Virus record (IMG/VR): IMGVR_UViG_3300047476_000704
Span: 32,001 to 96,000 of that record
Length of the DNA stretch: 64,000 nucleotides
DNA from: a virus
Reading direction: 5' to 3' (one strand)
In this document: piece by piece, positions 1-64,000 of the stretch
How positions within the stretch are numbered: position 1 is the first letter of the stretch
Layout of the letters: each line of letters begins with the position of its first letter
Translations under genes and position numbers: made by a program
Notes under the pieces: model-generated
The model's input: only the letters and a program-made list of their open reading frames with translations
What the model was told of the DNA's origin: nothing
The model's database searches: none

Positions 1-48
1 ATGTGAATGATGTAAAAAATAACACCAAGCCGAATAATAAGTTTTTCA

Positions 49-531
49 TTATAATAGTTTTTTGATTAAGGTTTCACAAGTCTTTTTAATCGCATTTCTT
101 GCAGATTGTTGGTTGAATTGTCCACCTTCATTAACTAATAATGTGCTAGTAGATACTTCGGATGAACTTTCTTCTGCCAAAAACTGCTTTATTTTCTTGC
201 CGTTTTTGTAAAGCGTACCCTTTATTCGTATAACTACTTCAGTCTCATCTGAATGAAAAACTGATATGTTTGTTTTGGTTGTTAGAATATCAAAGAAAAT
301 GATTTCCGTTTTGAGAACGATTGTATTTTCATCAATGGTTTCCACCAATGAATGATTCTCCTGTACTAATTCTTGTAAGATGTTTTTAACACCAAAAGCC
401 AGATTTTTGTTGTCTGTCAATGGTCCTATTTGGATGTTATTGACAACTTTTTCAACAAAAACTGGCTCTGTAATTTGTGCCATACCCATAATAGGTAATA
501 GCACCAATAAAATTGATGTTAATAGTCTCAT
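49..531 (-). CDS. Secreted/periplasmic hypothetical protein with N-terminal signal peptide (possibly CsgG/TolB-N-like)
   Basis: Hydrophobic leader MRLLTSILLVLLPIMGMA; start trimmed from track 543 to ATG at 531; fold is a guess. Confidence 0.45.
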   Translation of the reverse strand: MRLLTSILLVLLPIMGMAQITEPVFVEKVVNNIQIGPLTDNKNLAFGVKNILQELVQENHSLVETIDENTIVLKTEIIFFDILTTKTNISVFHSDETEVVIRIKGTLYKNGKKIKQFLAEESSSEVSTSTLLVNEGGQFNQQSARNAIKKTCETLIKKLL

Positions 532-574
532 AATTTCTCCCACAAATAAATATGAGAGAAATCAGAAAACGATA

Positions 575-1039
575 TTAAATTTTAATTTTTAAGGAATTGA
601 TTTCCTTCTCCGGTGTCCCGTATTTCTTGCAAAGGTTTAGTATTTCACCCTTACCATGTTTAGTAGAATATAAAATATCCAAATATTCTTCGGCTTGCAA
701 TATAGATACTTGATTATCTTTTGCTACCAACTCAACTAACCACTTTTCGTAATCAGCTGTCTTTCTACCCTTCATATATTTTAGGTAGTATTTCTTTTTT
801 GGTATCACATCTATCATAACTTTGTAGAATTGTTCGGCTGGTAATGTTTCAACCAATGGTTGTATTTCAGCTAAAAACTCTACAAAATCATAATTCATTG
901 ATAAGTAACGGAAAATAAGATAATTAGTCCAAGTTTTCTTATCATCTACTGATAGAGTATTGAAATAATTAGGGTCTTGCTTTTCCGTTACTGCTGATAT
1001 GTGGTCAAATAAGCCCAATCGGGTTTTTTCCTTCGCCAT
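575..1039 (-). CDS. Clamp loader small subunit (T4 gp62-like)
   Basis: NYLIFRYLS...IPKKKYYLKYMK pattern, next to clamp loader large subunit; start trimmed to MAKEKT (ATG 1039). Confidence 0.7.
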   Translation of the reverse strand: MAKEKTRLGLFDHISAVTEKQDPNYFNTLSVDDKKTWTNYLIFRYLSMNYDFVEFLAEIQPLVETLPAEQFYKVMIDVIPKKKYYLKYMKGRKTADYEKWLVELVAKDNQVSILQAEEYLDILYSTKHGKGEILNLCKKYGTPEKEINSLKIKI

Positions 1040-1259
1040 TTTCTTTTTGCTTTCTTGCTTCTTTTGGTAACAACTCTTCCAATACTTCCCCACACTCTAC
1101 ACATAGGTATAGTTCAATTGGGATTACTGCATCTTGTGGTGTACCAGTTAGTAATCTACTGATTTTCTTAAATTTAAATCCTGGTGCAAAGGTATCACCT
1201 CCACACTTTTCACAAACCATATCCTTTGCTTGTGATAAATCTATATTAGGTGCTTGCAT
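1005..1259 (-). CDS. Small zinc-ribbon hypothetical protein
   Basis: CEKC and CVEC pairs; start abuts the GroES stop. Confidence 0.6.
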   Translation of the reverse strand: MQAPNIDLSQAKDMVCEKCGGDTFAPGFKFKKISRLLTGTPQDAVIPIELYLCVECGEVLEELLPKEARKQKENGEGKNPIGLI

Positions 1260-1564
1260 TATCTAATTACCATTAAAAGTTCACCTTCACGTAATAACAC
1301 ATATTCGGTATTGTTAAACTTTACCTTTTGAGTATCATAACTATTATGTGGTAACAATACCTTATCACCAACCTCAACTTGCATTGGAATACGAACACCA
1401 TTGTTTGTATAGATACCAGCACCAACTGATACTACCTTACCAACTTTGTTATCTCCAAATTGTGCGGTTTCTGGTAGGATGATTCCACCAACTGTCTTTT
1501 CTACTTTTTCAATTTCTACTAAAACCTTATCACCAATAGGTTTTGCTAATTCTACATTTTCCAT
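1259..1564 (-). CDS. groES: Co-chaperonin GroES (Cpn10)
   Basis: KPIGDKVLV...GGIILPETA...GKVVSVGAG...VEVGDKVL signature; no GroEL in window. Confidence 0.93.
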   Translation of the reverse strand: MENVELAKPIGDKVLVEIEKVEKTVGGIILPETAQFGDNKVGKVVSVGAGIYTNNGVRIPMQVEVGDKVLLPHNSYDTQKVKFNNTEYVLLREGELLMVIR

Positions 1565-1570
1565 ATTTCT

Positions 1571-2527
1571 TTATTTAATAATGTTAATAATTCCAATAAT
1601 TCCAGCTACAAAGCAGATTTCTTTATCTACAACCATAGCATCTCTATATTGTGATTCTGCTAATGCGAGAATAACACTTGCTGTATTACCAGCTGCGTAT
1701 TCATCTACCTTTTCATATAAGTAAGTATATAATTCCGTAAAATCATTCAACTTATTATCCAATACCAATTGTCTGATATTTAGGTAGGTGTTTCGTTTAT
1801 CATCGTTGCCTTTTAGATATTCAACCAATTTAGATTTAACATCTGATTGAATTAAACTTTGAGTATCAATTTTCAATTCACCCTTTGATGATTGTAGTTG
1901 GCAGTTGTTGATAACTCTACGAATATCAGGGTAATACTGATTGATAATCTCTGCCAAATTTTTAATATCAAATGTAATACCTTCCGTTGTTAAGATACTA
2001 CTAACATGAACAGCTACATCTTTTTTTGATGGTGGTGTTACTGCAAATGTTTGGCAACGTGATAAGATTGGTTCAATAATCTTCTCGTGATAATTACAAG
2101 TCAAGATGAATCTACAATGTTTGCTAAATGTTTCCATCAAGTTACGCAAGATTGCTTGTGCATTCGGAGTCATATAATCAAACTCATCCAAAATGATAAT
2201 CTTAAATCCTTTGAATCCAGCTCCACTTGCAAAGTTCTTCACTTTGTTACGAACTGTATCCACATTGTTTTCATCGGATGCGTTGATAATCATATAATCA
2301 CATTCAATTGTGTTTGCTATGATTTTAGCCAATGTAGTTTTACCAGTACCTGCTTTACCATAAAGTAATAGATGTGGTACATCATTTGTTTCCAAATATC
2401 CAGCAACCTTTTCTTTTAGTAAATCATTACCAATATAATCCTTCAATACTTTTGGACGATATTTCTCTACCCACAAACTATGGTTTACGGATACATCTTC
2501 TACCTTTTCTGTTTCAAAAAATGCCAT
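1571..2527 (-). CDS. Clamp loader large subunit (RFC / T4 gp44-like)
   Basis: WVEKYRP, Walker A GKAGTGKT, ILDEFD, RFILTCNY, SRC motif. Confidence 0.95.
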   Translation of the reverse strand: MAFFETEKVEDVSVNHSLWVEKYRPKVLKDYIGNDLLKEKVAGYLETNDVPHLLLYGKAGTGKTTLAKIIANTIECDYMIINASDENNVDTVRNKVKNFASGAGFKGFKIIILDEFDYMTPNAQAILRNLMETFSKHCRFILTCNYHEKIIEPILSRCQTFAVTPPSKKDVAVHVSSILTTEGITFDIKNLAEIINQYYPDIRRVINNCQLQSSKGELKIDTQSLIQSDVKSKLVEYLKGNDDKRNTYLNIRQLVLDNKLNDFTELYTYLYEKVDEYAAGNTASVILALAESQYRDAMVVDKEICFVAGIIGIINIIK

Positions 2528-2533
2528 TATGTT

Positions 2534-3655
2534 TTATTGTTTATCTGTTAGTTTATTATGTAATAGTTGTAACATAACATCATTGTTTTTTGATAACTCA
2601 CTACAACGATTTATAGCCATAACCTCTTTTTCTTTTCTGAACTCTTCATTATCCAATAGATTATCCAACATTTCAAATAAATCTTTTTTGAATTTAAAGA
2701 ACATACCATCAGGTTCAATCTCTCTATAACAATCTGATTCCTGATATATCATAGGTGTACCATTCATCATACAATCCGTAGCTGCTACACTCCACCCATA
2801 ATTGGTTTGTCTCATTTGAATACCAACCAAACATTGTTGTAATCGGTTATAATATTCGTGCTTTGGTACTTTTGTATTATCAATCCAACTATGTTCGGGT
2901 GTACCATCTAATTGAGGCACCCACACATTGAAGTCTTGTCTTTTTTCCCTATACTCTTCCATTAGTTTAATGAAAGTTGGATACCCCTTATAAGCTGCTG
3001 CTCTATGATTGAATACGATAGTTTTAGTTTTATTTGAGGATGGTTCTGAAATAATTTTAGTATCATCTATACCAAGATTCCAAACCGTAAGAATATTATT
3101 TAATCTTTCCACAAACCCATCACTATACCAAGCACTAGCTTCTTCCAATACTCTATTCTTTTGGTCTTGTGTATTTAAGAAGCAAGTATCCATTTGAGAT
3201 ACACCTAATAATTCTATGGGCATCCATCTCCATTTGTTCTTTCTATCCTCCGCGTTGCACGATTTCATTTCCCACCAATGTGCGTAACCAACTATTTTAG
3301 TATCAAATGAGTTTTTATATCTACCCACTTGCGGCCAATCTGGTAAATGGGAATAAATTACATCGTATTCAACATTCTCCAACACTTTATTCATATCAGG
3401 TGGATATGTACGCATCTTTATCATATCACCAGAGAATGGTAGTATATGCTGCTTAACATTTAATAGGTTAAGCTTTTGTACGGGTTTGGGTAATATGATA
3501 TTCCAAAAGTATTCTCCATAGTTTTCTAACCCTTTAATGTGATTGTAAATTACATCCACAAAAGAATCTTTTTCTATATTGCTGGAGTTAGTGATGTTTG
3601 GTATCACTAATACTTTTCTAGCATTATTACTTATTTGTCCTTCCCAAAATTGCAT
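2534..3655 (-). CDS. GT-B fold glycosyltransferase (family 4-like)
   Basis: IVFNHR...YKG and GWSVAATDCMMNGTP C-terminal GT-B motif. Confidence 0.7.
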   Translation of the reverse strand: MQFWEGQISNNARKVLVIPNITNSSNIEKDSFVDVIYNHIKGLENYGEYFWNIILPKPVQKLNLLNVKQHILPFSGDMIKMRTYPPDMNKVLENVEYDVIYSHLPDWPQVGRYKNSFDTKIVGYAHWWEMKSCNAEDRKNKWRWMPIELLGVSQMDTCFLNTQDQKNRVLEEASAWYSDGFVERLNNILTVWNLGIDDTKIISEPSSNKTKTIVFNHRAAAYKGYPTFIKLMEEYREKRQDFNVWVPQLDGTPEHSWIDNTKVPKHEYYNRLQQCLVGIQMRQTNYGWSVAATDCMMNGTPMIYQESDCYREIEPDGMFFKFKKDLFEMLDNLLDNEEFRKEKEVMAINRCSELSKNNDVMLQLLHNKLTDKQ

Positions 3656-3656
3656 A

Positions 3657-4877
3657 TTACCTTCCTACTTCTGATAAATAAAGTTCTTTCATTTTCTCCC
3701 AACTAATACCAATTGCATCTACATAAAATAGAACCTCTGGTTTAATCTTACCTTCATCGTATAATTTAATGTAACGATTTTTGGCTTTCTTTTTCCACCA
3801 ATCCATTGTATATTGAATACCATTCTTAAACTTGTCTTTCAATACCAATTCATCTTCGGAAATCTTATCACATAAGAACTCATTACCATTCTCATACATT
3901 TGTGCGAAATATACACCTCTTTGAAATCCGTGGTCATATGCATCTGATTTAATTCCCAACTCTTTATAGATTGATTGAATAATCTTTTGCTTAATACCAC
4001 TTACAGGTCCGTTTTTTTCATAACCCATATTAGCACCATTTCTTTCACGTTCTTGTGTAATATTTTTACTATACCACTCTGAACGATTTTCTTTAATCCA
4101 TTGATGCCAAGGGTCATAAACCGAATCATCTGGCTTTGTAGAAATCTTACCTTTTGATTCACCTAATGTTTTGAAGTGAGGGATACCATTGTATTGTGAG
4201 TGAATACCATATAGGGATGTTGTACCTATACCAACTAATGGATTACTATATTTCTTTTTCCAATAATCCCGTATCTCTGGTGCGGTTGCTAATGCTGCAA
4301 TTAGTTTACCACCCAAAAAGTTATAACCAAATGGTTGTGTTGATACGATAGTAGTTGCAATAGCAGTACAATTCAATTTACCCTTCTTAAACTTATCATC
4401 TTTACTCCAACCAATGTATGCATCTCTAACACCCAATGATGTAATATCAGAACCTAAACAAATCTGTCCTAATATTTTACCAGTCTTTCTATCTTTTGCA
4501 TAGATTTTAACATTACGACCTGGGTTAGCAGAGAACTCCATTGTATGGATAAGTCTACGAATATCAGTCCATCTTGTTGATTCCTTTGGATTATCTTCAA
4601 CAATTTCCACATAAGGGTCTAACTCATCCAATTCTTTCAGAGTTAGCTCCTTATTGTATATATCGGTTGGTCTCCACAATACATCGTAGAATTGTCCCAA
4701 ATATGATTTTTTAGGAAATGTTGTTTTTAAATCCGCATTCCATTCCATCCACTTTTTGTATAGTGTTTGTTCTTCAACGGACATTTCTTTAAGATAATCC
4801 AAATTCTCAATGAACTTGCGTTTCATCTCATCGTAATTAAAAACCTCCTTTGGTTCTTCGGTATCCCAAAACTTCAT
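3657..4877 (-). CDS. DUF4338 / Druantia DruA-like protein (GNAT/Mom-related)
   Basis: PGRNVK, LGVRDAYIGW, QPFGYNFLGGKLIA, TTSLYG..SQYN motifs. Confidence 0.7.
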   Translation of the reverse strand: MKFWDTEEPKEVFNYDEMKRKFIENLDYLKEMSVEEQTLYKKWMEWNADLKTTFPKKSYLGQFYDVLWRPTDIYNKELTLKELDELDPYVEIVEDNPKESTRWTDIRRLIHTMEFSANPGRNVKIYAKDRKTGKILGQICLGSDITSLGVRDAYIGWSKDDKFKKGKLNCTAIATTIVSTQPFGYNFLGGKLIAALATAPEIRDYWKKKYSNPLVGIGTTSLYGIHSQYNGIPHFKTLGESKGKISTKPDDSVYDPWHQWIKENRSEWYSKNITQERERNGANMGYEKNGPVSGIKQKIIQSIYKELGIKSDAYDHGFQRGVYFAQMYENGNEFLCDKISEDELVLKDKFKNGIQYTMDWWKKKAKNRYIKLYDEGKIKPEVLFYVDAIGISWEKMKELYLSEVGR

Positions 4878-4890
4878 ATATGATTTGTTA

Positions 4891-5610
4891 TTATGCTCCA
4901 GCTTGTACTTCTACTAAATAATATTTTGATGTAAAGTCATCAATTTGGAATGCAATGTGTGCTAATCCTTGTGTTGAAATTTGTAATTTAGCTGAATTTG
5001 CATCTTTGTTTGCTACCAATACCTCTTTAAGATATTTAGCGGAAAATGAAATTGCTTTAACTTCTGCACCATACGAAGAATGTACAGTATATGTAATTCG
5101 GTTAGAGTTTACATTTGAATAACCTAATACCAAATTCAAATCACCCTTCTCGGTAAGAATTGTAAATGTATCTACATCAGATAATGCATTTTTACCTTTG
5201 ATAAAACGGTCAATAAATGCGTTATCCAATTCAATCTGAATATCAAACTCTGGTAATGATTTCAAATCAGGTACCGCTGGAATAACTGCCAATTCAGCTA
5301 ACTGATAATTTACCTTTGTTTTGTCACTTTTGATGTTCAATGAAATACTTTTTTCTTCCATCTTACCAACCTCTAATTCAACATCATCACCCATTACAGA
5401 TAACATACGATTTAGATTTGATGTAGTGTAAACACCCAACTCTGCTGTATCAAATGTGAAATTTGCTAACTCTACCTCACCCAATAGAGTCTTATCATCG
5501 GAAATAAACTTTGTACTCAATGTAGTACCATCAGTTTTCCAAGCAACACTTTCAATAAGCCCAGCCAAGTTGTACTTTTGAATGAAACGATTTAATCTTA
5601 CTTTGTTCAT
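4891..5610 (-). CDS. DNA sliding clamp (T4 gp45-like)
   Basis: 239 aa; position between clamp loader and polymerase; gp45-like sequence pattern. Confidence 0.85.
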   Translation of the reverse strand: MNKVRLNRFIQKYNLAGLIESVAWKTDGTTLSTKFISDDKTLLGEVELANFTFDTAELGVYTTSNLNRMLSVMGDDVELEVGKMEEKSISLNIKSDKTKVNYQLAELAVIPAVPDLKSLPEFDIQIELDNAFIDRFIKGKNALSDVDTFTILTEKGDLNLVLGYSNVNSNRITYTVHSSYGAEVKAISFSAKYLKEVLVANKDANSAKLQISTQGLAHIAFQIDDFTSKYYLVEVQAGA

Positions 5611-5631
5611 AATTTATTGTTTTAATTTTTA

Positions 5632-5663
5632 CAAATATACGAAAATTTATTTTAGAATCCAAA
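5632..5663 (-). promoter_or_regulatory. Bacteroidota sigma-A promoter
   Basis: TTTG-N20-TATATTTG upstream of the clamp gene. Confidence 0.8.
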
Positions 5664-8180
5664 AAATTGTGATAGTTTTTTTTCTGCATGGTTTACTTTT
5701 TCCCATTTCAATGCTCTATAAAAGTCATTCATTTTGTTTTCCAACTCTGCTTCAAATATTCTATCAACATCAATGTATTTTTTAACAAAATCCATAATAA
5801 CATCTGGGTCATTATAGTTTTTAAATGCAACCGTATCTAATCCAAACGGATTTTGTTTTAAATATACCCATTTAATCTTATCTCCATCTCTAATTGGTTC
5901 GTATAAGAATGGGCAATTGTAATGTTTAAGTAATCGGTTATATGTAATTGCTGCTTTAACGTGGGCAGGTGTGCCAGGTAAAAATGCTCCAATTCGTTTT
6001 TCTAAATTTTTGGTATCATATTTACTAATCTCCTTTACTGCTCCACCCTTTGCTATAACTGATACATCTAAATCAGCTAAACTCAACTTAAACTCTCGTA
6101 GTTCCTTATCAACATCTTCATTTGTTTTACCAGTTAGGATGTCACGAAGAATACCACTCATAAAGTCTTGAAATGCTTTTGGAAATGATGAACGAACTAC
6201 ATCCAATCCTTTCACATCCAACTTATCACAAGGAATACCATTCTTTAGAATCATCCATTGTGCGTATCTCTTCTTTGCTACCCAAAATCCTGCTTTACTG
6301 ATATATTCTTTCTTAATTTCAAAACGATGTTTATCCTTTGATATAAAGAAGAACCTTTCTGCTAACATATCATAAAACTTATTTAGGAATGATTGCGTTT
6401 CTTCTGCAATATCATTTACCACCGAAGCCATTTGTTTCTCATCAAATGTTTTATACTCCGGAAACCTATGTTTTACCAAAGGTTCTGCTAACATATAGAT
6501 TGAATCCGTATCAATATACACATTATAATCTTCTTTTGTACCTAATTCTTTTTGGTACTTGATGTTTGCCATCTCTGCCGTTTTCTTAATAACAGTTTGG
6601 CCCGTAATCGTAACTGCCTCTGCATTATCAATATCGTAAAACCGAAAGGCAGGAAGACCAAGAACACCATACATAGAGTTAAGAAGAATCTTCTGAACCA
6701 ACTGCCTTTTAGCATAAAATTCATATTTCTCCGTATCACCCGCTTCACCATATTGCTTTTCTAATTTTCTAAATTCTACCCGTTGTGAAAACCATAAATC
6801 TAAAATATCTGCAATAAGTCCAGGTTTACTCTGGTCATACAGAACCCCATTGGCGGCTACACCCAATCCGTGCTCTTTAATCATCTGCTGTACTTCACCT
6901 TTACTATAAGTTTCCGTACTACCTTCCGATGTTACATCATATGTTTTATCCACACCTCTAATCCATTCTTCCGCATCCCAATTCTCAATCTTACCCATTT
7001 TAGTTTCGGGAGAAATATTTAGGGTCATAATAATAGATGGATATAGCGATGTTAAATCCAAGTCATAAATCCAATCATACTTACCAACGATAGGTTCTTT
7101 CACATATGCTCCGATGAACTTCTCTTGGTTATTATCATTGATTTCCTGCATCCGTTCTCTTCTATCCGCAGGTTTGTTTGGTGCTACTAAATTCTTTTGT
7201 TTAAGATAGTTCAAACAAGCACCTTCCAAATACTTTGATGAATACACAAAGTCCTCATATGGAACGTGACCCGCGTGGCAGATTGCTCTACATAGTTCAA
7301 TGAATTGTAGTTTCTTTTCCAAACCAACAACCAACTCAACGTCTACAATGTTATAATCAATGTATTTGTTTATATCCTCTCTGAACAAATCATCCAAATT
7401 ACCTTTGTATTCCACCTTACCCTTACCCAACTCTTTGGTTGCAATATAGTTTAGAGTATATGATGGTTCTAATGTATAGGTATATGTCTTATATAAGTGA
7501 ATATAATCCAATGCACTTACCCCAGCAAAACTCCAACGATTACGATATGGCGAATAGAAACACTCACCAATTGGTGAAAGGCGAGTTGCGTTATTTCTAC
7601 CCAATACATTTGTAATACGATTGAATAGATATGGTACGTCAAATGAGTCAATATTCCAACCCGTAATAATTGATGGTCTGATTTCCTCATAGATTGTTAA
7701 GAATGCTCTCAACAAATCTCTCTCATTACTATACGATTTAACAACTCTATTGCCAGTTGTAGTATTTTGTACCTTATCATCTTTATCCAATACCAAAGCA
7801 TAGTAAATATCAGTTGCACTATCGTGTAATGCAATTGCTGTGATTTCATTCTTTGCTTTTTGGGTATCCGGCAAACCTGATAACATTTCAACCTCAATGT
7901 CAAATGTCATCACAACATGCCCTTCGGATGGAATATCGGATGTATGATATAAATCTACTAATATACGAGTAGTTTCTGGAACATCCGATTCAAATAGATT
8001 TGGGTCATCTTTTGTAAACTCATATGTTTTGGAAACTTTAACTCCACTCAATGATGTTGCTTCACCGAATGGGTCAGGTCTCCAAGCATATGGTTTGAAA
8101 TCAAAAACCGTGTAACCGATTTTATCATCCCAAATATGGACTTTATTTTTGCCCTTTTGATAAAAAATATTTTGATACAA
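5652..8180 (-). CDS. Family B DNA polymerase (T4 gp43-like), TTG start
   Basis: Exo motifs FDIE, GWNIDSFD, YNIVD; pol motifs DLTSLYPS, KILLNSMYG, YIDTDS; no intein apparent. Confidence 0.97.
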   Translation of the reverse strand: MYQNIFYQKGKNKVHIWDDKIGYTVFDFKPYAWRPDPFGEATSLSGVKVSKTYEFTKDDPNLFESDVPETTRILVDLYHTSDIPSEGHVVMTFDIEVEMLSGLPDTQKAKNEITAIALHDSATDIYYALVLDKDDKVQNTTTGNRVVKSYSNERDLLRAFLTIYEEIRPSIITGWNIDSFDVPYLFNRITNVLGRNNATRLSPIGECFYSPYRNRWSFAGVSALDYIHLYKTYTYTLEPSYTLNYIATKELGKGKVEYKGNLDDLFREDINKYIDYNIVDVELVVGLEKKLQFIELCRAICHAGHVPYEDFVYSSKYLEGACLNYLKQKNLVAPNKPADRRERMQEINDNNQEKFIGAYVKEPIVGKYDWIYDLDLTSLYPSIIMTLNISPETKMGKIENWDAEEWIRGVDKTYDVTSEGSTETYSKGEVQQMIKEHGLGVAANGVLYDQSKPGLIADILDLWFSQRVEFRKLEKQYGEAGDTEKYEFYAKRQLVQKILLNSMYGVLGLPAFRFYDIDNAEAVTITGQTVIKKTAEMANIKYQKELGTKEDYNVYIDTDSIYMLAEPLVKHRFPEYKTFDEKQMASVVNDIAEETQSFLNKFYDMLAERFFFISKDKHRFEIKKEYISKAGFWVAKKRYAQWMILKNGIPCDKLDVKGLDVVRSSFPKAFQDFMSGILRDILTGKTNEDVDKELREFKLSLADLDVSVIAKGGAVKEISKYDTKNLEKRIGAFLPGTPAHVKAAITYNRLLKHYNCPFLYEPIRDGDKIKWVYLKQNPFGLDTVAFKNYNDPDVIMDFVKKYIDVDRIFEAELENKMNDFYRALKWEKVNHAEKKLSQFFGF

Positions 8181-8202
8181 CTTATTATTGGTTTAATTTT
8201 TA

Positions 8203-8234
8203 CAAAGATACAAAATATAAACCAAAAGAACAAA
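8203..8234 (-). promoter_or_regulatory. Bacteroidota sigma-A promoter
   Basis: TTTG-N20-TATCTTTG upstream of PolB. Confidence 0.75.
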
Positions 8235-8238
8235 TAGT

Positions 8239-8703
8239 TTAATACATTTTTACTAAACTATCTGCTGCATATGTTACTGCTGCGTTTGTTCCTTTGTGTC
8301 TACATTTATAACCCATACCTTCCACCATTCCTACTGCTTGACGGAATACTTCATTTGATTTGAATTGTGGGTCTGGGTTCAAGTCTACATCAATATAAGT
8401 TGCCTTTGGTAATCCAGCTTCTCTTAAATACTCTGCTACCTCAATAGAAGACCAAACTTCGTGTATCAAACGATTGCCTGAATAATTTTCTCTGTTTGTA
8501 TTCCAACGAGTGAATAGTAAGTGAGCTCCTTTGCCTGGAGTATATAATGCAATTACAATTGCGTAGATTGTTTTTGTTTTGAATACTTGTGAATCACACC
8601 CAATGAGTATTTCTATACCATCGTTTTTAGATAGGTATTCAGATATATATGCTACTAACTCTACTTTTTTTCTGTCAATTAATCTTCTGAATACCTTTTC
8701 CAT
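8239..8703 (-). CDS. YkuK/DUF458 RNase H-like protein
   Basis: ILIGCDSQ, EVWSSIEVA, IDVDLN, AADSLV. Confidence 0.75.
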   Translation of the reverse strand: MEKVFRRLIDRKKVELVAYISEYLSKNDGIEILIGCDSQVFKTKTIYAIVIALYTPGKGAHLLFTRWNTNRENYSGNRLIHEVWSSIEVAEYLREAGLPKATYIDVDLNPDPQFKSNEVFRQAVGMVEGMGYKCRHKGTNAAVTYAADSLVKMY

Positions 8704-8707
8704 ATCC

Positions 8708-9238
8708 TTACCTTATTTTGAATTTGTGTTTACTACCATCACTTTTTGAATAAATTACATATAATGGTGAAACTTCAAATTGCATCTGCATAAACTTATT
8801 AGTATATTGTTGCCACTTACCTTTCTTTAAGTAAGCTACAGTCATATGTGGATGATATTCTGGATAATCGTTTGAATGTGGTAGTTTCTTTAAGAGTTCG
8901 TTTGCTCTTTCCAATCCTTCGCCACTTGCATCAAACTTTAATACATCATAATCTGGGTTATCATCAAAGATAGATGGATTTGTTAGTTTAATATCACCAA
9001 ATGGAACTTGATTGATAATTTGAGATACTACACCATCTGGTACATTTGTATGTAAACCATATAGTAATGTAACGTGTGGTTCTGTTTCTAAACCATAATG
9101 ACCGTTCTCATCATCATACAAATCAACATCACTAATTGTACCAGTTAATATAGATTCATCAAAATCCAAATATAACATTGCACAACCATATTGATATGGT
9201 GTTTTTTGTATTTCTTTTAATATCTTGCGTAGTTTCAT
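8708..9238 (-). CDS. 2H phosphoesterase (Acb1/T4 gp57B or LigT-like)
   Basis: Two HxT motifs (PHVTLLY, PHMTVAY); start trimmed to MKLRK because the track start lies inside an RNA element. Confidence 0.8.
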   Translation of the reverse strand: MKLRKILKEIQKTPYQYGCAMLYLDFDESILTGTISDVDLYDDENGHYGLETEPHVTLLYGLHTNVPDGVVSQIINQVPFGDIKLTNPSIFDDNPDYDVLKFDASGEGLERANELLKKLPHSNDYPEYHPHMTVAYLKKGKWQQYTNKFMQMQFEVSPLYVIYSKSDGSKHKFKIR

Positions 9239-9253
9239 TTTGTTTTTGTTTTG

Positions 9254-9425
9254 CTGTGGTAGGAGGATTCGAACCATCCAAAGGGAGATTCAGTAAGTAA
9301 CATCCGCCGGCCGGCTTGGTGGTCTACCCCATATTACTTACCTATTTCTTTATCCCCGCCCCCGAGACAGGAGGGTGTGTCTGCCAGATTAGTGCCGCGC
9401 GCTAATCATTTTTCACCATACCACA
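9254..9425 (-). ncRNA. Expanded tRNA-Asp-like RNA (172 nt)
   Basis: 7-bp acceptor TGTGGTA/TACCACA, G73, anticodon arm CCCTC-CTGTCTC-GGGGG, T-loop GTTCGAAT, hairpin inserted in D-loop, very large variable region. Confidence 0.65.
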
Positions 9426-9428
9426 ATT

Positions 9429-9623
9429 TTAAGGTCTATTGAATGTTATATTATTTTGTAACCGTATATCTTTATTATTTAATACCCAAATTTGTCCATC
9501 ATCCATTCCACAAGTAAAAAATAAATCGTGCTCTTGTGAGTAATCTATACACATAAATGCATATCCTTTCATTCCATCAGATAATCGGATAATTGGTATT
9601 GTTGGGTTTAATTGTATTATCAT
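9429..9623 (-). CDS. Hypothetical protein (64 aa)
   Basis: ORF with TATTTATA motif immediately upstream. Confidence 0.6.
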   Translation of the reverse strand: MIIQLNPTIPIIRLSDGMKGYAFMCIDYSQEHDLFFTCGMDDGQIWVLNNKDIRLQNNITFNRP

Positions 9624-9626
9624 GCC

Positions 9627-9634
9627 TATAAATA
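9627..9634 (-). promoter_or_regulatory. Putative late-promoter motif TATTTATA
   Basis: Recurrent intergenic motif upstream of start 9623. Confidence 0.55.
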
Positions 9635-9651
9635 TAAAGTTATGATAATTG

Positions 9652-9741
9652 TAGAGAGTGAGGGGCTCGAACCCTCGCGCCGGTTTTACCCAACCTAACA
9701 GTTTAGCAAACTGCCCCCTTCACCAACTTGGGTAACTCTCT
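9652..9741 (-). tRNA. trnS: tRNA-Ser(GCT)
   Basis: Cloverleaf with long variable arm; loop TTGCTAA. Confidence 0.9.
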
Positions 9742-9742
9742 G

Positions 9743-9818
9743 TGGTGACTCCATCAGGACTCGAACCTGAAACCTACGCATTAGAAGTGCGTTGCTCTAT
9801 CCATTGAGCTATGGAGCC
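9743..9818 (-). tRNA. trnR: tRNA-Arg(TCT)
   Basis: Loop CTTCTAA; CCA encoded. Confidence 0.95.
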
Positions 9819-9823
9819 ATATG

Positions 9824-9909
9824 AGGAGGGTGTGAGATTCGAACTCACGGTCCTGTTACAGACTCCGGTTTTCAAGACCGGTGCAATAGACCAACTCTGC
9901 CAACCCTCC
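9824..9909 (-). tRNA. trnS: tRNA-Ser(TGA)
   Basis: Loop CTTGAAA; long variable arm. Confidence 0.93.
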
Positions 9910-9919
9910 TTTTATTATA

Positions 9920-10474
9920 TTACTCTTCGTTTAATTTCAAATCTTCAATAACTTCTTTATGGATTCGTCTTTCCTCTTCCATTAGTTCTTCTAACATTGC
10001 ATAAACTTCATCTCGATAATCATCATCTCCATAGAATTTATTTGCATCAATATCTTCATCTAAATATTCTTCCGAACCATATTCCGATGAATAATATGCT
10101 ATACCCATTGGGTCACAACTTTCGTCCTGAAATGTATTCTCAATTACAACATCCTCTTTGATACATATAAGTTTAGAACATAATTGTTTAAGTAATGGAT
10201 TTACTGCATCCCATGCTGATGTTAGATTGATTGAAATTTCAGTATCCCATTCTCCCTCAATTTGTCCATATACCCATTTAGCACCAACATTATCATTTAC
10301 CCAACCTCTATCATAATCCTCATCTGTCCAATTCATATCATATACACCATTAATTATATCAATTGTATGTGTATCTCCAATTTCATCCTGCACCGAAAAG
10401 ATTCTTTTCAACTCATCAATAACTGCTTGGTTACAATTTTTAACTCTAACCATATTATCTACGTGATTTGCCAT
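9920..10474 (-). CDS. Acidic hypothetical protein (possibly DUF1281/YubB-like)
   Basis: WVNDNVGAKW motif; inserted in the tRNA array. Confidence 0.6.
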   Translation of the reverse strand: MANHVDNMVRVKNCNQAVIDELKRIFSVQDEIGDTHTIDIINGVYDMNWTDEDYDRGWVNDNVGAKWVYGQIEGEWDTEISINLTSAWDAVNPLLKQLCSKLICIKEDVVIENTFQDESCDPMGIAYYSSEYGSEEYLDEDIDANKFYGDDDYRDEVYAMLEELMEEERRIHKEVIEDLKLNEE

Positions 10475-10827
10475 TAGATTTCTTCGGTTTTAGTTTGTGT
10501 TGAATCAGATTTTAATTTAATTTCGGGATATTTTTGGCGAATTTCAACCGAATCTTCAACTGCCCACTTTTGTTTAAGTTTAGCTCTTTTTTCAATATTC
10601 TTCAATTGTTCTTTCTTCTTTTGAATATCTTTTGTTAGTTTTTCAATACGAACATATTTACTTGCATAATCTTCATCGGTGGCATCAATCCACTCAATTT
10701 TTCTTTTAGATTCTTTGATTTCTGCTTTCAAACTTTCAACCAATGGTGCCTCATCACTAAACTTCGGGTCAATAGTTCCACCCAATGTGTTTAGTAAAAG
10801 CATGATAGACATTCCCAATTCTTTCAT
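10474..10827 (-). CDS. Hypothetical coiled-coil protein
   Basis: ORF downstream of a sigma-A promoter. Confidence 0.65.
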   Translation of the reverse strand: MKELGMSIMLLLNTLGGTIDPKFSDEAPLVESLKAEIKESKRKIEWIDATDEDYASKYVRIEKLTKDIQKKKEQLKNIEKRAKLKQKWAVEDSVEIRQKYPEIKLKSDSTQTKTEEI

Positions 10828-10842
10828 ATGAATTATTTTTTA

Positions 10843-10874
10843 CAAATATAAGATATTTTTTTATTATATCCTAA
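10843..10874 (-). promoter_or_regulatory. Bacteroidota sigma-A promoter
   Basis: TTAG-N20-TATATTTG. Confidence 0.7.
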
Positions 10875-10890
10875 TTTTATTTAACTTTTG

Positions 10891-10961
10891 TTACCCGAGC
10901 TGGATTCGAACCAACCCTAACTGCACCAAAAACAGTTGTGCTACCGCTACACCATCGAGCA
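10891..10961 (-). tRNA. trnQ: tRNA-Gln(TTG)
   Basis: Loop TTTTGGT; cloverleaf. Confidence 0.9.
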
Positions 10962-10966
10962 ATTCG

Positions 10967-11040
10967 CAGTTCGTACGGGATTCGAACCCGTGGTCTCCAC
11001 AGTGACAGTGTGGGATGTTGGGCCTCTACACCAACGAACT
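10967..11040 (-). tRNA. trnD: tRNA-Asp(GTC)
   Basis: Loop CTGTCAC; G73. Confidence 0.95.
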
Positions 11041-11112
11041 AAATGTGATTACTGATTTGACTCATTTCGAACTTTCGGGGCTCGTATCATTCAATTTCAG
11101 TAATCAATAATT

Positions 11113-11298
11113 AAAACAAACTTTTTGTACCCGATGTACATCATAACCAATTCGCATTGGTGGTTACATTTTCGCATTTGGGTTAATTACTCCCGACTTA
11201 TAGTAACTCTCTCCTGACCTGTATGACTATTCCGGCTTCAACAGTACCCTTTTGGATTTTATATACCGAGGGGTTACACCTCAGTCTTCGTTTGTTTT
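11113..11298 (-). ncRNA. Candidate structured ncRNA
   Basis: 9-bp closing stem, CCAAT-GCGA-ATTGG and TGTAC/GTACA hairpins; no ORF. Confidence 0.45.
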
Positions 11299-11299
11299 G

Positions 11300-11372
11300 A
11301 GCTTCCAGTCGGAATCGAACCAACAACCTCTCGATTACAAATCGAAGGCTCTACCAGTTGAGCTATGGAAGC
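11300..11372 (-). tRNA. trnT: tRNA-Thr(TGT)
   Basis: Loop TTTGTAA. Confidence 0.93.
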
Positions 11373-11782
11373 GTATTATTTCTTTTTTGCAAAGCTATTT
11401 TAGAACCTTTTATACCACCTTCTAACATTCTAGCATAACCTTCTTCTGATATATTTTTTAAACCAAAAGTTGGAGTTTGTGAATGACAATTAGGACACAT
11501 TATTTTTAGGTTTTCATGTCTATTATCTCTTCTATTTCCATTTATATGGTCAATCTGAAATGTTATTGGTTTTCCATTATATTCGGTAATACCACATTCT
11601 TCACATCTTTCACCTCTTATCTTTTTAAGATGAATACCCATACCTTTACTCCAATTAGTATCTAATTGAAACTTTGTTTTAATTCTATCGGCTGCTGAAC
11701 AATCCCACCCACAATACAATCCTTTTGATTGAGATGGCATATATGTTATTTCTTTTCCACAATTTTTACAATTTGATTTCAT
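11363..11782 (-). CDS. HNH homing endonuclease-like protein
   Basis: CEECG...IDHINGNRRDNRHENLKIMCPNCH; stop codon lies inside tRNA-Thr. Confidence 0.85.
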   Translation of the reverse strand: MKSNCKNCGKEITYMPSQSKGLYCGWDCSAADRIKTKFQLDTNWSKGMGIHLKKIRGERCEECGITEYNGKPITFQIDHINGNRRDNRHENLKIMCPNCHSQTPTFGLKNISEEGYARMLEGGIKGSKIALQKRNNTLP

Positions 11783-11796
11783 AGTATTTTCTTTAC

Positions 11797-11804
11797 TATA
11801 AATA
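11797..11804 (-). promoter_or_regulatory. Putative late-promoter motif TATTTATA
   Basis: 15 nt upstream of the HNH start. Confidence 0.55.
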
Positions 11805-11843
11805 TTAGGTTACTAAAAAAAAGTAAAGTAACCTAACCAAATG

Positions 11844-11917
11844 TACTCCGGACGGGACTCGAACCCGTAAGCTTCCACGTGAAAGGCGGATGTCCTAACC
11901 AATTAGACGACCGGAGC
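11844..11917 (-). tRNA. trnE: tRNA-Glu(TTC)
   Basis: Loop CTTTCAC. Confidence 0.94.
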
Positions 11918-11922
11918 ATTTA

Positions 11923-11954
11923 CAAATATAACTATTTTATTTTTTAATTCCAAA
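11923..11954 (-). promoter_or_regulatory. Bacteroidota sigma-A promoter
   Basis: TTTG-N20-TATATTTG directly upstream of tRNA-Glu. Confidence 0.8.
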
Positions 11955-11971
11955 CTTTTATGGAATTATTT

Positions 11972-12054
11972 TGGTGGGGGCAGAAAGACTCGAACTTCCG
12001 AACCCGAAGGAGAGCATTTACAGTGCCCCGCAATTGCCGCTATGCGATACCCCC
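11972..12054 (-). tRNA. trnY: tRNA-Tyr(GTA)
   Basis: Loop CTGTAAA; variable arm; CCA encoded. Confidence 0.95.
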
Positions 12055-12152
12055 AATTTAGTCTTTTCCTTACCTCTTAATAACCACATTGCCAGTCCGA
12101 TGTTACTATCGGATGCTTACCAAAATCATACTTTGGAGCGATTACTACATTG

Positions 12153-12224
12153 AGCAGGTAGTCAGATTCGAACTGACGTCTCCGGTTTGGAAGACCAGAG
12201 CACTAACCACTGTGCTATACCTGC
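12153..12224 (-). tRNA. trnG: tRNA-Gly(TCC), canonical
   Basis: Loop CTTCCAA; U73. Confidence 0.93.
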
Positions 12225-12229
12225 AAATT

Positions 12230-12450
12230 TCCCCACTTGAGATTCCAGATGAGTAGATATTTATAGTTTTTCCTTTCAAAAACCCAATGCATCTTACTGC
12301 TTAAAAAGTCAACACTACGGGGAGGAGCCGTGTCCCCACTCCTTTATTCCCACGAGAACGGCGTTTTATTAGTTAGGATGTCCGCTCCATTACCCTATCC
12401 ATTGTTAAATGAGTCTTGGATTAAAGACTACCGAGTATCTCTTACTCGTT
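12230..12450 (-). ncRNA. Candidate structured ncRNA with possible pseudoknot
   Basis: CGAGTA/TACTCG, AGTCTT/AAGACT and GTTTTT/AAAAAC hairpins; crossed GGAG/CTCC and GGGGA/TCCCC stems. Confidence 0.45.
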
Positions 12451-12451
12451 G

Positions 12452-12525
12452 TGGACCAGGTAGGAATCGAACCTACTACCTTCACATTATGAGTGTGCCG
12501 CTCTAACCGAGTGAGCTACAAGTCC
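12452..12525 (-). tRNA. tRNA with CAT anticodon (Ile2 or elongator Met)
   Basis: Loop CTCATAA; G1:C72; identity not resolvable by eye. Confidence 0.85.
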
Positions 12526-12579
12526 ATATCGTTTAATCTAACGATAAAATCTAATATCGTTTCTTTCAACGATAAATAA

Positions 12580-12689
12580 GGTGCCGGAGGAGAGATTGGT
12601 TACTCTCACGATGCCCTTCTCGGTTACACCACCACTCTAGAATAGGTACGTCTAATGGTTGTACTTCCCATTTGTTCCGCCACTCCGGC
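12580..12689 (-). ncRNA. Remodelled tRNA-Leu-like RNA (110 nt)
   Basis: Acceptor GCCGGAG/CTCCGGC + ACC; Leu-type D-arm with hairpin insert; disrupted anticodon stem; T-loop TAACCAAT. Confidence 0.6.
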
Positions 12690-12699
12690 ATATTTCTTT

Positions 12700-12776
12700 T
12701 GGTGGAGAAAGTGGGATTCGAACCCACGACCTCTTGAATGCAAATCAAGCGTTCTAGCCAACTGAACTAAATCCCC
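12700..12776 (-). tRNA. trnA: tRNA-Ala(TGC)
   Basis: G3:U70; loop TTTGCAT; CCA encoded. Confidence 0.93.
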
Positions 12777-12780
12777 ATTA

Positions 12781-12884
12781 TGTAACGGCTGTGCGGTTTG
12801 TGTCTCATTCACTCCTTTATACGAGCTTCAAAAGTTTCCATTTCATACCTAGCGTCTGTTCCGCCATTCTTTCGAATCGTTACA
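12781..12884 (-). ncRNA. tRNA-derived RNA (104 nt)
   Basis: 7-bp closing stem TGTAACG/CGTTACA; ATTC-GAAA-GAAT hairpin; Leu-type TGGCGGAACAGACGC; no TTC loop. Confidence 0.45.
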
Positions 12885-12887
12885 TTG

Positions 12888-12971
12888 TACTTCGGACTGG
12901 AATCGAACCAGCACTCTCTTACGAAAACAAGATTTTAAGTCTTGCGGGTCTACCTATTCCCCCACCGAAGC
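12888..12971 (-). tRNA. trnL: tRNA-Leu(TAA)
   Basis: Loop CTTAAAA; variable arm. Confidence 0.94.
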
Positions 12972-12978
12972 AACTTTA

Positions 12979-13010
12979 CAAATATACGAAACTTTTTTCA
13001 TATATCCAAA
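12979..13010 (-). promoter_or_regulatory. Bacteroidota sigma-A promoter
   Basis: TTTG-N20-TATATTTG upstream of tRNA-Leu(TAA). Confidence 0.85.
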
Positions 13011-13033
13011 TGATTTCAACAAAAAGTTTAATG

Positions 13034-13103
13034 TTGCGTGTGTGGGGTTCGAACCCACTTGACTTTCCTTATGAGAGATAGCTCTTTTCCACCAAGCCAC
13101 GCA
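13034..13103 (-). tRNA. Degenerate tRNA-Met(CAT)
   Basis: Good T-arm and loop CTCATAA; weak D-arm; mismatched anticodon stem. Confidence 0.6.
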
Positions 13104-13106
13104 ATA

Positions 13107-13183
13107 TGGGGTGTTTAATGGGATTCGAACCCATACTATCAGTACCACAAACTGATGTGCTAACCATTAACACCATAAACAAC
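13107..13183 (-). tRNA. trnH: tRNA-His(GTG)
   Basis: G-1:C73; loop TTGTGGT; CCA encoded. Confidence 0.94.
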
Positions 13184-13184
13184 G

Positions 13185-13256
13185 AGGTGAATATTGGATT
13201 CGAACCAATGTAAAAGGTTTTGCAGACCTCCACCTTACCAACTCGGTCAATTCACC
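13185..13256 (-). tRNA. trnC: tRNA-Cys(GCA)
   Basis: Loop CTGCAAA; U73. Confidence 0.94.
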
Positions 13257-13262
13257 ATTATG

Positions 13263-13334
13263 TAGTTCCATAGAGACTCGAACTCCAACTTTGACATCCG
13301 TAGTGTCAGGTGCTATCCATTACACCATAGAACC
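13263..13334 (-). tRNA. trnR: tRNA-Arg(ACG)
   Basis: Loop CTACGGA. Confidence 0.94.
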
Positions 13335-13338
13335 ATTG

Positions 13339-13409
13339 CACGTCCTGAAAGATTCGAACTTTCATCTGCGGTTTTGGAGACCGATATGCTACCATTGCAC
13401 CAAAGACAT
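13339..13409 (-). tRNA. trnW: tRNA-Trp(CCA)
   Basis: Loop CTCCAAA; G73. Confidence 0.92.
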
Positions 13410-13441
13410 GTATTTTATTTCCAAAGTAAAAAATTACCTTC

Positions 13442-13477
13442 AAAAAATTTTTCCAACTTCACCCAAAAGTTGAAAAA
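13442..13477 (-). terminator. Terminator-like hairpin inside the tRNA array
   Basis: TCAACTT/AAGTTGG stem with flanking T/A pairs followed by T6. Confidence 0.45.
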
Positions 13478-13480
13478 GTG

Positions 13481-13554
13481 TAGAGAAAATAGGACTCGAA
13501 CCTATAACCTTCTGCGTATCAGGCAAATGCTCTAACCAATTGAGCTATATCTCT
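13481..13554 (-). tRNA. trnI: tRNA-Ile(GAT)
   Basis: Loop CTGATAC. Confidence 0.93.
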
Positions 13555-13560
13555 ATTCGG

Positions 13561-13633
13561 TAGGGTAAGCAGGACTCGAACCTACAACCTCACGCACCCA
13601 AAACGTGTAATCTAGCCATTGATATACTACCCT
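13561..13633 (-). tRNA. trnP: tRNA-Pro(TGG)
   Basis: Loop TTTGGGT. Confidence 0.92.
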
Positions 13634-13639
13634 ATATTG

Positions 13640-13712
13640 TGAACCCGTTGGGAATCGAACCCAAAACCCCTACATTAAAAGTGTAGTGCTCTACCAATTG
13701 AGCTACGAGTTC
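13640..13712 (-). tRNA. trnK: tRNA-Lys(TTT)
   Basis: Loop CTTTTAA. Confidence 0.95.
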
Positions 13713-13714
13713 GT

Positions 13715-13791
13715 TGGTGGAGCAGACAGGTATCGAACCTGTTCCTCTGGATTTTCAGTCCAGCGCAATGCACCTCATCTGCCACTACTCC
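13715..13791 (-). tRNA. trnF: tRNA-Phe(GAA)
   Basis: Loop CTGAAAA; CCA encoded. Confidence 0.93.
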
Positions 13792-13831
13792 TTCTAATCC
13801 GATTTTGATTTGTAGCATCGGGAACTACCTG

Positions 13832-13905
13832 TGTCCATAGTAGGATTCGAACCTACACAATCTGGTTTCTAAAACCAACACGGTTGCCAATTACGTCATA
13901 CGGAC
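13832..13905 (-). tRNA. trnL: tRNA-Leu(TAG) with short variable loop
   Basis: Loop TTTAGAA; only 5 nt variable region. Confidence 0.85.
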
Positions 13906-13913
13906 ATTTATTG

Positions 13914-13986
13914 TAGTGAGTGAGGGACTCGAACCCCCAACATCCGCCATGTAAAGACGGCGCTCTACCAATTGAGCTAACCCACT
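13914..13986 (-). tRNA. trnV: tRNA-Val(TAC)
   Basis: Loop TTTACAT. Confidence 0.94.
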
Positions 13987-13997
13987 GTTTCACCATT

Positions 13998-14010
13998 ATG
14001 TCAAAGAACT
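13998..14010 (-). promoter_or_regulatory. rrn-type boxA antitermination element
   Basis: AGTTCTTTGACAT between tRNA-Asn and tRNA-Val. Confidence 0.65.
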
Positions 14011-14018
14011 TATTCTTG

Positions 14019-14090
14019 CGTTGATGGTAGGATTCGAACCTACGACCAATAGATTAACAGTCTACTGCGCTACCACTGCGCCACATCAAC
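14019..14090 (-). tRNA. trnN: tRNA-Asn(GTT)
   Basis: Loop CTGTTAA; G73. Confidence 0.95.
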
Positions 14091-14104
14091 TTATTTTTAA
14101 TCAT

Positions 14105-14136
14105 AAAAAAACCCCTAACTTTTTGAGTCAGGGGTT
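14105..14136 (-). terminator. Intrinsic terminator (attenuator) in front of the tRNA array
   Basis: AACCCCTGACT-CAAAA-AGTTAGGGGTT followed by TTTTT; ends 15 nt before tRNA-Asn. Confidence 0.85.
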
Positions 14137-14163
14137 GTTTTAATTTAAGTATGTAGTTTGGTC

Positions 14164-14307
14164 TTATCCCAAGTCTACATCGTTTAATATTGTTGCCCCT
14201 AACTGATTTTCAATTCCTTTCGAACTAAAATCACACACGCGATTGCCTGCCCACATCAAATTTGATGTCGGTTGATAAGCTATCGTATGCAGGTTAAGAG
14301 TTTTCAT
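14164..14307 (-). CDS. Putative attenuator leader peptide (47 aa, all 20 amino acids)
   Basis: MKTLNLHTIAYQPTSNLMWAGNRVCDFSSKGIENQLGATILNDVDLG*; below track length cut-off; contains the antiterminator segment. Confidence 0.7.
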   Translation of the reverse strand: MKTLNLHTIAYQPTSNLMWAGNRVCDFSSKGIENQLGATILNDVDLG

Positions 14308-14350
14308 TTTCTTTTTTCTTTTAATATATATAAGTTTTTTTTATTTTAAG

Positions 14351-14911
14351 TTAAAAATCGTAATATCCTTTTACTTTTGTTATATTACAATCGCTATTCC
14401 AAGATATAATTGTTTTTACTACATCACTATCAACTCTAGGTGCTCTATGTAGAATAAAACTTGGGAATGTTAGAACATCTCCTTCTTTCACATCCATCTC
14501 AATTATTTCATCCTGATTTATTGGATTTAATAATTGTGTTTTTGGAGAACCTTCTGGTAAATCTAAATAATAAACATTAGTCCATTGGCATCCTAAATGA
14601 ACATGCCAACCATGTTCCGAACCTTTGTTGTATTGTTGAAACCAAATATTTCTTATTTTAATTTCATCATACCCAAGCTCATCAAATCTATGTTGTAATA
14701 GATTAGTTATTGGTTGCATTACTGGCTTCAAATAAAGCCGTTCAACTTCCCTACTTACATCCCAATCTGTTCTACTTATATCAGTATAATCATTTGGAAA
14801 TGTATATCTTGTAGATTCACATTCATTTATTAATTTCAATACCTCATCCTTTATTATTTCATGCTCTGGTAATTTGGAGATGATATATGGACATTGTATT
14901 GATTTAATCAT
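14351..14911 (-). CDS. 2OG-Fe(II) oxygenase-like protein
   Basis: WFQQY...HGWHVH...VYYL...FPSFILHR double-stranded beta-helix motifs. Confidence 0.75.
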   Translation of the reverse strand: MIKSIQCPYIISKLPEHEIIKDEVLKLINECESTRYTFPNDYTDISRTDWDVSREVERLYLKPVMQPITNLLQHRFDELGYDEIKIRNIWFQQYNKGSEHGWHVHLGCQWTNVYYLDLPEGSPKTQLLNPINQDEIIEMDVKEGDVLTFPSFILHRAPRVDSDVVKTIISWNSDCNITKVKGYYDF

Positions 14912-14922
14912 AATCTAATTTT

Positions 14923-14995
14923 TGGAGCGGAGGGATGGAATCGAACCACCTCATTGTACTGGAATGTACACATGCTACCGGAACACTTCCTCCGC
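14923..14995 (-). tRNA. Atypical tRNA-Gly(TCC) with 6-nt anticodon loop
   Basis: TGTAC-ATTCCA-GTACA; G1:C72, C2:G71, U73, CCA encoded. Confidence 0.8.
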
Positions 14996-15204
14996 TTATA
15001 ATTTAGAAAGATTTGTGGGGTGGCTCTTTCTAGTGGAACTAGCTACATTCCGTTTTTACCATTCAACTTTTATTCGTATCGTTGAAGTTATTTTATAGGT
15101 TAAACTCCCCACCTAAAAACTTGGTATTACTTTTTAATCTGATTTGTGGTTAAAGTGTAAAATCAATCTCGTTACCTTCACGCCTATTGAAAACCACTAC
15201 GAAG

Positions 15205-15275
15205 AGCGAAACAAAGGAATTGAACCCCCTCCTTCGACCTGGACGGCCGATGTGCTACCATTACACCAATCTCGC
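15205..15275 (-). tRNA. Atypical tRNA-Gly(TCC) with G33 and three G:U pairs in the T-stem
   Basis: Loop CGTCCAG; T-stem GGGGG/CCTTT; G1:C72, C2:G71, U73. Confidence 0.75.
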
Positions 15276-15282
15276 TTATATT

Positions 15283-16200
15283 ATTACGGATGAGAATACT
15301 CACGTAAACGAACCAGCTTTTGTTGGATTATTGTTTCCCAACTTTTCCACTATCTTTTGGATAGTACCGATTCAATGCGGGTTAGTTAAGCCAACCACTC
15401 ATAAAGTTACAAACTACTCTCTCTTTACTCCGCTTCTTCTACTCTGCCGAACAGATTCACACTTGCGGTGTTAGAAGTTTTTCGAAAGAATCACAGACCT
15501 CTTGCGGAGGTATCGTGGCAGGGAACATCTCCCTACTATGTACGCACCTTTCGTTTGCAACTGGCGAACACTTTTGCTCTTTTTGTTTAAGATTTGCGTC
15601 AAATGCAAAATGAGTTTGGTTTGTAGATGGTTTCAAGTAGTGGTTCACCAACCTGCTCCGTTATCTTTTGAACAACAGAATACTGAACTACTCGATGTGT
15701 TATCCCTAACACCATACTTTAAGTCTGCTTCATAACTCCTACCTTGGTAGGTGAAGAGTAAGGATAATAACGACACCACTCGTACTTTATCTTACCTTTC
15801 GGTTTTAAGCAAACTCTAATATTGAATCACGCAATTGTTGAAAGGGATTAAGTTTCAGTTTCTCGCAATAACTCTATGGATTATTCTTATTGGTGTTCCC
15901 ACCTCAACTGAACTATCTACTTTAGCCCAGTCATTTCACCACCCTCTTTACAGTGTTACCCTCAATACTAAAGGTGAAATGATATTCCACTTGCCTACTC
16001 AAGCTCCTTTCGAAGCCGCAAATCACTTAAACCAAATGATTCACTTTATCCTACTTTCGTAGTTTATTTCACGACCATAGGCGGCCGATGTACACTATGT
16101 AGAACTAGTCTACTATGTGCTAATGCTTTTAATAATAATTGAAATGTTGTACATTTTACGGGCGTCTTATTTACAATTAGTCTACTATCCCACAATTATT
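15283..16200 (-). ncRNA. Giant structured ncRNA, GOLLD-like (about 900 nt)
   Basis: No credible ORF; many GNRA-capped hairpins on the minus strand; 10-bp TCATTTCACC/GGTGAAATGA helix; own promoter and boxA; among tRNAs; ends approximate. Confidence 0.65.
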
Positions 16201-16204
16201 ATAT

Positions 16205-16217
16205 TTCTCAAAGAACT
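16205..16217 (-). promoter_or_regulatory. boxA-like element
   Basis: AGTTCTTTGAGAA between the promoter and the giant RNA. Confidence 0.55.
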
Positions 16218-16272
16218 TTTTATTTGAGTTACCGAGTATCTTTCATCACCTATTGGTCTCAAATCTATAATA

Positions 16273-16303
16273 CAAATATACGAAACTTTTTCCATATATC
16301 AAA
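16273..16303 (-). promoter_or_regulatory. Bacteroidota sigma-A promoter
   Basis: TTTG-N19-TATATTTG. Confidence 0.85.
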
Positions 16304-16320
16304 ATTATTTTTACTTTTTT

Positions 16321-16500
16321 TTAAGATTGGTTGTCTCCGGCTTTTTAACCCCCCGCGTTTGGAAAGATATTCACACATTCGGTTTTATTAGATGTTGGCT
16401 TCAACAACCATTCTTAAATATTGGATGAGTAGTGGGATGGTATTTCTACCTCTCGGGTCCTCTTAACACCGGACTTCTCCACACCGGCATACTAACCTCA
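16321..16500 (-). ncRNA. One or two small structured RNAs with their own promoter
   Basis: TTAAGA..TGGTTGT / ACAACCA..TCTTAA closing stem (16321-16417); second imperfect stem 16426-16500. Confidence 0.4.
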
Positions 16501-16512
16501 TTTTCAACATTA

Positions 16513-16543
16513 CAAATATACGAAACTTTTTTCATATATCAAA
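16513..16543 (-). promoter_or_regulatory. Bacteroidota sigma-A promoter
   Basis: TTTG-N19-TATATTTG. Confidence 0.85.
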
Positions 16544-16562
16544 GTCTTTTTAACTTTTTTTT

Positions 16563-16637
16563 TGGTTGCGGGAGACAGAATCGAACTATCGTAGACCTGG
16601 CTTATGAGACCGGTGGGAAACCAACATCCTCCCCGCG
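16563..16637 (-). tRNA. Initiator-type tRNA-fMet(CAT) with reduced D-arm
   Basis: C1.A72 mismatch; loop CTCATAA; ACCA end. Confidence 0.8.
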
Positions 16638-16650
16638 ATTTATTATGATA

Positions 16651-16682
16651 CAAATATACGAAACTTTTTTCATATATCCAAA
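16651..16682 (-). promoter_or_regulatory. Bacteroidota sigma-A promoter
   Basis: TTTG-N20-TATATTTG. Confidence 0.85.
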
Positions 16683-16689
16683 TGATTTC

Positions 16690-17232
16690 TCATTTATTTT
16701 TTACGATATTAAAAAACTCAAATACATCTTCTTCTAGCATATTACTTTTTAAGTTGTTAGCTGTAAGACTTATGAATTGAATATTATCAATTGTATATGG
16801 TTTTGATGAATCAATTCTATCAATAGATGCTTTGTAATTACTTGATATGGTTTTATATTTTGGTTGATATTGTAATACTAAATCTACATTTGTAAGTTTA
16901 CATTTACCATTTTGATAATTCCATATTTCAACTAATTTATCTAAATCCAATTCATATACAAATTTAGATTTCCTAGCTCTAACTCTTTTAGCAAAATCTC
17001 GCATAGATGATTTGATTTTCTGCTCTTCTGTGATGAGTTTGTTTTCACCACCTTTGAAATGATATGGATTTGCAGATAGTTTTATCATTTCAATATTACC
17101 ATCTCTATTACCAGAACATTTTAGACTACAATAAAAATCGGTCTTTCCCAATTTTATTCTTCTGTTGTATTCGTTTTTTGGTTTTTCAAAATCAACATTA
17201 CATATTTTGCATTTTACTTTTATCGTTTTCAT
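16690..17232 (-). CDS. His-Me finger (HNH-like) homing endonuclease-like protein
   Basis: N-terminal CKIC / YCSLKC zinc module; QNGKCKLT...SIDRIDSSKPYTIDNIQ...ANNLK; start at ATG 17232 (track GTG 17238). Confidence 0.7.
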   Translation of the reverse strand: MKTIKVKCKICNVDFEKPKNEYNRRIKLGKTDFYCSLKCSGNRDGNIEMIKLSANPYHFKGGENKLITEEQKIKSSMRDFAKRVRARKSKFVYELDLDKLVEIWNYQNGKCKLTNVDLVLQYQPKYKTISSNYKASIDRIDSSKPYTIDNIQFISLTANNLKSNMLEEDVFEFFNIVKNK

Positions 17233-17250
17233 ATCCACTATATGTTTGTA

Positions 17251-17258
17251 TATAAATA
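17251..17258 (-). promoter_or_regulatory. Putative late-promoter motif TATTTATA within a 10-bp hairpin
   Basis: Flanked by TCCACTATAT/ATATAGTGGA. Confidence 0.55.
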
Positions 17259-17283
17259 TAGTGGAGATGAAGAAAACGAATAG

Positions 17284-17670
17284 TGGAGATGGTGGTATTC
17301 GAAACCACGTCCAGATAAGTTTCTAATGTAAATCGTTCACAAGTTTATTCAATTTTTCTAAACTGAAAAAATATAGAGTTTCTATTTTGCCATTGCCACT
17401 CTCAAATGTGGAAGATTCACTTTAATAGGTAGAACCTCAAACGAGACCTCACTTCCGTTCACTTCTTTTTAAGTCCCACGAGTGATGCGGGATTGATTAG
17501 GCAGCTACTGCGTAATCGAATGAGTTCATCCATGCCATAGCATCTTCGAACGTCATTGTAGATAATTCTACGTCTGCACTTATTGTTTGATAGGTATTCA
17601 AAGGTTTCCATCTAACCTTACTTGCATCAATACAACCAGTCTTCATACCTGTCAAAAGCCGGTCATCCCC
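17284..17670 (-). ncRNA. ssrA: tmRNA
   Basis: 5' GGGGATGACCGGCTTTTGACAG; G3:U70; T-arm; 3' CATCTCCA; tag ADVELSTMTFEDAMAWMNSFDYAVAA* (17577-17497). Confidence 0.95.
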
Positions 17671-17689
17671 ATATTTCAAATAACTTATA

Positions 17690-17721
17690 CAAATATACGA
17701 AACTTTTTTCGTAATTCCAAA
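17690..17721 (-). promoter_or_regulatory. Bacteroidota sigma-A promoter
   Basis: TTTG-N20-TATATTTG upstream of tmRNA. Confidence 0.85.
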
Positions 17722-17734
17722 TAATATATATTAT

Positions 17735-18334
17735 TTATTCAAAGTTTAAAATAACATTACCAGCTGCTACTATTCTTTCTTTTGTAGATTTCGGTGCCAA
17801 CGATGGTAAATGGTCTAAATTTGCATCAAATACATATAGATAACCTTCTTCTGGAAAAAATGTATGTGTTATTCTGTGGTCTTTATCATCTCTAAAAAAT
17901 AACTTACCTTCTGGACCTTCACAATTATCTGGAACCTGTACATAATATACCCATGTCCAATCTGTAAATGTTTCGTAATCCGGATGAAACTTTAAATGAT
18001 TATGATAATGTGCATCTGGTAATTCGGGAACTGCTACATATATCCAAGTTCGTTGATAACCACTTAAATATTTTTCACCATCTAACTCAATGAAAAAATC
18101 TCTTACCTTATTAAAGCAGGATGAAAACATATGTCTGGTTTCATCACCACACAATGCTTGTCCATCAATTTGTAAACCAGGAGCCCTCATTTTAGTATCA
18201 TTGAAACGCTTATCAGGCATCCACATTTCTCTATCAATCTGAACTTCTTTAATAACCTTTTGATTATCAATACCACTAATAGGTATTTTATAAATCTTGT
18301 GATTTAAAAAACCAATTTCTTCGTAACTAATCAT
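17735..18334 (-). CDS. 2OG-Fe(II) oxygenase-like protein
   Basis: HYHNH...WVYYV...GKLFF...FDANLDH...RIVAAGN. Confidence 0.7.
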   Translation of the reverse strand: MISYEEIGFLNHKIYKIPISGIDNQKVIKEVQIDREMWMPDKRFNDTKMRAPGLQIDGQALCGDETRHMFSSCFNKVRDFFIELDGEKYLSGYQRTWIYVAVPELPDAHYHNHLKFHPDYETFTDWTWVYYVQVPDNCEGPEGKLFFRDDKDHRITHTFFPEEGYLYVFDANLDHLPSLAPKSTKERIVAAGNVILNFE

Positions 18335-18339
18335 AAAAT

Positions 18340-19146
18340 TTATCTTATTATCTTACCTTTTAATGCTCTTGCAGTTATAATCCATTTTTTAGCAATTGGA
18401 TTTGTTATTGGTTGTGCTAAAAATCTAGCTGCTGCTTTTGTTACATCACCATGCTTAACACCTGCTACTGAATTATCTACAATTGAGAATTTGTATCCAC
18501 CAAATAATCTTTGGAACTTACCCATATTCTCTTGGCATGCTTTCCAACTCTTTACCAATAATTCTTCTGGTACTACTCTACTTCTTTGTTGGTTTCTTTC
18601 TTTTGCTACTTCCAAAGATGTATTTACAAAAACCATATAGCAATCATACCCTAATGCTTCGGCATGTGCTTTTTGTTTTGCAATCTTATCGTACTCATGC
18701 CCAGTACCATCAATAATCATACCTAATCTACCGGCTTCGTAAAAATCTTTTAACTTTTTTGTTATACCTTTTGCAATATTACGAATTGAATCTGGCGATT
18801 TTCCTTGTATTTTATCCCATAATTGTGGGTCTTCTTTTTCAATTTTTGCTAAATCCTTTGGGTCTATACCATTCTTCTTTAAACCAGCTTCAAATGCGGC
18901 ATCTGAATTTACAACTTTTAAACCAGATGGTGCAAATTTTGTATAATCAACTACACCAAAGATTTCTTTTGATGTATATCCTTTACCACTACCAGGTCCA
19001 CCTGCTAAAAATACACACTTAAATATACCAGGGTCATCAACACCCTCTGCAATCATTTGCTCTTGCAACTTTTGCTTTGTTCTTTGTAAGTATGTGCTTA
19101 AAGTAGATAGTTCATCTACTGCTTCGTTCAATAAATGTTTAGACAT
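18340..19146 (-). CDS. Zeta-toxin / AAA_33-like P-loop kinase
   Basis: FLAGGPGSGKG, VVNSD, IIDGTG, ERNQQRSR lid. Confidence 0.8.
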   Translation of the reverse strand: MSKHLLNEAVDELSTLSTYLQRTKQKLQEQMIAEGVDDPGIFKCVFLAGGPGSGKGYTSKEIFGVVDYTKFAPSGLKVVNSDAAFEAGLKKNGIDPKDLAKIEKEDPQLWDKIQGKSPDSIRNIAKGITKKLKDFYEAGRLGMIIDGTGHEYDKIAKQKAHAEALGYDCYMVFVNTSLEVAKERNQQRSRVVPEELLVKSWKACQENMGKFQRLFGGYKFSIVDNSVAGVKHGDVTKAAARFLAQPITNPIAKKWIITARALKGKIIR

Positions 19147-19165
19147 ATTTAGTTTGTTTATATAG

Positions 19166-19173
19166 TATAAATA
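19166..19173 (-). promoter_or_regulatory. Putative late-promoter motif TATTTATA
   Basis: 20 nt upstream of the kinase start. Confidence 0.55.
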
Positions 19174-19183
19174 TATATTTTTT

Positions 19184-19357
19184 CTAAATATGAGTCCAAA
19201 TTTCCCGTTTAACTATCTTACGAACATTTGTAGTTGATACTCCATTGTTTCTCGCAATAACTTTTAAATTACGATGTCCTATTTCCCATAGGTGTCTGAT
19301 AGATACAACTTGTACATCCGTTAGTTTATGATTTGGATGTTGCTCTCCTTTTAACAT
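19184..19357 (-). CDS. Stand-alone helix-turn-helix protein (57 aa), like the C-terminal DNA-binding domain of HNH homing endonucleases
   Basis: MLKGEQHPNHKLTDVQVVSIRHLWEIGHRNLKVIARNNGVSTTNVRKIVKREIWTHI*; not in ORF track. Confidence 0.7.
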   Translation of the reverse strand: MLKGEQHPNHKLTDVQVVSIRHLWEIGHRNLKVIARNNGVSTTNVRKIVKREIWTHI

Positions 19358-19378
19358 TTATTAAAGTCCTATAATATA

Positions 19379-19999
19379 CTATTTTTTATTTTTAATTTGA
19401 TAATCTACATTACCACGTTTATCAAATACAAATTTATTTTTATAAATCTGATTACAATAATTACATTGTGGGAATACATTATTCAAACTTAATTCTTTTC
19501 TAGGGTCACAATGTCCTTTTTCTAATCTAACTATTAATGTTTTATCTTTATAGTGATATTCATTTTCAATTGCGCCACAGGTTAAACATCTATAACCATT
19601 TTCTTTTTTCAAATCCAACCATTCTGATTCTGTAAATGTTTGGTTTCTCCTAGTAGGTATAAACGATGGGTGTGGTTTTTCCAAAGTTAATAATCTATAC
19701 CAACCAAATATTTTACTACCACTTTTTTCAATAAAGTAACCATATTGCATTCCCAAATGTCTTGTTATTTGAAAATCATTTGTCTGTCTACCTATATTAT
19801 TCCATCCATCCGTTAATTCTTTTTTAGTAACAACTTCACCATGGTATTTTAATAAAAATAATATAGCAAATAATGATTGACTTATCTTTGTATCGTTATA
19901 TTTAATGAATTTTACACCATATTGTTTAAGATATTTATTATAATAATTAGTATAGTTACTATATAAAGTATCAAATTCATCCAAATTCAAAGATTTCAT
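19379..19999 (-). CDS. HNH nuclease, restriction-endonuclease-like
   Basis: RCLTCG...LEKGHCDP...NVFPQCNYCN. Confidence 0.65.
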   Translation of the reverse strand: MKSLNLDEFDTLYSNYTNYYNKYLKQYGVKFIKYNDTKISQSLFAILFLLKYHGEVVTKKELTDGWNNIGRQTNDFQITRHLGMQYGYFIEKSGSKIFGWYRLLTLEKPHPSFIPTRRNQTFTESEWLDLKKENGYRCLTCGAIENEYHYKDKTLIVRLEKGHCDPRKELSLNNVFPQCNYCNQIYKNKFVFDKRGNVDYQIKNKK

Positions 20000-20014
20000 A
20001 ATTTTAGTTTTATG

Positions 20015-20395
20015 TTATAACCCAACACTATCCCAATTCGAATTGATGAACCCAGCATCCCTACCAACGGCAACTGCCATAGCACGTGCGTTTTCGGGCT
20101 CACCCTTTGAATTGTTGTTGATTAAAATTCTTTCTTCTCGTCCGATACCCATTACTAACTGATGGTAAAGAATACCTGCGTTTATCATTTGTTGTTTAGT
20201 AATCTCTCTCAATGATTCCGGTCTTGCGGTAGTTAAAACAATATAGTGTCCAGCATTAACCCACTCTGTCATCTTCTCTTTTACACCTGGCAACACATTT
20301 ACTATGTTAGGGTCTAAATCTTCAAAACGAACTTGCTCAATCAAAGTACCGTCTATATCACTAAAAATCGTTTTGTAATTTTGTTCTCTTTTCAT
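20015..20395 (-). CDS. HAD-family phosphatase
   Basis: FSDIDGTL; LTTAR. Confidence 0.8.
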   Translation of the reverse strand: MKREQNYKTIFSDIDGTLIEQVRFEDLDPNIVNVLPGVKEKMTEWVNAGHYIVLTTARPESLREITKQQMINAGILYHQLVMGIGREERILINNNSKGEPENARAMAVAVGRDAGFINSNWDSVGL

Positions 20396-20473
20396 ATTTT
20401 CTATCGTTTAACTCTCACTACTTTGTAAAGATAAGAAATGTTTTTCACTTATCCTAATTTTATTTCATGTATT

Positions 20474-20794
20474 TTACAAATAAGTTACACCATAAACACC
20501 ATATCTAGCAGTTCCATCAATGATGTTTCCTCTACTATGTTTAGCGGGCGAAGCGTAAGAAGCTGCTTTTAACAAATCACCTTTTTTAATTGGAACTCCT
20601 TTGTAATCACCATCATAACGCGAGATAAATCCCCACACATAACTACCATTTAATATTTTAATAAACTTATTACCAGCCTTTATTGTCAATTTAGTTGGTT
20701 CTAAATTTGATAAGTGATTTGCGTAATAATCTTCAATTTCTAAATTAACTTTCTCAATAAATTTATCAACGATTGGGTTATTGTAGTTTTTCAT
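20474..20794 (-). CDS. Conserved phage hypothetical protein
   Basis: KFIKI...VWGFI...GDLLKAAS..SPAK..RGNI pattern. Confidence 0.7.
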   Translation of the reverse strand: MKNYNNPIVDKFIEKVNLEIEDYYANHLSNLEPTKLTIKAGNKFIKILNGSYVWGFISRYDGDYKGVPIKKGDLLKAASYASPAKHSRGNIIDGTARYGVYGVTYL

Positions 20795-20977
20795 CTTATT
20801 GTTGTTTTATGTTTAACTCTTATTACATAGCAAAGGTACGCATAAAAAGGCAAAATGTCAAGATTTATTTGCTTTTTTTTCAAATAATTCTAAAAAAATA
20901 AATTCAAATAAACACACTACCGAAAATACAATGATTATTGAAACCATCCAAATATCTTTTAATATTCTATACATAAG

Positions 20978-21355
20978 TTATACGATTGGAAATCCAGCAG
21001 ATGAGTTTGTTGTTGAAGGTAATTTCGGAGCCCACCCCTTTGAGTGATTACTATATGTAGGACGAGGAGTATAAGCAAATGTAGGTCTTACACCAATCCC
21101 ATCCCAAGCCGATTCCCATTTATCTGGCAATATACCATCTTCGATTAGAACAAAAGTACCACCATCGGTTTTTTGTCCTACCTTTTCAATATTTTTTTTA
21201 TTAAACTTACGAAAGATGTTTTTACGATTTTCTTTATCTACTTCGATGAATAGAACTGAACGGGCTTTAACCTTACATACTTTAAGGGGTTTTGTTCCAA
21301 TCTTACCATTTTTAGAAACAACCACATCAACAATTTGACCTATTAAATTTTCCAT
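20978..21355 (-). CDS. Hypothetical protein
   Basis: ORF with promoter-like upstream region. Confidence 0.65.
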   Translation of the reverse strand: MENLIGQIVDVVVSKNGKIGTKPLKVCKVKARSVLFIEVDKENRKNIFRKFNKKNIEKVGQKTDGGTFVLIEDGILPDKWESAWDGIGVRPTFAYTPRPTYSNHSKGWAPKLPSTTNSSAGFPIV

Positions 21356-21421
21356 ATCTTTATCGTTTTATTACAGATTAAAGATAGGTAAAATGTAGCA
21401 AAATGTCAAGTGTTTTGTAAA

Positions 21422-22129
21422 TTATTTTTTAGGTTTTTTTATTGCTGCAAATGCAGTTTTATATGCAGGCGATGTTTTATCGTAACCTAATGCAGTTTTA
21501 ACTTTGATACTTCTACCAGTTTCTGGATTCTTTATTCGTTTATCTAATGCACCGTCGGGTATCATAGATGATAATTTTTTAATATTGGCTTGCTTTTTTT
21601 CCGCACCAACATTTTTTCCAGTTTGTGCTTTTTTACCTTTCATAAATAAGAATGTTTTTTCTTTATTTTTAAACTTTGAAAATGCTTGTGCGGTTTGGTT
21701 TGGATGAAATTTACCTATATTTTCATCACCACCTTCTCTGAAAATTAAATGTGCATTTCCTTTTGTATCTTTACCACCATATACCACTGCATCTTGATTG
21801 TACTTTTTAGCTATTTTGGTCATAAACTCTTTAGATGCGCCCGGTATAAATAGAGTTTCCTCTGTTGAGTCTACTAATTTATCAGATGGACAATCTTCAT
21901 ATTTTATATTTGAATCTTGACACTCTCTCCAATGTCCATCAATCTTAAAAAATCCCAAACCCTTTGCACGAACTTCTGCTTCTAATTGTTTGTTTAGAGC
22001 TTTGTTTTCTTTTGGTGTATTGGAATAACGGTATGCAGTTGCCATTCCCCAACTAGGAACTTTTTTATCTATAACGTGTTGGTATGCTCTTGCTAATGAT
22101 GCTTCTGATAGTTTGTGAAATTTTTCCAT
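21422..22129 (-). CDS. Conserved phage protein (possibly DUF3293-like)
   Basis: EASLARAYQH...TAYR...GLGFFKIDG...KKYNQDAV; C-terminal KNPETGRSIKVKTAL module. Confidence 0.6.
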   Translation of the reverse strand: MEKFHKLSEASLARAYQHVIDKKVPSWGMATAYRYSNTPKENKALNKQLEAEVRAKGLGFFKIDGHWRECQDSNIKYEDCPSDKLVDSTEETLFIPGASKEFMTKIAKKYNQDAVVYGGKDTKGNAHLIFREGGDENIGKFHPNQTAQAFSKFKNKEKTFLFMKGKKAQTGKNVGAEKKQANIKKLSSMIPDGALDKRIKNPETGRSIKVKTALGYDKTSPAYKTAFAAIKKPKK

Positions 22130-22168
22130 TCTTTATTATTATACTAATAAATATAATAAATTATTCTT

Positions 22169-23299
22169 TTACCTACCAAATCCAATTTTAGGTTTTACTT
22201 CTTCTGTTTTATATTGTTCTGTATTAATATTATAAATATCTGCCAATACCATTTCTTCTTTCACCTCATTATCCATTCCCAAATGTTTTATTAGGATATT
22301 AGTATCTTCTACATTTAGTTTACCAAACTTATGTTCGGCAATCAATCTACCTTTTCGCAATAGAGCAGAATCAATCTTTTCTTTATCCATATTAAATGTA
22401 GCAATAATACTAATGTTTAGAATATCACCCAATATACCATCTGTTAAATTTAGAATGTTAGATACACCCGTAGATGCATAGGAATTATTTCTATCACCAA
22501 TAATCTTCTCCGCATCCTCAATCACCAAAATACAATCTTTGTTGTCCATTAGGAATGGAACAAAATCAGGATTAACAATACTCTCTGCTAAAATTGGTGG
22601 TAAAAACAAAACCTTTCTCTTCATATGATTTGCTAACCATTTGATGTATGTGGTTTTACCTGTACCCGGCAGTCCATGCAACAACACCAATCTACCTCTT
22701 TGTTCCTTTTTAGATGTCAATGCAGTTACAATTGAATCGTTTATTTTAACAAAATCCTTACCATAATTTAATTCTAAATCAATCTTTGGCTTTGGTAATT
22801 TAAACTCCTCCGTTTCGAATCCATACGATGTTGCTTTTAATAAATGTATCTTACCCTCTTTACTTTGTTTAGATAACTTCGTAACATCATCCAATATAGT
22901 ATGTTTTAATATATCTTTTGTACAAGTATATGCAAATGATAATCTATATTGATTCTTCTTTATTGATTTTGAATCTTGTTCTACATAATCTGGCTCATCA
23001 AAGTAATCACCATCAATCTCCGATACATTTATTAAAATCAAATCCATACCATCTACCCGTCTTTCATAAGTAGAATTACATTTTGATTCCTTTGGTGATA
23101 GAAAATACTCCGATTGTTGGATTTTATTAAATCCAGCATTTTCTATTAAGGATAAAACCTTTTTATCAAACTTTATATCGCTTGAAAACTTTGTAGTGTT
23201 ATATAATTTACCAGTCTTTAAGGCAATATATTTGCCCATAGAAAAGTCATCACCATGTCCTGCTGTATATAATTTCTCTAATTCTGTATTCATTACCAA
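22169..23299 (-). CDS. AAA+ ATPase
   Basis: LLHGLPGTGKT, VIEDAE, LNLTDG, ATFN, LRKGRL. Confidence 0.9.
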   Translation of the reverse strand: MVMNTELEKLYTAGHGDDFSMGKYIALKTGKLYNTTKFSSDIKFDKKVLSLIENAGFNKIQQSEYFLSPKESKCNSTYERRVDGMDLILINVSEIDGDYFDEPDYVEQDSKSIKKNQYRLSFAYTCTKDILKHTILDDVTKLSKQSKEGKIHLLKATSYGFETEEFKLPKPKIDLELNYGKDFVKINDSIVTALTSKKEQRGRLVLLHGLPGTGKTTYIKWLANHMKRKVLFLPPILAESIVNPDFVPFLMDNKDCILVIEDAEKIIGDRNNSYASTGVSNILNLTDGILGDILNISIIATFNMDKEKIDSALLRKGRLIAEHKFGKLNVEDTNILIKHLGMDNEVKEEMVLADIYNINTEQYKTEEVKPKIGFGR

Positions 23300-24096
23300 A
23301 AGTTTTTAGCTATTTCCGTACTTGGTTCTATTGTAGTATGGTGTTCAATTCCTTTATTATATTCTCTTGCATTTTTTGGATACTCTCTGATTGGATGTTT
23401 TAATCGTTTCATCAAATCTTTCTTCTCCCGTTTGTCCTGTGGTATTAACTGAATGTATCTATGTTTTGGTGGTTCTTCTCTTCTCCAAAATTCAGTATAT
23501 CCATCTTTACCAATTTCTCTACGAAGATGTTCTAAATTACCACTACCCCATTTTGTAAATACACTCCTACTATGTATCCATTTATATGGGTCTTTTTGTA
23601 CCGATATACCATAATTTGGCATCAGTGCAATATCGGTATTTAATCCTTGATAAATCCAATTGGTTGCTTGGTATATTCCACCCAAATGTTCTTGTCCATT
23701 ATCAGCGTATGAGAGCAAAACTTTGATTGCCTTATCATTTTCTTTCAACCACTTAAACGATTGCCCCAGAGCAAAACTTTCAATGTTAGAACCATACCCA
23801 TCATCGCAATATAAACGAGTTAATTCCAAAATGTTATCTTTGGTTAAACCCTCACATACAGATGTAGGTGCCTTTGCTCCAACCGGAAAACCATAGATTA
23901 AACAACCTATAAGTTTTTCAGTATCACCCAAAGCATTTTCGGTATCCGTTTTATAGAATATACCCAACGAATATCTACAAGCAGTCCAAGCGTGAGTATA
24001 GTGTTTCTTTACAATGATTTCTTTTGCAATGGATGTACTAATCTCCCTAACGGATACTCTACTCGTATCACAATAATTTTTATTAGCTTCTTTCAA
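23293..24096 (-). CDS. Mom-family (GNAT-fold) adenine modification enzyme, copy 2
   Basis: KHY, LELTRL, NIES, LSYAD..QEHLGGIYQATNWIYQG. Confidence 0.8.
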   Translation of the reverse strand: MKEANKNYCDTSRVSVREISTSIAKEIIVKKHYTHAWTACRYSLGIFYKTDTENALGDTEKLIGCLIYGFPVGAKAPTSVCEGLTKDNILELTRLYCDDGYGSNIESFALGQSFKWLKENDKAIKVLLSYADNGQEHLGGIYQATNWIYQGLNTDIALMPNYGISVQKDPYKWIHSRSVFTKWGSGNLEHLRREIGKDGYTEFWRREEPPKHRYIQLIPQDKREKKDLMKRLKHPIREYPKNAREYNKGIEHHTTIEPSTEIAKNFW

Positions 24097-24847
24097 TTGG
24101 TTCTAATTTGAATATTTCTTCATCATGCTCTTCACTTTCTTTTGGATATGGGAAAGTTTCATGCTTTAATGATTTAATTAACTGCTTTCTAACTTTTTTA
24201 TCTTTGGTTAAGATATAAACATAACGATGTTTGCGTGGTTCTCTTTTAATCCAAAATGGAGATGTTACCATTGTCTGAATTATCTTTGGGTCATTCGTTC
24301 CGTATTTCACATAAGATGTTCTACTATGATGCCATTCATCTTCCTCACTCCACTTAAAACTCCAACTATCACTCCATCTGATTTTGTTACCCTGATATAT
24401 CCAATTGGTAGCTTGATAGATAGTCCCTTTATGTCCAACCTTTGGGTCTGAATATGAAATTAGTGCTTTAATCTTTGGTGTATTATCTCGCAACCATTGA
24501 AATGTTTGTCCAACAAACCAACTCTCAATATTAGAACCATACCCATCAAATACAAATAGGCGAGTTAATTCCAATACAGTATCCCTTTCCAACATATCAG
24601 AAATTGATGCTCCTGCGTTTCTACCAATAGGGTCTCCATAACAAGCTATACCTATTAGCTTTTCATTTACTCCACTAAAAAATTGATGCTCATCTGCCGA
24701 TTGATAAAACAAACCCAATGCATAGGATACTTTTGTCCATATACCACTATAATGGTTATTTACAATAATATCCTTTGCAACGGACTTGTTTACAGGTCTA
24801 ACTATGAGTTTGGATGTATCGCAATACTCTTTACCTTCTACTTTCAT
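24083..24847 (-). CDS. Mom-family (GNAT-fold) adenine modification enzyme, copy 1
   Basis: NHYSG, LELTRL, NIES, ISYSDPKVGHKGTIYQATNWIYQG. Confidence 0.8.
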   Translation of the reverse strand: MKVEGKEYCDTSKLIVRPVNKSVAKDIIVNNHYSGIWTKVSYALGLFYQSADEHQFFSGVNEKLIGIACYGDPIGRNAGASISDMLERDTVLELTRLFVFDGYGSNIESWFVGQTFQWLRDNTPKIKALISYSDPKVGHKGTIYQATNWIYQGNKIRWSDSWSFKWSEEDEWHHSRTSYVKYGTNDPKIIQTMVTSPFWIKREPRKHRYVYILTKDKKVRKQLIKSLKHETFPYPKESEEHDEEIFKLEPIERS

Positions 24848-24852
24848 AGTTA

Positions 24853-24884
24853 CAAAGATAATAAAACTTTTTTATATAACCTAA
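24853..24884 (-). promoter_or_regulatory. Bacteroidota sigma-A promoter
   Basis: TTAG-N20-TATCTTTG upstream of the Mom-like pair. Confidence 0.7.
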
Positions 24885-24891
24885 TTTTTTA

Positions 24892-25152
24892 CTACAAACT
24901 TTCGTTAATAGCATTTATGTATGCAATCTTTGAAGATACACCTGCAAATCTTTCAACTTCCTTACCATCTTTTTCAATAATTACAGTAGGAACTGAACGG
25001 ATGTTGTATTTAGTTGCCAATTCAAATGCTTCATCTACATCATACTCTTCAAACTTAACACCACTAACAGATTGTTTAACCTCTTCAAAAATTGGTTTTA
25101 AAGTTTTGCATGGTCCACACCAGCTTGCAGAGAATTTCTTTACACTAATCAT
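24892..25152 (-). CDS. Thioredoxin
   Basis: WCGPC. Confidence 0.95.
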   Translation of the reverse strand: MISVKKFSASWCGPCKTLKPIFEEVKQSVSGVKFEEYDVDEAFELATKYNIRSVPTVIIEKDGKEVERFAGVSSKIAYINAINESL

Positions 25153-25154
25153 AA

Positions 25155-25883
25155 TTATTTTCCTTCTTTGTTTTGTTTTTCCTTAAAATCATCGTATGCA
25201 TCTAATAAAGCATCAACAACTGGATGTCTATGGTTTGTTAGTAAAGTTTGAGAATCCATATCTTTAATCTTTTTAGCTGCTGATAATAAAAACTTAAACC
25301 CACTATCTCCTTTATATTTCAAATCCACTTGTTGTGTATCACCACATACCACCATTTTACTTCTCAATCCTAAACGAGATGTAATCATTTCCATTTGGTC
25401 ATTTGTACAGTTTTGTGCTTCATCTACAATAATAAATGAATCCAAAAATGTTCTACCTCGCATAAATGCCAATGGTACAATTTCTACTTGTCCGTTTTCT
25501 AAAATCTTATCAATTTTTTCTTTGTTGTAAAGTTGATAAAAGTTAGAATAGATTGGTTGCATCCACGGCTCCATCTTTTCTCTTAAATCACCTGGTAAGA
25601 AACCAATTTCTTCTTTACTTACCGTTGGACGAGTTATAATAATTTTAGTTACCGATTTCTTAAACAACATATCCAATGCTACTTGGCAGGCAAGTAGTGT
25701 TTTACCACTACCTGCTTTACCACTTAATATTGTAATTGCGTTGTTTAGGATTTTATCTTTCGCTTCTTTTTGTTCATCATTTAGTTGAACCTGAAACTTA
25801 ATAGGTCCTTTCGGTTTTTCAATTATCTCTTCTTTAATCTTTTCCGTAATCTCTCTTTTCTTTGTTGAGATGTTCTCACCCAT
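25155..25883 (-). CDS. phoH: PhoH-like ATPase
   Basis: GKAGSGKT, IGFLPG, FMRGRT, DEAQN, GDTQQ; start trimmed to MGENI. Confidence 0.93.
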   Translation of the reverse strand: MGENISTKKREITEKIKEEIIEKPKGPIKFQVQLNDEQKEAKDKILNNAITILSGKAGSGKTLLACQVALDMLFKKSVTKIIITRPTVSKEEIGFLPGDLREKMEPWMQPIYSNFYQLYNKEKIDKILENGQVEIVPLAFMRGRTFLDSFIIVDEAQNCTNDQMEMITSRLGLRSKMVVCGDTQQVDLKYKGDSGFKFLLSAAKKIKDMDSQTLLTNHRHPVVDALLDAYDDFKEKQNKEGK

Positions 25884-25899
25884 AAAATTATTATTTAGT

Positions 25900-27681
25900 T
25901 TATCCTTCACACGAAACACATTCAGGGTCCATTGCTCTTGCGGCAATATCTCCTCTCAATACACTTTCAGTTCTCATATAGTATAGAGTTTTTACACCCT
26001 CTTTCCATGCTTCCATAGTAACCTGATTTATCCACTTTGGTTCTGCGGTTGCAGGGAATGCTAAATTAAGAGAAACTGCTTGGTCTATATATTGTTGTCT
26101 AACACCAGCTTGCTTTACTAAATCTAATTGGTTGATTTCTTTGAATGTTTTGAATACATCTTTAACCGAATTACATTTATGCATATGGTCTTCCGCAGTT
26201 ACTTCGTTACATTGAACTAACTTACCTTCAAAGAAACACCACTCATCTAAAAAATCCAAATCTTGTACTGAACCACCATCTGCAAGAATCTTATCCCATA
26301 CTTCTTTGGTGTTCTTACTCATCTTCTTTAACACTTTTTCTAACTCTGGGTTCTTACGAATGAATGTTCCTTTTGCAGTTTGTTCGGTAAACACATTAGC
26401 TGCCCAAGGTTCAATACCACTACTTACATTACCACTTAATTTAGAGTTTGATACCGTAGGTGCTACTGCTCGTAAGTGAGTATTACGGAAACCCGTATCT
26501 CTACACCATAATGGTTCACCATATTCTGAAGCCATGTCTCTACTTGCTCTTTCAGATTCAATCTTCATTTGAGAGAAAATCTTACGAGTTTCAAATTGTG
26601 CAGGTAATCCTTCAAATGGAATACCTTTTTGTTGCAAGTATGTATGCCATCCTAATACACCTAACCCTAATGCTCTTCCTTTTACTGCTGAACGAACCGA
26701 GTTATCAAATCCAGTCATTCCTTTGGCTCTTTGGATAAACTCCTCTAATACACCATCTAAAAACATTGTAGCTGTATATACTAAATCGGTATCTTTCCAC
26801 TCATCATATTTAGCTAAATTCAAAGAAGATAAACAACATACAAATGAATGCGATTCATCGGTGTGTAATACAATCTCCGAACAAATATTGGTCATATATA
26901 CTTTTAAACCATTCTTTTTATATGCTTCTGGGTTTTGTTTGTTTACATTACCTTTGTACATAATATATGGTTCACCAGTTGCCTTTCTCTTTTGTAATAG
27001 TTTACCCCACTTTCTTCTTGCTTCTGGTTCTCCCTCTTGCAACTTTCTCATAAACTTATCACCTACTACTGCACATTGGTGCATATTAAGTGATTGACGA
27101 TTCACATCACCCTTTGGTTCTCTAATCTCCAACCAATCTTCAAAGTCTTTATGCTCAATATTCATATTCACCGAAGCGGCTCCTCTACGAACTGAACCTT
27201 GGTTTGTAGCAAGGATAGTTGAATCATAAATCTTACAAAATGGAACTACACCATCGGATGTACCATTACCAGTAATCTTTGAACCAGCAGGTCTAATCTG
27301 ATTGATACCAATACCAACCCCACCTCCGTGCTTTGCTAATAGCATCAACTCTAAATTCTTTGAGCCAATCTCATAGATACTATCCCCAACATCAATACCA
27401 AAACAAGAGATTGGTAAACCTCTATCAGTACCAGTGTTTGAAAGTACCGGTGTAGCTAAACATAACCACCCTTTCCAAATGTAATCAAAAAACTTTGTAG
27501 CCAATTGTGGTTTACCCAATCTTCGTGCTACCTTTGTGGCAACTCTCCAATAGGCATCCTTTGGTTTCTCACCGTCTTGCAAGTACCCTTTGGATATAGT
27601 TTTTACATATATCTCATTATTTCCCCAGCTTGGGAAATCTACATCTAGCTCCCAGCCTAATTCTTCTCCGTAATTTTTCAT
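25900..27681 (-). CDS. nrdA: Class Ia ribonucleotide reductase alpha subunit (no ATP cone)
   Basis: PISCF, TNICSE, VCCLSS, APTVSNS, GIEP, KTLYY. Confidence 0.96.
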   Translation of the reverse strand: MKNYGEELGWELDVDFPSWGNNEIYVKTISKGYLQDGEKPKDAYWRVATKVARRLGKPQLATKFFDYIWKGWLCLATPVLSNTGTDRGLPISCFGIDVGDSIYEIGSKNLELMLLAKHGGGVGIGINQIRPAGSKITGNGTSDGVVPFCKIYDSTILATNQGSVRRGAASVNMNIEHKDFEDWLEIREPKGDVNRQSLNMHQCAVVGDKFMRKLQEGEPEARRKWGKLLQKRKATGEPYIMYKGNVNKQNPEAYKKNGLKVYMTNICSEIVLHTDESHSFVCCLSSLNLAKYDEWKDTDLVYTATMFLDGVLEEFIQRAKGMTGFDNSVRSAVKGRALGLGVLGWHTYLQQKGIPFEGLPAQFETRKIFSQMKIESERASRDMASEYGEPLWCRDTGFRNTHLRAVAPTVSNSKLSGNVSSGIEPWAANVFTEQTAKGTFIRKNPELEKVLKKMSKNTKEVWDKILADGGSVQDLDFLDEWCFFEGKLVQCNEVTAEDHMHKCNSVKDVFKTFKEINQLDLVKQAGVRQQYIDQAVSLNLAFPATAEPKWINQVTMEAWKEGVKTLYYMRTESVLRGDIAARAMDPECVSCEG

Positions 27682-27688
27682 AATTTAA

Positions 27689-28702
27689 TTAAAATATATC
27701 TCCCCAATCTTCCCCTTCACCTGCTTTTGAATAATCAGTTGGTCTCATTGCAAAGAAATCGGTATGCGTAACCCCACCCGTAAGATGATAAAACCAGTCT
27801 AATTCACTTGCCTTTGTATCATCATACTCAAAATATACATCACTACCGGGTATTGGATTGTATCCTAATTCAGCAATCTTTTCATTGATTCTTTTTGTAA
27901 TAAACTCTTTTAGGTCATCTTTTTTAAGATTTTCCAAATCGCCCATTTCAAACATTTTATCAATAAATTTGTGTTCTAAATCTCTAATCAATCCAGCTGC
28001 CTCAACTATACTAGCTTTTGCATCTTCTCTTAATTCTGGATACTCTTCACACATATGATTGAATAATTGACAACCCATTTTAGAATGTAATGATTCATCT
28101 CTCACACTCCACTTCATTTGCTGCCCAACACCCTTTAATAAGTTTCTCATTTGGAAACTATAAAGAACTGCGAACGATGAATAAAGTGCAACACCTTCTG
28201 CAAATGCTGAAAAAATTGCTAAACTTCTTGCTACTTCCTTTCTCGCCAATGGATTTGTTCGTAAATCCTCCGGTGTCCAATCGGCAGTAGTTTCAGTTAG
28301 CATTTCAAATCTAGCCTTTGTAGCGGGTTCATGTAAGAATGCTTCAAAATCTTCTAACCCCAATGTTTCATTTAAGTACGAATATGCAGTAGCATGAATT
28401 GTTTCTTGTGAACCAAATAACATTGCCATTTGTCTGATTTCGTGTTTAGGAAACCATTTAGTAACCATACCTGTCCAATAGTCAGAAACTGCACATTCTG
28501 TTTGAGCAAAACCCAAAAGAATATTTCCAACTAAATGCTTTTCAGCAGGTGTAAGATTTTCGTTCCAATCTTTAACATCACCTTGCATCGGTATTTCCGT
28601 ATGTAACCAAAACGCTTGAGCTTGTAGTAACCAACCCTCTGTATAATAAACCGGATATTCAAATGGTTTATATGCCACTCTTTCTGTAAATAATTTGCTC
28701 AT
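27689..28702 (-). CDS. nrdB: Ribonucleotide reductase beta subunit
   Basis: ETIHATAYS, EGVALYSSF, DESLH, DFF. Confidence 0.96.
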   Translation of the reverse strand: MSKLFTERVAYKPFEYPVYYTEGWLLQAQAFWLHTEIPMQGDVKDWNENLTPAEKHLVGNILLGFAQTECAVSDYWTGMVTKWFPKHEIRQMAMLFGSQETIHATAYSYLNETLGLEDFEAFLHEPATKARFEMLTETTADWTPEDLRTNPLARKEVARSLAIFSAFAEGVALYSSFAVLYSFQMRNLLKGVGQQMKWSVRDESLHSKMGCQLFNHMCEEYPELREDAKASIVEAAGLIRDLEHKFIDKMFEMGDLENLKKDDLKEFITKRINEKIAELGYNPIPGSDVYFEYDDTKASELDWFYHLTGGVTHTDFFAMRPTDYSKAGEGEDWGDIF

Positions 28703-28813
28703 AGTTTTTATCTATTTTTAATTTTAGGTATAGATAAGTATCGTATATATTTCCTTTTCAACTCAACTTTTCATAGGATTTTTCTATGTAAGTTTGGTAG
28801 TATTTTAAGGATG

Positions 28814-30181
28814 TTAGCCCATATCATTTGGCATGGTTTCCAAGTACTTTTTGTGTAATAATTTCTTTTCTATCTGAACTCCATTATTACTTTCTTTGGA
28901 TGCCATAATACCATTTGATGATTGTGCATCATATATTTCTATTTCACCTTTCATTGTGTCCATTTTTGTTGGGAATGTTAAACCATCCGGTCCAAATCGG
29001 TTTTTCATCACGTGTACTCTCGCAGTATTTGCCAACTTATCTTTATCTTTACGAGATACACTCATAATAAAATCAGCTGTCATTACTTTAGCGTAACTAT
29101 CCGCAATTGAATCCGCATGAATTACTTCATCTTCCAACGCACCTCTATTGGTTTGTGATGCTGTCCAAATTGGAACACCAACTTCACCACCCATACCACG
29201 TAGTTCCTCATACACGCCACCTAACTCTGCATATAAACCATCTCGTTTATTTACAGGTTTAAGTAAGTCTGCATAATCTACTATAATAATATGTGGAATA
29301 AATCCAGTTGCTCTCAATTTATCAATGTGAGCTTTCATAGTTTTAACACTAGCACCTCTATTTGGATAATTTTTAATCATCAAACGAGATGAATAGTTTT
29401 TCAACTTTCTTTGGATTTCATCTTTGTTGTTTTTCAAATCTGCTAATGGGATACCTGTAAAGATTGTATCATACCTGCAACCTACATAGTTCTCACTCAA
29501 TTCCAAACTATAATGCAATACATTGAAACCTTTTGCTACTGCATCTGCTCCTAGCTTACACAATAACCAAGTCTTACCAATACCAGATGGTGCTACTACA
29601 ACACCTAATTCACCAGGTCCTAAACCACCATCCATCAAATCGTTGATTGGTGCCCAACCAGTTGGTACGGAATTTCTCTTTACATCTTCTAAACGATATA
29701 GAATATCTAAAAAGTAATCATGTCCTAAATTGTTTTCTAATCCAGCTCTTAAAGCATCCTGAATAATTGTTCCTACCTCATCATACTTACCACTTTGTAA
29801 TAAGTCTACGGATTGGAAAATTGCAGATTTAAGTTTCTGTCTTTTACAAAATTGTAGATATTCTTTCTTAACAAAATCAGCATCAGGTGAACCAAATAAA
29901 TCGTAGATTTGTTGTAATCTATCTACAATCATTTTCTTCTGCGCATCTGTTTCTATTGCACTCAATTTAACTTTGAATACATCTAATGTAGGTGCAGCAT
30001 TGCTTGTTTGATTATAGGATACAATTTCACCAACTATCCATCTATCTGCTTCTAACTCAAAAAAATCTTTTTTGGTTATATCTGAAACTTGATTTAAAAA
30101 AGGTTGGGATTCCAATAATGATGCAACTACTTTGGCTTGGTACGATTGTCCGAACTTTTGTAGATTGTCTATTGCTTCCAT
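28814..30181 (-). CDS. Replicative DnaB/T4 gp41-like helicase
   Basis: APSGIGKT, SLEL, VDYAD, ASQTNR, KNRFG. Confidence 0.93.
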   Translation of the reverse strand: MEAIDNLQKFGQSYQAKVVASLLESQPFLNQVSDITKKDFFELEADRWIVGEIVSYNQTSNAAPTLDVFKVKLSAIETDAQKKMIVDRLQQIYDLFGSPDADFVKKEYLQFCKRQKLKSAIFQSVDLLQSGKYDEVGTIIQDALRAGLENNLGHDYFLDILYRLEDVKRNSVPTGWAPINDLMDGGLGPGELGVVVAPSGIGKTWLLCKLGADAVAKGFNVLHYSLELSENYVGCRYDTIFTGIPLADLKNNKDEIQRKLKNYSSRLMIKNYPNRGASVKTMKAHIDKLRATGFIPHIIIVDYADLLKPVNKRDGLYAELGGVYEELRGMGGEVGVPIWTASQTNRGALEDEVIHADSIADSYAKVMTADFIMSVSRKDKDKLANTARVHVMKNRFGPDGLTFPTKMDTMKGEIEIYDAQSSNGIMASKESNNGVQIEKKLLHKKYLETMPNDMG

Positions 30182-30393
30182 TATTTTTTATCCTTCTTCT
30201 TTCTTGCTAATCTTTTTTCTTCAATTGATAAATTTTTATCTACCTCAACTTTTGGTTTGTCTTCTTTCTTTGGACGTAGGGCTTTCCACTCTGATTTGGG
30301 AACGAACACCCATCCATAATTTGCTACCTTTTGGTCAGCTTCTAATTCTGTTACTCGGCGGATTTCTCCTTCTTTACTTTTAATGCACTTCAT
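30181..30393 (-). CDS. Small basic hypothetical protein
   Basis: Start abuts the helicase. Confidence 0.6.
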   Translation of the reverse strand: MKCIKSKEGEIRRVTELEADQKVANYGWVFVPKSEWKALRPKKEDKPKVEVDKNLSIEEKRLARKKKDKK

Positions 30394-30417
30394 AGATTTT
30401 GTCTCCGTGTTTAATTG

Positions 30418-31473
30418 TTATTTACTATATTTGTTTATTGTTCCGAAAGTTTTAACCACCCAGCTATTTACATCACCAAGTGCATCAATTACTTTCATAC
30501 TCATTGCCTTTTTAATAAAAGATAGTTTATCCAATTTGGATACATTCTCTTGATATTTGGCGTTAATCTTCATTCTTGTATTGGATGATATTTCAGGGTT
30601 CTCTAATTGCATCAATCTGAAATTTCTTTCTACAATTGGTTTTCCATCTAAAATATCTTTGTAAATTTTAGGTCCTTTTCCAGCACCCCGTTCTTCACAT
30701 AGTTCAAACAATTTATCAAACTCTACCCTTTCCGATTCCACCACTTCCGGAAATCTTTTAATAATTGTTTTGAGACCACACCCACTAATACCATCAATAT
30801 TATCAGAGGTATCACCATCAAGACAGCGATATACCATAAAATTGTTGGGATGGATACCAAACTCTTCAACAACCTTTTGCTCCGTATATAATTTCTTTTT
30901 GCTTGGAGAGTAAACTTGAACATTTGATTTAACTAATTGTAAAAAATCTTTATCTGATGACATTACTATTGCACCAGCATCTTCCGTAACCAATTGCGAT
31001 GCAATATAACCAATTACATCATCTGCTTCTATATTATCATATAACATAATATCCACAGGAAGATATTCAAGCAATTCTATTAAACCAATCATTTGGCGTT
31101 TCATAGAAACACTCTCATCTTCCTTGGACATCATATCTTCATATTGACGATTTACTCTAAAACGGCTTTTACCTCTATCAGCTTTGTATCCACTAAATAT
31201 CTTTTTACGGCTGTCCGAACCACCTTTACCATCAAATACAATAATACAACGAGTTGCTTTGTATTCTCTGATTGCGTAACCTATACTTTTTAAGAATCCA
31301 GTGATACCACCAATGTGGTCACCATTATCATCCATTGTGGGGTTTACCGTCCATGCTCTGATAAAAGTATTTAATCCATCTACTAATAGAACTTTTGAGT
31401 TTAGTGATTGCTCTACAACTTGTGTATGCTCATCATTTACCTCATCTAATAACCTTTTATATAACTCGTTCAT
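30418..31473 (-). CDS. 5'-3' exonuclease / T4 RNase H-like
   Basis: VDGLN, VFDG, YKADR, EADD, SSDKDFLQ, GDTSDNIDG. Confidence 0.93.
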   Translation of the reverse strand: MNELYKRLLDEVNDEHTQVVEQSLNSKVLLVDGLNTFIRAWTVNPTMDDNGDHIGGITGFLKSIGYAIREYKATRCIIVFDGKGGSDSRKKIFSGYKADRGKSRFRVNRQYEDMMSKEDESVSMKRQMIGLIELLEYLPVDIMLYDNIEADDVIGYIASQLVTEDAGAIVMSSDKDFLQLVKSNVQVYSPSKKKLYTEQKVVEEFGIHPNNFMVYRCLDGDTSDNIDGISGCGLKTIIKRFPEVVESERVEFDKLFELCEERGAGKGPKIYKDILDGKPIVERNFRLMQLENPEISSNTRMKINAKYQENVSKLDKLSFIKKAMSMKVIDALGDVNSWVVKTFGTINKYSK

Positions 31474-31481
31474 ATGTTTGT

Positions 31482-32609
31482 TTATTCATCACCTAATACA
31501 CTTGTATCTACTAATAGATTATCTGTATCCAATGAATCTTTTTTGTATTGTAGAATAGTGTATTCACAAATTCGTTTATAGATTTGTTCTTTTACCGATG
31601 GATTTGCTTCCAATATTTCCTGCAACTCTTTGGCTTGGAACTTAAATTCTTCACCAGTTTCAGTATCAACATATGTGTACCACGCTCCACCTTGTTTAAC
31701 AAAGTTATAATCCTTCATTGCTCCCAACCATGCGCCATAGTTATCAATACCCCTATCAAAGAAAATATCAAAATCTGCGGAACGCAATGGTGGTCCTAAT
31801 CTATTCTTAATTACATTGGCTCTTACTTTGATACCAACGATTCTCTCATTCCCCTTGTCATCCTTTGCTTTGATTTTACCAGTTGATGCTAATCTTAACC
31901 GAACCGAAGCATGGAAAGCAATTGCTTTACCACCCGATGTTGTCCAAGGGTCTGAAAATGCCATTGCGTTCATCTTTTGGCGTAATTGGTTTGTGAATAC
32001 TAATGTAATCTTTTGTCTACCAATCACATTTGTGATTTTACGCATTGCCTTTGAAATGATGATTGCTTTATCAGTTGCGTAACCATCTTTATCGTAATCA
32101 GCTTCTAGCTCTCTTTTTGTAGATGCTGCTGCAACTGAATCCACTACGATAGTTACTAACTTATCCTTATCACCTTTTCGTACTTGCTCAATGATTGTAT
32201 CAATTGTTTCAAATATATCCTCAACGGTATCAGCCGTAATATATAATAGTTTGGATACATCTACACCAATTGCATCAAAGAACTCTCTACTTACAGCAGT
32301 TTCAGTATCAATCAATACTGCAACACCACCTTGCTTTTGCGTTTCTGCTAGCACGTGTGCTGATAATAATGATTTACCACTCTGCTCTAAACCAGTGATT
32401 TCCGTAATTCTACCAACCGGAAAACCTCCGAATGGTCTATTGGAAACCGCCACATCCAACATTGTTGCCCCAGAAGAGACCCACCCACTTATATTAGTGG
32501 GTGCGTCCTCCGAGTCATCATCTAAAAAGAACGCAACCTTTTGGTCTTTGTATTTCTTGTTTAGATTATCGGCAATTTGTTGTGCTAAATCCGCTTGAAC
32601 TTTTGCCAT
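31482..32609 (-). CDS. recA: RecA/UvsX recombinase
   Basis: GLEQSGKS, IDTE, DSVAA, TNQLR, GGKAIAFHAS. Confidence 0.95.
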   Translation of the reverse strand: MAKVQADLAQQIADNLNKKYKDQKVAFFLDDDSEDAPTNISGWVSSGATMLDVAVSNRPFGGFPVGRITEITGLEQSGKSLLSAHVLAETQKQGGVAVLIDTETAVSREFFDAIGVDVSKLLYITADTVEDIFETIDTIIEQVRKGDKDKLVTIVVDSVAAASTKRELEADYDKDGYATDKAIIISKAMRKITNVIGRQKITLVFTNQLRQKMNAMAFSDPWTTSGGKAIAFHASVRLRLASTGKIKAKDDKGNERIVGIKVRANVIKNRLGPPLRSADFDIFFDRGIDNYGAWLGAMKDYNFVKQGGAWYTYVDTETGEEFKFQAKELQEILEANPSVKEQIYKRICEYTILQYKKDSLDTDNLLVDTSVLGDE

Positions 32610-32626
32610 TGTAACTCCTTTTTATT

Positions 32627-33487
32627 TTATGAATTGAATAAATCTTCAAATGCCGATGCAACATCAACCTTTGTAGAAGCAGGTTTTTCATCTTCTGCAT
32701 CCCAAGGTAGGGTTGTAACTGGCTCTGCTGATTTAGGTACTGCAACAGGTTGCGGTGCTACTTGCTCCTGAACCGATTGTGGTTTAGGTGATAAAGTTTC
32801 AGATGAAACAGATGGAGCAGGTGCATCCTCATCATCATGCGATGCAGTTGGGTTTAACCAATTTTCCAAAACACCCTTTAATTCAGCGTAAGATAACTCA
32901 CTATAAATGTCAGTAATTTCTGTCTGCTCATTTAATAATTTGTTTTCTAACTCTGCGTTATCAGTTAATTTTGTAATGTTTGGTTTTACTCTGATACGAG
33001 TATCTGGATATGTTTTACCAGCCTCTTCTACGATTTCAATTACCACATCACGACCTTCTGTTGGGTCAGTAATATCACCATAATCAGGGTCTGCAATGAT
33101 TGCAAGAATCTCTTGATATACAGTTTTACCAAATCCCCAAAACTTAACACCTTCGTTTTCTTGTCCACGGATAACCACAGGCGCAAATGTACGCAATTTC
33201 GGCTCCATCTTCTTACCTGCTTTCCAATTTTCAGTATCACCCAATCGTTTTAACTTTTCGGCAAACTCTAAAATCGGGTCAGGACGCTGGAACGATGCTG
33301 GTGATAAATAAGTTTTGTTGTTGATATTGTAATGAAATAAAAGTTCAATGAATGGATTTTCTTTGTTGAACTTATAAGGAACTATGCGTAATACATATTT
33401 TCCTGGTTTTGGTTTCCATAAAGCATCTGTCTTTTTGGAAGTGTTTTGCAACGAATTGAGACGTTGCTTGATTGCATTAATGTTCAT
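32627..33487 (-). CDS. Single-stranded DNA-binding protein (T4 gp32-like)
   Basis: WKPKPG..RIVP; GVKFWGFGK; DITDP.EGRD; acidic tail ending FEDLFNS. Confidence 0.88.
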   Translation of the reverse strand: MNINAIKQRLNSLQNTSKKTDALWKPKPGKYVLRIVPYKFNKENPFIELLFHYNINNKTYLSPASFQRPDPILEFAEKLKRLGDTENWKAGKKMEPKLRTFAPVVIRGQENEGVKFWGFGKTVYQEILAIIADPDYGDITDPTEGRDVVIEIVEEAGKTYPDTRIRVKPNITKLTDNAELENKLLNEQTEITDIYSELSYAELKGVLENWLNPTASHDDEDAPAPSVSSETLSPKPQSVQEQVAPQPVAVPKSAEPVTTLPWDAEDEKPASTKVDVASAFEDLFNS

Positions 33488-33555
33488 AATGTACGCTTTT
33501 TGTTTTTAAGTTTTATTTAATTAGATTTTAAGATTATCGCGATAAATCTTTCAGG

Positions 33556-33563
33556 TATAAATA
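33556..33563 (-). promoter_or_regulatory. Putative late-promoter motif TATTTATA
   Basis: Intergenic, upstream of SSB. Confidence 0.5.
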
Positions 33564-33585
33564 TCGGATTCCTAAAATGTTGAAA

Positions 33586-33617
33586 CAAAGATACGAAGAT
33601 TATTTCGTATCTCCAAA
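33586..33617 (-). promoter_or_regulatory. Bacteroidota sigma-A promoter
   Basis: TTTG-N20-TATCTTTG. Confidence 0.8.
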
Positions 33618-35153
33618 TTATTTGAGGATAATTTCATAATTTTTTATTTTATCAATAACCTGTTGATGTGAAATTGCAATTGATTCGGCATAGTCTATAT
33701 TTTTTTCATATTGCATAAACCATTCAGCTAATTTATTATCCAAATCATATTCTAAATTTTCGTAATTATATACTGATTCGTCAATTACACCATTACCATA
33801 TGCAACTAAAAACCAATTATATTCTTCAAATTGCGTAAATAAATTATCCGTATCAATATTAGTTGGAGTCCTTCTTTTCCAACTATTCAATCGTTTTTTC
33901 ATTTTTGCACTTAATGAAGTTGTACGATTGTAATCTTTCCAGAAACTCGTATCATTTCTATCGGTGTTATAATGAAATTGTAAAAAATCAGTTATACAAT
34001 CGGATGTATCTGCTATTAATTTATTATAATCTAAAATTTCTTCTTCATTTATATTATGAATAGAATCGGAAGTTAGGTTTCTCAATTGTGTTATTATTAG
34101 CCAAATAGATGTTGCTTCAATCGGCTCCGTAAACATTGAACTTAAACCAACTGCTACACAATTTTTTACCCAAGGTGTAACATATCTACCAGCATCAAAT
34201 GGAATAACTTTGTTAATTTTTATTATTTGGCCAACCATTTCCTCAGCCTCTTTCTTTGCTTCCTCTACATTTATATATCTATCATCAAATACATAACCAC
34301 ATCCCCAACGATTTTGTAATGGTATTTGCCACATCCATCCATATTTCATAGCAATTGCTTTGGTATATGGTGGTAGGGTATCACTTTTTGGTAAAAAGAA
34401 TGGTATGGCTGTATTTACTTTTAGTTTATCCTGATATGATTTCCATTCTACACCAAAGTGCTTTCCAATAAATAATCTTGCAAATCCAGTACAATCAAAT
34501 ACAAAATCCGATTTTACTTCAACATCGCCACATTTAATAAACCCAAGTCCACCACTTTCATTTGAAATAATATCGGTTATTTTACCCTCAATCCGTTTTA
34601 TACCACGTTCTTCGGCTTTCATTCGTAAAAACTTTGCCAATAAACTTGCATCAAAATGATAACTATAATTTATAGTAGAACTTATATTACCATTTTCGTT
34701 TATAAATGATGATTTATTATTGTATGCTAATTTAGAAGCCAAATTAACATCACCAATCATTTCGCCATTTGCTATTGCATTTATATATGCATATTGCTTT
34801 CCATTATCGTTTAACCCAATTGTTAAATTATTATCTTTGGATGTAAATTTGTGAGGACTTAATTTTGATTCCGAAACTGAAAAATTATGTAAATATTTAT
34901 CACCCGTTCCTCTCCAATTTTCAAAACTAATTCCTATTTTGAAAGTTGCGTTGGTATATTGTATGAGTTCGTTTTCCTTAATTCCCAAACCACGCAGTAA
35001 CCAAGGTAATTGTGGAGTAGAACCTTCACCTGCTCCCAATATACCAACTTCTTCACTTTCTATAACTGTTATGGTATCTTTTGGACAAATGCGCTGTACA
35101 TATAATGCAGTCAACCATCCAGCAGTTCCACCCCCAGCTACAACTATATTCAT
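33618..35153 (-). CDS. Flavin-dependent (tryptophan) halogenase family protein
   Basis: GGGTAG, GAGEGS, WMWQIP, FTEPIEATS. Confidence 0.9.
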   Translation of the reverse strand: MNIVVAGGGTAGWLTALYVQRICPKDTITVIESEEVGILGAGEGSTPQLPWLLRGLGIKENELIQYTNATFKIGISFENWRGTGDKYLHNFSVSESKLSPHKFTSKDNNLTIGLNDNGKQYAYINAIANGEMIGDVNLASKLAYNNKSSFINENGNISSTINYSYHFDASLLAKFLRMKAEERGIKRIEGKITDIISNESGGLGFIKCGDVEVKSDFVFDCTGFARLFIGKHFGVEWKSYQDKLKVNTAIPFFLPKSDTLPPYTKAIAMKYGWMWQIPLQNRWGCGYVFDDRYINVEEAKKEAEEMVGQIIKINKVIPFDAGRYVTPWVKNCVAVGLSSMFTEPIEATSIWLIITQLRNLTSDSIHNINEEEILDYNKLIADTSDCITDFLQFHYNTDRNDTSFWKDYNRTTSLSAKMKKRLNSWKRRTPTNIDTDNLFTQFEEYNWFLVAYGNGVIDESVYNYENLEYDLDNKLAEWFMQYEKNIDYAESIAISHQQVIDKIKNYEIILK

Positions 35154-35512
35154 TATTTACCCCACTTTTTGTTTTGAACAATTTGTGCGATGATTCCATA
35201 CACCGATAAATCTTGGTATGTATCTGTTAAGGATTCACCAACATTATCTTGTGCACCAATAATAATCATTTGTTTTAACCGATTGATTTTATCGTTGATA
35301 CGAAACCATAATCCCGTAAGAGATAGTTTAATATCACCATCACTTCTACATTCAGTTCCTACTGAAATGTTACCCGGTCCGTAATTTGATTGTTTTTTGC
35401 AGAATAGTTCATATTGTTCTACCATAATGCGTTTGTATTCCGCAGTAGTTTCAGGGTATTCTTTTTCCGCTTGAGCCACAATTTGTGGGTCTTTGTAATC
35501 GTTCTGTAACAT
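35153..35512 (-). CDS. Nucleotide modification associated domain 1 (Nmad1)-like protein
   Basis: KKQSNYGP...RINDKINRL...ESLTDTYQDLSVYGII. Confidence 0.8.
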   Translation of the reverse strand: MLQNDYKDPQIVAQAEKEYPETTAEYKRIMVEQYELFCKKQSNYGPGNISVGTECRSDGDIKLSLTGLWFRINDKINRLKQMIIIGAQDNVGESLTDTYQDLSVYGIIAQIVQNKKWGK

Positions 35513-35524
35513 ATTTATTTGGTT

Positions 35525-35938
35525 TTAATTTATTTGTACTCCTTCAATCTCAATCACATCAAATACTCTTGTTGTTATCTTTCTAACTCCTTCTGCATTT
35601 GTAAGTAATATACAATTTCTATACTCTTCCCAATCTACCTCATACTTATCATCTAACATACCACCCGTTTTTTCCATTACTAATTGGTTTAGAGCGTTGA
35701 TTGTATATAAGGTATTTGTTTGTTTTTTTCTATGAACTAAAATAGTTTTTAACTCGCTTTCTGGATGCTGTCCTTCCACAACCACATTATAAGTTACAAA
35801 CAAATCGTTAGGGACGTTTTTGTTCTGCAATACATAAATGTAATTATATGCTAATTTATAACTTTTTTTTATAAAATCCAAATTATTCTCAATATCTTTT
35901 TTTGTTGAGAATGTACATAGTAACTGCGTCTTTATCAT
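35525..35938 (-). CDS. Conserved phage hypothetical protein
   Basis: Intact ORF in the operon. Confidence 0.75.
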   Translation of the reverse strand: MIKTQLLCTFSTKKDIENNLDFIKKSYKLAYNYIYVLQNKNVPNDLFVTYNVVVEGQHPESELKTILVHRKKQTNTLYTINALNQLVMEKTGGMLDDKYEVDWEEYRNCILLTNAEGVRKITTRVFDVIEIEGVQIN

Positions 35939-35978
35939 ATCTTCATTTTATACTCCTTATAAGTATAATAAAAACGGA

Positions 35979-37580
35979 TTATTTAGTTATATGTCTAAAC
36001 AATAATTTAAGACTTCCAGCATCTTCAGTTTTCATATCTATTTGTAAATATGAATCACCCTTACCACCCATATTAATTACCAATTTAACACCATCAAATT
36101 TAACACTAAAAGGCGGCTTTGGTTCACAATAGTAGTTAGGTGCTTTTATTTGTACATCGCCTGTATTTTTGTTTATAATTTGCGTATAAACATCTTTACC
36201 ACAACCATGTACATCTTTCCACATTTTAACTAATTGTTTTTGTCCTTCTGGACTATTAGCCAATTCTTGCATTTTTTGAGAGAATTGTTGTAAATATTCT
36301 TGCTTTAGTCCTTTCTTTTTAGCTGCCTTTTCCTCATCACTCATAGTATTATCCCAACGATATTTCTTTTTAAGAGCGTCAACTGATGCATCAATTGATT
36401 TTCCAATATCGCCTAAATAAGTAGCTCCAGCACTACCAACCCCAGCATTTTTCATTGTAATATTTTTAGGGTCTGTATATGTTTTTGCTGATACTTTTAT
36501 AATACCCTCTTTACCATTTTCGTCTGTATAGTACAATATTAAATCGGTAGGGTCTACTTTTGGGTCTATACCCAAAGCTTTTAATGCGTTTTTACCAATA
36601 CCACCAACTTGTTGTGCTCCAGTTATTTTAGAACCTTTTGGTAATAATGCTTTTATAGCATCTGCTGCTTTTTTATTTATTTTATCAAATTTAGCTTCAT
36701 CTCCACCTAAACTTTTGAATGTATCTTGTGTTGATTTATATAAATCTAAATTTTCTTTTGTTGGTGATAAGTATGCAACTACACCGGCTTCATTATGTTT
36801 ACCACTCATATCAGCTAACGCTCTATCAGCCGCACCACCTCGCATCGGAACTTCAATACCCTCTTCTTGTATAATTTTGTTCATATCAATTGTAATAGCG
36901 TTACCATCACCAGAAAGGTGTTTATAAGGTAATGCTGTATTAGCAGATAGATAGATTTTTTTACCACCAGCATGCGCTTCTATTAGATTATTACTAGCTA
37001 ATTCTCTAACAGCTGCTACACGCTCTTCACGAGTAGTTGCATTTATGAATTTATTCCAATTGGTTTTTAATATATCAGTTCTTTTTTTAGTATCAGTATC
37101 TGCATTTTCTACAAATTTATCAATTTCATTAATTTTTTGTTCTGTTGCTTTTACAGTTGCAGGTTTATATTGAGATAAACTTTGTGTTGATTTTTTTTCA
37201 GGTTTATCAGATTTTGTTTTTGGTTTTTCTACTTTTGGTTTTTCTACTTTTGGTTTATCACCTTTTTCTTTTGTTTGGTGCTTTTCTATCTCTCCCGATG
37301 TAGCAGCAGTGTGAATTGAATTATCAAAGTTTCCTTTTTGAACTTGATAAATATTTCCACTATCTTTCTTTTTTACCCAAATTTTACCAGCATCATCTGC
37401 CTCACATAATGATTGTATTACTATATCAGAATATGGTGCTAATTTACTTTCCTTTACAATATCATTAAATATTGCAAAATGGTATGCATCTTTAAGATTT
37501 ACTATACCTACCCTATAAGAAAGTTCTTCTAAAACTTCTTCATAAATCTCATCTAAATTATCTAAAATCATAATTTTCAC
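35979..37580 (-). CDS. Large hypothetical protein with possible C-terminal PD-(D/E)xK nuclease fold
   Basis: K/E/P-rich linker; HNEAG...PTDLIL...KVSAK. Confidence 0.55.
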   Translation of the reverse strand: MKIMILDNLDEIYEEVLEELSYRVGIVNLKDAYHFAIFNDIVKESKLAPYSDIVIQSLCEADDAGKIWVKKKDSGNIYQVQKGNFDNSIHTAATSGEIEKHQTKEKGDKPKVEKPKVEKPKTKSDKPEKKSTQSLSQYKPATVKATEQKINEIDKFVENADTDTKKRTDILKTNWNKFINATTREERVAAVRELASNNLIEAHAGGKKIYLSANTALPYKHLSGDGNAITIDMNKIIQEEGIEVPMRGGAADRALADMSGKHNEAGVVAYLSPTKENLDLYKSTQDTFKSLGGDEAKFDKINKKAADAIKALLPKGSKITGAQQVGGIGKNALKALGIDPKVDPTDLILYYTDENGKEGIIKVSAKTYTDPKNITMKNAGVGSAGATYLGDIGKSIDASVDALKKKYRWDNTMSDEEKAAKKKGLKQEYLQQFSQKMQELANSPEGQKQLVKMWKDVHGCGKDVYTQIINKNTGDVQIKAPNYYCEPKPPFSVKFDGVKLVINMGGKGDSYLQIDMKTEDAGSLKLLFRHITK

Positions 37581-38901
37581 CTGTTACTATTGTTGCTGGA
37601 AATTCCTTTGAATCTATTATTTTTTCGTATATCTCTTCATATAAATATGTGATTTCGTAATTAGGAACATCAAATACGAATGCATCATAGTTATACATTA
37701 TTAGTTTCCCCAAGCCTTTATACTTTTCTTTTATTTGTTTTAAAATTTGGATGTTTCGTTCTGTTTCGTATGCTTGTATTACATAGTTTAATACTTTTGC
37801 TGGTGGTGGATTATCTTCACCAAACTTTTCTTTTGTGATTTGAATATTATAATGGGGTGTCATTACAAACCCATATCTATCCAAATCTGCTTTATATTTT
37901 AATGCTAATAAATTTACCTCATTAAAGAATGGTAACTCTTGCATTTCAGAACTTACACCACCATATATAGATTGGAATACTAATTGCTTTGCCGCATCCC
38001 TTGCTCCATCTAAATCAGCTACACCACATATAGCAGAAACCCAATCGTAGAAATCTAATTGAGAATTGAATTTACTCATCCATTCTTTAACTCCGATTTG
38101 ATTTTTAATCAATTCAATAAGTAAATGCGGGTGATATGCTGAATAATCTATACTTACCAACTTACCATCTTTGAATCTACTAACGAATGCTTTACGCATA
38201 TCACTCTTTTTTGGTATAGCCGAGTAGTTTACCCCACCATGTCTATTTGATGGACGTAGAGTGGAAGTAAATAGGTTATATTCGGTAAATACTAATCCGT
38301 CTTTATTGATGTGTTTTGATGGTAATAAATCCCTCAACTTTTCATCTACAAATATGCCTGCCTTTTCTATCCATTGGAATACTTCGGTTATTTCTTTCAC
38401 AAACTTAAAAGTTGGGCCATTAAAACCATCTTTTAATTCGTATTGTAATATGTTTTTTATTATACCAACTTGCTTTGATAATGGGATACTATCGTTTAAG
38501 TTGTTTTGATATTGGTTAGGTGTGCTTCGTTTGTAGAATGATTGGATTTCTCTAAATGGTTCTTCTTCGTTTTTTACATTTGTAATGAATTTGTATAAAT
38601 CAATATCAATTGTTTGTTTAAATTCAATCAAATGCCCCACACTCTTACCATTTATAAGAGCTTTGGGTCTTTGTGATTCCTCTAATAGTTTTAATGCATC
38701 TTCTCTTAAACTCAACCCATCGGTATGGTTTATATTGATTACATAGAGTTTCTGCATACAACTAACCACAATAAATGATATACGATTGTTTAACGCATGC
38801 TTATCCGTATCCGAAAGTTGGATGTATATTCTACTTGGACGAGTATTAAACTCTAATAAAAAATCATTGAACGATTGAGAATCTTCTATGTATATAACCA
38901 T
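37558..38901 (-). CDS. Atypical family A DNA polymerase-like protein
   Basis: Motif A DYSAYHPH, motif B RDAAKQLVFQSIYGG, motif C YNYDAFVFD. Confidence 0.75.
   Translation of the reverse strand: MVIYIEDSQSFNDFLLEFNTRPSRIYIQLSDTDKHALNNRISFIVVSCMQKLYVININHTDGLSLREDALKLLEESQRPKALINGKSVGHLIEFKQTIDIDLYKFITNVKNEEEPFREIQSFYKRSTPNQYQNNLNDSIPLSKQVGIIKNILQYELKDGFNGPTFKFVKEITEVFQWIEKAGIFVDEKLRDLLPSKHINKDGLVFTEYNLFTSTLRPSNRHGGVNYSAIPKKSDMRKAFVSRFKDGKLVSIDYSAYHPHLLIELIKNQIGVKEWMSKFNSQLDFYDWVSAICGVADLDGARDAAKQLVFQSIYGGVSSEMQELPFFNEVNLLALKYKADLDRYGFVMTPHYNIQITKEKFGEDNPPPAKVLNYVIQAYETERNIQILKQIKEKYKGLGKLIMYNYDAFVFDVPNYEITYLYEEIYEKIIDSKEFPATIVTGENYDFR
37640..37647 (-). promoter_or_regulatory. Putative late-promoter motif TATTTATA
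   Basis: Within the PolA 3' end, 60 nt before the next start. Confidence 0.4.
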
Positions 38902-38905
38902 TTTA

Positions 38906-38937
38906 CAAATATAAGAAAAAGATTTGGCTTATCCAAA
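38906..38937 (-). promoter_or_regulatory. Bacteroidota sigma-A promoter
   Basis: TTTG-N20-TATATTTG upstream of the PolA-like gene. Confidence 0.8.
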
Positions 38938-39294
38938 TTATTCTTTATAAAATTTTGTAAGATTTTGTACATATGTATCTATATTACTTACAGTTTGTTG
39001 AGTATATTCTATTGAGCGTTGATTCATTTGCTCAACTTCAAATTTATTTGAACCAGTTATTTTCCAACGCATTTTTACTGCTATAAAAAATGGACTATCT
39101 AAAAATTTATCATACATTTCTTTATTTATTTCAGAAATAATACCAAATGGCTCGTTCCTTCTTCTTACGAAATACCGATAAATAAAACCAATTTTGTAAT
39201 CTTGCTCATTTGGTTGAGCTTCAAATGATGGAAATTTGGATTCCATTCGTTTCCAATTGGTATTTAATGAATTATATACATCTACACTAGTCAT
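38938..39294 (-). CDS. Hypothetical protein (tail/baseplate operon)
   Basis: Intact ORF. Confidence 0.7.
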   Translation of the reverse strand: MTSVDVYNSLNTNWKRMESKFPSFEAQPNEQDYKIGFIYRYFVRRRNEPFGIISEINKEMYDKFLDSPFFIAVKMRWKITGSNKFEVEQMNQRSIEYTQQTVSNIDTYVQNLTKFYKE

Positions 39295-39298
39295 ATAT

Positions 39299-41350
39299 TT
39301 AGTTATTATCAGGTCTGTATCTAAATTTAATCGTTGTTTGCCAAGTATCTGTTACAGAATGTGTTACTTCTGTAACCTGAAATATTCCTCTTTTTTCAAA
39401 TGGTACTCTATTTACCTTTACTACTTTACCCATAGTAATTCCAGATATACCCAATACTGTCAATTCTAATTCTATTGGTAATAGGGGATTATTTTTATTT
39501 ACCGCATTATCACCAAAATACAAATTTTTACATAAAGCGGTATCTTTTATTATGGCATATGCATCAAGTGTATTATTATCAAATGAACCATAATCCAAGT
39601 ATTTAAATATAATACAATTATCATCAATCAATGCCGTTTCCGTTGAGGATGGTAATTTTATAACGGCACCATATCCTCTACCATACTCATCTCCAGTTGC
39701 AGCGGCAGCGGCAGCTCTTGCAGCAGCTTCTGCCGCTCTACGAGTTGCTCTTCGTTTTCTGGCCGCATCTTTTCTTTGTTCTACTTTTACAGCATCTCTA
39801 TATTTTTTTAAATCCAATATATCATATGCATCATCTTGGTATTCAAAAAATAAATTTTTACCAACTTCTCTACTTTTTTGATTCGATAACATTGCCATTG
39901 CAATAATTTCTTTTGGTAAATCTGCTGTAAAATTTATATTAGTTATTGTAGTTCTCGGTGAAAACAAATTTATTTCAGTAACTGCTTGTACTTCTCTAGG
40001 TACTAACGCATAATCAACTATTGTATAAATCATAACACCATTAACATTTCCTTGAACCTGCGGCGCTAAATCCATTAAACCGCATGCGGCTATGTTTATT
40101 TCATCACATAATTTTTGTACAAAATCATTTATTTTTCCAGCTTCTCCCATACTCTTTGCAACATCCAATACAAAATCAACTTTTAGAAATATATTTTTTA
40201 TATATCCCCACTTACCTGCTTCATATTCGTTTTGAGCACTATTATAAATGTTTGCACCTGCGCTTGATGTTTGTTCTGGAAATTGTTTTCCAGATTTTTG
40301 ACTAAAGTTTTGGGTTTCATCCACACTTAACGCCAAATTTGCACCATCTCCAGATTTTTCAATTAATGGTCTAGCCATTTTTGCGTTTGGAAATACTACA
40401 TTTTCAGAATTACTTAACATATTAGGATGTGCAGCCGCTATTGCGTTTCGTATATCCAATTTATAATCAACTTCGGTTGCACCATATTTTTTATTTATAG
40501 TATATTCTGTTATATATTCCATACTAACATATACATCTTCTGTATATCCATCATGTTCTTTTGTAACCCAATCCCATATATTTGTAAAAAGATGTGTAAA
40601 AAAACTTTGATTTGCATACTGATAGTTTATAACATGGTCAGCTAATTGTGGTTTTATGTTTAAAAATTCTTCATTTTCCAATTCTAATAATCTACACAAA
40701 CGATTATCCAATATTGAATCTTTATTTGATGAATTGGTAGTATCTTTGGTTTGTGAAGTAGTTCCCAAATATGCTGGTATTTCATTTTTTGTACCTATTA
40801 CAAATGTTGCATCTATACTTGCATCATTATTTATAGTGTAACTAAAATCAATAAGTGGTCCTACCATTACATCTTTACTACCATCTCCACAATACCTTTC
40901 CCATGCTGCTATATTATCAGCCAATGATTTTGCTAATGATGGAGATAGTCCTTGTGGTACTACAATATCATTACCAGTAGCTCTATTTTTAGTCCAACCC
41001 CATACAATACCCTTTGGTGTACCAATTCTAAAAAATTGAGTATATTTTTCCATTTGTATCATTGATGCAAACTTAATAGTAATATGACCCTCACGTAATA
41101 CACCCATACTACCACCAGGTTTTACTTCTAAACCAATAACTAATGGTGGAAATCTTTCTCCATCAAGTTTATTGGGGTCGTATATATAACTAGCATCTGC
41201 ACCAATTACGACTTCTTGTTTATTTTGATAGGATACAAATCTAATAAATGTTGTTGCACCTGAAAACTTTGATTGAAATGCAGCAGGTGTATTTGATATT
41301 GCATTAACTTTATCCAATGGTAGTGGTGCAAAAAATGGAAAATGATTCAT
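39299..41350 (-). CDS. Putative baseplate hub protein
   Basis: C-terminal ELTVLGISGI..G...GIFQVTEVTHSV...WQTTI pattern; synteny. Confidence 0.6.
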   Translation of the reverse strand: MNHFPFFAPLPLDKVNAISNTPAAFQSKFSGATTFIRFVSYQNKQEVVIGADASYIYDPNKLDGERFPPLVIGLEVKPGGSMGVLREGHITIKFASMIQMEKYTQFFRIGTPKGIVWGWTKNRATGNDIVVPQGLSPSLAKSLADNIAAWERYCGDGSKDVMVGPLIDFSYTINNDASIDATFVIGTKNEIPAYLGTTSQTKDTTNSSNKDSILDNRLCRLLELENEEFLNIKPQLADHVINYQYANQSFFTHLFTNIWDWVTKEHDGYTEDVYVSMEYITEYTINKKYGATEVDYKLDIRNAIAAAHPNMLSNSENVVFPNAKMARPLIEKSGDGANLALSVDETQNFSQKSGKQFPEQTSSAGANIYNSAQNEYEAGKWGYIKNIFLKVDFVLDVAKSMGEAGKINDFVQKLCDEINIAACGLMDLAPQVQGNVNGVMIYTIVDYALVPREVQAVTEINLFSPRTTITNINFTADLPKEIIAMAMLSNQKSREVGKNLFFEYQDDAYDILDLKKYRDAVKVEQRKDAARKRRATRRAAEAAARAAAAAATGDEYGRGYGAVIKLPSSTETALIDDNCIIFKYLDYGSFDNNTLDAYAIIKDTALCKNLYFGDNAVNKNNPLLPIELELTVLGISGITMGKVVKVNRVPFEKRGIFQVTEVTHSVTDTWQTTIKFRYRPDNN

Positions 41351-41355
41351 AACTA

Positions 41356-41634
41356 TTATATTTTATTTGTAATTTGTGTTGGGTCAATTGGTATTCTTAA
41401 TTGTAACCCTGGTTCTAATTTTAAATCAATATCTGTTAAATTATTATATACCGCAATTACCCACCATAATCCAGCATCTTTATAAAATATACCCGCCAAT
41501 ATATCCAATCTATCATCTTCTTGAGTCATTATTAAAATATCAGAATCGGATGCTTCGAAATATGGCATAAGGTTTGAATGATATATCAAACCTTTTGTTT
41601 TTTGTTGAATATTAATATTATCGTATCTTCCCAT
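41356..41634 (-). CDS. LysM-like / baseplate tail protein X-like
   Basis: DRLDILAGIFYKDAGLWWVIAVYN...GLQLRIP. Confidence 0.8.
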   Translation of the reverse strand: MGRYDNINIQQKTKGLIYHSNLMPYFEASDSDILIMTQEDDRLDILAGIFYKDAGLWWVIAVYNNLTDIDLKLEPGLQLRIPIDPTQITNKI

Positions 41635-41645
41635 ATTATTTTATT

Positions 41646-43886
41646 TTATTGAGGTGCCCCACCTAATGCAGTAGTTGATGATTTTGCTTTTGTTGGGTCA
41701 GTTGTTGGTAGTTGTTCACCAAATCCAGTAGCTTCTAAATTAACTCCAGAACTACCCTCACCAAATAGATTAATATTTTTAATTGTTCCATCGGGGCCCA
41801 AAGTTATTGTTCCAGTACCAACTTTTTTAATAATATCAGCATTACCTAACTTTGGATTAAGATATGCCTCAACATCATTTCCATCCGTTTGTTGTTGTAG
41901 TGTTATTGTATCACCACCAGTATCAACTGATAAAAATGGACTTTCTGCTAATGAACCATTAGGAAGTAAAATTTGTGGTGATAATGCCCCTATAAGTACA
42001 TCAGGAGCTGGTTTTTGGAAACTTATACCACTTGTTGTAGATATATCAACAGATTTTATACCAGAATAAGAATTGGATTTAGATTTTATAACCTTATAAG
42101 TTACATTAATTTCACACATAAATGGTGCTTGAGAAGATTTGTGAATTTCCCAAGGAGAATTATCAGGTATACTAACATCAAAACTACTTAAAAATCCATA
42201 ATTTTCATCTATAATATTACCAATTTCCAATCCAATTATCTTTCCTTTTAATCCACCTAAACCACCACCTTGTGGTAAATTAAATGAATGAATTTTTTCT
42301 ATTTTATTCCACAATAATTGTAATTGTAAAGAATTTTTTGCATATAATTGTGCTTTGAATGATATTTCTCTTTCATATGCTTCATAAAAATAAAATTTAT
42401 AAGGAGAACCAATTGGTTTTGCTTCACCCCAAGTTACAGTTGGTGTATCAGTTAAACCAGTTAAATTTGACATTAAAAATATATCACCAATTTTTATGTT
42501 TATTAAATCAGAATCTGTGTTTAATAGTGCTTTAGTTGATAATTCAGCATGAGTTCGTACTCTTTTTTTTCCTCTAGCAGTTACAGTTGCATCATTTAAT
42601 AATCCACCCTCTTGTAACGCATCTTCACCTTTACTACCCAAAGAAGCTTTAGCAGCTTTTTCTATTTTGTCTTCCAATTCAGCATCTGTTCCTTTTAATT
42701 TAGTGGCATCATCGAAAACTTCTTGTCTATCTACAATTAAATCATATTGTATTCCAGCGGTATCTACTTTACGATTTTTGTATATTTGGTCACTAAAAAG
42801 TTTTGGTGCTTTTTTTTCTGCTATATTAGGAAATTTATATACGGGGGTAGCATCCGGTTCGTATGGATTATCTTTATATTGTACATAATCAGTAAATTGT
42901 GTACTTTCCGTATTAGATGTAATTCGTTTTTGTAAATCAGAAGTTGTATTATATATTTTATGATAACTACTAAATGATATACCATTTTGCCTACCATCCG
43001 TAGTTAATTTTAAGGTTTTTAATTCGTCTTCGGCATTTATTCCTTCATATTTTTTATAAAAATCACCACCACTTCTTAATAATTGAATTTGGCCCGTAAG
43101 TATTCCATCTATTTTATCAACAGATGCATTTTCAATTGCATATTGTGAGGGAAATTTTGGTGCCGCATTTCCTATTGTTGGATTATTTAATGGATTATTT
43201 ATTTTATTTACCGATGGATTTCCGCCACCTCTTTTAGCATTTAATCCCGCAGCACCACCAATCGCTTGTAAAGCGTTAAATCCAGCATTTACTGCTAAAT
43301 CAATAGCAGCTCCACCTATCTGAACTTTACCCGTTGGTTGTATGTTTGCTATATTTTGAGTAAATTGAGCAGGAGTTAGAAATGATGTTAATGCATTTGC
43401 TATTGAATTTTTACTATTACTTACACCACCATTATATAAGCTACCATACAAACCATTTTTTGTAGATGGGACAAACCCGGGTAAATTATTTACTTCATCG
43501 CTTGGAAATTGTGGAACTGTAAATGAGTTTAGGGCGTTTCGAACAAAACCACCAACTTTGGTATTATTACCAAATGTACCAGCCAATAAACCTCTTGAAA
43601 GTCTATCTACCCCACGCTTTGCTAATTGTAATGGTTCTACTGCTCCACGAGTTAAAATTCTAGCAGAATCGGCTCCATATATGTTAAGAACATTTTGTGC
43701 CAATTTTTGATATTGTCTATCATATGGCAAACTTACACCTTGAATATTTAAACCAAGTACTGTTACAGGTCCAGTAGTTGGACCAACTTCTTTAGAAGAT
43801 AGCATATCTGGTGTAACCTGTCTTGGATTAAACTGTGCTTCTTTAAATTGAAACTCTCCCAATAAATCTTTTAATGCCTTTGCCAT
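41646..43886 (-). CDS. Putative baseplate / tail-tube initiator protein
   Basis: C-terminal Y..YEREISFKAQLYA...GFLSS...SPWE pattern; synteny. Confidence 0.55.
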   Translation of the reverse strand: MAKALKDLLGEFQFKEAQFNPRQVTPDMLSSKEVGPTTGPVTVLGLNIQGVSLPYDRQYQKLAQNVLNIYGADSARILTRGAVEPLQLAKRGVDRLSRGLLAGTFGNNTKVGGFVRNALNSFTVPQFPSDEVNNLPGFVPSTKNGLYGSLYNGGVSNSKNSIANALTSFLTPAQFTQNIANIQPTGKVQIGGAAIDLAVNAGFNALQAIGGAAGLNAKRGGGNPSVNKINNPLNNPTIGNAAPKFPSQYAIENASVDKIDGILTGQIQLLRSGGDFYKKYEGINAEDELKTLKLTTDGRQNGISFSSYHKIYNTTSDLQKRITSNTESTQFTDYVQYKDNPYEPDATPVYKFPNIAEKKAPKLFSDQIYKNRKVDTAGIQYDLIVDRQEVFDDATKLKGTDAELEDKIEKAAKASLGSKGEDALQEGGLLNDATVTARGKKRVRTHAELSTKALLNTDSDLINIKIGDIFLMSNLTGLTDTPTVTWGEAKPIGSPYKFYFYEAYEREISFKAQLYAKNSLQLQLLWNKIEKIHSFNLPQGGGLGGLKGKIIGLEIGNIIDENYGFLSSFDVSIPDNSPWEIHKSSQAPFMCEINVTYKVIKSKSNSYSGIKSVDISTTSGISFQKPAPDVLIGALSPQILLPNGSLAESPFLSVDTGGDTITLQQQTDGNDVEAYLNPKLGNADIIKKVGTGTITLGPDGTIKNINLFGEGSSGVNLEATGFGEQLPTTDPTKAKSSTTALGGAPQ

Positions 43887-43889
43887 CTT

Positions 43890-46460
43890 TTAATTATTCT
43901 TTAAAAATTTACGCATTCCTCTTGCAATCTCTCTACCATCTATGTTTACTACCAACTCCTCTCCCATTATTGCATTTGTTAATTTTTTAACTTCTTCAAT
44001 TAATCCAACAACATCTGTACTTCCGCCAGCTGTTTGGGTTGTGGTTTGATTGGTAGTACCATTAACGGATACTCCCGCCATACCCATTGCGTTTAATCCA
44101 GTCAAAATAGGTAATGCTAAAAGACCAGCTGCTGCTACTAACCCCAACGAATACGCCAATGTTGTTAGGGCGGCCGCCATAGAATATATTGGTGTAATAT
44201 TTAATGCAGACATAGATGTTAATGTAGTTGTTATTTCTGCAAATGGTCCGTTAATAGATGATAATCCCGCCCCAAGTAGTAATAATGATGCGCCAAACAT
44301 TGCTATCGCAATAGATGCAATACCTAAAACAATTGCTCCAGGTAAAATAACTTCTGCAAGTAATCCAAATGCAGCCAATGCTAACCCAACCACTACCAAT
44401 GCCCCAGCCATTGATAAAATTTCACTTACACCAACTTCTTTAAATTGTTGTAATGCCAATCCCAATACATATATAGCACCTGCCGCTATCAATAATGCTG
44501 CCGCACCTTTAAGTATAGCAGTTGCATCTATGCTAGAAAACGCACTACTTGTAGCACCCGCAGGTGAAGTAGTAGCTGATGGTATTGTTGGCTTATTTGC
44601 ATTATATCGCATATCAGGTTTACCAGATTTCGTTAAAGGACCTGCCATACTTGTTACAGTAGATGAGCTATCTATTGTTTGTTGTATTCCTTTTGCTTTA
44701 AATAAACTTGCTATCCAATCAAAGGTCTTTTTTGTAAGGTCACCCAAATTAATTCCTATTTGGTTCAATCCCATACCAACTTGTCCAAGTGTAGAAAGAG
44801 CACCACCTAATCCACCAATCCATTTACCCATACCGGTCGTACCAATATAATCAATTAAAGCTTTTGTTGAATTAAATGATGATGTCATTGCATCAACAGG
44901 TTTTAGTGCTTCTTTTTCATTGGCAATCATTTGGGTTAATTCCGAATTTGATACACCAATTGCGGCTGCCAATGCCTTTCTTTCGTATGGTCCCATTGCT
45001 TCTAATTCAGCTAAAGTACCAGCGGAATGTAATGCTTCTTTCATAGCGCCTTGCAAATCGCCAGCATATGCTAACTCACGTGCTTTTTGTAAATTTAAAT
45101 TCTTACCAAGTATAACAGATGCCTCCATTTCAGCAGCAACTGATGATTGATAATCAAGTAAACTATCTGCAACTTTTCCAGCAGTTCCCAAATCTACACC
45201 TAATTGTGCTGCACTTATAGCGGCATCTCGTATATTTTTACCACCATCTTTTGAATATACCGCGAATAACTCCGTATTTTGCGCCATATCAGTAAATACT
45301 TGAGATGATATTACACCGCTAGCTGATGCTAGCTGTGATGTTGCTTCTAATGAATTTAAAGCAAATTCGTTTGATTTACCAGCTAAATTACCAAATTGGT
45401 TTAGTAATTTCCCAGCTTCTTGCCCACTAACACCCAAATGAGTTGGTAGCATTGATAAATCAAAAGCTAAACCATTTGATATTTTATTTACATTACCAAT
45501 TCTAGCACCAAATTCAGTTACTGCACCAACTGCCTCATCCCCTAATAATAAAGATATTGCAGTTAGTTGTGTTTTAAAACCAACTAAATTAGTAAAACCA
45601 CCACCTATTTTTGCATTTATTTTTCCAAATTCATCTGCTATATATCCTGCCGCAAATCCTATTACAGTCATTGCTCCTGTCCAACTACTTAAAAATACTT
45701 TTCCATAGTTAATCATTTTTTGGAAAAGTTTATTTCCGGTGTTTAACTCCTCATGCATTTCTTCATACAAAGCTTTAACATCACCTTGTAAATTCGCAAA
45801 TTTAGATGCTTTTTGGAATGCACTATCCAAATAAGCAGCTTGTGCTTTTAATTCAATCAAAGCTTGTTTTTGGGCTTTACCTTCTTTTGTTCTCCCATCC
45901 AACTTTTGAGCTTCTACTTCTTTAATTATACCAAGCAATTTAGTATATTCACTAGTATAATTGGAACTATATTCGGCAATTTGAGCAGAATCTTCTCTAC
46001 TTAATGCAGATAATGATGTAATTGCACTAATTGCTTGGGCTCCCGCCTCATTAGCACTTTTATATTTATCTCTTTGTACATCTGCACTTTTTGAAATTGA
46101 ATCTGTAAACCCTACTCCTAATTTTGTAACATTTCTTAAATCATCTTTCAAAGAACCCATTGCTGAACTTATTGAACCTATTGATGATTCTACATTTGAA
46201 TAATAACCAATTTGAGTTTTTAATTCATCTCTTTGTTTTTTTATAGATTCCGCATATATTTTTTGTTGGGATGTTAAATCTCCAATTTTTTTATTTAAAT
46301 CGGTTAGTTGTTTCTTTTGTTCTTTTGTTAATTTATTTTCTTCCGCAAGTAATTTAAGCTGCGTTTTTCTTGCAGTATTTATTCCTTCAATAACCTTTTT
46401 TTGTTCTTCTAAAAGATTATTTAATGAAAGAGCATCGGCATTTTCTTGATTAACAGCCAT
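43890..46460 (-). CDS. Tape measure protein
   Basis: Coiled-coil N-terminus; A/G/L-rich helical C-terminus; position in tail operon. Confidence 0.85.
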   Translation of the reverse strand: MAVNQENADALSLNNLLEEQKKVIEGINTARKTQLKLLAEENKLTKEQKKQLTDLNKKIGDLTSQQKIYAESIKKQRDELKTQIGYYSNVESSIGSISSAMGSLKDDLRNVTKLGVGFTDSISKSADVQRDKYKSANEAGAQAISAITSLSALSREDSAQIAEYSSNYTSEYTKLLGIIKEVEAQKLDGRTKEGKAQKQALIELKAQAAYLDSAFQKASKFANLQGDVKALYEEMHEELNTGNKLFQKMINYGKVFLSSWTGAMTVIGFAAGYIADEFGKINAKIGGGFTNLVGFKTQLTAISLLLGDEAVGAVTEFGARIGNVNKISNGLAFDLSMLPTHLGVSGQEAGKLLNQFGNLAGKSNEFALNSLEATSQLASASGVISSQVFTDMAQNTELFAVYSKDGGKNIRDAAISAAQLGVDLGTAGKVADSLLDYQSSVAAEMEASVILGKNLNLQKARELAYAGDLQGAMKEALHSAGTLAELEAMGPYERKALAAAIGVSNSELTQMIANEKEALKPVDAMTSSFNSTKALIDYIGTTGMGKWIGGLGGALSTLGQVGMGLNQIGINLGDLTKKTFDWIASLFKAKGIQQTIDSSSTVTSMAGPLTKSGKPDMRYNANKPTIPSATTSPAGATSSAFSSIDATAILKGAAALLIAAGAIYVLGLALQQFKEVGVSEILSMAGALVVVGLALAAFGLLAEVILPGAIVLGIASIAIAMFGASLLLLGAGLSSINGPFAEITTTLTSMSALNITPIYSMAAALTTLAYSLGLVAAAGLLALPILTGLNAMGMAGVSVNGTTNQTTTQTAGGSTDVVGLIEEVKKLTNAIMGEELVVNIDGREIARGMRKFLKNN

Positions 46461-46465
46461 TACTA

Positions 46466-46678
46466 TTATTTATGATTTTGTCTAATTTGTTTTAATAAAT
46501 CACCATACTCATCTTCAATATTTTTCATAGCTTTTATTGCTTCGGGATGCATACCAGCTTTATCAGCTGCTGCGATATAACTATCCGATACACCTTTTTG
46601 TAATGCTTTGAAAAAATTATCAACAATTTTATTTAGTAGTCCTTCTGATAATACGGCTTTATTTTCTTTTAATTTCAT
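46466..46678 (-). CDS. Hypothetical protein
   Basis: ORF with TATTTATA upstream. Confidence 0.65.
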   Translation of the reverse strand: MKLKENKAVLSEGLLNKIVDNFFKALQKGVSDSYIAAADKAGMHPEAIKAMKNIEDEYGDLLKQIRQNHK

Positions 46679-46697
46679 AATGATGTGATTTATCTTA

Positions 46698-46705
46698 TAT
46701 AAATA
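46698..46705 (-). promoter_or_regulatory. Putative late-promoter motif TATTTATA
   Basis: Upstream of the tape-measure operon. Confidence 0.6.
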
Positions 46706-46716
46706 TCCATAAACAG

Positions 46717-46742
46717 AAAAAGTTAGGATTTATCTCCTAACT
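46717..46742 (-). terminator. Intrinsic terminator
   Basis: AGTTAGGA/TCCTAACT 8-bp stem followed by a T-run. Confidence 0.6.
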
Positions 46743-46945
46743 TTACTGTTTGCTCTATCAATTTGTTCCTTCTCTTCTTTTTTAATTTTAATCAACTGAT
46801 TCACATATAATCTTCGTATATGTAGCGGTAAATTATATACATCCGAAAATGTGAATCCACCACCTCCTCCCATTATCAAAAAGAATATCTCTTCGTGAAG
46901 TTTTAGACTATAATCAATTGGCAGGGTAAAAAAAGCTAATCCCAA
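46730..46945 (-). CDS. C-terminal extension of tail assembly chaperone (probably reached by frameshift)
   Basis: Overlaps upstream ORF across TTTTTTT; only a TTG as candidate start. Confidence 0.6.
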   Translation of the reverse strand: MGLAFFTLPIDYSLKLHEEIFFLIMGGGGGFTFSDVYNLPLHIRRLYVNQLIKIKKEEKEQIDRANSKVRR

Positions 46946-47762
46946 ATGGGATGTCTAGCGCCTCCGTTTCGCCGGTAATTTCGGAAGTGAAATTATATTT
47001 AAGGTTCAAATCAGGTGAAATTGATTTAATATATTCTCTAACTGCTCTTGTATCTCTTGCTAACATATTTTTAGCAAACTTATTGATACTACCTTTATCG
47101 GTATCACCCTCTACCGATGTAATCATATATTTTAAACGTGTAGATACATCCGAAGCATTATCTTTATTTTTAGATAATCTTTCCATTGTTTGGATTTCAG
47201 CATTTATATCTTTTTCATCTTTATGAGTTAATATCTTAAATGTTATTTTCTTTTTAGATGCTGGTAATTCAAACTCATAACGATTTTCCGCATTAAGAAT
47301 TGATAAATCAATATCTTTTGTTTCAATTTCGGAAAGGTCAATTGTTACTTTTTGTTTTTCACCACTAAATGGGTCGGTAACTTCTACCTCATAATCAGGC
47401 CCATATCCTAAAATACGAGTTGCAAGAAATACTGCATTCTTATCACCAATTACTAAATCATCACAATTTACATCTGGTTGTACAATAACAGATTCAAATA
47501 ATTTATCCAACACTACACCTTTACGAATTAAATTTTGAGAAGAAAGAATATCTTCTTCCTTTGCTGTCATATATTTAATTTCCAAAGTTCCTTTACTTAA
47601 AGGATTTGATGGTGGATAACATTTACCTTCCGACGGTAATGAAATAATTTGAGTTGGAAAATCAAATGTTCTCACCGGAGTTGGTTGCGGTGTTTGTTCT
47701 GTTTGAGGTTGTGGTGCTTGAATTGGCTGTGTTCCTCTTGAAATGTTTAAATTTTCTTCCAT
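46914..47762 (-). CDS. Tail assembly chaperone / baseplate hub assembly protein (T4 gp26/gp51-like)
   Basis: LPSEGKCY, MTAKEEDIL, GDKNA...RILGYG; ends ISFFYPAN. Confidence 0.75.
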   Translation of the reverse strand: MEENLNISRGTQPIQAPQPQTEQTPQPTPVRTFDFPTQIISLPSEGKCYPPSNPLSKGTLEIKYMTAKEEDILSSQNLIRKGVVLDKLFESVIVQPDVNCDDLVIGDKNAVFLATRILGYGPDYEVEVTDPFSGEKQKVTIDLSEIETKDIDLSILNAENRYEFELPASKKKITFKILTHKDEKDINAEIQTMERLSKNKDNASDVSTRLKYMITSVEGDTDKGSINKFAKNMLARDTRAVREYIKSISPDLNLKYNFTSEITGETEALDIPFGISFFYPAN

Positions 47763-47767
47763 ATAAC

Positions 47768-47992
47768 TTATAATAAATTGTTTTTTATTCCTATTTGTTT
47801 AATACAATCGGGTCTTGAACATAGTTCATTTGGTAAATTACCACAAGAACATCTATCCTCATCTATTTTAGATGAAAATTTTTGTACACTATCCAAAAGT
47901 AATTGCTTGTTTGAGCTAGTTTGTTGCTCTTTTAGTAAATCTCTAATTTCAGTTAGTAGATTTTTGATTACTGCAAATTGTTCTAATTCCAT
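47768..47992 (-). CDS. Hypothetical protein with C-terminal Cys cluster
   Basis: Start trimmed to MELEQF. Confidence 0.55.
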   Translation of the reverse strand: MELEQFAVIKNLLTEIRDLLKEQQTSSNKQLLLDSVQKFSSKIDEDRCSCGNLPNELCSRPDCIKQIGIKNNLL

Positions 47993-48009
47993 AACATCAT
48001 TTTTGTATA

Positions 48010-48017
48010 TATAAATA
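48010..48017 (-). promoter_or_regulatory. Putative late-promoter motif TATTTATA
   Basis: Intergenic. Confidence 0.6.
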
Positions 48018-48026
48018 TACCAAAAC

Positions 48027-48057
48027 AAAAAAAGTGTGTAAAAAATTACACACTTTT
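48027..48057 (-). terminator. Intrinsic terminator after tail tube
   Basis: AAAAGTGTGTAA/TTACACACTTTT 12-bp stem followed by a T-run. Confidence 0.7.
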
Positions 48058-48080
48058 CTTAAATTACCAATTATTCACTT

Positions 48081-48569
48081 TTAGTATTCTAATACACAAT
48101 AATCCATTGATAAAGTAACCGTAATATTTACGGGGTCATTTGAACTCCAATCCATTTCACCAAATTCAGCTGCTGAAATGAATGCTCCAATCAATTTCCA
48201 CTCTTCTACTTTATCACCAACCGGTCCTAATGCGTAAATACTAATATCTTTTTTATAGAAATCCGCATAACCATCACGACCTGTAATTGATTCGTGTGAT
48301 GTTCTAATCCATTCCATAACCGCTTGTGCGCCAGATGGAACGATTGGGTCATACAATGTGATTGTTAAATCAGACCAATCAGATTTTCCTTTAATCTTAC
48401 GCTTCACGTTGATGTGGTCTAATACTACAGTTTCACTTGTATATTTTGGTCTATTAGCTGCTTTTACCATAAATGATGGGATACCACCCGCTTCCATTAC
48501 GAATCTACTAGCTAATTTGGGTTCAAAATTTTGATAAAAAACCTTATCATACCCTAATACGTCTGCCAT
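48081..48569 (-). CDS. Tail tube protein (T4 gp19-like)
   Basis: FEPK..RF, WSDLTITLYDP, WIRTSHESITGRDGYADFYKKD. Confidence 0.92.
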   Translation of the reverse strand: MADVLGYDKVFYQNFEPKLASRFVMEAGGIPSFMVKAANRPKYTSETVVLDHINVKRKIKGKSDWSDLTITLYDPIVPSGAQAVMEWIRTSHESITGRDGYADFYKKDISIYALGPVGDKVEEWKLIGAFISAAEFGEMDWSSNDPVNITVTLSMDYCVLEY

Positions 48570-48595
48570 TTTTTATATTCTCCTTATATCTTTTA

Positions 48596-48603
48596 TATAA
48601 ATA
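48596..48603 (-). promoter_or_regulatory. Putative late-promoter motif TATTTATA
   Basis: Upstream of tail tube. Confidence 0.65.
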
Positions 48604-48620
48604 TATCGTTTTTTAATTTA

Positions 48621-50903
48621 TTATGCTCCAAAAGTTGCGCCAGTTGGTAAAATATTGAAGTCAATTTGGATAAATTCAGCAGTTTTAGTAGGTTGTAAGA
48701 AAATTGCTCCTTGTAAGATGTTTCTATCAATCACATCCGGTGTGTTATTTGAATCATCCATTACCACTCTAAATGCGTATAAACCTTGTCTTTGTTGGAT
48801 ACCCTCTAAATATGGGTTTACAGTATTTAAGAATCTTCTTCTAGTTTCAGTAGTATTTTGTTCAAACACTAAATAACGAGATGTAGAAGCGATGTATTTC
48901 TTAACAGTGATTAACAATCTTCTTACATTGATTCTATCTAAAGCGGATGGTTTAGATTGTAAAGTCTTTTGTCCGAATGCTACGATACCTTGTCCTGGGA
49001 ATTGAGCGATAGGATTAACTTTTCCTTCGTATAATGTATCTCTATCAGAGTGAGTTAAACGATTTACTACACCAATTGCTCCAGTGATACCACCACGATT
49101 TAAACCGGCTGGTGCGAACCATTCTGCTGCTGAATTATCATTAGCTGCGTAAACTGCTGGCATCAATACTGATGGTGGAACTGATACTAATTTGTTTGTA
49201 TTCAAATCAATTGTCTTAATCCAAGGGTAGTAAGTTGCTGCGTAGTTAGTATCTAATGATTCTGCTACTTCAACTGCTCCAGCGATTGTACCATCTTGTG
49301 CTACTGAATCCATAATATAGAAACAATCAGTACGAGATTCACACAAATCAATACCAGCTTGTGCTACCGATGGGTGTAATGTTTGGATAACACCTGGCAT
49401 AACTACCAAATTAATATCGTATTCGTCTTGATTAGATATTGCATCCAATGCTTTTTGATATGCTACTGAACCACTTTTAGCCGAAGTTGATAAATCAAAT
49501 CCTTGTGAGTTAGTTGCTGTAATAGATGTACCCTTTGTAATTGTTATTGCCGGGCTCATACCATCAAAACCACCTTGTAATGCTATTGCGAATGTTCTTT
49601 TAGCAACGTCTGCTGCCGTAGAACCAGTTAAATCTAAACTAGCACTTACATATCCAGTACCACCGGCATCTAATGCGAAACCAGATGTAGTTGTTGCACT
49701 TGCAGGAATTGGTTTTAAGAATTGAGTGTTATCAGCTGAATATGTACCTTCATAATCAAATCCACTTACATAAGATGCAGTAGTTGCTGATTTTGTTTGG
49801 TAAGAAACATCAACTAATGAACCAGTGTATAAACCTGCCCAAATTGGGTGTGAGTAACCAGCGTTTGCGTAAGGTGCAGCTGTTACTGGAATTGTATCTG
49901 GGTTCGATGGTGTAATGTAGATATAACGAGATTTGTTAGAATAATCACCATATTCGGTAATTTTTCCATTTGCATCAGATGTTACATATCTATCACCAAT
50001 TGCTCTTGCAATATAGTTTGGAGATGTTGGGTCTAAATTTAAGTTAGAGAATGTTTCTAATACATATTTTCTCTTATCAGTATCAGAGTATTTTCTAACT
50101 TGCAATGTAAATGTTGCGTAATCAGTACCAATAACCGAACCAGCAGCTTTAACATCTGAAATTACAATCTTAAATCTTGTGTTTTCAGCGTTACCATCTG
50201 AAATTGTATTTACCTTAAACAAGTTATAACGGCTACCACCAATTAATTGTGATTGGATGTATGGAGTTGAAGCTCCAACCGCATCATCGTTAAAGTTTTG
50301 TGCTGGTAAAATTACAGCCGAAGCAGTATAGTGTGAAGTTCCCAAAATACTTTCAAATGCAGTATATGCATATGCATTTTTAGAACCTAATGCCGATGTA
50401 CCAAATACCTTTGTTACTGCGTATGGGTCTGTTGGTGTAATTGAAAATTGGTTAGAATCTCCAAATTCTCCAATTTGAGAACCACTAATAAACATAACAT
50501 CTTCTCCAGATGGAGTAAATGTAGAACCAGTAAATGATGCAGATGTATTTGAGTTTTCGGTATTGTTTAATGTATAAACTAATTTTTGAAAACCACTACC
50601 AGATGCAATTACACCAATTGGTCCTAATTCTTTATATCCACCCAATCCAGCAACTCTTACGATTGTTACTACACCAGTTTCTCTTAAATAGTTTTGTACT
50701 GCATTTTCAGTATAATAAGTGCTATCAACAACACCAAAAATATCTTCAAATTCAGATTGAGTGTTTACAATTGTAGGTTTGAATGCTGGTCCTTGTTTGA
50801 AAGGTCCGATGAAAGCTCCACCGATTGCACCAACACCCTGTGCTATAAAAGATAAATCATTCTCTCTAGTGAAAACACCAGGTGATACGATTTTTTCAGC
50901 CAT
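48621..50903 (-). CDS. Tail sheath protein (T4 gp18-like)
   Basis: SPGVFTREND; WFAPAGLNRG; GQKTL; RINVRRL; FEQN. Confidence 0.95.
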   Translation of the reverse strand: MAEKIVSPGVFTRENDLSFIAQGVGAIGGAFIGPFKQGPAFKPTIVNTQSEFEDIFGVVDSTYYTENAVQNYLRETGVVTIVRVAGLGGYKELGPIGVIASGSGFQKLVYTLNNTENSNTSASFTGSTFTPSGEDVMFISGSQIGEFGDSNQFSITPTDPYAVTKVFGTSALGSKNAYAYTAFESILGTSHYTASAVILPAQNFNDDAVGASTPYIQSQLIGGSRYNLFKVNTISDGNAENTRFKIVISDVKAAGSVIGTDYATFTLQVRKYSDTDKRKYVLETFSNLNLDPTSPNYIARAIGDRYVTSDANGKITEYGDYSNKSRYIYITPSNPDTIPVTAAPYANAGYSHPIWAGLYTGSLVDVSYQTKSATTASYVSGFDYEGTYSADNTQFLKPIPASATTTSGFALDAGGTGYVSASLDLTGSTAADVAKRTFAIALQGGFDGMSPAITITKGTSITATNSQGFDLSTSAKSGSVAYQKALDAISNQDEYDINLVVMPGVIQTLHPSVAQAGIDLCESRTDCFYIMDSVAQDGTIAGAVEVAESLDTNYAATYYPWIKTIDLNTNKLVSVPPSVLMPAVYAANDNSAAEWFAPAGLNRGGITGAIGVVNRLTHSDRDTLYEGKVNPIAQFPGQGIVAFGQKTLQSKPSALDRINVRRLLITVKKYIASTSRYLVFEQNTTETRRRFLNTVNPYLEGIQQRQGLYAFRVVMDDSNNTPDVIDRNILQGAIFLQPTKTAEFIQIDFNILPTGATFGA

Positions 50904-50940
50904 TTTTAATTTCTCCTTTTAATAATAATTTTTATCTTTA

Positions 50941-50948
50941 TATAAATA
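50941..50948 (-). promoter_or_regulatory. Putative late-promoter motif TATTTATA
   Basis: Upstream of tail sheath. Confidence 0.65.
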
Positions 50949-50978
50949 TATAAGATTGTGATGAAAAGATATATTTGT

Positions 50979-51221
50979 TTATTGCTTTGGTGTAAATTCT
51001 CCAGTATCAATATCTAAATCGCCTTTACCATATTCGGTTTCGATTTTAGTTAATAATTCTATTTCTTCTAAACCAAATTTTTGATATTGTTCTTGTAAAT
51101 ATTTTTCATCTCGTTCTATTGTGGCTTTTTGAATTGCTAATTGTCCTAATGTAATTACAATTTGATTGAAACTATCACGTAATTCAACAATTTTTGTTTT
51201 GTATTCTTCTTTAATTTGCAT
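50979..51221 (-). CDS. Small coiled-coil hypothetical protein
   Basis: Ends YGKGDLDIDTGEF. Confidence 0.7.
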   Translation of the reverse strand: MQIKEEYKTKIVELRDSFNQIVITLGQLAIQKATIERDEKYLQEQYQKFGLEEIELLTKIETEYGKGDLDIDTGEFTPKQ

Positions 51222-51245
51222 AACTTATATTGTTTATTTTATATA

Positions 51246-51253
51246 TATAAATA
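51246..51253 (-). promoter_or_regulatory. Putative late-promoter motif TATTTATA
   Basis: Intergenic. Confidence 0.6.
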
Positions 51254-51280
51254 TATGGGTTTATACTCAAACATCAAAAT

Positions 51281-52123
51281 TTAACCGATTTTTTTCTGAA
51301 TTTCTTCAATTTGCTTTTGTTGTTCTTTTATTGCTTCAATTAAAAGTGCTACTATTTTTTCATAGTGAACTGCAAGGTATCCCGAATTTCTTTCTACTAC
51401 AATTTCAGGTAAGATTTCTTGTATCTCTTGTGCTATTACCCCAATATCTTTACCTTTTTGATTGTGTACTTCATCAAATCCTTCTTTCCAATCAAATGTA
51501 TTTCCACTAATTTTATTTATTTTAGCTAACGCATCTACAATTGGTTCAATTTTTTCTTTCAATCTTCTATCAGATGAAAAATATGCGGTAATATCACCAG
51601 TTGCGGTTATTGCTCCTTGTACTGCTATACCTCCCGTAAATGTTCCTCCACCAAATGGGTTTCCAGTTGGTCCAGTTGGCCCCTGCGGTCCAGTTGAACC
51701 AGTTGGTCCTTGATTACCCTGCGGACCGTTTGGTCCAGTTCCACCTTGATTTCCTTGTGGTCCTTGGTTACCTTGCGTTCCAGTTGGTCCTTGATTACCT
51801 TGCGGTCCAGTTGGTCCAGTTCCACCCTGATTTCCTTGTGGTCCTTGAGCGCCAGATGTTCCCGATGTAGCTGCTGTATATGATGTACCATTTATACTCA
51901 AAGGACCTGTAACTGATAATGAACCAGTAACACCCATTGAACCCGTTATACTATGAGTATCATCTAATGAATTACCAAATTTGCTTGAACCTGATATAGA
52001 TGATTGTGTAACATAATATATTGAGGATGATATAATATATTGTTCAGCGGTAAGGTTTCCTTTTACCACCAAACTACCCGTTATATTTAATGAGCCAGTA
52101 AGTGAACTGCTGTGTATTTCCAT
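51281..52123 (-). CDS. Short collagen-like fibre protein with intramolecular chaperone (peptidase S74) domain
   Basis: Gly-X-Y run; SDRRLKE...GVIAQE...VHYEKIVALLIEAIKEQ. Confidence 0.85.
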   Translation of the reverse strand: MEIHSSSLTGSLNITGSLVVKGNLTAEQYIISSSIYYVTQSSISGSSKFGNSLDDTHSITGSMGVTGSLSVTGPLSINGTSYTAATSGTSGAQGPQGNQGGTGPTGPQGNQGPTGTQGNQGPQGNQGGTGPNGPQGNQGPTGSTGPQGPTGPTGNPFGGGTFTGGIAVQGAITATGDITAYFSSDRRLKEKIEPIVDALAKINKISGNTFDWKEGFDEVHNQKGKDIGVIAQEIQEILPEIVVERNSGYLAVHYEKIVALLIEAIKEQQKQIEEIQKKIG

Positions 52124-52125
52124 TA

Positions 52126-55100
52126 TTAACTATTTTTTAATTTTTCTATTTCGTTTCTTAATTCTACAATTTGAGATTGTTGTTCTTTCATTGCTTCTAT
52201 CAATACAGCAGTTAAACCTCTTTCTCTCACTGTCAAATATCCATTATCACCCATTCTCACTAATTGTGGGAATACTTGTTCTACTTCCTGTGCAATAACA
52301 CCTATATCTTTCTTAACACCCATAAAGGTTGCATGGATTGCTTTACCATTCCACTCATATTCGTATCCATTCAATCCCATTATCTTATCTAATGCCCCAA
52401 CTATTGGAGTTAGATTATCTTTTAATTGAATATCAGATGGAGTACCAAACGATGCAACATCACCACTTGCTACAATTGAACCAGAAACTTGTAATCTATC
52501 CGTATTATTATCAGATGAAACAGGTCCAATTAAAACATTAGTACCATTATCAGTAATTTGAGTTGCAACTGTAATAGTAGTTGATGATGCGTATTTAACA
52601 ACTTTATTTGTAGTACCACCAGTTATAGTAGTTCCACCGGGTCCTTGATTACCTTGCGGTCCCTGTGCCCCTTGTGCCCCACTCACACCCGATGTACCAA
52701 TTGTACCTTGCGGTCCTTGTGCACCCTGTGCTCCCGTAACACTTAAACCACTCGTACCACTTACACCGGATGTACCCGAAGTACCATTTGCGCCTGATGT
52801 ACCACTTACCCCCGATGAACCAGATGTTCCATTTGCACCACTTGCTCCTTGATTACCTTGTGGTCCTTGATTACCTTGCGGTCCGCTTGTACCCGAAGTA
52901 CCAAAGAATGTACCATCTATACCAGAAGTTCCCGATGTACCCGATACACCAGTACCTACACCGAATGTAAACATTGCATATCCAGCCTTTGCTACACTAA
53001 ATGTTATAGTTGTTTGGTTTATTGAATCTGATTTTATAGATTCAGGTATTATTACATATCCATTTTCATCATATACTTCTATCGCTGGATATAAGTTTCC
53101 TAAACTATGTGTTATTACCCAAGTTGTATTTGCTACGGATTGAGTATGTGTATATGCCGAACCATTTGTTGTACCCGATGTACCAGTTGTACCCGATGTT
53201 CCACTTGCACCTTGATTACCTTGCGGTCCTTGTGCTCCTTGTGCTCCAGTATTACCACTAGTACCAGTTGTACCCGATGTACCACCCGTACCAGATGTTC
53301 CGTTTGTACCATTTGCACCCGATGTTCCGTTTATACCACTTGTACCACTTGTACCATCTACACCAGTTGTTCCCGATGAACCCGATGTTCCAGTTGTACC
53401 CGAAGTACCACTTACACCACTTGTACCATTTATACCGGAACTACCACTTGTACCATCGGTTCCCGAAGTTCCATTATTACCAACATTACCTTGGTTACCT
53501 TGTGGTCCTTGGTTACCCTGTGTACCTTGATTACCTTGCGGTCCTTGATTACCTTGTGCTCCGCTTGTTCCACTTAAACCTTGATTACCTTGCGGTCCTT
53601 GGTTACCTTGTGAACCAGTTGTACCTTGATTTCCTTGCGGTCCTTGATTACCTTGTGTACCTTGATTTCCTTGCGGTCCTTGGTTACCTTGTGAACCCTG
53701 ATTACCTTGCGGTCCTTGATTACCTTGTGCTCCATTTGTACCATTTGAACCCTGATTACCTTGTGGGCCTTGATTTCCTTGTGTACCTTGGTTTCCTTGT
53801 GTACCTTGGTTTCCTTGCGGGCCTTGATTTCCTTGCGAACCAGTGTTACCTTGATTACCTTGTGTACCTTGATTTCCTTGCGGGCCTTGATTACCTTGCG
53901 TACCTTGAACACCTTGTGTACCTTGTACTCCCTGATTTCCCTGCGGGCCTTGATTACCTTGCGGTCCTTGTGCTCCTTGTACACCACTTGTACCAGTTGT
54001 ACCCGATGTACCACCACTACCAGATGTACCTGATGTAGAACCAAAGTATGAGTCTATTTGTTTAGCAGTTACAATTACTGATGGTGTATCAGGACGAGTT
54101 GGTGTTGTTAAACCACTATATGCTACCATTCTTGCAGTATCATCCGCAGATGAAAACGCAAATTCTACATAATCGTTTGCATTCAAATCAAAAAAGAATG
54201 AAACAAATGGTAATATTTCTGCGTTTGCCGATGCAAGTTGTACTATACTTGTACTGCCACTAACCGCTTGTCCATTTACTAATGCCCAAAAAGAAAAATC
54301 ATCTGTGTTTGAACTTGTCTTTGTTATTTGTGGTGATATAGCAAATTCATATGTTGCACTTGTAGATACTTTTAAATGAGAACCACTCTCTATAACGATA
54401 CCATTGGATTGTCCAGTAGTATTAAACGTCATAATTGTTGCTATGTTTGAACCAGAAACAATTTGAGTTTGTGTTGAACTGAACTCGCCAAATAAGTTAG
54501 TTAATACAGGTGCGTTTATACCCGATGTACCAGCCGTACCAGATGTACCGTCTATACCAGATGTTCCACTTGCTCCTTGATTACCTTGTGTACCTTGAAC
54601 ACCTTGTGTTCCTTGAACACCTTGTGTACCTTGGTTACCTTGCGGGCCTTGATTACCTTGTGGTCCAATATCTCCTTGATTACCTTGTGTACCTTGGTTA
54701 CCTTGTGTACCCTGATTTCCTTGTGGTCCTTGGTTACCCTGCGAACCCGTATTACCTTGATTTCCTTGCGTTCCTTGAACACCCTGCGTACCCTGCGTTC
54801 CTTGTGTACCTTGATTTCCCTGCGGGCCTTGGTTACCTTGTGTACCTTGATTTCCTTGCGTACCCTGATTTCCCTGTGGGCCTTGGTTACCTTGTGTACC
54901 TTGAACACCCTGTGTTCCTTGTGTTCCTTGTACACCCTGCGTCCCTTGATTACCTTGTGGTCCTTGGTTACCTTGAAAACCTTGCGTACCTTGCGGTCCT
55001 TGATTTCCTTGTGTTCCTTGTACACCCTGCGTACCTTGATTACCTTGCGGTCCTTGGTTACCTTGTGGTCCTTGGTTTCCTTGTGTACCTTGATTACCTT

Positions 55101-55707
55101 GATTACCTTGAGCTCCACTTGTACCAGATGTAGCCGAAGTACCTGATGTTCCAGATGTTGCCGATGTTCCGGATGTACCATTTGAACCAAATGAACCCTG
55201 CGGTCCAGTTGCACCCTGTGCTCCCTGTGCTCCTAATGGAACAGTCTTATAACCTATACGATTTTGAGAACTTGCATCAATAACCAAATATGTATCAGTT
55301 GATACGGCTGGAATATTTTCTAAATATAAGTAAGTATCTAACCAAACTGAACCAGTAAATTCATGTTTATCATCAGTTGTATTACCAAATCTAGTTGAAC
55401 CTGATGTTTGTAAAACCGATGATGATACATATGTTACATAATATTCATTTGCAGTTAATCTACCACCAACTACAACATTACCACTAAAAGTTGCGCTTGA
55501 TGCGGTTACATTTCCAGTAAAAGATAATGAACCAGTATTACCTCCAATTGTAACTAATGTTGCTTCACCACCGACACCGTCAGTTCCGATTTCTAATGTG
55601 TTCTTTGTGGTGTTTAAGTATGGTTCACCTTGCTCTAAATAGCCAGGAGATGTATTTAGTTTATCACTTTGACTACCACGTCTTATCTGAAAAGTTGTTA
55701 CTGCCAT
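52126..55707 (-). CDS. Long collagen-like tail fibre with S74 chaperone domain
   Basis: Extensive GPQ/GNQ/GTQ and GTS repeats; SDIQLKDN...GVIAQEVE. Confidence 0.9.
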   Translation of the reverse strand: MAVTTFQIRRGSQSDKLNTSPGYLEQGEPYLNTTKNTLEIGTDGVGGEATLVTIGGNTGSLSFTGNVTASSATFSGNVVVGGRLTANEYYVTYVSSSVLQTSGSTRFGNTTDDKHEFTGSVWLDTYLYLENIPAVSTDTYLVIDASSQNRIGYKTVPLGAQGAQGATGPQGSFGSNGTSGTSATSGTSGTSATSGTSGAQGNQGNQGTQGNQGPQGNQGPQGNQGTQGVQGTQGNQGPQGTQGFQGNQGPQGNQGTQGVQGTQGTQGVQGTQGNQGPQGNQGTQGNQGTQGNQGPQGNQGTQGTQGTQGVQGTQGNQGNTGSQGNQGPQGNQGTQGNQGTQGNQGDIGPQGNQGPQGNQGTQGVQGTQGVQGTQGNQGASGTSGIDGTSGTAGTSGINAPVLTNLFGEFSSTQTQIVSGSNIATIMTFNTTGQSNGIVIESGSHLKVSTSATYEFAISPQITKTSSNTDDFSFWALVNGQAVSGSTSIVQLASANAEILPFVSFFFDLNANDYVEFAFSSADDTARMVAYSGLTTPTRPDTPSVIVTAKQIDSYFGSTSGTSGSGGTSGTTGTSGVQGAQGPQGNQGPQGNQGVQGTQGVQGTQGNQGPQGNQGTQGNQGNTGSQGNQGPQGNQGTQGNQGTQGNQGPQGNQGSNGTNGAQGNQGPQGNQGSQGNQGPQGNQGTQGNQGPQGNQGTTGSQGNQGPQGNQGLSGTSGAQGNQGPQGNQGTQGNQGPQGNQGNVGNNGTSGTDGTSGSSGINGTSGVSGTSGTTGTSGSSGTTGVDGTSGTSGINGTSGANGTNGTSGTGGTSGTTGTSGNTGAQGAQGPQGNQGASGTSGTTGTSGTTNGSAYTHTQSVANTTWVITHSLGNLYPAIEVYDENGYVIIPESIKSDSINQTTITFSVAKAGYAMFTFGVGTGVSGTSGTSGIDGTFFGTSGTSGPQGNQGPQGNQGASGANGTSGSSGVSGTSGANGTSGTSGVSGTSGLSVTGAQGAQGPQGTIGTSGVSGAQGAQGPQGNQGPGGTTITGGTTNKVVKYASSTTITVATQITDNGTNVLIGPVSSDNNTDRLQVSGSIVASGDVASFGTPSDIQLKDNLTPIVGALDKIMGLNGYEYEWNGKAIHATFMGVKKDIGVIAQEVEQVFPQLVRMGDNGYLTVRERGLTAVLIEAMKEQQSQIVELRNEIEKLKNS
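53490..53990 (-). repeat. Degenerate 9-nt (G-X-Q) coding tandem repeat
   Basis: GGTAATCAA/GGACCGCAA/GGTACACAA units; ends approximate. Confidence 0.85.
54570..55110 (-). repeat. Degenerate 9-nt (G-X-Q) coding tandem repeat
   Basis: Same units; about 60 triplets; ends approximate. Confidence 0.85.
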
Positions 55708-55728
55708 TATATTTGTATTTCTTTCTTA

Positions 55729-55755
55729 TATAAATATCTATACATTCTATAAATA
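55729..55755 (-). promoter_or_regulatory. Two tandem TATTTATA motifs
   Basis: 55729-55736 and 55748-55755 upstream of the long fibre. Confidence 0.6.
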
Positions 55756-55761
55756 TATAGA

Positions 55762-58278
55762 TTATGTTAATTTAACTCTAATAACCGAAGTATATGTTCC
55801 CCATGTACTTACCAAAACCTGTTTGTTGTTTACAGTAGGTAATCTTAAACTAAAATCAGTTTTTTTATATCCATTGTTAGTACCATGTTGAGTTAAAATC
55901 AATGCCTCCGTACCATCGGCCGAAACTTTGTATGCGGATATTGGTGCATTTCTATTATAGAGATACACTGGATAATTATATTTACCCGTCTTCCACTCAT
56001 TATTCCAATAAACGTGTGGTTTAACCCAAGGAGTATTTGCTTCAATAATATCTTTATGTTGTACAACTTGTAAGTATCCAGCATATAACCAATCCATGCC
56101 ACTATTATCAACATGCGAAGTATCACCATACATATAAGCAAGGTTACCAGTTATACTACCATCTTGACCATTCCAACCATATTGATGCTTCCAATAATAA
56201 TCAGCTCCCTTATCATCATCCTCACCAATCGGTACTTCATTCCACACAAATAATCCATCTGCATATGCAAAGGACCAAACGGCTAACGATTGTAGTAAGC
56301 TTGGGCAAACAAAAAGTCTATCTCCAGGATTACCACCCGTTCCAGGTAAAAATCCGTTATATGCAGTACCTGTTCTTTTGTAATATCCATCTGAACCAGC
56401 AACTGGCTCATGTCTTCTCCAAAAATATCCTGCACACTGCATTGTAGATGCGGTAGCTTCATTATAAACTTCATTTATTAACTTTCGTGCAATATCATAA
56501 TTATGAACCAATGCGTAAATATACCAAGGATTTGATACATCATTTACATAATTTGTTATAAAGGAATATTTAACATACTCACCAAATCCCCTATAAAGAT
56601 TATTTCCAATTATTTGGTCTGCTGTTTTAGAACTACTAATATAATATTCATCATAAAATTTAAATAATTCATAGGTTTCATTTACCGCAGAACCTGTTGG
56701 GAAATAGTACCAACCAGCTCCTTCTGCTCCAAACTTTTCTGCTTTATAAATACCCATAGCGTATATAGACCATTCCAAAAAGTCAGCTTTTGATGTTAAT
56801 TGAGCGGTATTTATTCCATATTCTACTACACTATCATAACAAGCTTTTAATGATTGAGCCACATAATAGTCTTGATTACCATTATAAACTTCATAATCTT
56901 CTTGTAAGTGGTCGAACATATATAGTGAAACTGGGCTATCGTATCCACTACCCTTTCCTAAATAGGTTAATAATTGATTTGCAGGACCCGAACTTTGGTA
57001 TGCAGTTCCTGAGTTCAATTGATATGTCCAATGGTATGGGTTTATATCTTTATATGCAAACCCATAATAAGAACCATTATTCCAAGTTTCATCATCTACA
57101 ATTAAAGAACGAATCAATGCAGATATTTCTTGTCCTGGAGGCCATGCATTACCAATATCAGGCCTAGCTACAGCCATTGCATCTCTTACTGGAAAATCAC
57201 CACCAAAATAAAATTTACCAACATCACCATTTTCTTTGTTAAAATCTTCTTCGGTATTCCAATATAAATTTAAATCATAAATCTTTTTGTTTGTATATCT
57301 ACCCCTTTGAGTTATGCCCTTATTACCTGCTGTTGGTATTCTCCAATCTGTATTTTTAGAATATGGTGGTGTACCATCACTAACAGGAACTCTATCAGCT
57401 ATTGGATATGCCATATCAATAAACAATTTATCTTTTCCCCATTTATCTTTAATACGAGGAATATGAGGCATCCTTCTTATATAAGTTGGTGATTCATAAT
57501 TTTCCAAAGCATACCAATAATCAGGTCTAAACGTGTAAGTTAAACTACCAGTTGTAACTACCCTATCAGGGTCAGCTGCTAAATGAACTACACCTTGAAC
57601 AATACTACCTTCCGCGTATCCCCAATTATAGTTTGGAGTATCGTAATACTGAAAGGCCTTATTACTACCAGTATGATATTCGCCATTTATTACACGAAGG
57701 TCATAACCCTTCATATCAGTAATATCCAAACCTTTTAAAGATTGAGATATATTAAAACGTCCAGCCTCTTGTGGTCCACCACCGGCCGAATGTAAAGGTC
57801 CATTTTCTATATGATACCCCTTAAATCCTTGACCAACCGATTCACGAAATCTTGCCTTTGTAGTATCCCAATAATCATCGGTTAAATATATTCTACCATC
57901 TACGGATTCGGATAGCGATAATTTCATACCCATCCAAGAAATGTTTTCAGTACCATCCCAATAAGATGCCGTTAGGTCCATTTTAGCTGAACCGCTGTAA
58001 CCAGTACAATCTGTCCAGTTTGTATCAAAACTACCAGTCATTAATTCCAATGGTTGCGTTTCAAATCTACCATTAGAACCAATTGTTGCATAATATGTTT
58101 TATAATGAGTTGGAATTACATAATTACCAGCTGGTGCTAGAATTGATTTGGAAACATCCGTATAAAATGTTGTACCTAATGTAAAAAAATTATCACTTGC
58201 ATAAAGAATAGATGAACTATTATCCAATCTTGGATTGGTTACTCTATTTTTTGCTTGTATAAATGATGTATATCCCAT
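55762..58278 (-). CDS. Large aromatic-rich hypothetical (probable virion) protein
   Basis: 838 aa; W/Y-rich; in the structural operon. Confidence 0.6.
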   Translation of the reverse strand: MGYTSFIQAKNRVTNPRLDNSSSILYASDNFFTLGTTFYTDVSKSILAPAGNYVIPTHYKTYYATIGSNGRFETQPLELMTGSFDTNWTDCTGYSGSAKMDLTASYWDGTENISWMGMKLSLSESVDGRIYLTDDYWDTTKARFRESVGQGFKGYHIENGPLHSAGGGPQEAGRFNISQSLKGLDITDMKGYDLRVINGEYHTGSNKAFQYYDTPNYNWGYAEGSIVQGVVHLAADPDRVVTTGSLTYTFRPDYWYALENYESPTYIRRMPHIPRIKDKWGKDKLFIDMAYPIADRVPVSDGTPPYSKNTDWRIPTAGNKGITQRGRYTNKKIYDLNLYWNTEEDFNKENGDVGKFYFGGDFPVRDAMAVARPDIGNAWPPGQEISALIRSLIVDDETWNNGSYYGFAYKDINPYHWTYQLNSGTAYQSSGPANQLLTYLGKGSGYDSPVSLYMFDHLQEDYEVYNGNQDYYVAQSLKACYDSVVEYGINTAQLTSKADFLEWSIYAMGIYKAEKFGAEGAGWYYFPTGSAVNETYELFKFYDEYYISSSKTADQIIGNNLYRGFGEYVKYSFITNYVNDVSNPWYIYALVHNYDIARKLINEVYNEATASTMQCAGYFWRRHEPVAGSDGYYKRTGTAYNGFLPGTGGNPGDRLFVCPSLLQSLAVWSFAYADGLFVWNEVPIGEDDDKGADYYWKHQYGWNGQDGSITGNLAYMYGDTSHVDNSGMDWLYAGYLQVVQHKDIIEANTPWVKPHVYWNNEWKTGKYNYPVYLYNRNAPISAYKVSADGTEALILTQHGTNNGYKKTDFSLRLPTVNNKQVLVSTWGTYTSVIRVKLT

Positions 58279-58285
58279 ATTATTA

Positions 58286-59656
58286 TTAAATTCCAGTTAA
58301 TGTAAAGTAAACACCAGGTCCAAATGTATTTAAGCAAGGTACAAAACTACCTGTTGCATCTAATTGTATTGTTACATATACATTTGTATTAGAACCTATT
58401 ATTTGATTTGATGCCCCGCATCCAAATGAACCGCTATTTTCAGTATAATATGCGGTTATATTACTACCACTAACATCCGATGCAAAATATGATAGATTAG
58501 AACCGGATGTAATAGTCATTGAACCCATATTTACATAGGTTGAACCAGTTACAGCCGAACCCGTCATATATCCACTTGTAGTTGATGCATAAACATCACC
58601 AGCCGAACTCCAATAGATTTTAGGATTTGTATATGTTGGCGATGCACTACCACTAACTCTTGCAAAAAATGTAACGGTTTGTTGTGATGGTTTTACAGGT
58701 GAACTTAAAGTAAATCCAAAATCAGTTGTACTTATTGGCGATTGTACAATTACTACCGAACTCGTTATAGTTGATAATTTTGTAAAACTCATAGTACCAG
58801 TTGCTGAACCTGATATTCCATTTATTTTACCACGTTTTTTTAATGCTTTATTATGTAATGTACTACCTCTAAATCCAGTATCAATTACATTTGAACCAGA
58901 ATATTGTACTATAAATCTATCTGGCAATTCGCCAGCACCATATGTAAGTGTAACTTCACCAAATTCAGAACCCAAATTTACAGAATATGAATATGAACCA
59001 GTTACACCAGCTAAATATTTAAGTTCAGCCGTATTTGTTTCTAATGTAGTTAAAGAACCGGTTGCTGGTAAATTATATTGAGATGTATATGTATAAACAT
59101 CATTTGGAGCATCTACATAATAATAATACCCATCGGGTGTGGGAAATGTACCACTATCAGGAGCAACTAGTCCTCCAAATGAAGATGATACCCATCCAAA
59201 ATATGGAACTAATGTACCATAAGATGCACTATATAAAGTCATTGCACCATTTATAAGCATTTCCGCACCTCTTGGTAAGAATGCATCCACACTTGAAGAA
59301 TATGCGCTTGCTATATTTGCAAATCCAAGGCCCGCTTGTTGCTGGCACATCCACCATTTATTATGGAATCGTCTTACTTTGAATGGTACATTTGCTCCCA
59401 ATACATTCCAATATCCCAAAACTAACCCATCATACATAACACCTTGTCCATCAGATGCAGATGTATGATTATATCCACCAAATTCTCCAATTTTTACGGG
59501 ATAAGTATCGTTTGCATTTGGTGCACCTATTATGTTTAGATTTGTATAAACATCATTTTGAGCTGCTGTAAGTGAAAATGGGGCTTGTGAACCAAGTCCC
59601 ATCTCCGTTCTAATGTCTCCTAGTGATATTTTTGAACCTGATGATGTTAAAGCCAT
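58286..59656 (-). CDS. Probable virion structural protein
   Basis: N-terminal ISLGDIRTEMG motif; S/T/G-rich. Confidence 0.6.
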   Translation of the reverse strand: MALTSSGSKISLGDIRTEMGLGSQAPFSLTAAQNDVYTNLNIIGAPNANDTYPVKIGEFGGYNHTSASDGQGVMYDGLVLGYWNVLGANVPFKVRRFHNKWWMCQQQAGLGFANIASAYSSSVDAFLPRGAEMLINGAMTLYSASYGTLVPYFGWVSSSFGGLVAPDSGTFPTPDGYYYYVDAPNDVYTYTSQYNLPATGSLTTLETNTAELKYLAGVTGSYSYSVNLGSEFGEVTLTYGAGELPDRFIVQYSGSNVIDTGFRGSTLHNKALKKRGKINGISGSATGTMSFTKLSTITSSVVIVQSPISTTDFGFTLSSPVKPSQQTVTFFARVSGSASPTYTNPKIYWSSAGDVYASTTSGYMTGSAVTGSTYVNMGSMTITSGSNLSYFASDVSGSNITAYYTENSGSFGCGASNQIIGSNTNVYVTIQLDATGSFVPCLNTFGPGVYFTLTGI

Positions 59657-59679
59657 TTGTAAAAGTATTATTCAACTAA

Positions 59680-59687
59680 TATAAATA
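59680..59687 (-). promoter_or_regulatory. Putative late-promoter motif TATTTATA
   Basis: Intergenic. Confidence 0.6.
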
Positions 59688-61781
59688 TCAGTTTAATACC
59701 TTTTTCAATTCTTTAATTACATCTTTATAGTCTATTGACTTTGAACACTCAAATTGCCTTTCTGTACCTTTGTGGTCAGGACACCAATTCCAATCACCTG
59801 GGTCCAATTTATAACGATTGAAACATCCACTACATTTATCTTTTTTTGCGGTTATTCTATATGTATCCAATTGAGTTTCGGAATATGCTTCGGAAAACCC
59901 TGATATTAAAATTGTGGGCGTTTTAGTTGCCCAACTTACCCAACTCAAACCACTACCTATTCCTATAAATGCTTCACTTTTTTGCAATTCTTCAATTACA
60001 TTTTCTATTGGTCCGTTTGGTAATTGCCATACACCATTTGGGTGTTTGTTACCCATATATCCATCGCCCTCTCTACTTAAAAGAACAACTCTATATCCTT
60101 CCATATTTAACCAATGAACTACTCTTTGCCAACCATCTTCATTATTCCAATACTTTGATTGAGCAGTACCGTGAATTGCAATTGCTACTTGTTTTTCACG
60201 TTTGATTTCTGAATTTAATTTTAGTAATGGCCTTACTTCATTGTATTCTAAATTTAGAATAGATGTTGCGGTTTGTTGTAATGGTGATTGTCTGAAATCT
60301 ATACCAATTCTAGCGGTATCGTATTCTGTACTATTATCATCTTTATAAAACCAACCAATACGATACATAGCGTATAAGTTTGGTACAGTTTCACCAGGCT
60401 TTATAAATTGTAAATTAGGATATTGTTCTTCAAAATATTCATTTAAAAAAGTAGATACAATAACCTCACAATTCCATTTTTTACGGAACTCTTCTGCATA
60501 TGGAAACCAAGCTAATGTATCACCCAATGATTTGGATTCTAATGCAATATAAACTCGTTTACCATTTGGATTAAAATCATGTTCAAAAATAAGATTATTT
60601 TTATCATATACCTCAACTCTCCAATCTACACAATATCTTTTTCCAGTCTTTGCCCAATATCCATCTTTTAATTTAGTTCCAAATTCTACTTCATTTGTAG
60701 ATTTGTTTATAAATTTAATTTCGTATTCATCATTATTTGGTGATTTAACATCAATATATCCACCATCTACAAAATTTACATTAAATGTTGGTTTTGCTAA
60801 ACTACGTCTTTTTATTAAATTATTATAAATAAATTTTTTTATATTTAATTTTCTTACTAACTTTGTTAAATTTTCTTTCTGATTATCACTTATATATGTT
60901 GCAACATCATCATAGTAATCTTCGTAAGTGTGCAGTTTTTTAAGAAATAGTGGTAATCTATAAGATATTGCCTCTTTAACTGCTAATGGGTTTAGTTCCC
61001 ACTTTGATGGAAAATAAAATAAATCAGCTGCTTTGTAAAACTTTTCAGTATCACTTTGTTCTCCCCATATTATACAATTATCAGGTTTATTTTGCATTAA
61101 AGGTCCCCAATAAAATTGAAAGTTACCAGCTTGATTTCCTACAAAATGAAACTTTACTTTGTAGTTTTCTTTTTCACATAACCTTGCTAACTCAAATATA
61201 TCACCTTGATTTTTACCATCGGTAAATAAACCAACATGAAGAATGTGTTTATATTCTTTATCAAATCCAACTATTTCCTTTGCTTCATCTTTATCACCAT
61301 TCCAATACTCAATAGGATACTCCCAAATATCACATTGGATTTCAGTAAAGTATTTGGCGAATTTCTTCCTACTCCATTCACTAACCAATACAAATTTATC
61401 AGCTGTGTATAATAATTCTTCCGGTTTTGTATAAGATGAATGTGTTGTTATTATAATATTATATGTTCTACCTTCATCAAATATTTCATTCAAATATTGT
61501 TTATCTACAAATGTTTCTGGTGTCTCTTGGAAATGAATAATATCAGGTTGTTCTTTACGAACAATACCAACTATATCACTTTTATGTTCCCCAATTGTAA
61601 TTACTTCACATAATTCTTTTATTTTATTTCTTTGGACTACAAAATCCATAGATACGCAATTGTATTCAACAACAACTATTTCAAATTCATCCTTAAATGT
61701 TTGAATTTGTTTTAATAGATATTGAGGCATACCACCCGTTGAAAGATGTGGAACTATGTATAGTAACTTCTTTTTATGCAT
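59688..61781 (-). CDS. Fusion of GT-B glycosyltransferase and Aah/TibC-like protein O-heptosyltransferase
   Basis: PHLSTGGMPQY; FPSKWELNPL; SKSLGDTLAW; FIGIGSGLSW; CSGCFN..CP..CSK. Confidence 0.8.
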   Translation of the reverse strand: MHKKKLLYIVPHLSTGGMPQYLLKQIQTFKDEFEIVVVEYNCVSMDFVVQRNKIKELCEVITIGEHKSDIVGIVRKEQPDIIHFQETPETFVDKQYLNEIFDEGRTYNIIITTHSSYTKPEELLYTADKFVLVSEWSRKKFAKYFTEIQCDIWEYPIEYWNGDKDEAKEIVGFDKEYKHILHVGLFTDGKNQGDIFELARLCEKENYKVKFHFVGNQAGNFQFYWGPLMQNKPDNCIIWGEQSDTEKFYKAADLFYFPSKWELNPLAVKEAISYRLPLFLKKLHTYEDYYDDVATYISDNQKENLTKLVRKLNIKKFIYNNLIKRRSLAKPTFNVNFVDGGYIDVKSPNNDEYEIKFINKSTNEVEFGTKLKDGYWAKTGKRYCVDWRVEVYDKNNLIFEHDFNPNGKRVYIALESKSLGDTLAWFPYAEEFRKKWNCEVIVSTFLNEYFEEQYPNLQFIKPGETVPNLYAMYRIGWFYKDDNSTEYDTARIGIDFRQSPLQQTATSILNLEYNEVRPLLKLNSEIKREKQVAIAIHGTAQSKYWNNEDGWQRVVHWLNMEGYRVVLLSREGDGYMGNKHPNGVWQLPNGPIENVIEELQKSEAFIGIGSGLSWVSWATKTPTILISGFSEAYSETQLDTYRITAKKDKCSGCFNRYKLDPGDWNWCPDHKGTERQFECSKSIDYKDVIKELKKVLN

Positions 61782-62418
61782 TTTGTAAATTTCTTATAGC
61801 TTCTTCGTAGTAGGGTAATTCTTTTTGTATTTCATCATTGTAATCTTTACTTGTTGCACTTAACTCACCCAATGCTTTTAGATTTTCAATAACATATATT
61901 GGTCTTCCATTCTTATCTTTGTTCCACCAATATAAAATATCATCACCAAAGAATATTTTCAATCGTTCATCTATTTTTATATAATTTTCTTTGCGAATAA
62001 ACATCATACATCCAAAACCCAAATATCTACATTCAGCTTCTTTGAACTCAAATACATCTATATTTGTGTTAAAATCTGTACCTAGATTTTTATTTGCATT
62101 AAAACCAATTATTCCAAAATCTAAATTGTTTATTGCATCTAAATTATGTTTTATTGTCTGAAAGTTTATTTCTATATCGTCATTCAATAAGCAAACTATA
62201 TTATTTTTTGCAATATCAACGCCGATATTCCACGATTTATTTACATATAGATTTTCTTTTGCAATTAAAATTGTTAGTTCGGGTTCCAAATAACAACCAT
62301 GATTATTATCAATTAAAATAAATTCTGCATTTGGAATAGCTGCTCTTTTGTAATCATGTATTATATCACGCAATCGCATTGGATTTCTCCACATTGTAGG
62401 TACTATAAAACTTATCAT
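61774..62418 (-). CDS. GT-A (family 2) glycosyltransferase
   Basis: FIVPT, LLNDD, FGDD. Confidence 0.8.
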   Translation of the reverse strand: MISFIVPTMWRNPMRLRDIIHDYKRAAIPNAEFILIDNNHGCYLEPELTILIAKENLYVNKSWNIGVDIAKNNIVCLLNDDIEINFQTIKHNLDAINNLDFGIIGFNANKNLGTDFNTNIDVFEFKEAECRYLGFGCMMFIRKENYIKIDERLKIFFGDDILYWWNKDKNGRPIYVIENLKALGELSATSKDYNDEIQKELPYYEEAIRNLQNA

Positions 62419-64000
62419 ATTTTAAATATTTTATGTGCGTTGTTTTCATTTTCTCCAATGTTTGATGGTACATCCAATGGATTGTTTGGGTTTAATCTGT
62501 AACAATAATCATCCAAACCCAATTCCTCAAATCGTTTTGCAATTCTCTCATTGTAGTAATACATAATAGTCCTTACTCTTCGTTGAATATCTGCTCTACT
62601 TAAATCGTGTGTGTTTCGACCAGTTGTGTTATTATAGATAAATTGAACATAACACATTCTCGGTATTCTCATCATTAGTGTTCCCAAAAATGTTCTTACT
62701 AACAATTCGTAATCATCTGCTATTGCTAAATCTCTATTGTGTCCACCGATTTGGAAATACACATCTCTTCTCCAAGCTCTAATATGGTTGGGAACACCTA
62801 CAATGTGGCGAATTGTTTTTGGATTTATTGGTGGTGCTATACACGAATCAAAATTAAATCCATTTACATCAAACTTTTCATATTTACCATATCCAAATGC
62901 AAATCCATCAGGATAATGTAATGAGTTCCAGTTCTCATCACATTCGGCATTATCAGTATAAAAGAAACCAATCTCTGGATGTTCCTGTGATGCTTTGTGT
63001 AAGTAATATGTACAATCAGGCGTTAGATAATCATCGTGGTCTAATTCTGCAAGTAAATATCCTCTACATAAAGTTGCTGCTCTGTATTTACTTTCCCCAA
63101 TAATCCCACCACTCTTTTCTCTAAAATCATATACTTTAACTCTTGGGTCATTTTTTGCAATACCTTCTGCAATTTTAAGTGTTTTACCACCGTCCGTTGA
63201 GTCATTTACCAATACCCATTCCCAATTGTTGTAAGTTTGTTCGTTTAATGATTTGTAAGTGTTTAATAATTTCTCACCAGTATTATATATTGGAGTAAAG
63301 TATGAAACAAGTTGTGAATTATCCATTCTTAACATAGTTTCCATAGCACATTGATATGCATCTTGTCCAGTATTTTGATTTATCTCCGTAAATGCCAACC
63401 ATTTGTTACGAACATTTAATGGTTGTTGCGCTAAATTAGGAAACTTTCTCCAATCATCTGCAATTGATACAATTACATCCGGCTTTTTTTCAGCCAAAAC
63501 TTCACTTATATTGACATCGTTTGTTAAATGAATAGTATCTAAATTGGCATCTTCATAATCAGCTGCTATATAAGATTTTAATTCGGATGGTTTATCACTT
63601 ATTAGTAAAACTTTTGGTAATTTTGCTTTTGGTGTTTTTTCCAAATAATTGTAATAACATAATTCTTTTGTTATATACTTAAACCATTGTGGATTTTCGT
63701 TGTGAATTTTTTCTATTAAAAACCCATCACCAGCATAATGACCTGTAAATTGGTATTGATTAAATATACTATGGTGAAATATCATTTGTGCAATATCTAC
63801 ACCTTGATATTTCATATTTTCGGGTTTAGCTTCTCTTACTTCTAAACCGGTAAAATCTTTACCACCCACAAGTTGATTTACCGCAAATATTTTGTGTTCA
63901 CCATCATTTTCTTTGATTGTAGTATCAACCTCATTAAAGAAATGTGGATGAACTATATTATCATCATCTACAACTACTACATATCCATCATTTAATTTAG
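62415..64000 (-). CDS. Multi-domain family 2 glycosyltransferase, 5' end beyond the window
   Basis: Frame stays open from track start 63869 to the edge (VVVVDDDN); ELDHDD, DDYEL. Confidence 0.85.
   Translation of the reverse strand, partial: KLNDGYVVVVDDDNIVHPHFFNEVDTTIKENDGEHKIFAVNQLVGGKDFTGLEVREAKPENMKYQGVDIAQMIFHHSIFNQYQFTGHYAGDGFLIEKIHNENPQWFKYITKELCYYNYLEKTPKAKLPKVLLISDKPSELKSYIAADYEDANLDTIHLTNDVNISEVLAEKKPDVIVSIADDWRKFPNLAQQPLNVRNKWLAFTEINQNTGQDAYQCAMETMLRMDNSQLVSYFTPIYNTGEKLLNTYKSLNEQTYNNWEWVLVNDSTDGGKTLKIAEGIAKNDPRVKVYDFREKSGGIIGESKYRAATLCRGYLLAELDHDDYLTPDCTYYLHKASQEHPEIGFFYTDNAECDENWNSLHYPDGFAFGYGKYEKFDVNGFNFDSCIAPPINPKTIRHIVGVPNHIRAWRRDVYFQIGGHNRDLAIADDYELLVRTFLGTLMMRIPRMCYVQFIYNNTTGRNTHDLSRADIQRRVRTIMYYYNERIAKRFEELGLDDYCYRLNPNNPLDVPSNIGENENNAHKIFKI

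What the first reader, a model, noticed from the sequence alone, without database searches (positions are those of the whole stretch)
14105..14307. Candidate pan-amino-acid attenuator gating the phage tRNA array
Seen: a 47-codon minus-strand ORF (14307-14164) contains all 20 amino acids within residues 7-33. Thirty of its first 33 codons are different, including GC-rich codons (CCG, CGC, TCG, ACG, GGC, GTG) in an AT-rich genome. It samples both Leu boxes, both Ser boxes, ATA and ATT, and GGC and GGA. Just after this stretch, codons 35-38 (TCAGTTAGGGGC, 14195-14206) repeat 9 nt of the terminator 3' arm and can pair with its 5' arm AACCCCTGACT (14126-14136). Codons 3-6 (CTCTTAACCTG, 14290-14300) can pair back with that segment as a protector. 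The terminator ends 15 nt before tRNA-Asn, the first of 24 tRNAs covering all 20 amino acids. Established: trp/his-type attenuators use this 1:2 / 2:3 / 3:4 logic but sense one or a few amino acids. Inference: a stall at any hungry or cleaved-tRNA codon frees the antiterminator and switches on the phage's own tRNAs. That would be a general sensor of tRNA depletion (starvation or host anticodon nucleases); I know of no described example. Caveat: internal promoters at 12979 and 11923 mean only the first 12 tRNAs strictly need read-through, and no sigma-A promoter lies directly before the leader.
Basis: partly seen in the sequence, partly recalled or inferred. Interest (0 to 1): 0.95.

Follow-up and report, generated by a model that had tools for sequence, protein, structure and literature searches.

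The report
Leader-peptide attenuator gating phage tRNA genes
A tiny translated gene joined to a switchable transcription stop sits directly in front of this phage's tRNA genes, and across about 80 related versions its amino-acid content tracks which tRNAs follow it. The phage therefore probably makes its tRNAs when ribosomes decode those amino acids slowly, a control I did not find published for tRNA genes.

Summary
The 47-codon ORF (14307-14164, minus strand), its 20 amino-acid kinds in residues 7-33, the 9-nt repeat of the terminator arm and the 1:2 / 2:3 / 3:4 pairings are all present.

Taken alone, the all-20 span is weak evidence. Random genomes of this size often reach it, and the nearest relatives have Lys33 and so only 19 kinds.

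The family evidence is strong:
- I found 126 loci (79 distinct elements) in freshwater viral and metagenome contigs.
- All 126 were selected for an in-frame ORF (29-53 codons); one further homolog, L168, has a stop codon in it.
- Each has a second copy of the terminator-arm motif inside the ORF.
- The terminator lies 0-25 nt before the first tRNA, which is tRNA-Asn in 70 of 77 distinct elements.
- pN/pS is 0.23-0.78.

The decisive new result is that leader composition co-evolves with the tRNA array. If the array encodes a tRNA for an amino acid, the leader contains that amino acid in 612 of 620 cases. Label permutation gives p<1e-5, and phylogenetically independent pairs give 12.5 same-way against 0.15 opposite.

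The best reading is a ribosome-mediated attenuator that rosters the array. Function is inferred, not shown. Earlier notes of this scan describe the same design, and this same family, on other DNA. I found no publication.

The parts
14322..14333 (-). Conserved AT-rich box (TTATATATATTA) 15-26 nt upstream of the start codon. Its role is unknown: it could be a -10-like promoter element or part of the SD-less initiation region.
   Evidence: The core is invariant in clade A, and a similar TAGATATATATTAACA box abuts the ATG in the other clades. It is not enriched elsewhere in the window. The phage's genes generally lack SD motifs and have A-rich leaders.
14164..14307 (-). Leader ORF, 47 codons plus TAA.
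   Evidence: Homologs of 29-53 codons stay in frame in 68 distinct ORFs. pN/pS is 0.23-0.78.
14293..14300 (-). Segment 1 (CUCUUAAC, codons 3-5), the anti-antiterminator strand that pairs with segment 2.
   Evidence: It varies as CUCUUAAC, CUUUAAC or CUCUAAC, in step with segment 2.
14235..14290 (-). Long imperfect hairpin inside the ORF (codons 6-25).
   Evidence: Three pairs show compensatory double changes within clade A. An equivalent hairpin is predicted in every clade.
14205..14232 (-). Second hairpin inside the ORF. It is absent from the 29-30-codon forms.
14196..14206 (-). Segment 2 (UCAGUUAGGGG, codons 35-38), a copy of the terminator 3' arm. It pairs with segment 1 or with segment 3.
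   Evidence: A GUUAGRGG copy lies inside the ORF of every family member although it was not part of the search pattern. In clade A it sits 15 nt upstream of the ancestral position.
14151..14180 (-). Hairpin spanning the stop codon.
   Evidence: It is invariant in clade A except in the loop.
14126..14136 (-). Segment 3, the terminator 5' arm (AACCCCUGACU).
   Evidence: C in clade A against U in the other clades matches G against A in segment 2.
14110..14120 (-). Segment 4, the terminator 3' arm (AGUUAGGGGUU).
   Evidence: 97.7% of cells are paired, and one pair changes A-U to C-G in 10 rows.
14105..14111 (-). U tract of the intrinsic terminator.
14018..14090 (-). tRNA-Asn(GUU), the first gene behind the terminator.
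   Evidence: It is the first tRNA in 70 of 77 distinct family members. The gap between terminator and tRNA is 0-25 nt, most often 5-9.
9651..14090 (-). Array of 23 tRNAs covering all 20 amino acids. The first contiguous block is 13107-14090 (11 tRNAs).
   Evidence: Promoter-like sites at about 13008-12981 and 11953-11925 may add independent transcription of the distal blocks.

Best explanation
This is a ribosome-mediated (leader-peptide) transcription attenuator at the head of the phage tRNA array. Its short ORF acts as a roster of the amino acids whose tRNAs lie downstream.

Proposed mechanism:
- A ribosome starts on the leader as it is transcribed.
- If it runs through to the stop, segment 1 re-pairs with segment 2. 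In most family members the terminating ribosome also covers the 3' end of segment 2. Segment 3 then pairs with segment 4, and RNA polymerase stops at the U tract just before tRNA-Asn.
- If the ribosome stalls at any codon between segments 1 and 2, because one charged tRNA is scarce, segment 1 stays unavailable. Segment 2 then pairs with segment 3 as an antiterminator, and the array is transcribed.
- Once enough charged tRNA is present, termination resumes. This makes a feedback loop.

Shown here by comparative evidence: the ORF, the four segments, their conservation and covariation, and the co-evolution of leader composition with array content.

Inferred: that stalling gives read-through, the polarity of the switch, and its physiological trigger.
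For: 1. A family exists.
- Pattern scans found 126 loci, 79 distinct elements and 59 distinct peptides in lake and other aquatic viral and metagenome contigs.
- Each lies after tmRNA and GOLLD genes and directly before a tRNA array.

2. The ORF is translated, on evolutionary evidence.
- It is kept open in eight length classes (29, 30, 38, 39, 47, 51, 52, 53 codons), all in frame with the same start and stop contexts.
- The other two frames carry 5.2 and 3.7 stops on average.
- pN/pS is 0.23-0.78, with an excess of third-position changes in the long forms.
- The A-rich, SD-less start context is typical of this phage's genes.

3. The RNA switch is conserved.
- Duplex energies across 41 distinct segment combinations are 1:2 -5 to -11, 2:3 -10 to -20, and 3:4 -13 to -19 kcal/mol on the core segments.
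- With wider flanks on seven representatives, 3:4 reaches -21.
- The full-length MFE structure is 1:2 plus 3:4 in six of seven representatives. For the window itself the 1:4 plus 2:3 fold is essentially isoenergetic (-62.4 against -62.5).
- The nascent RNA lacking segment 4 folds as 2:3.
- G against A in segment 2 is matched by C against U in both segment 1 and segment 3.
- In clade A segment 2 has moved 15 nt but kept its pairing.
- The terminator is paired in 97.7% of cells, with one A-U to C-G swap.

4. There is no promoter space. The terminator-to-tRNA gap is 0-25 nt.

5. The leader matches the array.
- In 42 distinct peptide/array pairs the cells are: leader has and array has 612; leader has and array lacks 150; leader lacks and array has 8; leader lacks and array lacks 70.
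- In 24 short-form pairs, 68 of 76 kinds missing from the leader are also missing from the array. Label permutations give a mean of 28.2, and 0 of 100,000 reach 68.
- Independent pairs on a tree built from flanking DNA give 12.5 same-way, 0.15 opposite and 25.3 unchanged. The sign test has median p = 5e-4.
- Loss of tRNA-Gln and tRNA-Pro goes with NQPN changing to NITN, INSN or IDTN.
- Loss of tRNA-His goes with LTHT changing to LTQT.
- A Tyr codon replaced by a Cys codon goes with tRNA-Tyr absent and tRNA-Cys present.
- Lys2 replaced by Arg goes with tRNA-Lys absent.
- The match sits in the whole peptide and in its middle part (p = 0.002), not in the head or tail alone.

6. 28 of 32 distinct long-form peptides have all 20 kinds, and every long-form array that was read in full (5 kb or more downstream) is complete.

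7. Contigs from RNA libraries of two studies bridge the terminator into tRNA-Asn. This is weak, because DNA carry-over is not excluded.
Against: - There is no experimental or read-level evidence of translation, termination or regulated read-through.
- The RNA evidence consists of low-depth contigs only.
- No promoter was identified upstream.
- There are no tandem runs of regulatory codons as in classical attenuators, so sensitivity to partial starvation would be low.
- In the 47-53-codon forms, a ribosome stalled mid-ORF covers neither segment 1 nor segment 2. Antitermination there needs queued ribosomes or steric hindrance.
- In clade A (this window) the stop codon is 29 nt past segment 2, so a terminating ribosome cannot mask it.
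- Exceptions to the roster rule exist: clade A relatives lack Glu although tRNA-Glu is present; L195 keeps a full short leader before a decayed array; 8 cells in all break the rule.
- Isoacceptor-level matching fails for Arg(ACG) and Ser(UGA).
- One homolog (L168) has TAG at codon 19.
- In long forms the 20 kinds are kept mostly by site conservation. Column shuffling gives only p = 0.011 in one length class.
- The family was ascertained with a pattern that fixes the last codon, the stop and segment 4.
Confidence: 0.7

Rival explanations
1. It is a translation-coupled attenuator that reports only general translation capacity (ribosome availability or coupling to RNA polymerase). The amino-acid composition of the peptide has no sensing role.
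For: - The architecture fits this reading equally well.
- There are single codons rather than runs.
- There is no isoacceptor-level matching for Arg and Ser.
- Long-form diversity is mostly inherited.
Against: It does not explain why amino acids disappear from the leader when their tRNA genes disappear from the array. It also does not explain why 98.7% of array amino acids are represented in leaders of only 29-53 residues.
Confidence: 0.12
2. It is an ordinary small protein gene with its own terminator. The peptide has a function of its own, and the tRNAs are made by leaky read-through or by downstream promoters.
For: - pN/pS is below 1.
- The N terminus (M-K/R-T..HT) and C terminus (LEDTDVG) are conserved.
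- Promoter-like sites lie inside the array.
Against: - The conserved termini coincide with RNA segments 1 and 2.
- The middle of the peptide tolerates indels of up to 24 codons.
- There is no Pfam hit.
- The element is always fused to the first tRNA with no promoter space.
- The conserved alternative pairing and the roster concordance are unexplained by this reading.
Confidence: 0.07
3. The architecture is the same but the polarity is opposite: active translation, with polysomes on segment 1, gives read-through, and stalled or absent translation gives termination.
For: - 2:3 is thermodynamically favoured over 1:2 whenever segment 4 is absent.
- In clade A a terminating ribosome leaves segment 2 free.
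Against: - It gives no sensible feedback for tRNA supply.
- In 55 of 79 elements the stop lies 14 nt after segment 2 (17 nt in 13 more), close enough for a terminating ribosome to cover the G-rich end of segment 2.
- Roster matching has no rationale under this polarity.
Confidence: 0.06
4. It is a structured non-coding leader or small RNA (riboswitch-like), and the ORF is incidental.
For: - The fold z-score is -6.1.
- A hairpin inside the ORF shows compensatory changes.
- The non-coding spacer is as conserved as the ORF in clade A.
Against: - The ORF is open in 68 distinct versions and eight length classes, while the other frames are full of stops.
- Third-position bias is seen in the long forms, and pN/pS is below 1.
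- The middle domain is not conserved in length or sequence, as an aptamer would be.
- There is no Rfam family match.
Confidence: 0.03
5. It is chance: an unremarkable short ORF that happens to be diverse, next to the terminator of the upstream gene.
For: - Random genomes often contain a 27-residue all-20 span.
- Glu33 is lineage-specific.
- L001, the closest relative by the 186-aa gene, lacks the element.
Against: The element is conserved with its tRNA array, not with the upstream gene. That gene is absent in L015 and L016. The family-level statistics exclude chance.
Confidence: 0.02

Closest known systems
Leader-peptide transcription attenuators of enterobacterial amino-acid operons (trpL, hisL, leuL, pheL; multivalent thr and ilvGMEDA leaders)
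   Same: - A short translated leader ORF.
- An intrinsic terminator whose 5' arm can instead pair with an upstream segment.
- A further upstream segment inside the ORF that sequesters the antiterminator.
- As I recall them, the trp leader energies are similar (about -11, -12 and -20 kcal/mol). I did not check this against a source.
- The ilv and thr leaders already sense more than one amino acid.
   Different: - It controls tRNA genes of a phage, not biosynthetic enzymes.
- There are no tandem runs of regulatory codons. Instead there are one or a few codons for up to all 20 amino acids.
- Segment 1 lies at codons 3-5, upstream of the presumed sensing codons.
- The leader is long (29-53 codons) with internal hairpins.
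- Leader composition evolves with the gene content of the controlled operon.
I did not identify the host.
T-box riboswitches
   Same: They gate transcription by terminator/antiterminator choice in response to tRNA charging status, and they link tRNA status to the supply of translation components.
   Different: - A T-box binds one specific uncharged tRNA directly through a specifier codon and the T-box bulge, without translation.
- Here there is no Stem I or T-box motif and no Rfam hit.
- An ORF is conserved, and many amino acids are covered.
Stringent and growth-rate control of bacterial tRNA/rRNA operons (ppGpp/DksA at the promoter)
   Same: It couples stable-RNA synthesis to translational status.
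   Different: It acts at initiation through a small molecule and shuts tRNA synthesis down on starvation. The element here would act after initiation and would turn tRNA synthesis up when decoding is slow.

Membership tests
Ribosome-mediated (leader-peptide) transcription attenuator | A short ORF in the transcribed leader, upstream of the regulated genes. | tested here: met
   The ORF is 47 codons here and 29-53 codons in 68 distinct homologous ORFs.
Ribosome-mediated (leader-peptide) transcription attenuator | An intrinsic terminator between the leader ORF and the first regulated gene, with no intervening promoter. | tested here: met
   The stem has 11 pairs plus a U7 tract. 97.7% of cells are paired across 36 rows. 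The gap to the tRNA is 0-25 nt.
Ribosome-mediated (leader-peptide) transcription attenuator | Mutually exclusive antiterminator (2:3) and anti-antiterminator (1:2) pairings that overlap the ORF. | tested here: met
   Changes between clades match in segments 1, 2 and 3. Covariation within clades is sparse.
Ribosome-mediated (leader-peptide) transcription attenuator | The leader ORF is actually translated. | tested here: inconclusive
   The evolutionary evidence is strong: frame conservation across indels, pN/pS of 0.23-0.78 and a typical start context. There are no ribosome profiling or proteomic data.
Ribosome-mediated (leader-peptide) transcription attenuator | Clustered or tandem codons for the sensed amino acid(s). 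| tested here: not met
   There are no runs. Single or few codons of 14-20 amino-acid kinds are spread over the ORF.
Ribosome-mediated (leader-peptide) transcription attenuator | Read-through responds to the supply of charged tRNA. | not testable with these tools
   The only indirect evidence is that leader composition tracks the tRNA genes downstream.
T-box riboswitch | Stem I with a specifier loop and a conserved T-box sequence in the antiterminator. | tested here: not met
   cmscan with permissive thresholds gives no T-box hit. The only hit over the leader is a sub-threshold BTnc005 match (21 bits against a 175-bit gathering score).

The most novel reading that the evidence does not exclude
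The leader is an 'any-of-N' sensor that selection keeps matched to the array. Shortage or cleavage of any single tRNA kind that the phage carries, whether from starvation, host tRNA decay or an anticodon-nuclease defence, stalls the leader ribosome and switches on the whole array. The phage tRNAs then shut it off again. This would be a self-tuning tRNA-supply homeostat and a possible counter-defence trigger.
Probability: 0.45. Interest if true: 0.93.

Novelty: new variant of a known kind. Interest (0 to 1): 0.88.

Why it matters
Phage tRNA genes are usually discussed as a fixed supplement for codon usage, or as replacements for host tRNAs destroyed during infection. How their expression is controlled is largely unknown.

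A leader peptide whose composition mirrors the tRNA genes behind it would show three things:
- tRNA supply is sensed at the ribosome and fed back on tRNA transcription.
- Attenuation, a textbook mechanism for amino-acid operons, has been re-used for stable-RNA genes.
- The sensor and the regulated gene set co-evolve in a way that can be read from sequence alone.

It also gives a compact natural part, about 150-220 nt, that could report decoding speed for many amino acids at once. Finally, it offers a testable link between phage tRNA arrays and host defences that target tRNAs.

Tried and rejected
- The GenBank phage collection holds no relative of the element; only tRNA-Asn and the 2OG oxygenase gene match.
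- Rfam gives no family for the leader.
- Relatives of the 186-aa oxygenase gene (L002-L014) carry no tRNAs. The closest, L001, has a different array head without the element, so that gene is not part of the system.
- Of the 12 kinase-gene relatives scanned for tRNAs, only L043 and L044 have an array within 10 kb. Among all 80, nhmmer found the element only in close relatives and those two.
- The sigma-70 consensus scan and a search for the upstream AT-rich box gave no convincing promoter.
- The column-shuffle test for compensated relocation of rare residues is weak (p = 0.011 in one length class, not significant in the others).
- Isoacceptor-level matching was rejected for Arg(ACG) and Ser(UGA), and holds for Leu(UAG).
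- RNA-library runs are held as contigs only, so they give no starts, ends or levels. Run X1 has no cover over 14118-14265, and no conclusion is drawn from that.
- MAFFT does not align clade A's segment 2 with that of the other clades, so formal 2:3 pair counts show the six clade A rows as unpaired. This reflects the 15-nt relocation, not a loss of pairing.
- ARAGORN missed some Asn and His tRNAs (and Rfam the His tRNA of L123). They were recovered by BLAST against the family's own tRNAs.
- 33 of the 36 pattern hits left outside the family set are unrelated sequences without segment 2 or tRNA-Asn. L110 is an intact member missed by my filter, L119 is cut by the locus end, and L168 has the stop codon.

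Full report
**1. Observation**

The minus-strand ORF 14307-14164 encodes 47 residues. Residues 7-33 contain all 20 amino-acid kinds, and 30 of the first 33 codons differ. An 11-pair terminator (14136-14110) with a U7 tract follows it and ends 14 nt before tRNA-Asn.

The 9-mer AGTTAGGGG of the terminator's 3' arm recurs at codons 35-38. CTCTTAAC at codons 3-5 can pair with that copy.

The 27-residue all-20 span is the shortest in the 195-kb genome. However, order-2 Markov genomes reach it in 10 of 30 trials, and a random 47-mer is complete with p of about 0.01-0.03.

**2. Context**

The element lies in a region dense in non-coding RNA genes. In order these are tmRNA (17281-17670), GOLLD RNA (15287-15695, 294 bits), tRNA-Gly, an odd tRNA, a 186-aa 2OG-Fe(II) oxygenase gene, the leader, and then 23 tRNAs.

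In near relatives (L015, L016) the oxygenase gene is absent and the leader directly follows the odd tRNA. L001 has the oxygenase gene at 96% identity but lacks the leader and has a different array head. The leader therefore travels with the array, not with the upstream gene.

**3. A family**

- A protein search found 47-aa homologs at 81-98% identity.
- nhmmer on loci anchored by a nearby kinase gene found two distant homologs, again directly before tRNA-Asn.
- A pattern built from the stop context and the terminator arm found 126 loci in viral and metagenome contigs. These comprise 79 distinct elements, 68 distinct ORFs and 59 distinct peptides.
- The peptides have 29, 30, 38, 39, 47, 51, 52 or 53 residues.
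- The first tRNA is Asn in 70 of 77 distinct elements, and the terminator-to-tRNA gap is 0-25 nt.
- 33 of the 36 pattern hits left outside the family set are unrelated DNA. The other three are L110 (an intact member my filter missed), L119 (cut by the locus end) and L168, which carries a stop at codon 19.
- Caveat: the pattern fixes the last codon, the stop and segment 4.

**4. Translation**

The frame is kept across large indels, while the other two frames average 5.2 and 3.7 stops. pN/pS is 0.23-0.78, and third positions vary most in the long forms.

The start context is A-rich and lacks an SD motif, as for the phage's other genes; only 14% of those have an SD-like 4-mer. This is strong indirect evidence of translation, with only loose constraint on the peptide sequence.

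**5. RNA switch**

- Every member has a GUUAGRGG copy inside the ORF (segment 2), although that was not part of the search pattern.
- Duplex energies are 1:2 -5 to -11 and 2:3 -10 to -20 kcal/mol. For 3:4 they are -13 to -19 on the core segments, and up to -21 with wider flanks.
- The full-length MFE structure is 1:2 plus 3:4 in six of seven representatives. For the window, the 1:4 plus 2:3 fold is essentially isoenergetic.
- The nascent RNA without segment 4 folds as 2:3.
- Clade A has GGGG in segment 2, CCCC in segment 3 and CUCU in segment 1. The other clades have GAGG, CCUC and CUUU or CUCU.
- In clade A the ancestral segment 2 has decayed and a new copy lies 15 nt upstream.
- The terminator is paired in 97.7% of cells, with one A-U to C-G swap.
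- The 2:3 core is paired in all 30 non-clade-A rows but hardly varies.
- A long hairpin inside the ORF shows three compensatory pairs within clade A.

**6. Roster test (new)**

I read the arrays as far as the records allow. tRNAs that ARAGORN missed were recovered with Rfam and BLAST.

| Leader | Array | Cells (42 distinct peptide/array pairs) |
|---|---|---|
| has the amino acid | has the tRNA | 612 |
| has the amino acid | lacks the tRNA | 150 |
| lacks the amino acid | has the tRNA | 8 |
| lacks the amino acid | lacks the tRNA | 70 |

- The rule 'array has it, so the leader has it' holds in 98.7% of cases, in leaders of only 29-53 residues.
- For the 24 short forms, 68 of 76 kinds missing from the leader are also missing from the array. 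Label permutations, which keep all relatedness among phages, give a mean of 28.2, and none of 100,000 reaches 68.
- On a tree built from flanking DNA only, independent pairs that differ in a tRNA differ the same way in the leader 12.5 times, the opposite way 0.15 times, and not at all 25.3 times. The median sign-test p is 5e-4.
- The signal is in the whole peptide and in the part between segments 1 and 2 (p = 0.002), not in the head or tail alone. This fits the geometry, because tail codons lie past segment 2 and cannot favour 2:3.
- All arrays read in full behind long leaders are complete, and 28 of 32 long leaders have 20 kinds. The four exceptions are clade A variants that lack Glu.

**7. 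Limits**

- Matching is by amino acid, not by isoacceptor.
- There are exceptions: Glu in clade A, and L195.
- Long-form completeness is mostly inherited through conserved sites.
- RNA evidence is limited to low-depth contigs from two studies that bridge the terminator.
- No promoter was identified.
- The polarity of the switch, and its response to starvation or to tRNA cleavage, are inferred.

**8. Comparison and novelty**

The architecture is that of trp-, his- or ilv-type attenuators. The target (phage tRNA genes), the absence of codon runs and the roster-like, co-evolving leader are different. It is not a T-box.

Three full-text searches found no paper linking phage tRNA arrays with leader peptides or attenuators.

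Earlier notes of this scan describe the same design in other phages, and one of them describes this same GOLLD-linked family. I read those notes only after my own tests, and they are not independent evidence.

Noticed in passing
window 15019-15182: A discrete RNA-library fragment of about 164 nt lies between the odd tRNA and tRNA-Gly. It has sequencing adapters at both ends and a depth of 400-756 in two metatranscriptome runs. It may be an abundant small RNA; its strand is unknown.
   Followed up: no
window 15287-15695 (and up to about 16120): A GOLLD RNA (Rfam, 294 bits). Metatranscriptome contig depths reach the thousands. In most family members the leader starts about 180 nt after the GOLLD match.
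   Followed up: partly
window 14351-14911: The 186-aa 2OG-Fe(II) oxygenase gene is an insertion relative to L015 and L016, where the leader directly follows the odd tRNA. A 96% identical copy in L001 sits before a different tRNA-array head.
   Followed up: partly
window 14923-14995: A tRNA-like gene that ARAGORN reports with a two-base anticodon. It is conserved next to tRNA-Gly in L015 and L016.
   Followed up: no
window 18340-19146: A gene for an AAA_33 / Zeta-toxin-like kinase lies next to the tmRNA gene. It has about 390 relatives in viral contigs, most of them without a nearby tRNA array.
   Followed up: partly
window 3657-4877: A 406-aa protein matches the Pfam DruA (Druantia) family (E = 7e-19) in a phage genome.
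   Followed up: no
L168 (about 140 nt upstream of the match at 401-463, minus strand): A window-like copy of the leader has TGG changed to TAG at codon 19 plus three other non-synonymous changes. It could be a decayed copy or an assembly error.
   Followed up: partly
L017 3448-3966; L001 about 1270-1900: HNH or homing-endonuclease-like genes are inserted between tRNAs of related arrays. This fits the mosaic gain and loss of tRNA blocks.
   Followed up: no
L123, L124, L125 and other clade D arrays: A tRNA-His that is 96% identical to those of sister arrays is missed by ARAGORN in several clade D arrays, and in L123 also by the Rfam tRNA model at gathering score.
   Followed up: partly

Follow-up and report, generated by a model that had tools for sequence, protein, structure and literature searches.

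Why would a virus that already encodes a glycine tRNA fit for decoding keep two further tRNA-Gly-like genes whose decoding parts are broken? The question is raised by a stretch of 64,000 nucleotides (hereafter the window; positions 32,001 to 96,000 of the IMG/VR virus record IMGVR_UViG_3300047476_000704) that belongs to the complete record, 194,856 bp long, of a lake phage and in which ARAGORN detects, between a tRNA array and a tmRNA gene, two additional tRNA-like genes that we call tB and tA. An initial annotation had proposed that both RNAs are charged with glycine but kept out of translation in order to supply Mom-like enzymes encoded in the same window. The evidence that we have gathered, which is comparative only, without biochemical or expression data, makes it reasonably probable that tB and tA are private, non-decoding glycyl donors for Mom. 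The elements of the locus on which the argument is built are the following:

9651-14090, minus strand: tRNA array, 23 genes
12152-12224, minus strand: canonical decoding tRNA-Gly(UCC) of the array, used as comparator (ARAGORN; Rfam, 70.8 bits)
14110-14136, minus strand: first intrinsic-terminator-like hairpin downstream of GOLLD-tB-S-tA
14923-14995, minus strand: tA, tRNA-Gly-like RNA (ARAGORN 'tRNA-???'; Rfam tRNA; model R1)
14996-15203, minus strand: S element, conserved structured RNA (homologues and alifold consensus)
15204-15275, minus strand: tB, tRNA-Gly-like RNA (ARAGORN tRNA-Gly(tcc); Rfam tRNA; model R1; homologues and covariation)
15287-15695, minus strand: GOLLD RNA, conserved 3' domain (Rfam RF02032)
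15696-16270, minus strand: probable variable 5' domain of the GOLLD RNA, borders approximate (no ORF; identity to G001 and G002)
16302-16275 and 16542-16515, minus strand: promoter-like sites
17283-17670, minus strand: tmRNA
23293-24096, minus strand: Mom2, paralogue of Mom1, 267 aa (Pfam PF25680)
24083-24847, minus strand: Mom1, Mom-family GNAT protein, 254 aa (Pfam PF25680)

Both RNAs are recognizable as tRNAs, with the two lowest scores of the window against the Rfam tRNA model (RF00005; 40.7 bits for tB and 36.6 bits for tA, cut-off 29, versus 47-77 bits for the 23 tRNAs of the array). Model R1 gives them 88.3 and 74.1 bits, respectively, and does not match the canonical tRNA-Gly(UCC) of the array at E <= 1. 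In tA, a 5-bp anticodon stem (TGTAC/GTACA) closes a loop of only six nucleotides, ATTCCA, and it is because this loop is too short that ARAGORN finds the gene unassignable ('tc', short loop) and labels it 'tRNA-???'. The anticodon loop of tB, CGTCCAG, places a G at position 33 and, since its C32 and G38 are able to pair, the arm can alternatively be read as a 6-bp stem closed by a 5-nt loop, GUCCA, a form that occurs outright in relatives. A decoding tRNA has a 7-nt loop, U33 and no Watson-Crick 32:38 pair; tA fails by its 6-nt loop and tB by G33 and C32:G38. In addition, the T-stem of tB has G:U at all three pairs 49:65, 50:64 and 51:63. The D-loop GG is normal in both RNAs, the T-loops read TTCAATT in tB and TTCGATT in tA, and the CCA end is encoded in tA (14923-14925) and not in tB. 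Each of the two nonetheless carries G1:C72, C2:G71, G3:C70, U73, C35 and C36, so that the GlyRS identity elements are complete at the level of sequence, charging itself being inferred. The initial annotation had described the hexaloop of one RNA, the G33 and three G:U pairs of the other, and G1:C72, C2:G71, U73, C35 and C36 in both, next to an ordinary tRNA-Gly(TCC); our reading of the letters and the ARAGORN call at 12152-12224 bear all of this out and add the G3:C70 pair. The five features that it had taken as bacterial GlyRS identity elements are indeed listed as such in the literature (PMC7826273).

Related loci were gathered through the Mom protein, two GOLLD sequence patterns and the AAA ATPase that adjoins Mom, and 22 tB/tA homologue copies from related phages, several of them not detected by ARAGORN, entered a covariation alignment. 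(A scan with a loose D-arm/T-loop pattern was unusable for counting: among the matches listed were mostly tRNA-Trp and ordinary tRNAs.) In these 22 copies, 97.1% of the cloverleaf cells are paired, compared with 40-57% in controls with slid partners; both partners have changed in 11 of the 21 pairs, and the observed covariation score was reached by none of 500 shuffles. The pairs 1:72, 2:71 and 3:70 and the residue U73 are invariant (22/22) and pairs 4-7 covary freely, while no copy has lost C35 or C36, which stand within a UCC triplet in all but one (ACC). The anticodon loops that hold them are 4-7 nt long across the family (CGUCCAG, AUUCCA, GUCCA, AUCCA, UUCCA and AUCC) and belong to at least five forms of the arm: CGUCCAG on 5 bp, AUUCCA on 5-6 bp, GUCCA, AUCCA or UUCCA on 6 bp, AUCC on 6 bp, and one copy with a 7-bp stem. 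Each of these forms recurs on different, compensated stems, as does the AUUCCA hexaloop of tA in L152, L182, L313 and G061. In the T-stem, 20 of the 22 copies have G:U at 50:64 and a single one has G:C at 51:63, and both the D-loop GG and the T-loop TTC have been lost in L182, L313, L320, L325, L335 and the two G010 copies.

Fixed pairs 1:72 to 3:70 and U73, together with C35 and C36 retained in loops of 4-7 nt, fit RNAs that would be chargeable and would not decode. Such a pattern is what one would expect if charging by GlyRS had been kept and decoding discarded, and not what decay or a bare cutting signal would be predicted to leave; selection acts precisely on the set of GlyRS identity elements. 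The weakness of the T-stem pairs that contact EF-Tu is only suggestive, since weak EF-Tu binding is inferred from it.

The genomic setting of the two RNAs reveals a further partner, missed by the initial annotation. The 3' end of a GOLLD RNA, a hairpin, lies 11 nt before the start of tB, and the match covers the full Rfam model (RF02032, positions 1-416; 293.6 bits, gathering threshold 150, E = 9e-84). Beyond its conserved 3' domain, the region 15696-16270 is 92-97% identical to the relatives G001 and G002, and no minus-strand ORF of at least 50 aa was found within 15696-16689. No terminator-like hairpin intervenes between GOLLD and the one at 14136-14110, from which we infer that GOLLD, tB, the S element and tA are co-transcribed; with the lack of ORFs and the promoter-like sites, this hairpin delimits a likely transcript made up of GOLLD, tB, spacer, tA and, in the window phage, the gene of a 2OG-Fe(II) oxygenase. 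When the locus was compared with isolated phages by blastn, matches were confined to GOLLD, in two huge uncultured phages, and to the oxygenase gene. In other GOLLD loci the slot that follows the RNA is filled by a tRNA-Met (8 loci), a tRNA-Thr (one), an odd tRNA (one), a tRNA-like RNA with a non-Gly acceptor stem or, in many loci, a 44-nt minihelix that consists only of an acceptor stem and a T arm, the former A/U-rich and without Gly identity; elsewhere it holds nothing. Since tRNA-Met, tRNA-Thr or a minihelix occupies this slot in other phages, the siting of tB and tA is partly unrelated to Mom. Ordinary tRNAs are also known to accompany published GOLLD RNAs, with Met upstream and Phe in the linker (Kretsch et al., bioRxiv 10.1101/2024.12.08.627333; PMC12990946), and our literature search found no paper linking GOLLD and Mom.

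As for the enzymes, the initial annotation had pointed to Mom-like proteins at 23293-24847 and had added, as a point to be verified, that the Mom protein of phage Mu uses Gly-tRNA-Gly. The two ORFs match the Pfam Mom family PF25680 (E = 1.1e-43 for Mom1 and 2e-43 for Mom2; scores of 148.9 and 149.8 bits, cut-off 27.1), are 43% identical to each other, and both keep the Mu R111 and S124 positions, as ELTR and NIES, in an alignment to Mu Mom (PDB 8bv8, the chain numbering of which is offset by 9, as derived from the position of S124A). Judged by these matches and by the catalytic Arg and Ser positions, both are true Mom-family proteins. The latter point was also correct: Mu Mom moves glycine from Gly-tRNA-Gly onto the adenine N6 in double-stranded DNA (Silva et al. 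2026, PMC13219725). Each of the three tRNA-Gly isoacceptors of E. coli is accepted, but Gly-tRNA-Ala is not, and the enzyme hence reads features of tRNA-Gly, probably at the acceptor end; phage-encoded donors are not mentioned in that paper (PMC13219725). Mom occurs as a tandem pair at 80 of 80 related Mom loci. Outside the window's own subclade, it has neighbours other than PhoH and the AAA ATPase. A protein search with Mom1 gave only close relatives among the matches listed and did not reach distant Mom lineages.

If the Gly-like RNAs serve Mom, the two should be found together, as the initial annotation had anticipated for aberrant tRNA-Gly and Mom genes, and so they are. The tandem Mom pair is present in 14 of the 14 records in which a Gly-like RNA occurs and the presence of Mom can be decided (the window, L088, G025, G003, G006-G010, G061, G069, G082, G084 and G092). 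Conversely, we found no Gly-like RNA in the Mom-free relatives (among them the complete genomes G086 and G089, as well as G015, G023, G033, G087 and G102), which have only canonical tRNA-Gly with a CUUCCAA loop; several of these Mom-minus calls rest on records that are 65-74% complete, most metagenomic records being fragments. Mom lies 8-70 kb away from the Gly-like RNAs across records and, in G006-G009, 60-70 kb from GOLLD, distances too great for physical linkage to account for the association. G010 and G061 have Mom, no GOLLD, and Gly-like RNAs at least 66 kb from Mom; the two of G010 escape ARAGORN and adjoin a canonical tRNA-Gly(GCC).

Among very close relatives, G001 and G002 possess a GOLLD RNA 96-97% identical to that of the window and lack exactly tB and tA, a difference from L002 that amounts to a clean indel of some 215 nt. 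Between their AAA ATPase and PhoH genes, a different DNA-modification cassette, with an N6/N4-methylase-like gene and a PLP enzyme, replaces the Mom pair, and G002 has asparagine-synthase-like and thymidylate-synthase-like genes there in addition. On the GOLLD tree, at least seven changes are counted for the Gly-like trait and at least five for Mom (five each, always together, with a strict Mom-negative set), and the independent contrasts, four when only supported branches are used and five with all branches, are all concordant. A sign test on these 4-5 contrasts gives p = 0.125, fewer than six pairs being unable to reach 0.05. Because PhoH and the AAA ATPase mark the Mom site only in the window's subclade, we recomputed the contrasts with the strict Mom-negative set, which left the result as it was.

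In eight fragments that bear a Gly-like RNA, no Mom is seen. Half of these could be located on their contigs, and the remaining four are short, being 3-15% complete. In G004 and G108 the RNA is located at the very end of the contig, and in G088 and G109 it is mid-contig in records that are 51% and 32% complete, respectively; PhoH is also absent from G004 and G088, and G109 has its Gly-like RNA without a GOLLD. G107 (262 kb, 97% complete, without Mom) seemed a counter-example and was rejected as such, its pattern match being a chance one inside coding sequence and devoid of tRNA fold. Model R1 detected only canonical tRNA-Gly, tRNA-Trp or nothing in six cultured Mom phages of other families (Polaribacter P12002L, the Aeromonas phages AsFcp_2 and AS-sw, Methylophilales Melnitz-3, Vibrio F100 and Listeria LP-125), and Mu has no such RNA either, which indicates that Mom has no general need of them. 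The Gly-like RNA family is a lineage-specific addition and not a universal companion of Mom. Within the lineage, the comparison of loci shows that the Gly identity of the RNA in the slot follows Mom rather than GOLLD.

Could tB and tA nevertheless be decoders, either ordinary or special (a frameshift-prone or G33-tolerant tRNA-Gly), or pseudogenes in decay? All members carry a UCC-type triplet, and tB, with its nominal 7-nt loop, is a tRNA-Gly for ARAGORN. However, decoding in the A site does not go together with G33, with a Watson-Crick pair at 32:38 or with loops of only 4, 5 or 6 nt, the array already has a canonical tRNA-Gly(UCC), and pseudogenes would not track Mom; decay is excluded because covariation is strong and the RNAs are conserved across phages whose proteins share 65-90% identity. 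On covariation and loop geometry we have rejected both the pseudogene and the special-decoder readings, and consider it scarcely credible that any of these descriptions applies. Another possibility is that the tRNA-like RNAs act only as punctuation of the GOLLD transcript, offering a site to RNase P and RNase Z, or as tethered partners of the GOLLD cage, with the link to Mom a mere accident of shared ancestry. The start of tB 11 nt past the GOLLD 3' hairpin speaks for it, as do the Met, Thr and odd tRNAs and the many minihelices found at the same offset in other GOLLD loci, the S element bordered by tRNA-like RNAs at both ends in L322 and L333, and the tRNAs beside or inside GOLLD noted in the literature. 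Yet GOLLD needs no tRNA-like RNA, given that G001 and G002 keep theirs nearly identical without one, and Gly-like RNAs exist without GOLLD in G010, G061 and G109. Nor would a mere cutting signal preserve C35, C36 and the first three acceptor pairs; the minihelices, by contrast, have lost the whole anticodon arm and any Gly identity. Each concordant Mom contrast would, moreover, have to be a coincidence. Punctuation alone is an unlikely account of tB and tA, without being negligible, and it is probably an additional rather than a competing role: cleavage by RNase P and RNase Z, itself inferred, may well be a second, non-exclusive function of the same RNAs.

More difficult to set apart is the idea that the RNAs are tied to Mom not as donors but, bound to it in charged or uncharged form, as regulators, decoys, antidotes to its toxicity or a shield of the host Gly-tRNA. 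The same co-occurrence data apply to it. Mom appears to recognize the acceptor end of tRNA-Gly (PMC13219725), and the title of Kahmann et al. 1985 (cited in PMC13219725) presents the function of mom as lethal and its regulatory scheme as unique. The present data do not separate a donor from a competitor. Still, recognition by GlyRS, and hence charging, is the simplest reason for the retention of C35 and C36, and since Gly-tRNA-Gly is the known co-substrate of Mom, fewer assumptions are required for a donor role; we regard a purely regulatory or protective function as quite unlikely.

Under the donor reading that we prefer, tB and tA would be transcribed as the tail of the GOLLD transcript, in the order GOLLD, tB, S element and tA, and RNase P and RNase Z would excise them like any tRNA, trimming also the 3' end of GOLLD. 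The host CCA-adding enzyme would then complete them and the host GlyRS charge them with glycine through G1:C72, C2:G71, G3:C70, U73, C35 and C36. Both processing and charging are inferred, the latter requiring that GlyRS read C35 and C36 in a loop of 4-6 nt. The shortened or closed loops (4-7 nt; G33 or C32:G38) and the weak pairs 50:64 and 51:63 are proposed to keep both RNAs off EF-Tu and the ribosome, an avoidance that is likewise inferred. They would thus constitute a private pool of Gly-tRNA for Mom1 and Mom2, which would transfer the glycine to the adenine N6 of the phage DNA; their use by Mom is an inference too. In this way the DNA could be hypermodified without draining the Gly-tRNA required for late protein synthesis.

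By analogy, the closest working counterpart would be the non-proteogenic tRNA-Gly of staphylococci. In Staphylococcus aureus and S. epidermidis, the tRNA-Gly NP1-NP3 are glycine donors for FmhB, FemA and FemB, and the cell-wall tRNA-Gly of S. aureus have TGC or TGT instead of the T-loop TTC (PMC7826273). As there, the phage has extra UCC genes that keep G1:C72, C2:G71, U73, C35 and C36 alongside a normal decoding tRNA-Gly, and the RNAs are proposed to feed an aminoacyl-transferase of GNAT fold outside the ribosome. The staphylococcal RNAs bind EF-Tu weakly, to which their T-stems and T-loops have been linked; of such traits the phage family has weak T-stem pairs and, in several relatives of tB and tA but not in these two themselves, the loss of TTC. 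Unlike the staphylococcal RNAs, tB and tA are phage-encoded and fused to the 3' end of GOLLD, their function is inferred, and the proposed acceptor is a DNA adenine instead of peptidoglycan; furthermore, decoding seems to be abolished and not merely disfavoured in these RNAs, the anticodon loop itself having been shortened or closed (4-6 nt, G33). The Mu system shares with the window phage the PF25680 family, the catalytic Arg and Ser positions and, as Mu Mom's co-substrate, Gly-tRNA-Gly, but it relies on the host tRNA and a single mom gene, whereas the window phage family has a diverged tandem Mom pair and encodes its own Gly-like RNAs 8-70 kb away.

A mobile element on which a tRNA-Gly-like locus accompanies a Mom homologue has been described before: the ssrA genomic islands of Dehalococcoides contain a conserved tRNA-Gly-like 'pseudo-tRNA' inside a mom homologue, to which no function was assigned (McMurdie et al. 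2011, PMC3146451). The RNA sequences were not compared. In those islands the RNA is within the mom ORF, whereas in the window phage the Gly-like RNAs are fused to GOLLD and unlinked to Mom, which is why their association becomes visible only by co-occurrence. Published GOLLD loci resemble ours in that a phage tRNA array opens with GOLLD, whose primary transcript includes a covalently attached tRNA-like RNA; the window differs by the non-decoding Gly-like RNAs at the GOLLD 3' end, which track Mom rather than GOLLD. The mascRNA of MALAT1 is a tRNA-like 3'-end processing module, and here too a tRNA-like fold right after a long non-coding RNA would let RNase P set its 3' end. To our knowledge, mascRNA has no aminoacylation identity, whereas in the tB/tA family the Gly identity set is under selection.

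If the donor hypothesis is correct, these phages bring along their own translation-proof glycine carrier for Mom hypermodification, going beyond the borrowing of host Gly-tRNA, and have a system that parallels, in a virus, the cell-wall tRNA-Gly of staphylococci. The 'odd' tRNA genes, passed over by annotation pipelines or labelled as pseudogenes, would also acquire a new role, and a GOLLD-attached RNA could for the first time be tied to a defined enzyme system. tB and tA would offer a natural and testable pair of partner RNAs for the newly solved Mom mechanism, together with a rule by which Mom-type modification might be predicted from RNA genes alone. A broader conjecture, very unlikely as matters stand, is that the GOLLD 3' end is a general slot for a tRNA-shaped RNA that the cage stores, presents or releases at a given time, which Mom phages would exploit to deliver a private glycyl donor late; in that case the GOLLD nanocage, for which no function has been known so far, would be connected with DNA hypermodification and, more generally, with the management of tRNA supply.

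Finally, the S element that separates tB from tA is a conserved structured RNA of about 205-208 nt, the first letters of which are UUCGUAGUGG. A T-box or any other known RNA can be discarded as its identity, since it has no Rfam match below E = 1. Homologues were found in L091, L312, L320-L323, L326, L330 and L333, and their alifold consensus comprises 23 pairs, seven of them changed on both sides, with only five of 230 cells unpaired. The closest relative of the window, L002, is without the element and has a gap of 5 nt between tB and tA. Among the relatives, Mom-plus as well as Mom-minus ones can possess it.

Between the two non-decoding tRNA-Gly-like RNAs of the window, tB and tA, lies a conserved structured RNA, the S element, for which there is no Rfam family:

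14996-15203, minus strand: S element, about 205 nt, 5' start UUCGUAGUGG

In phages with and without Mom-family genes alike, the S element comes after the tRNA-like RNA that follows GOLLD (RF02032). In two related loci (L322 and L333) it is itself followed by another minihelix; its release as an RNA of its own is therefore probable. Relatives devoid of Mom carry a tRNA minihelix of 44 nt directly 3' of the GOLLD end (L167:12860-12910), also found in many other loci (L312, L315-L318, L321, L323, L329-L332, and L337-L346). It has an A/U-rich acceptor stem of 7 bp and a canonical T arm, plus AATGGTT as a vestigial stretch; the anticodon arm is absent. It resembles a signal purely for RNase P/Z or CCA addition.

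Other GOLLD lineages possess a tRNA-Met(CAT) at the same fixed offset past the GOLLD 3' end, some 48-55 nt beyond the ATAATCC motif of GOLLD (L093, L094, L095, L103, L109, L113, L123, and L143); a tRNA-Met(CAT) is located about 1.1 kb upstream of this motif in L083, L092, L112, L131, L136, and L148. The 1:72 pair of the L095 tRNA-Met seems to be mismatched, which, if so, would be initiator-like. Two tRNA-Gly(UCC)-type genes adjoin each other in G015, a 385-kb Mom-free phage (G015:256930-257133, loci L354 and L367), both with normal CUUCCAA loops, one with A73 and the other with an inserted hairpin of about 12 nt in its D-loop. Gly-like RNAs also occur without GOLLD in other settings (L396:3540-3612, plus strand, and L399:1320-1395, minus strand); one of these, on a fragment of 4.8 kb, overlaps an unidentified ORF at its final codons, and the other comes after a small lipoprotein-like ORF and precedes a terminator.

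Comparison of the window with its very close relatives G001 and G002 reveals that the interval between the AAA ATPase and PhoH genes is a site where DNA-modification genes are swapped:

Window, 23293-24847, minus strand: two Mom genes
G001, L160:692-2702: N6/N4-methylase-like gene and PLP-dependent enzyme
G002, L159:10787-15098: methylase-like and PLP-dependent genes as in G001, asparagine-synthase-like amidotransferase, and thymidylate-synthase-like gene

The G002 genes look like a pyrimidine hypermodification set.

Several other features surround the GOLLD locus of the window:

14351-14911, minus strand: 2OG-Fe(II) oxygenase gene (PF13759), inserted between tA and the tRNA-array leader
16275-16302 and 16515-16542, minus strand: two promoter-like sites of identical sequence (TTGATA, 16 nt, TATATT), inside 15696-16690
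17283-17670, minus strand: phage tmRNA, 26-residue tag ending YAVAA

Whereas the oxygenase gene occupies the site between tA and the array leader in the window, its homologue in L002 and G001 is located upstream of GOLLD, at a distance of about 3 kb. Both promoter-like sites, upstream of GOLLD, sit in repeat units of about 240 nt that are present in L002 and L004 too. The tmRNA tags are highly variable between close relatives (L004, L117, and L091).
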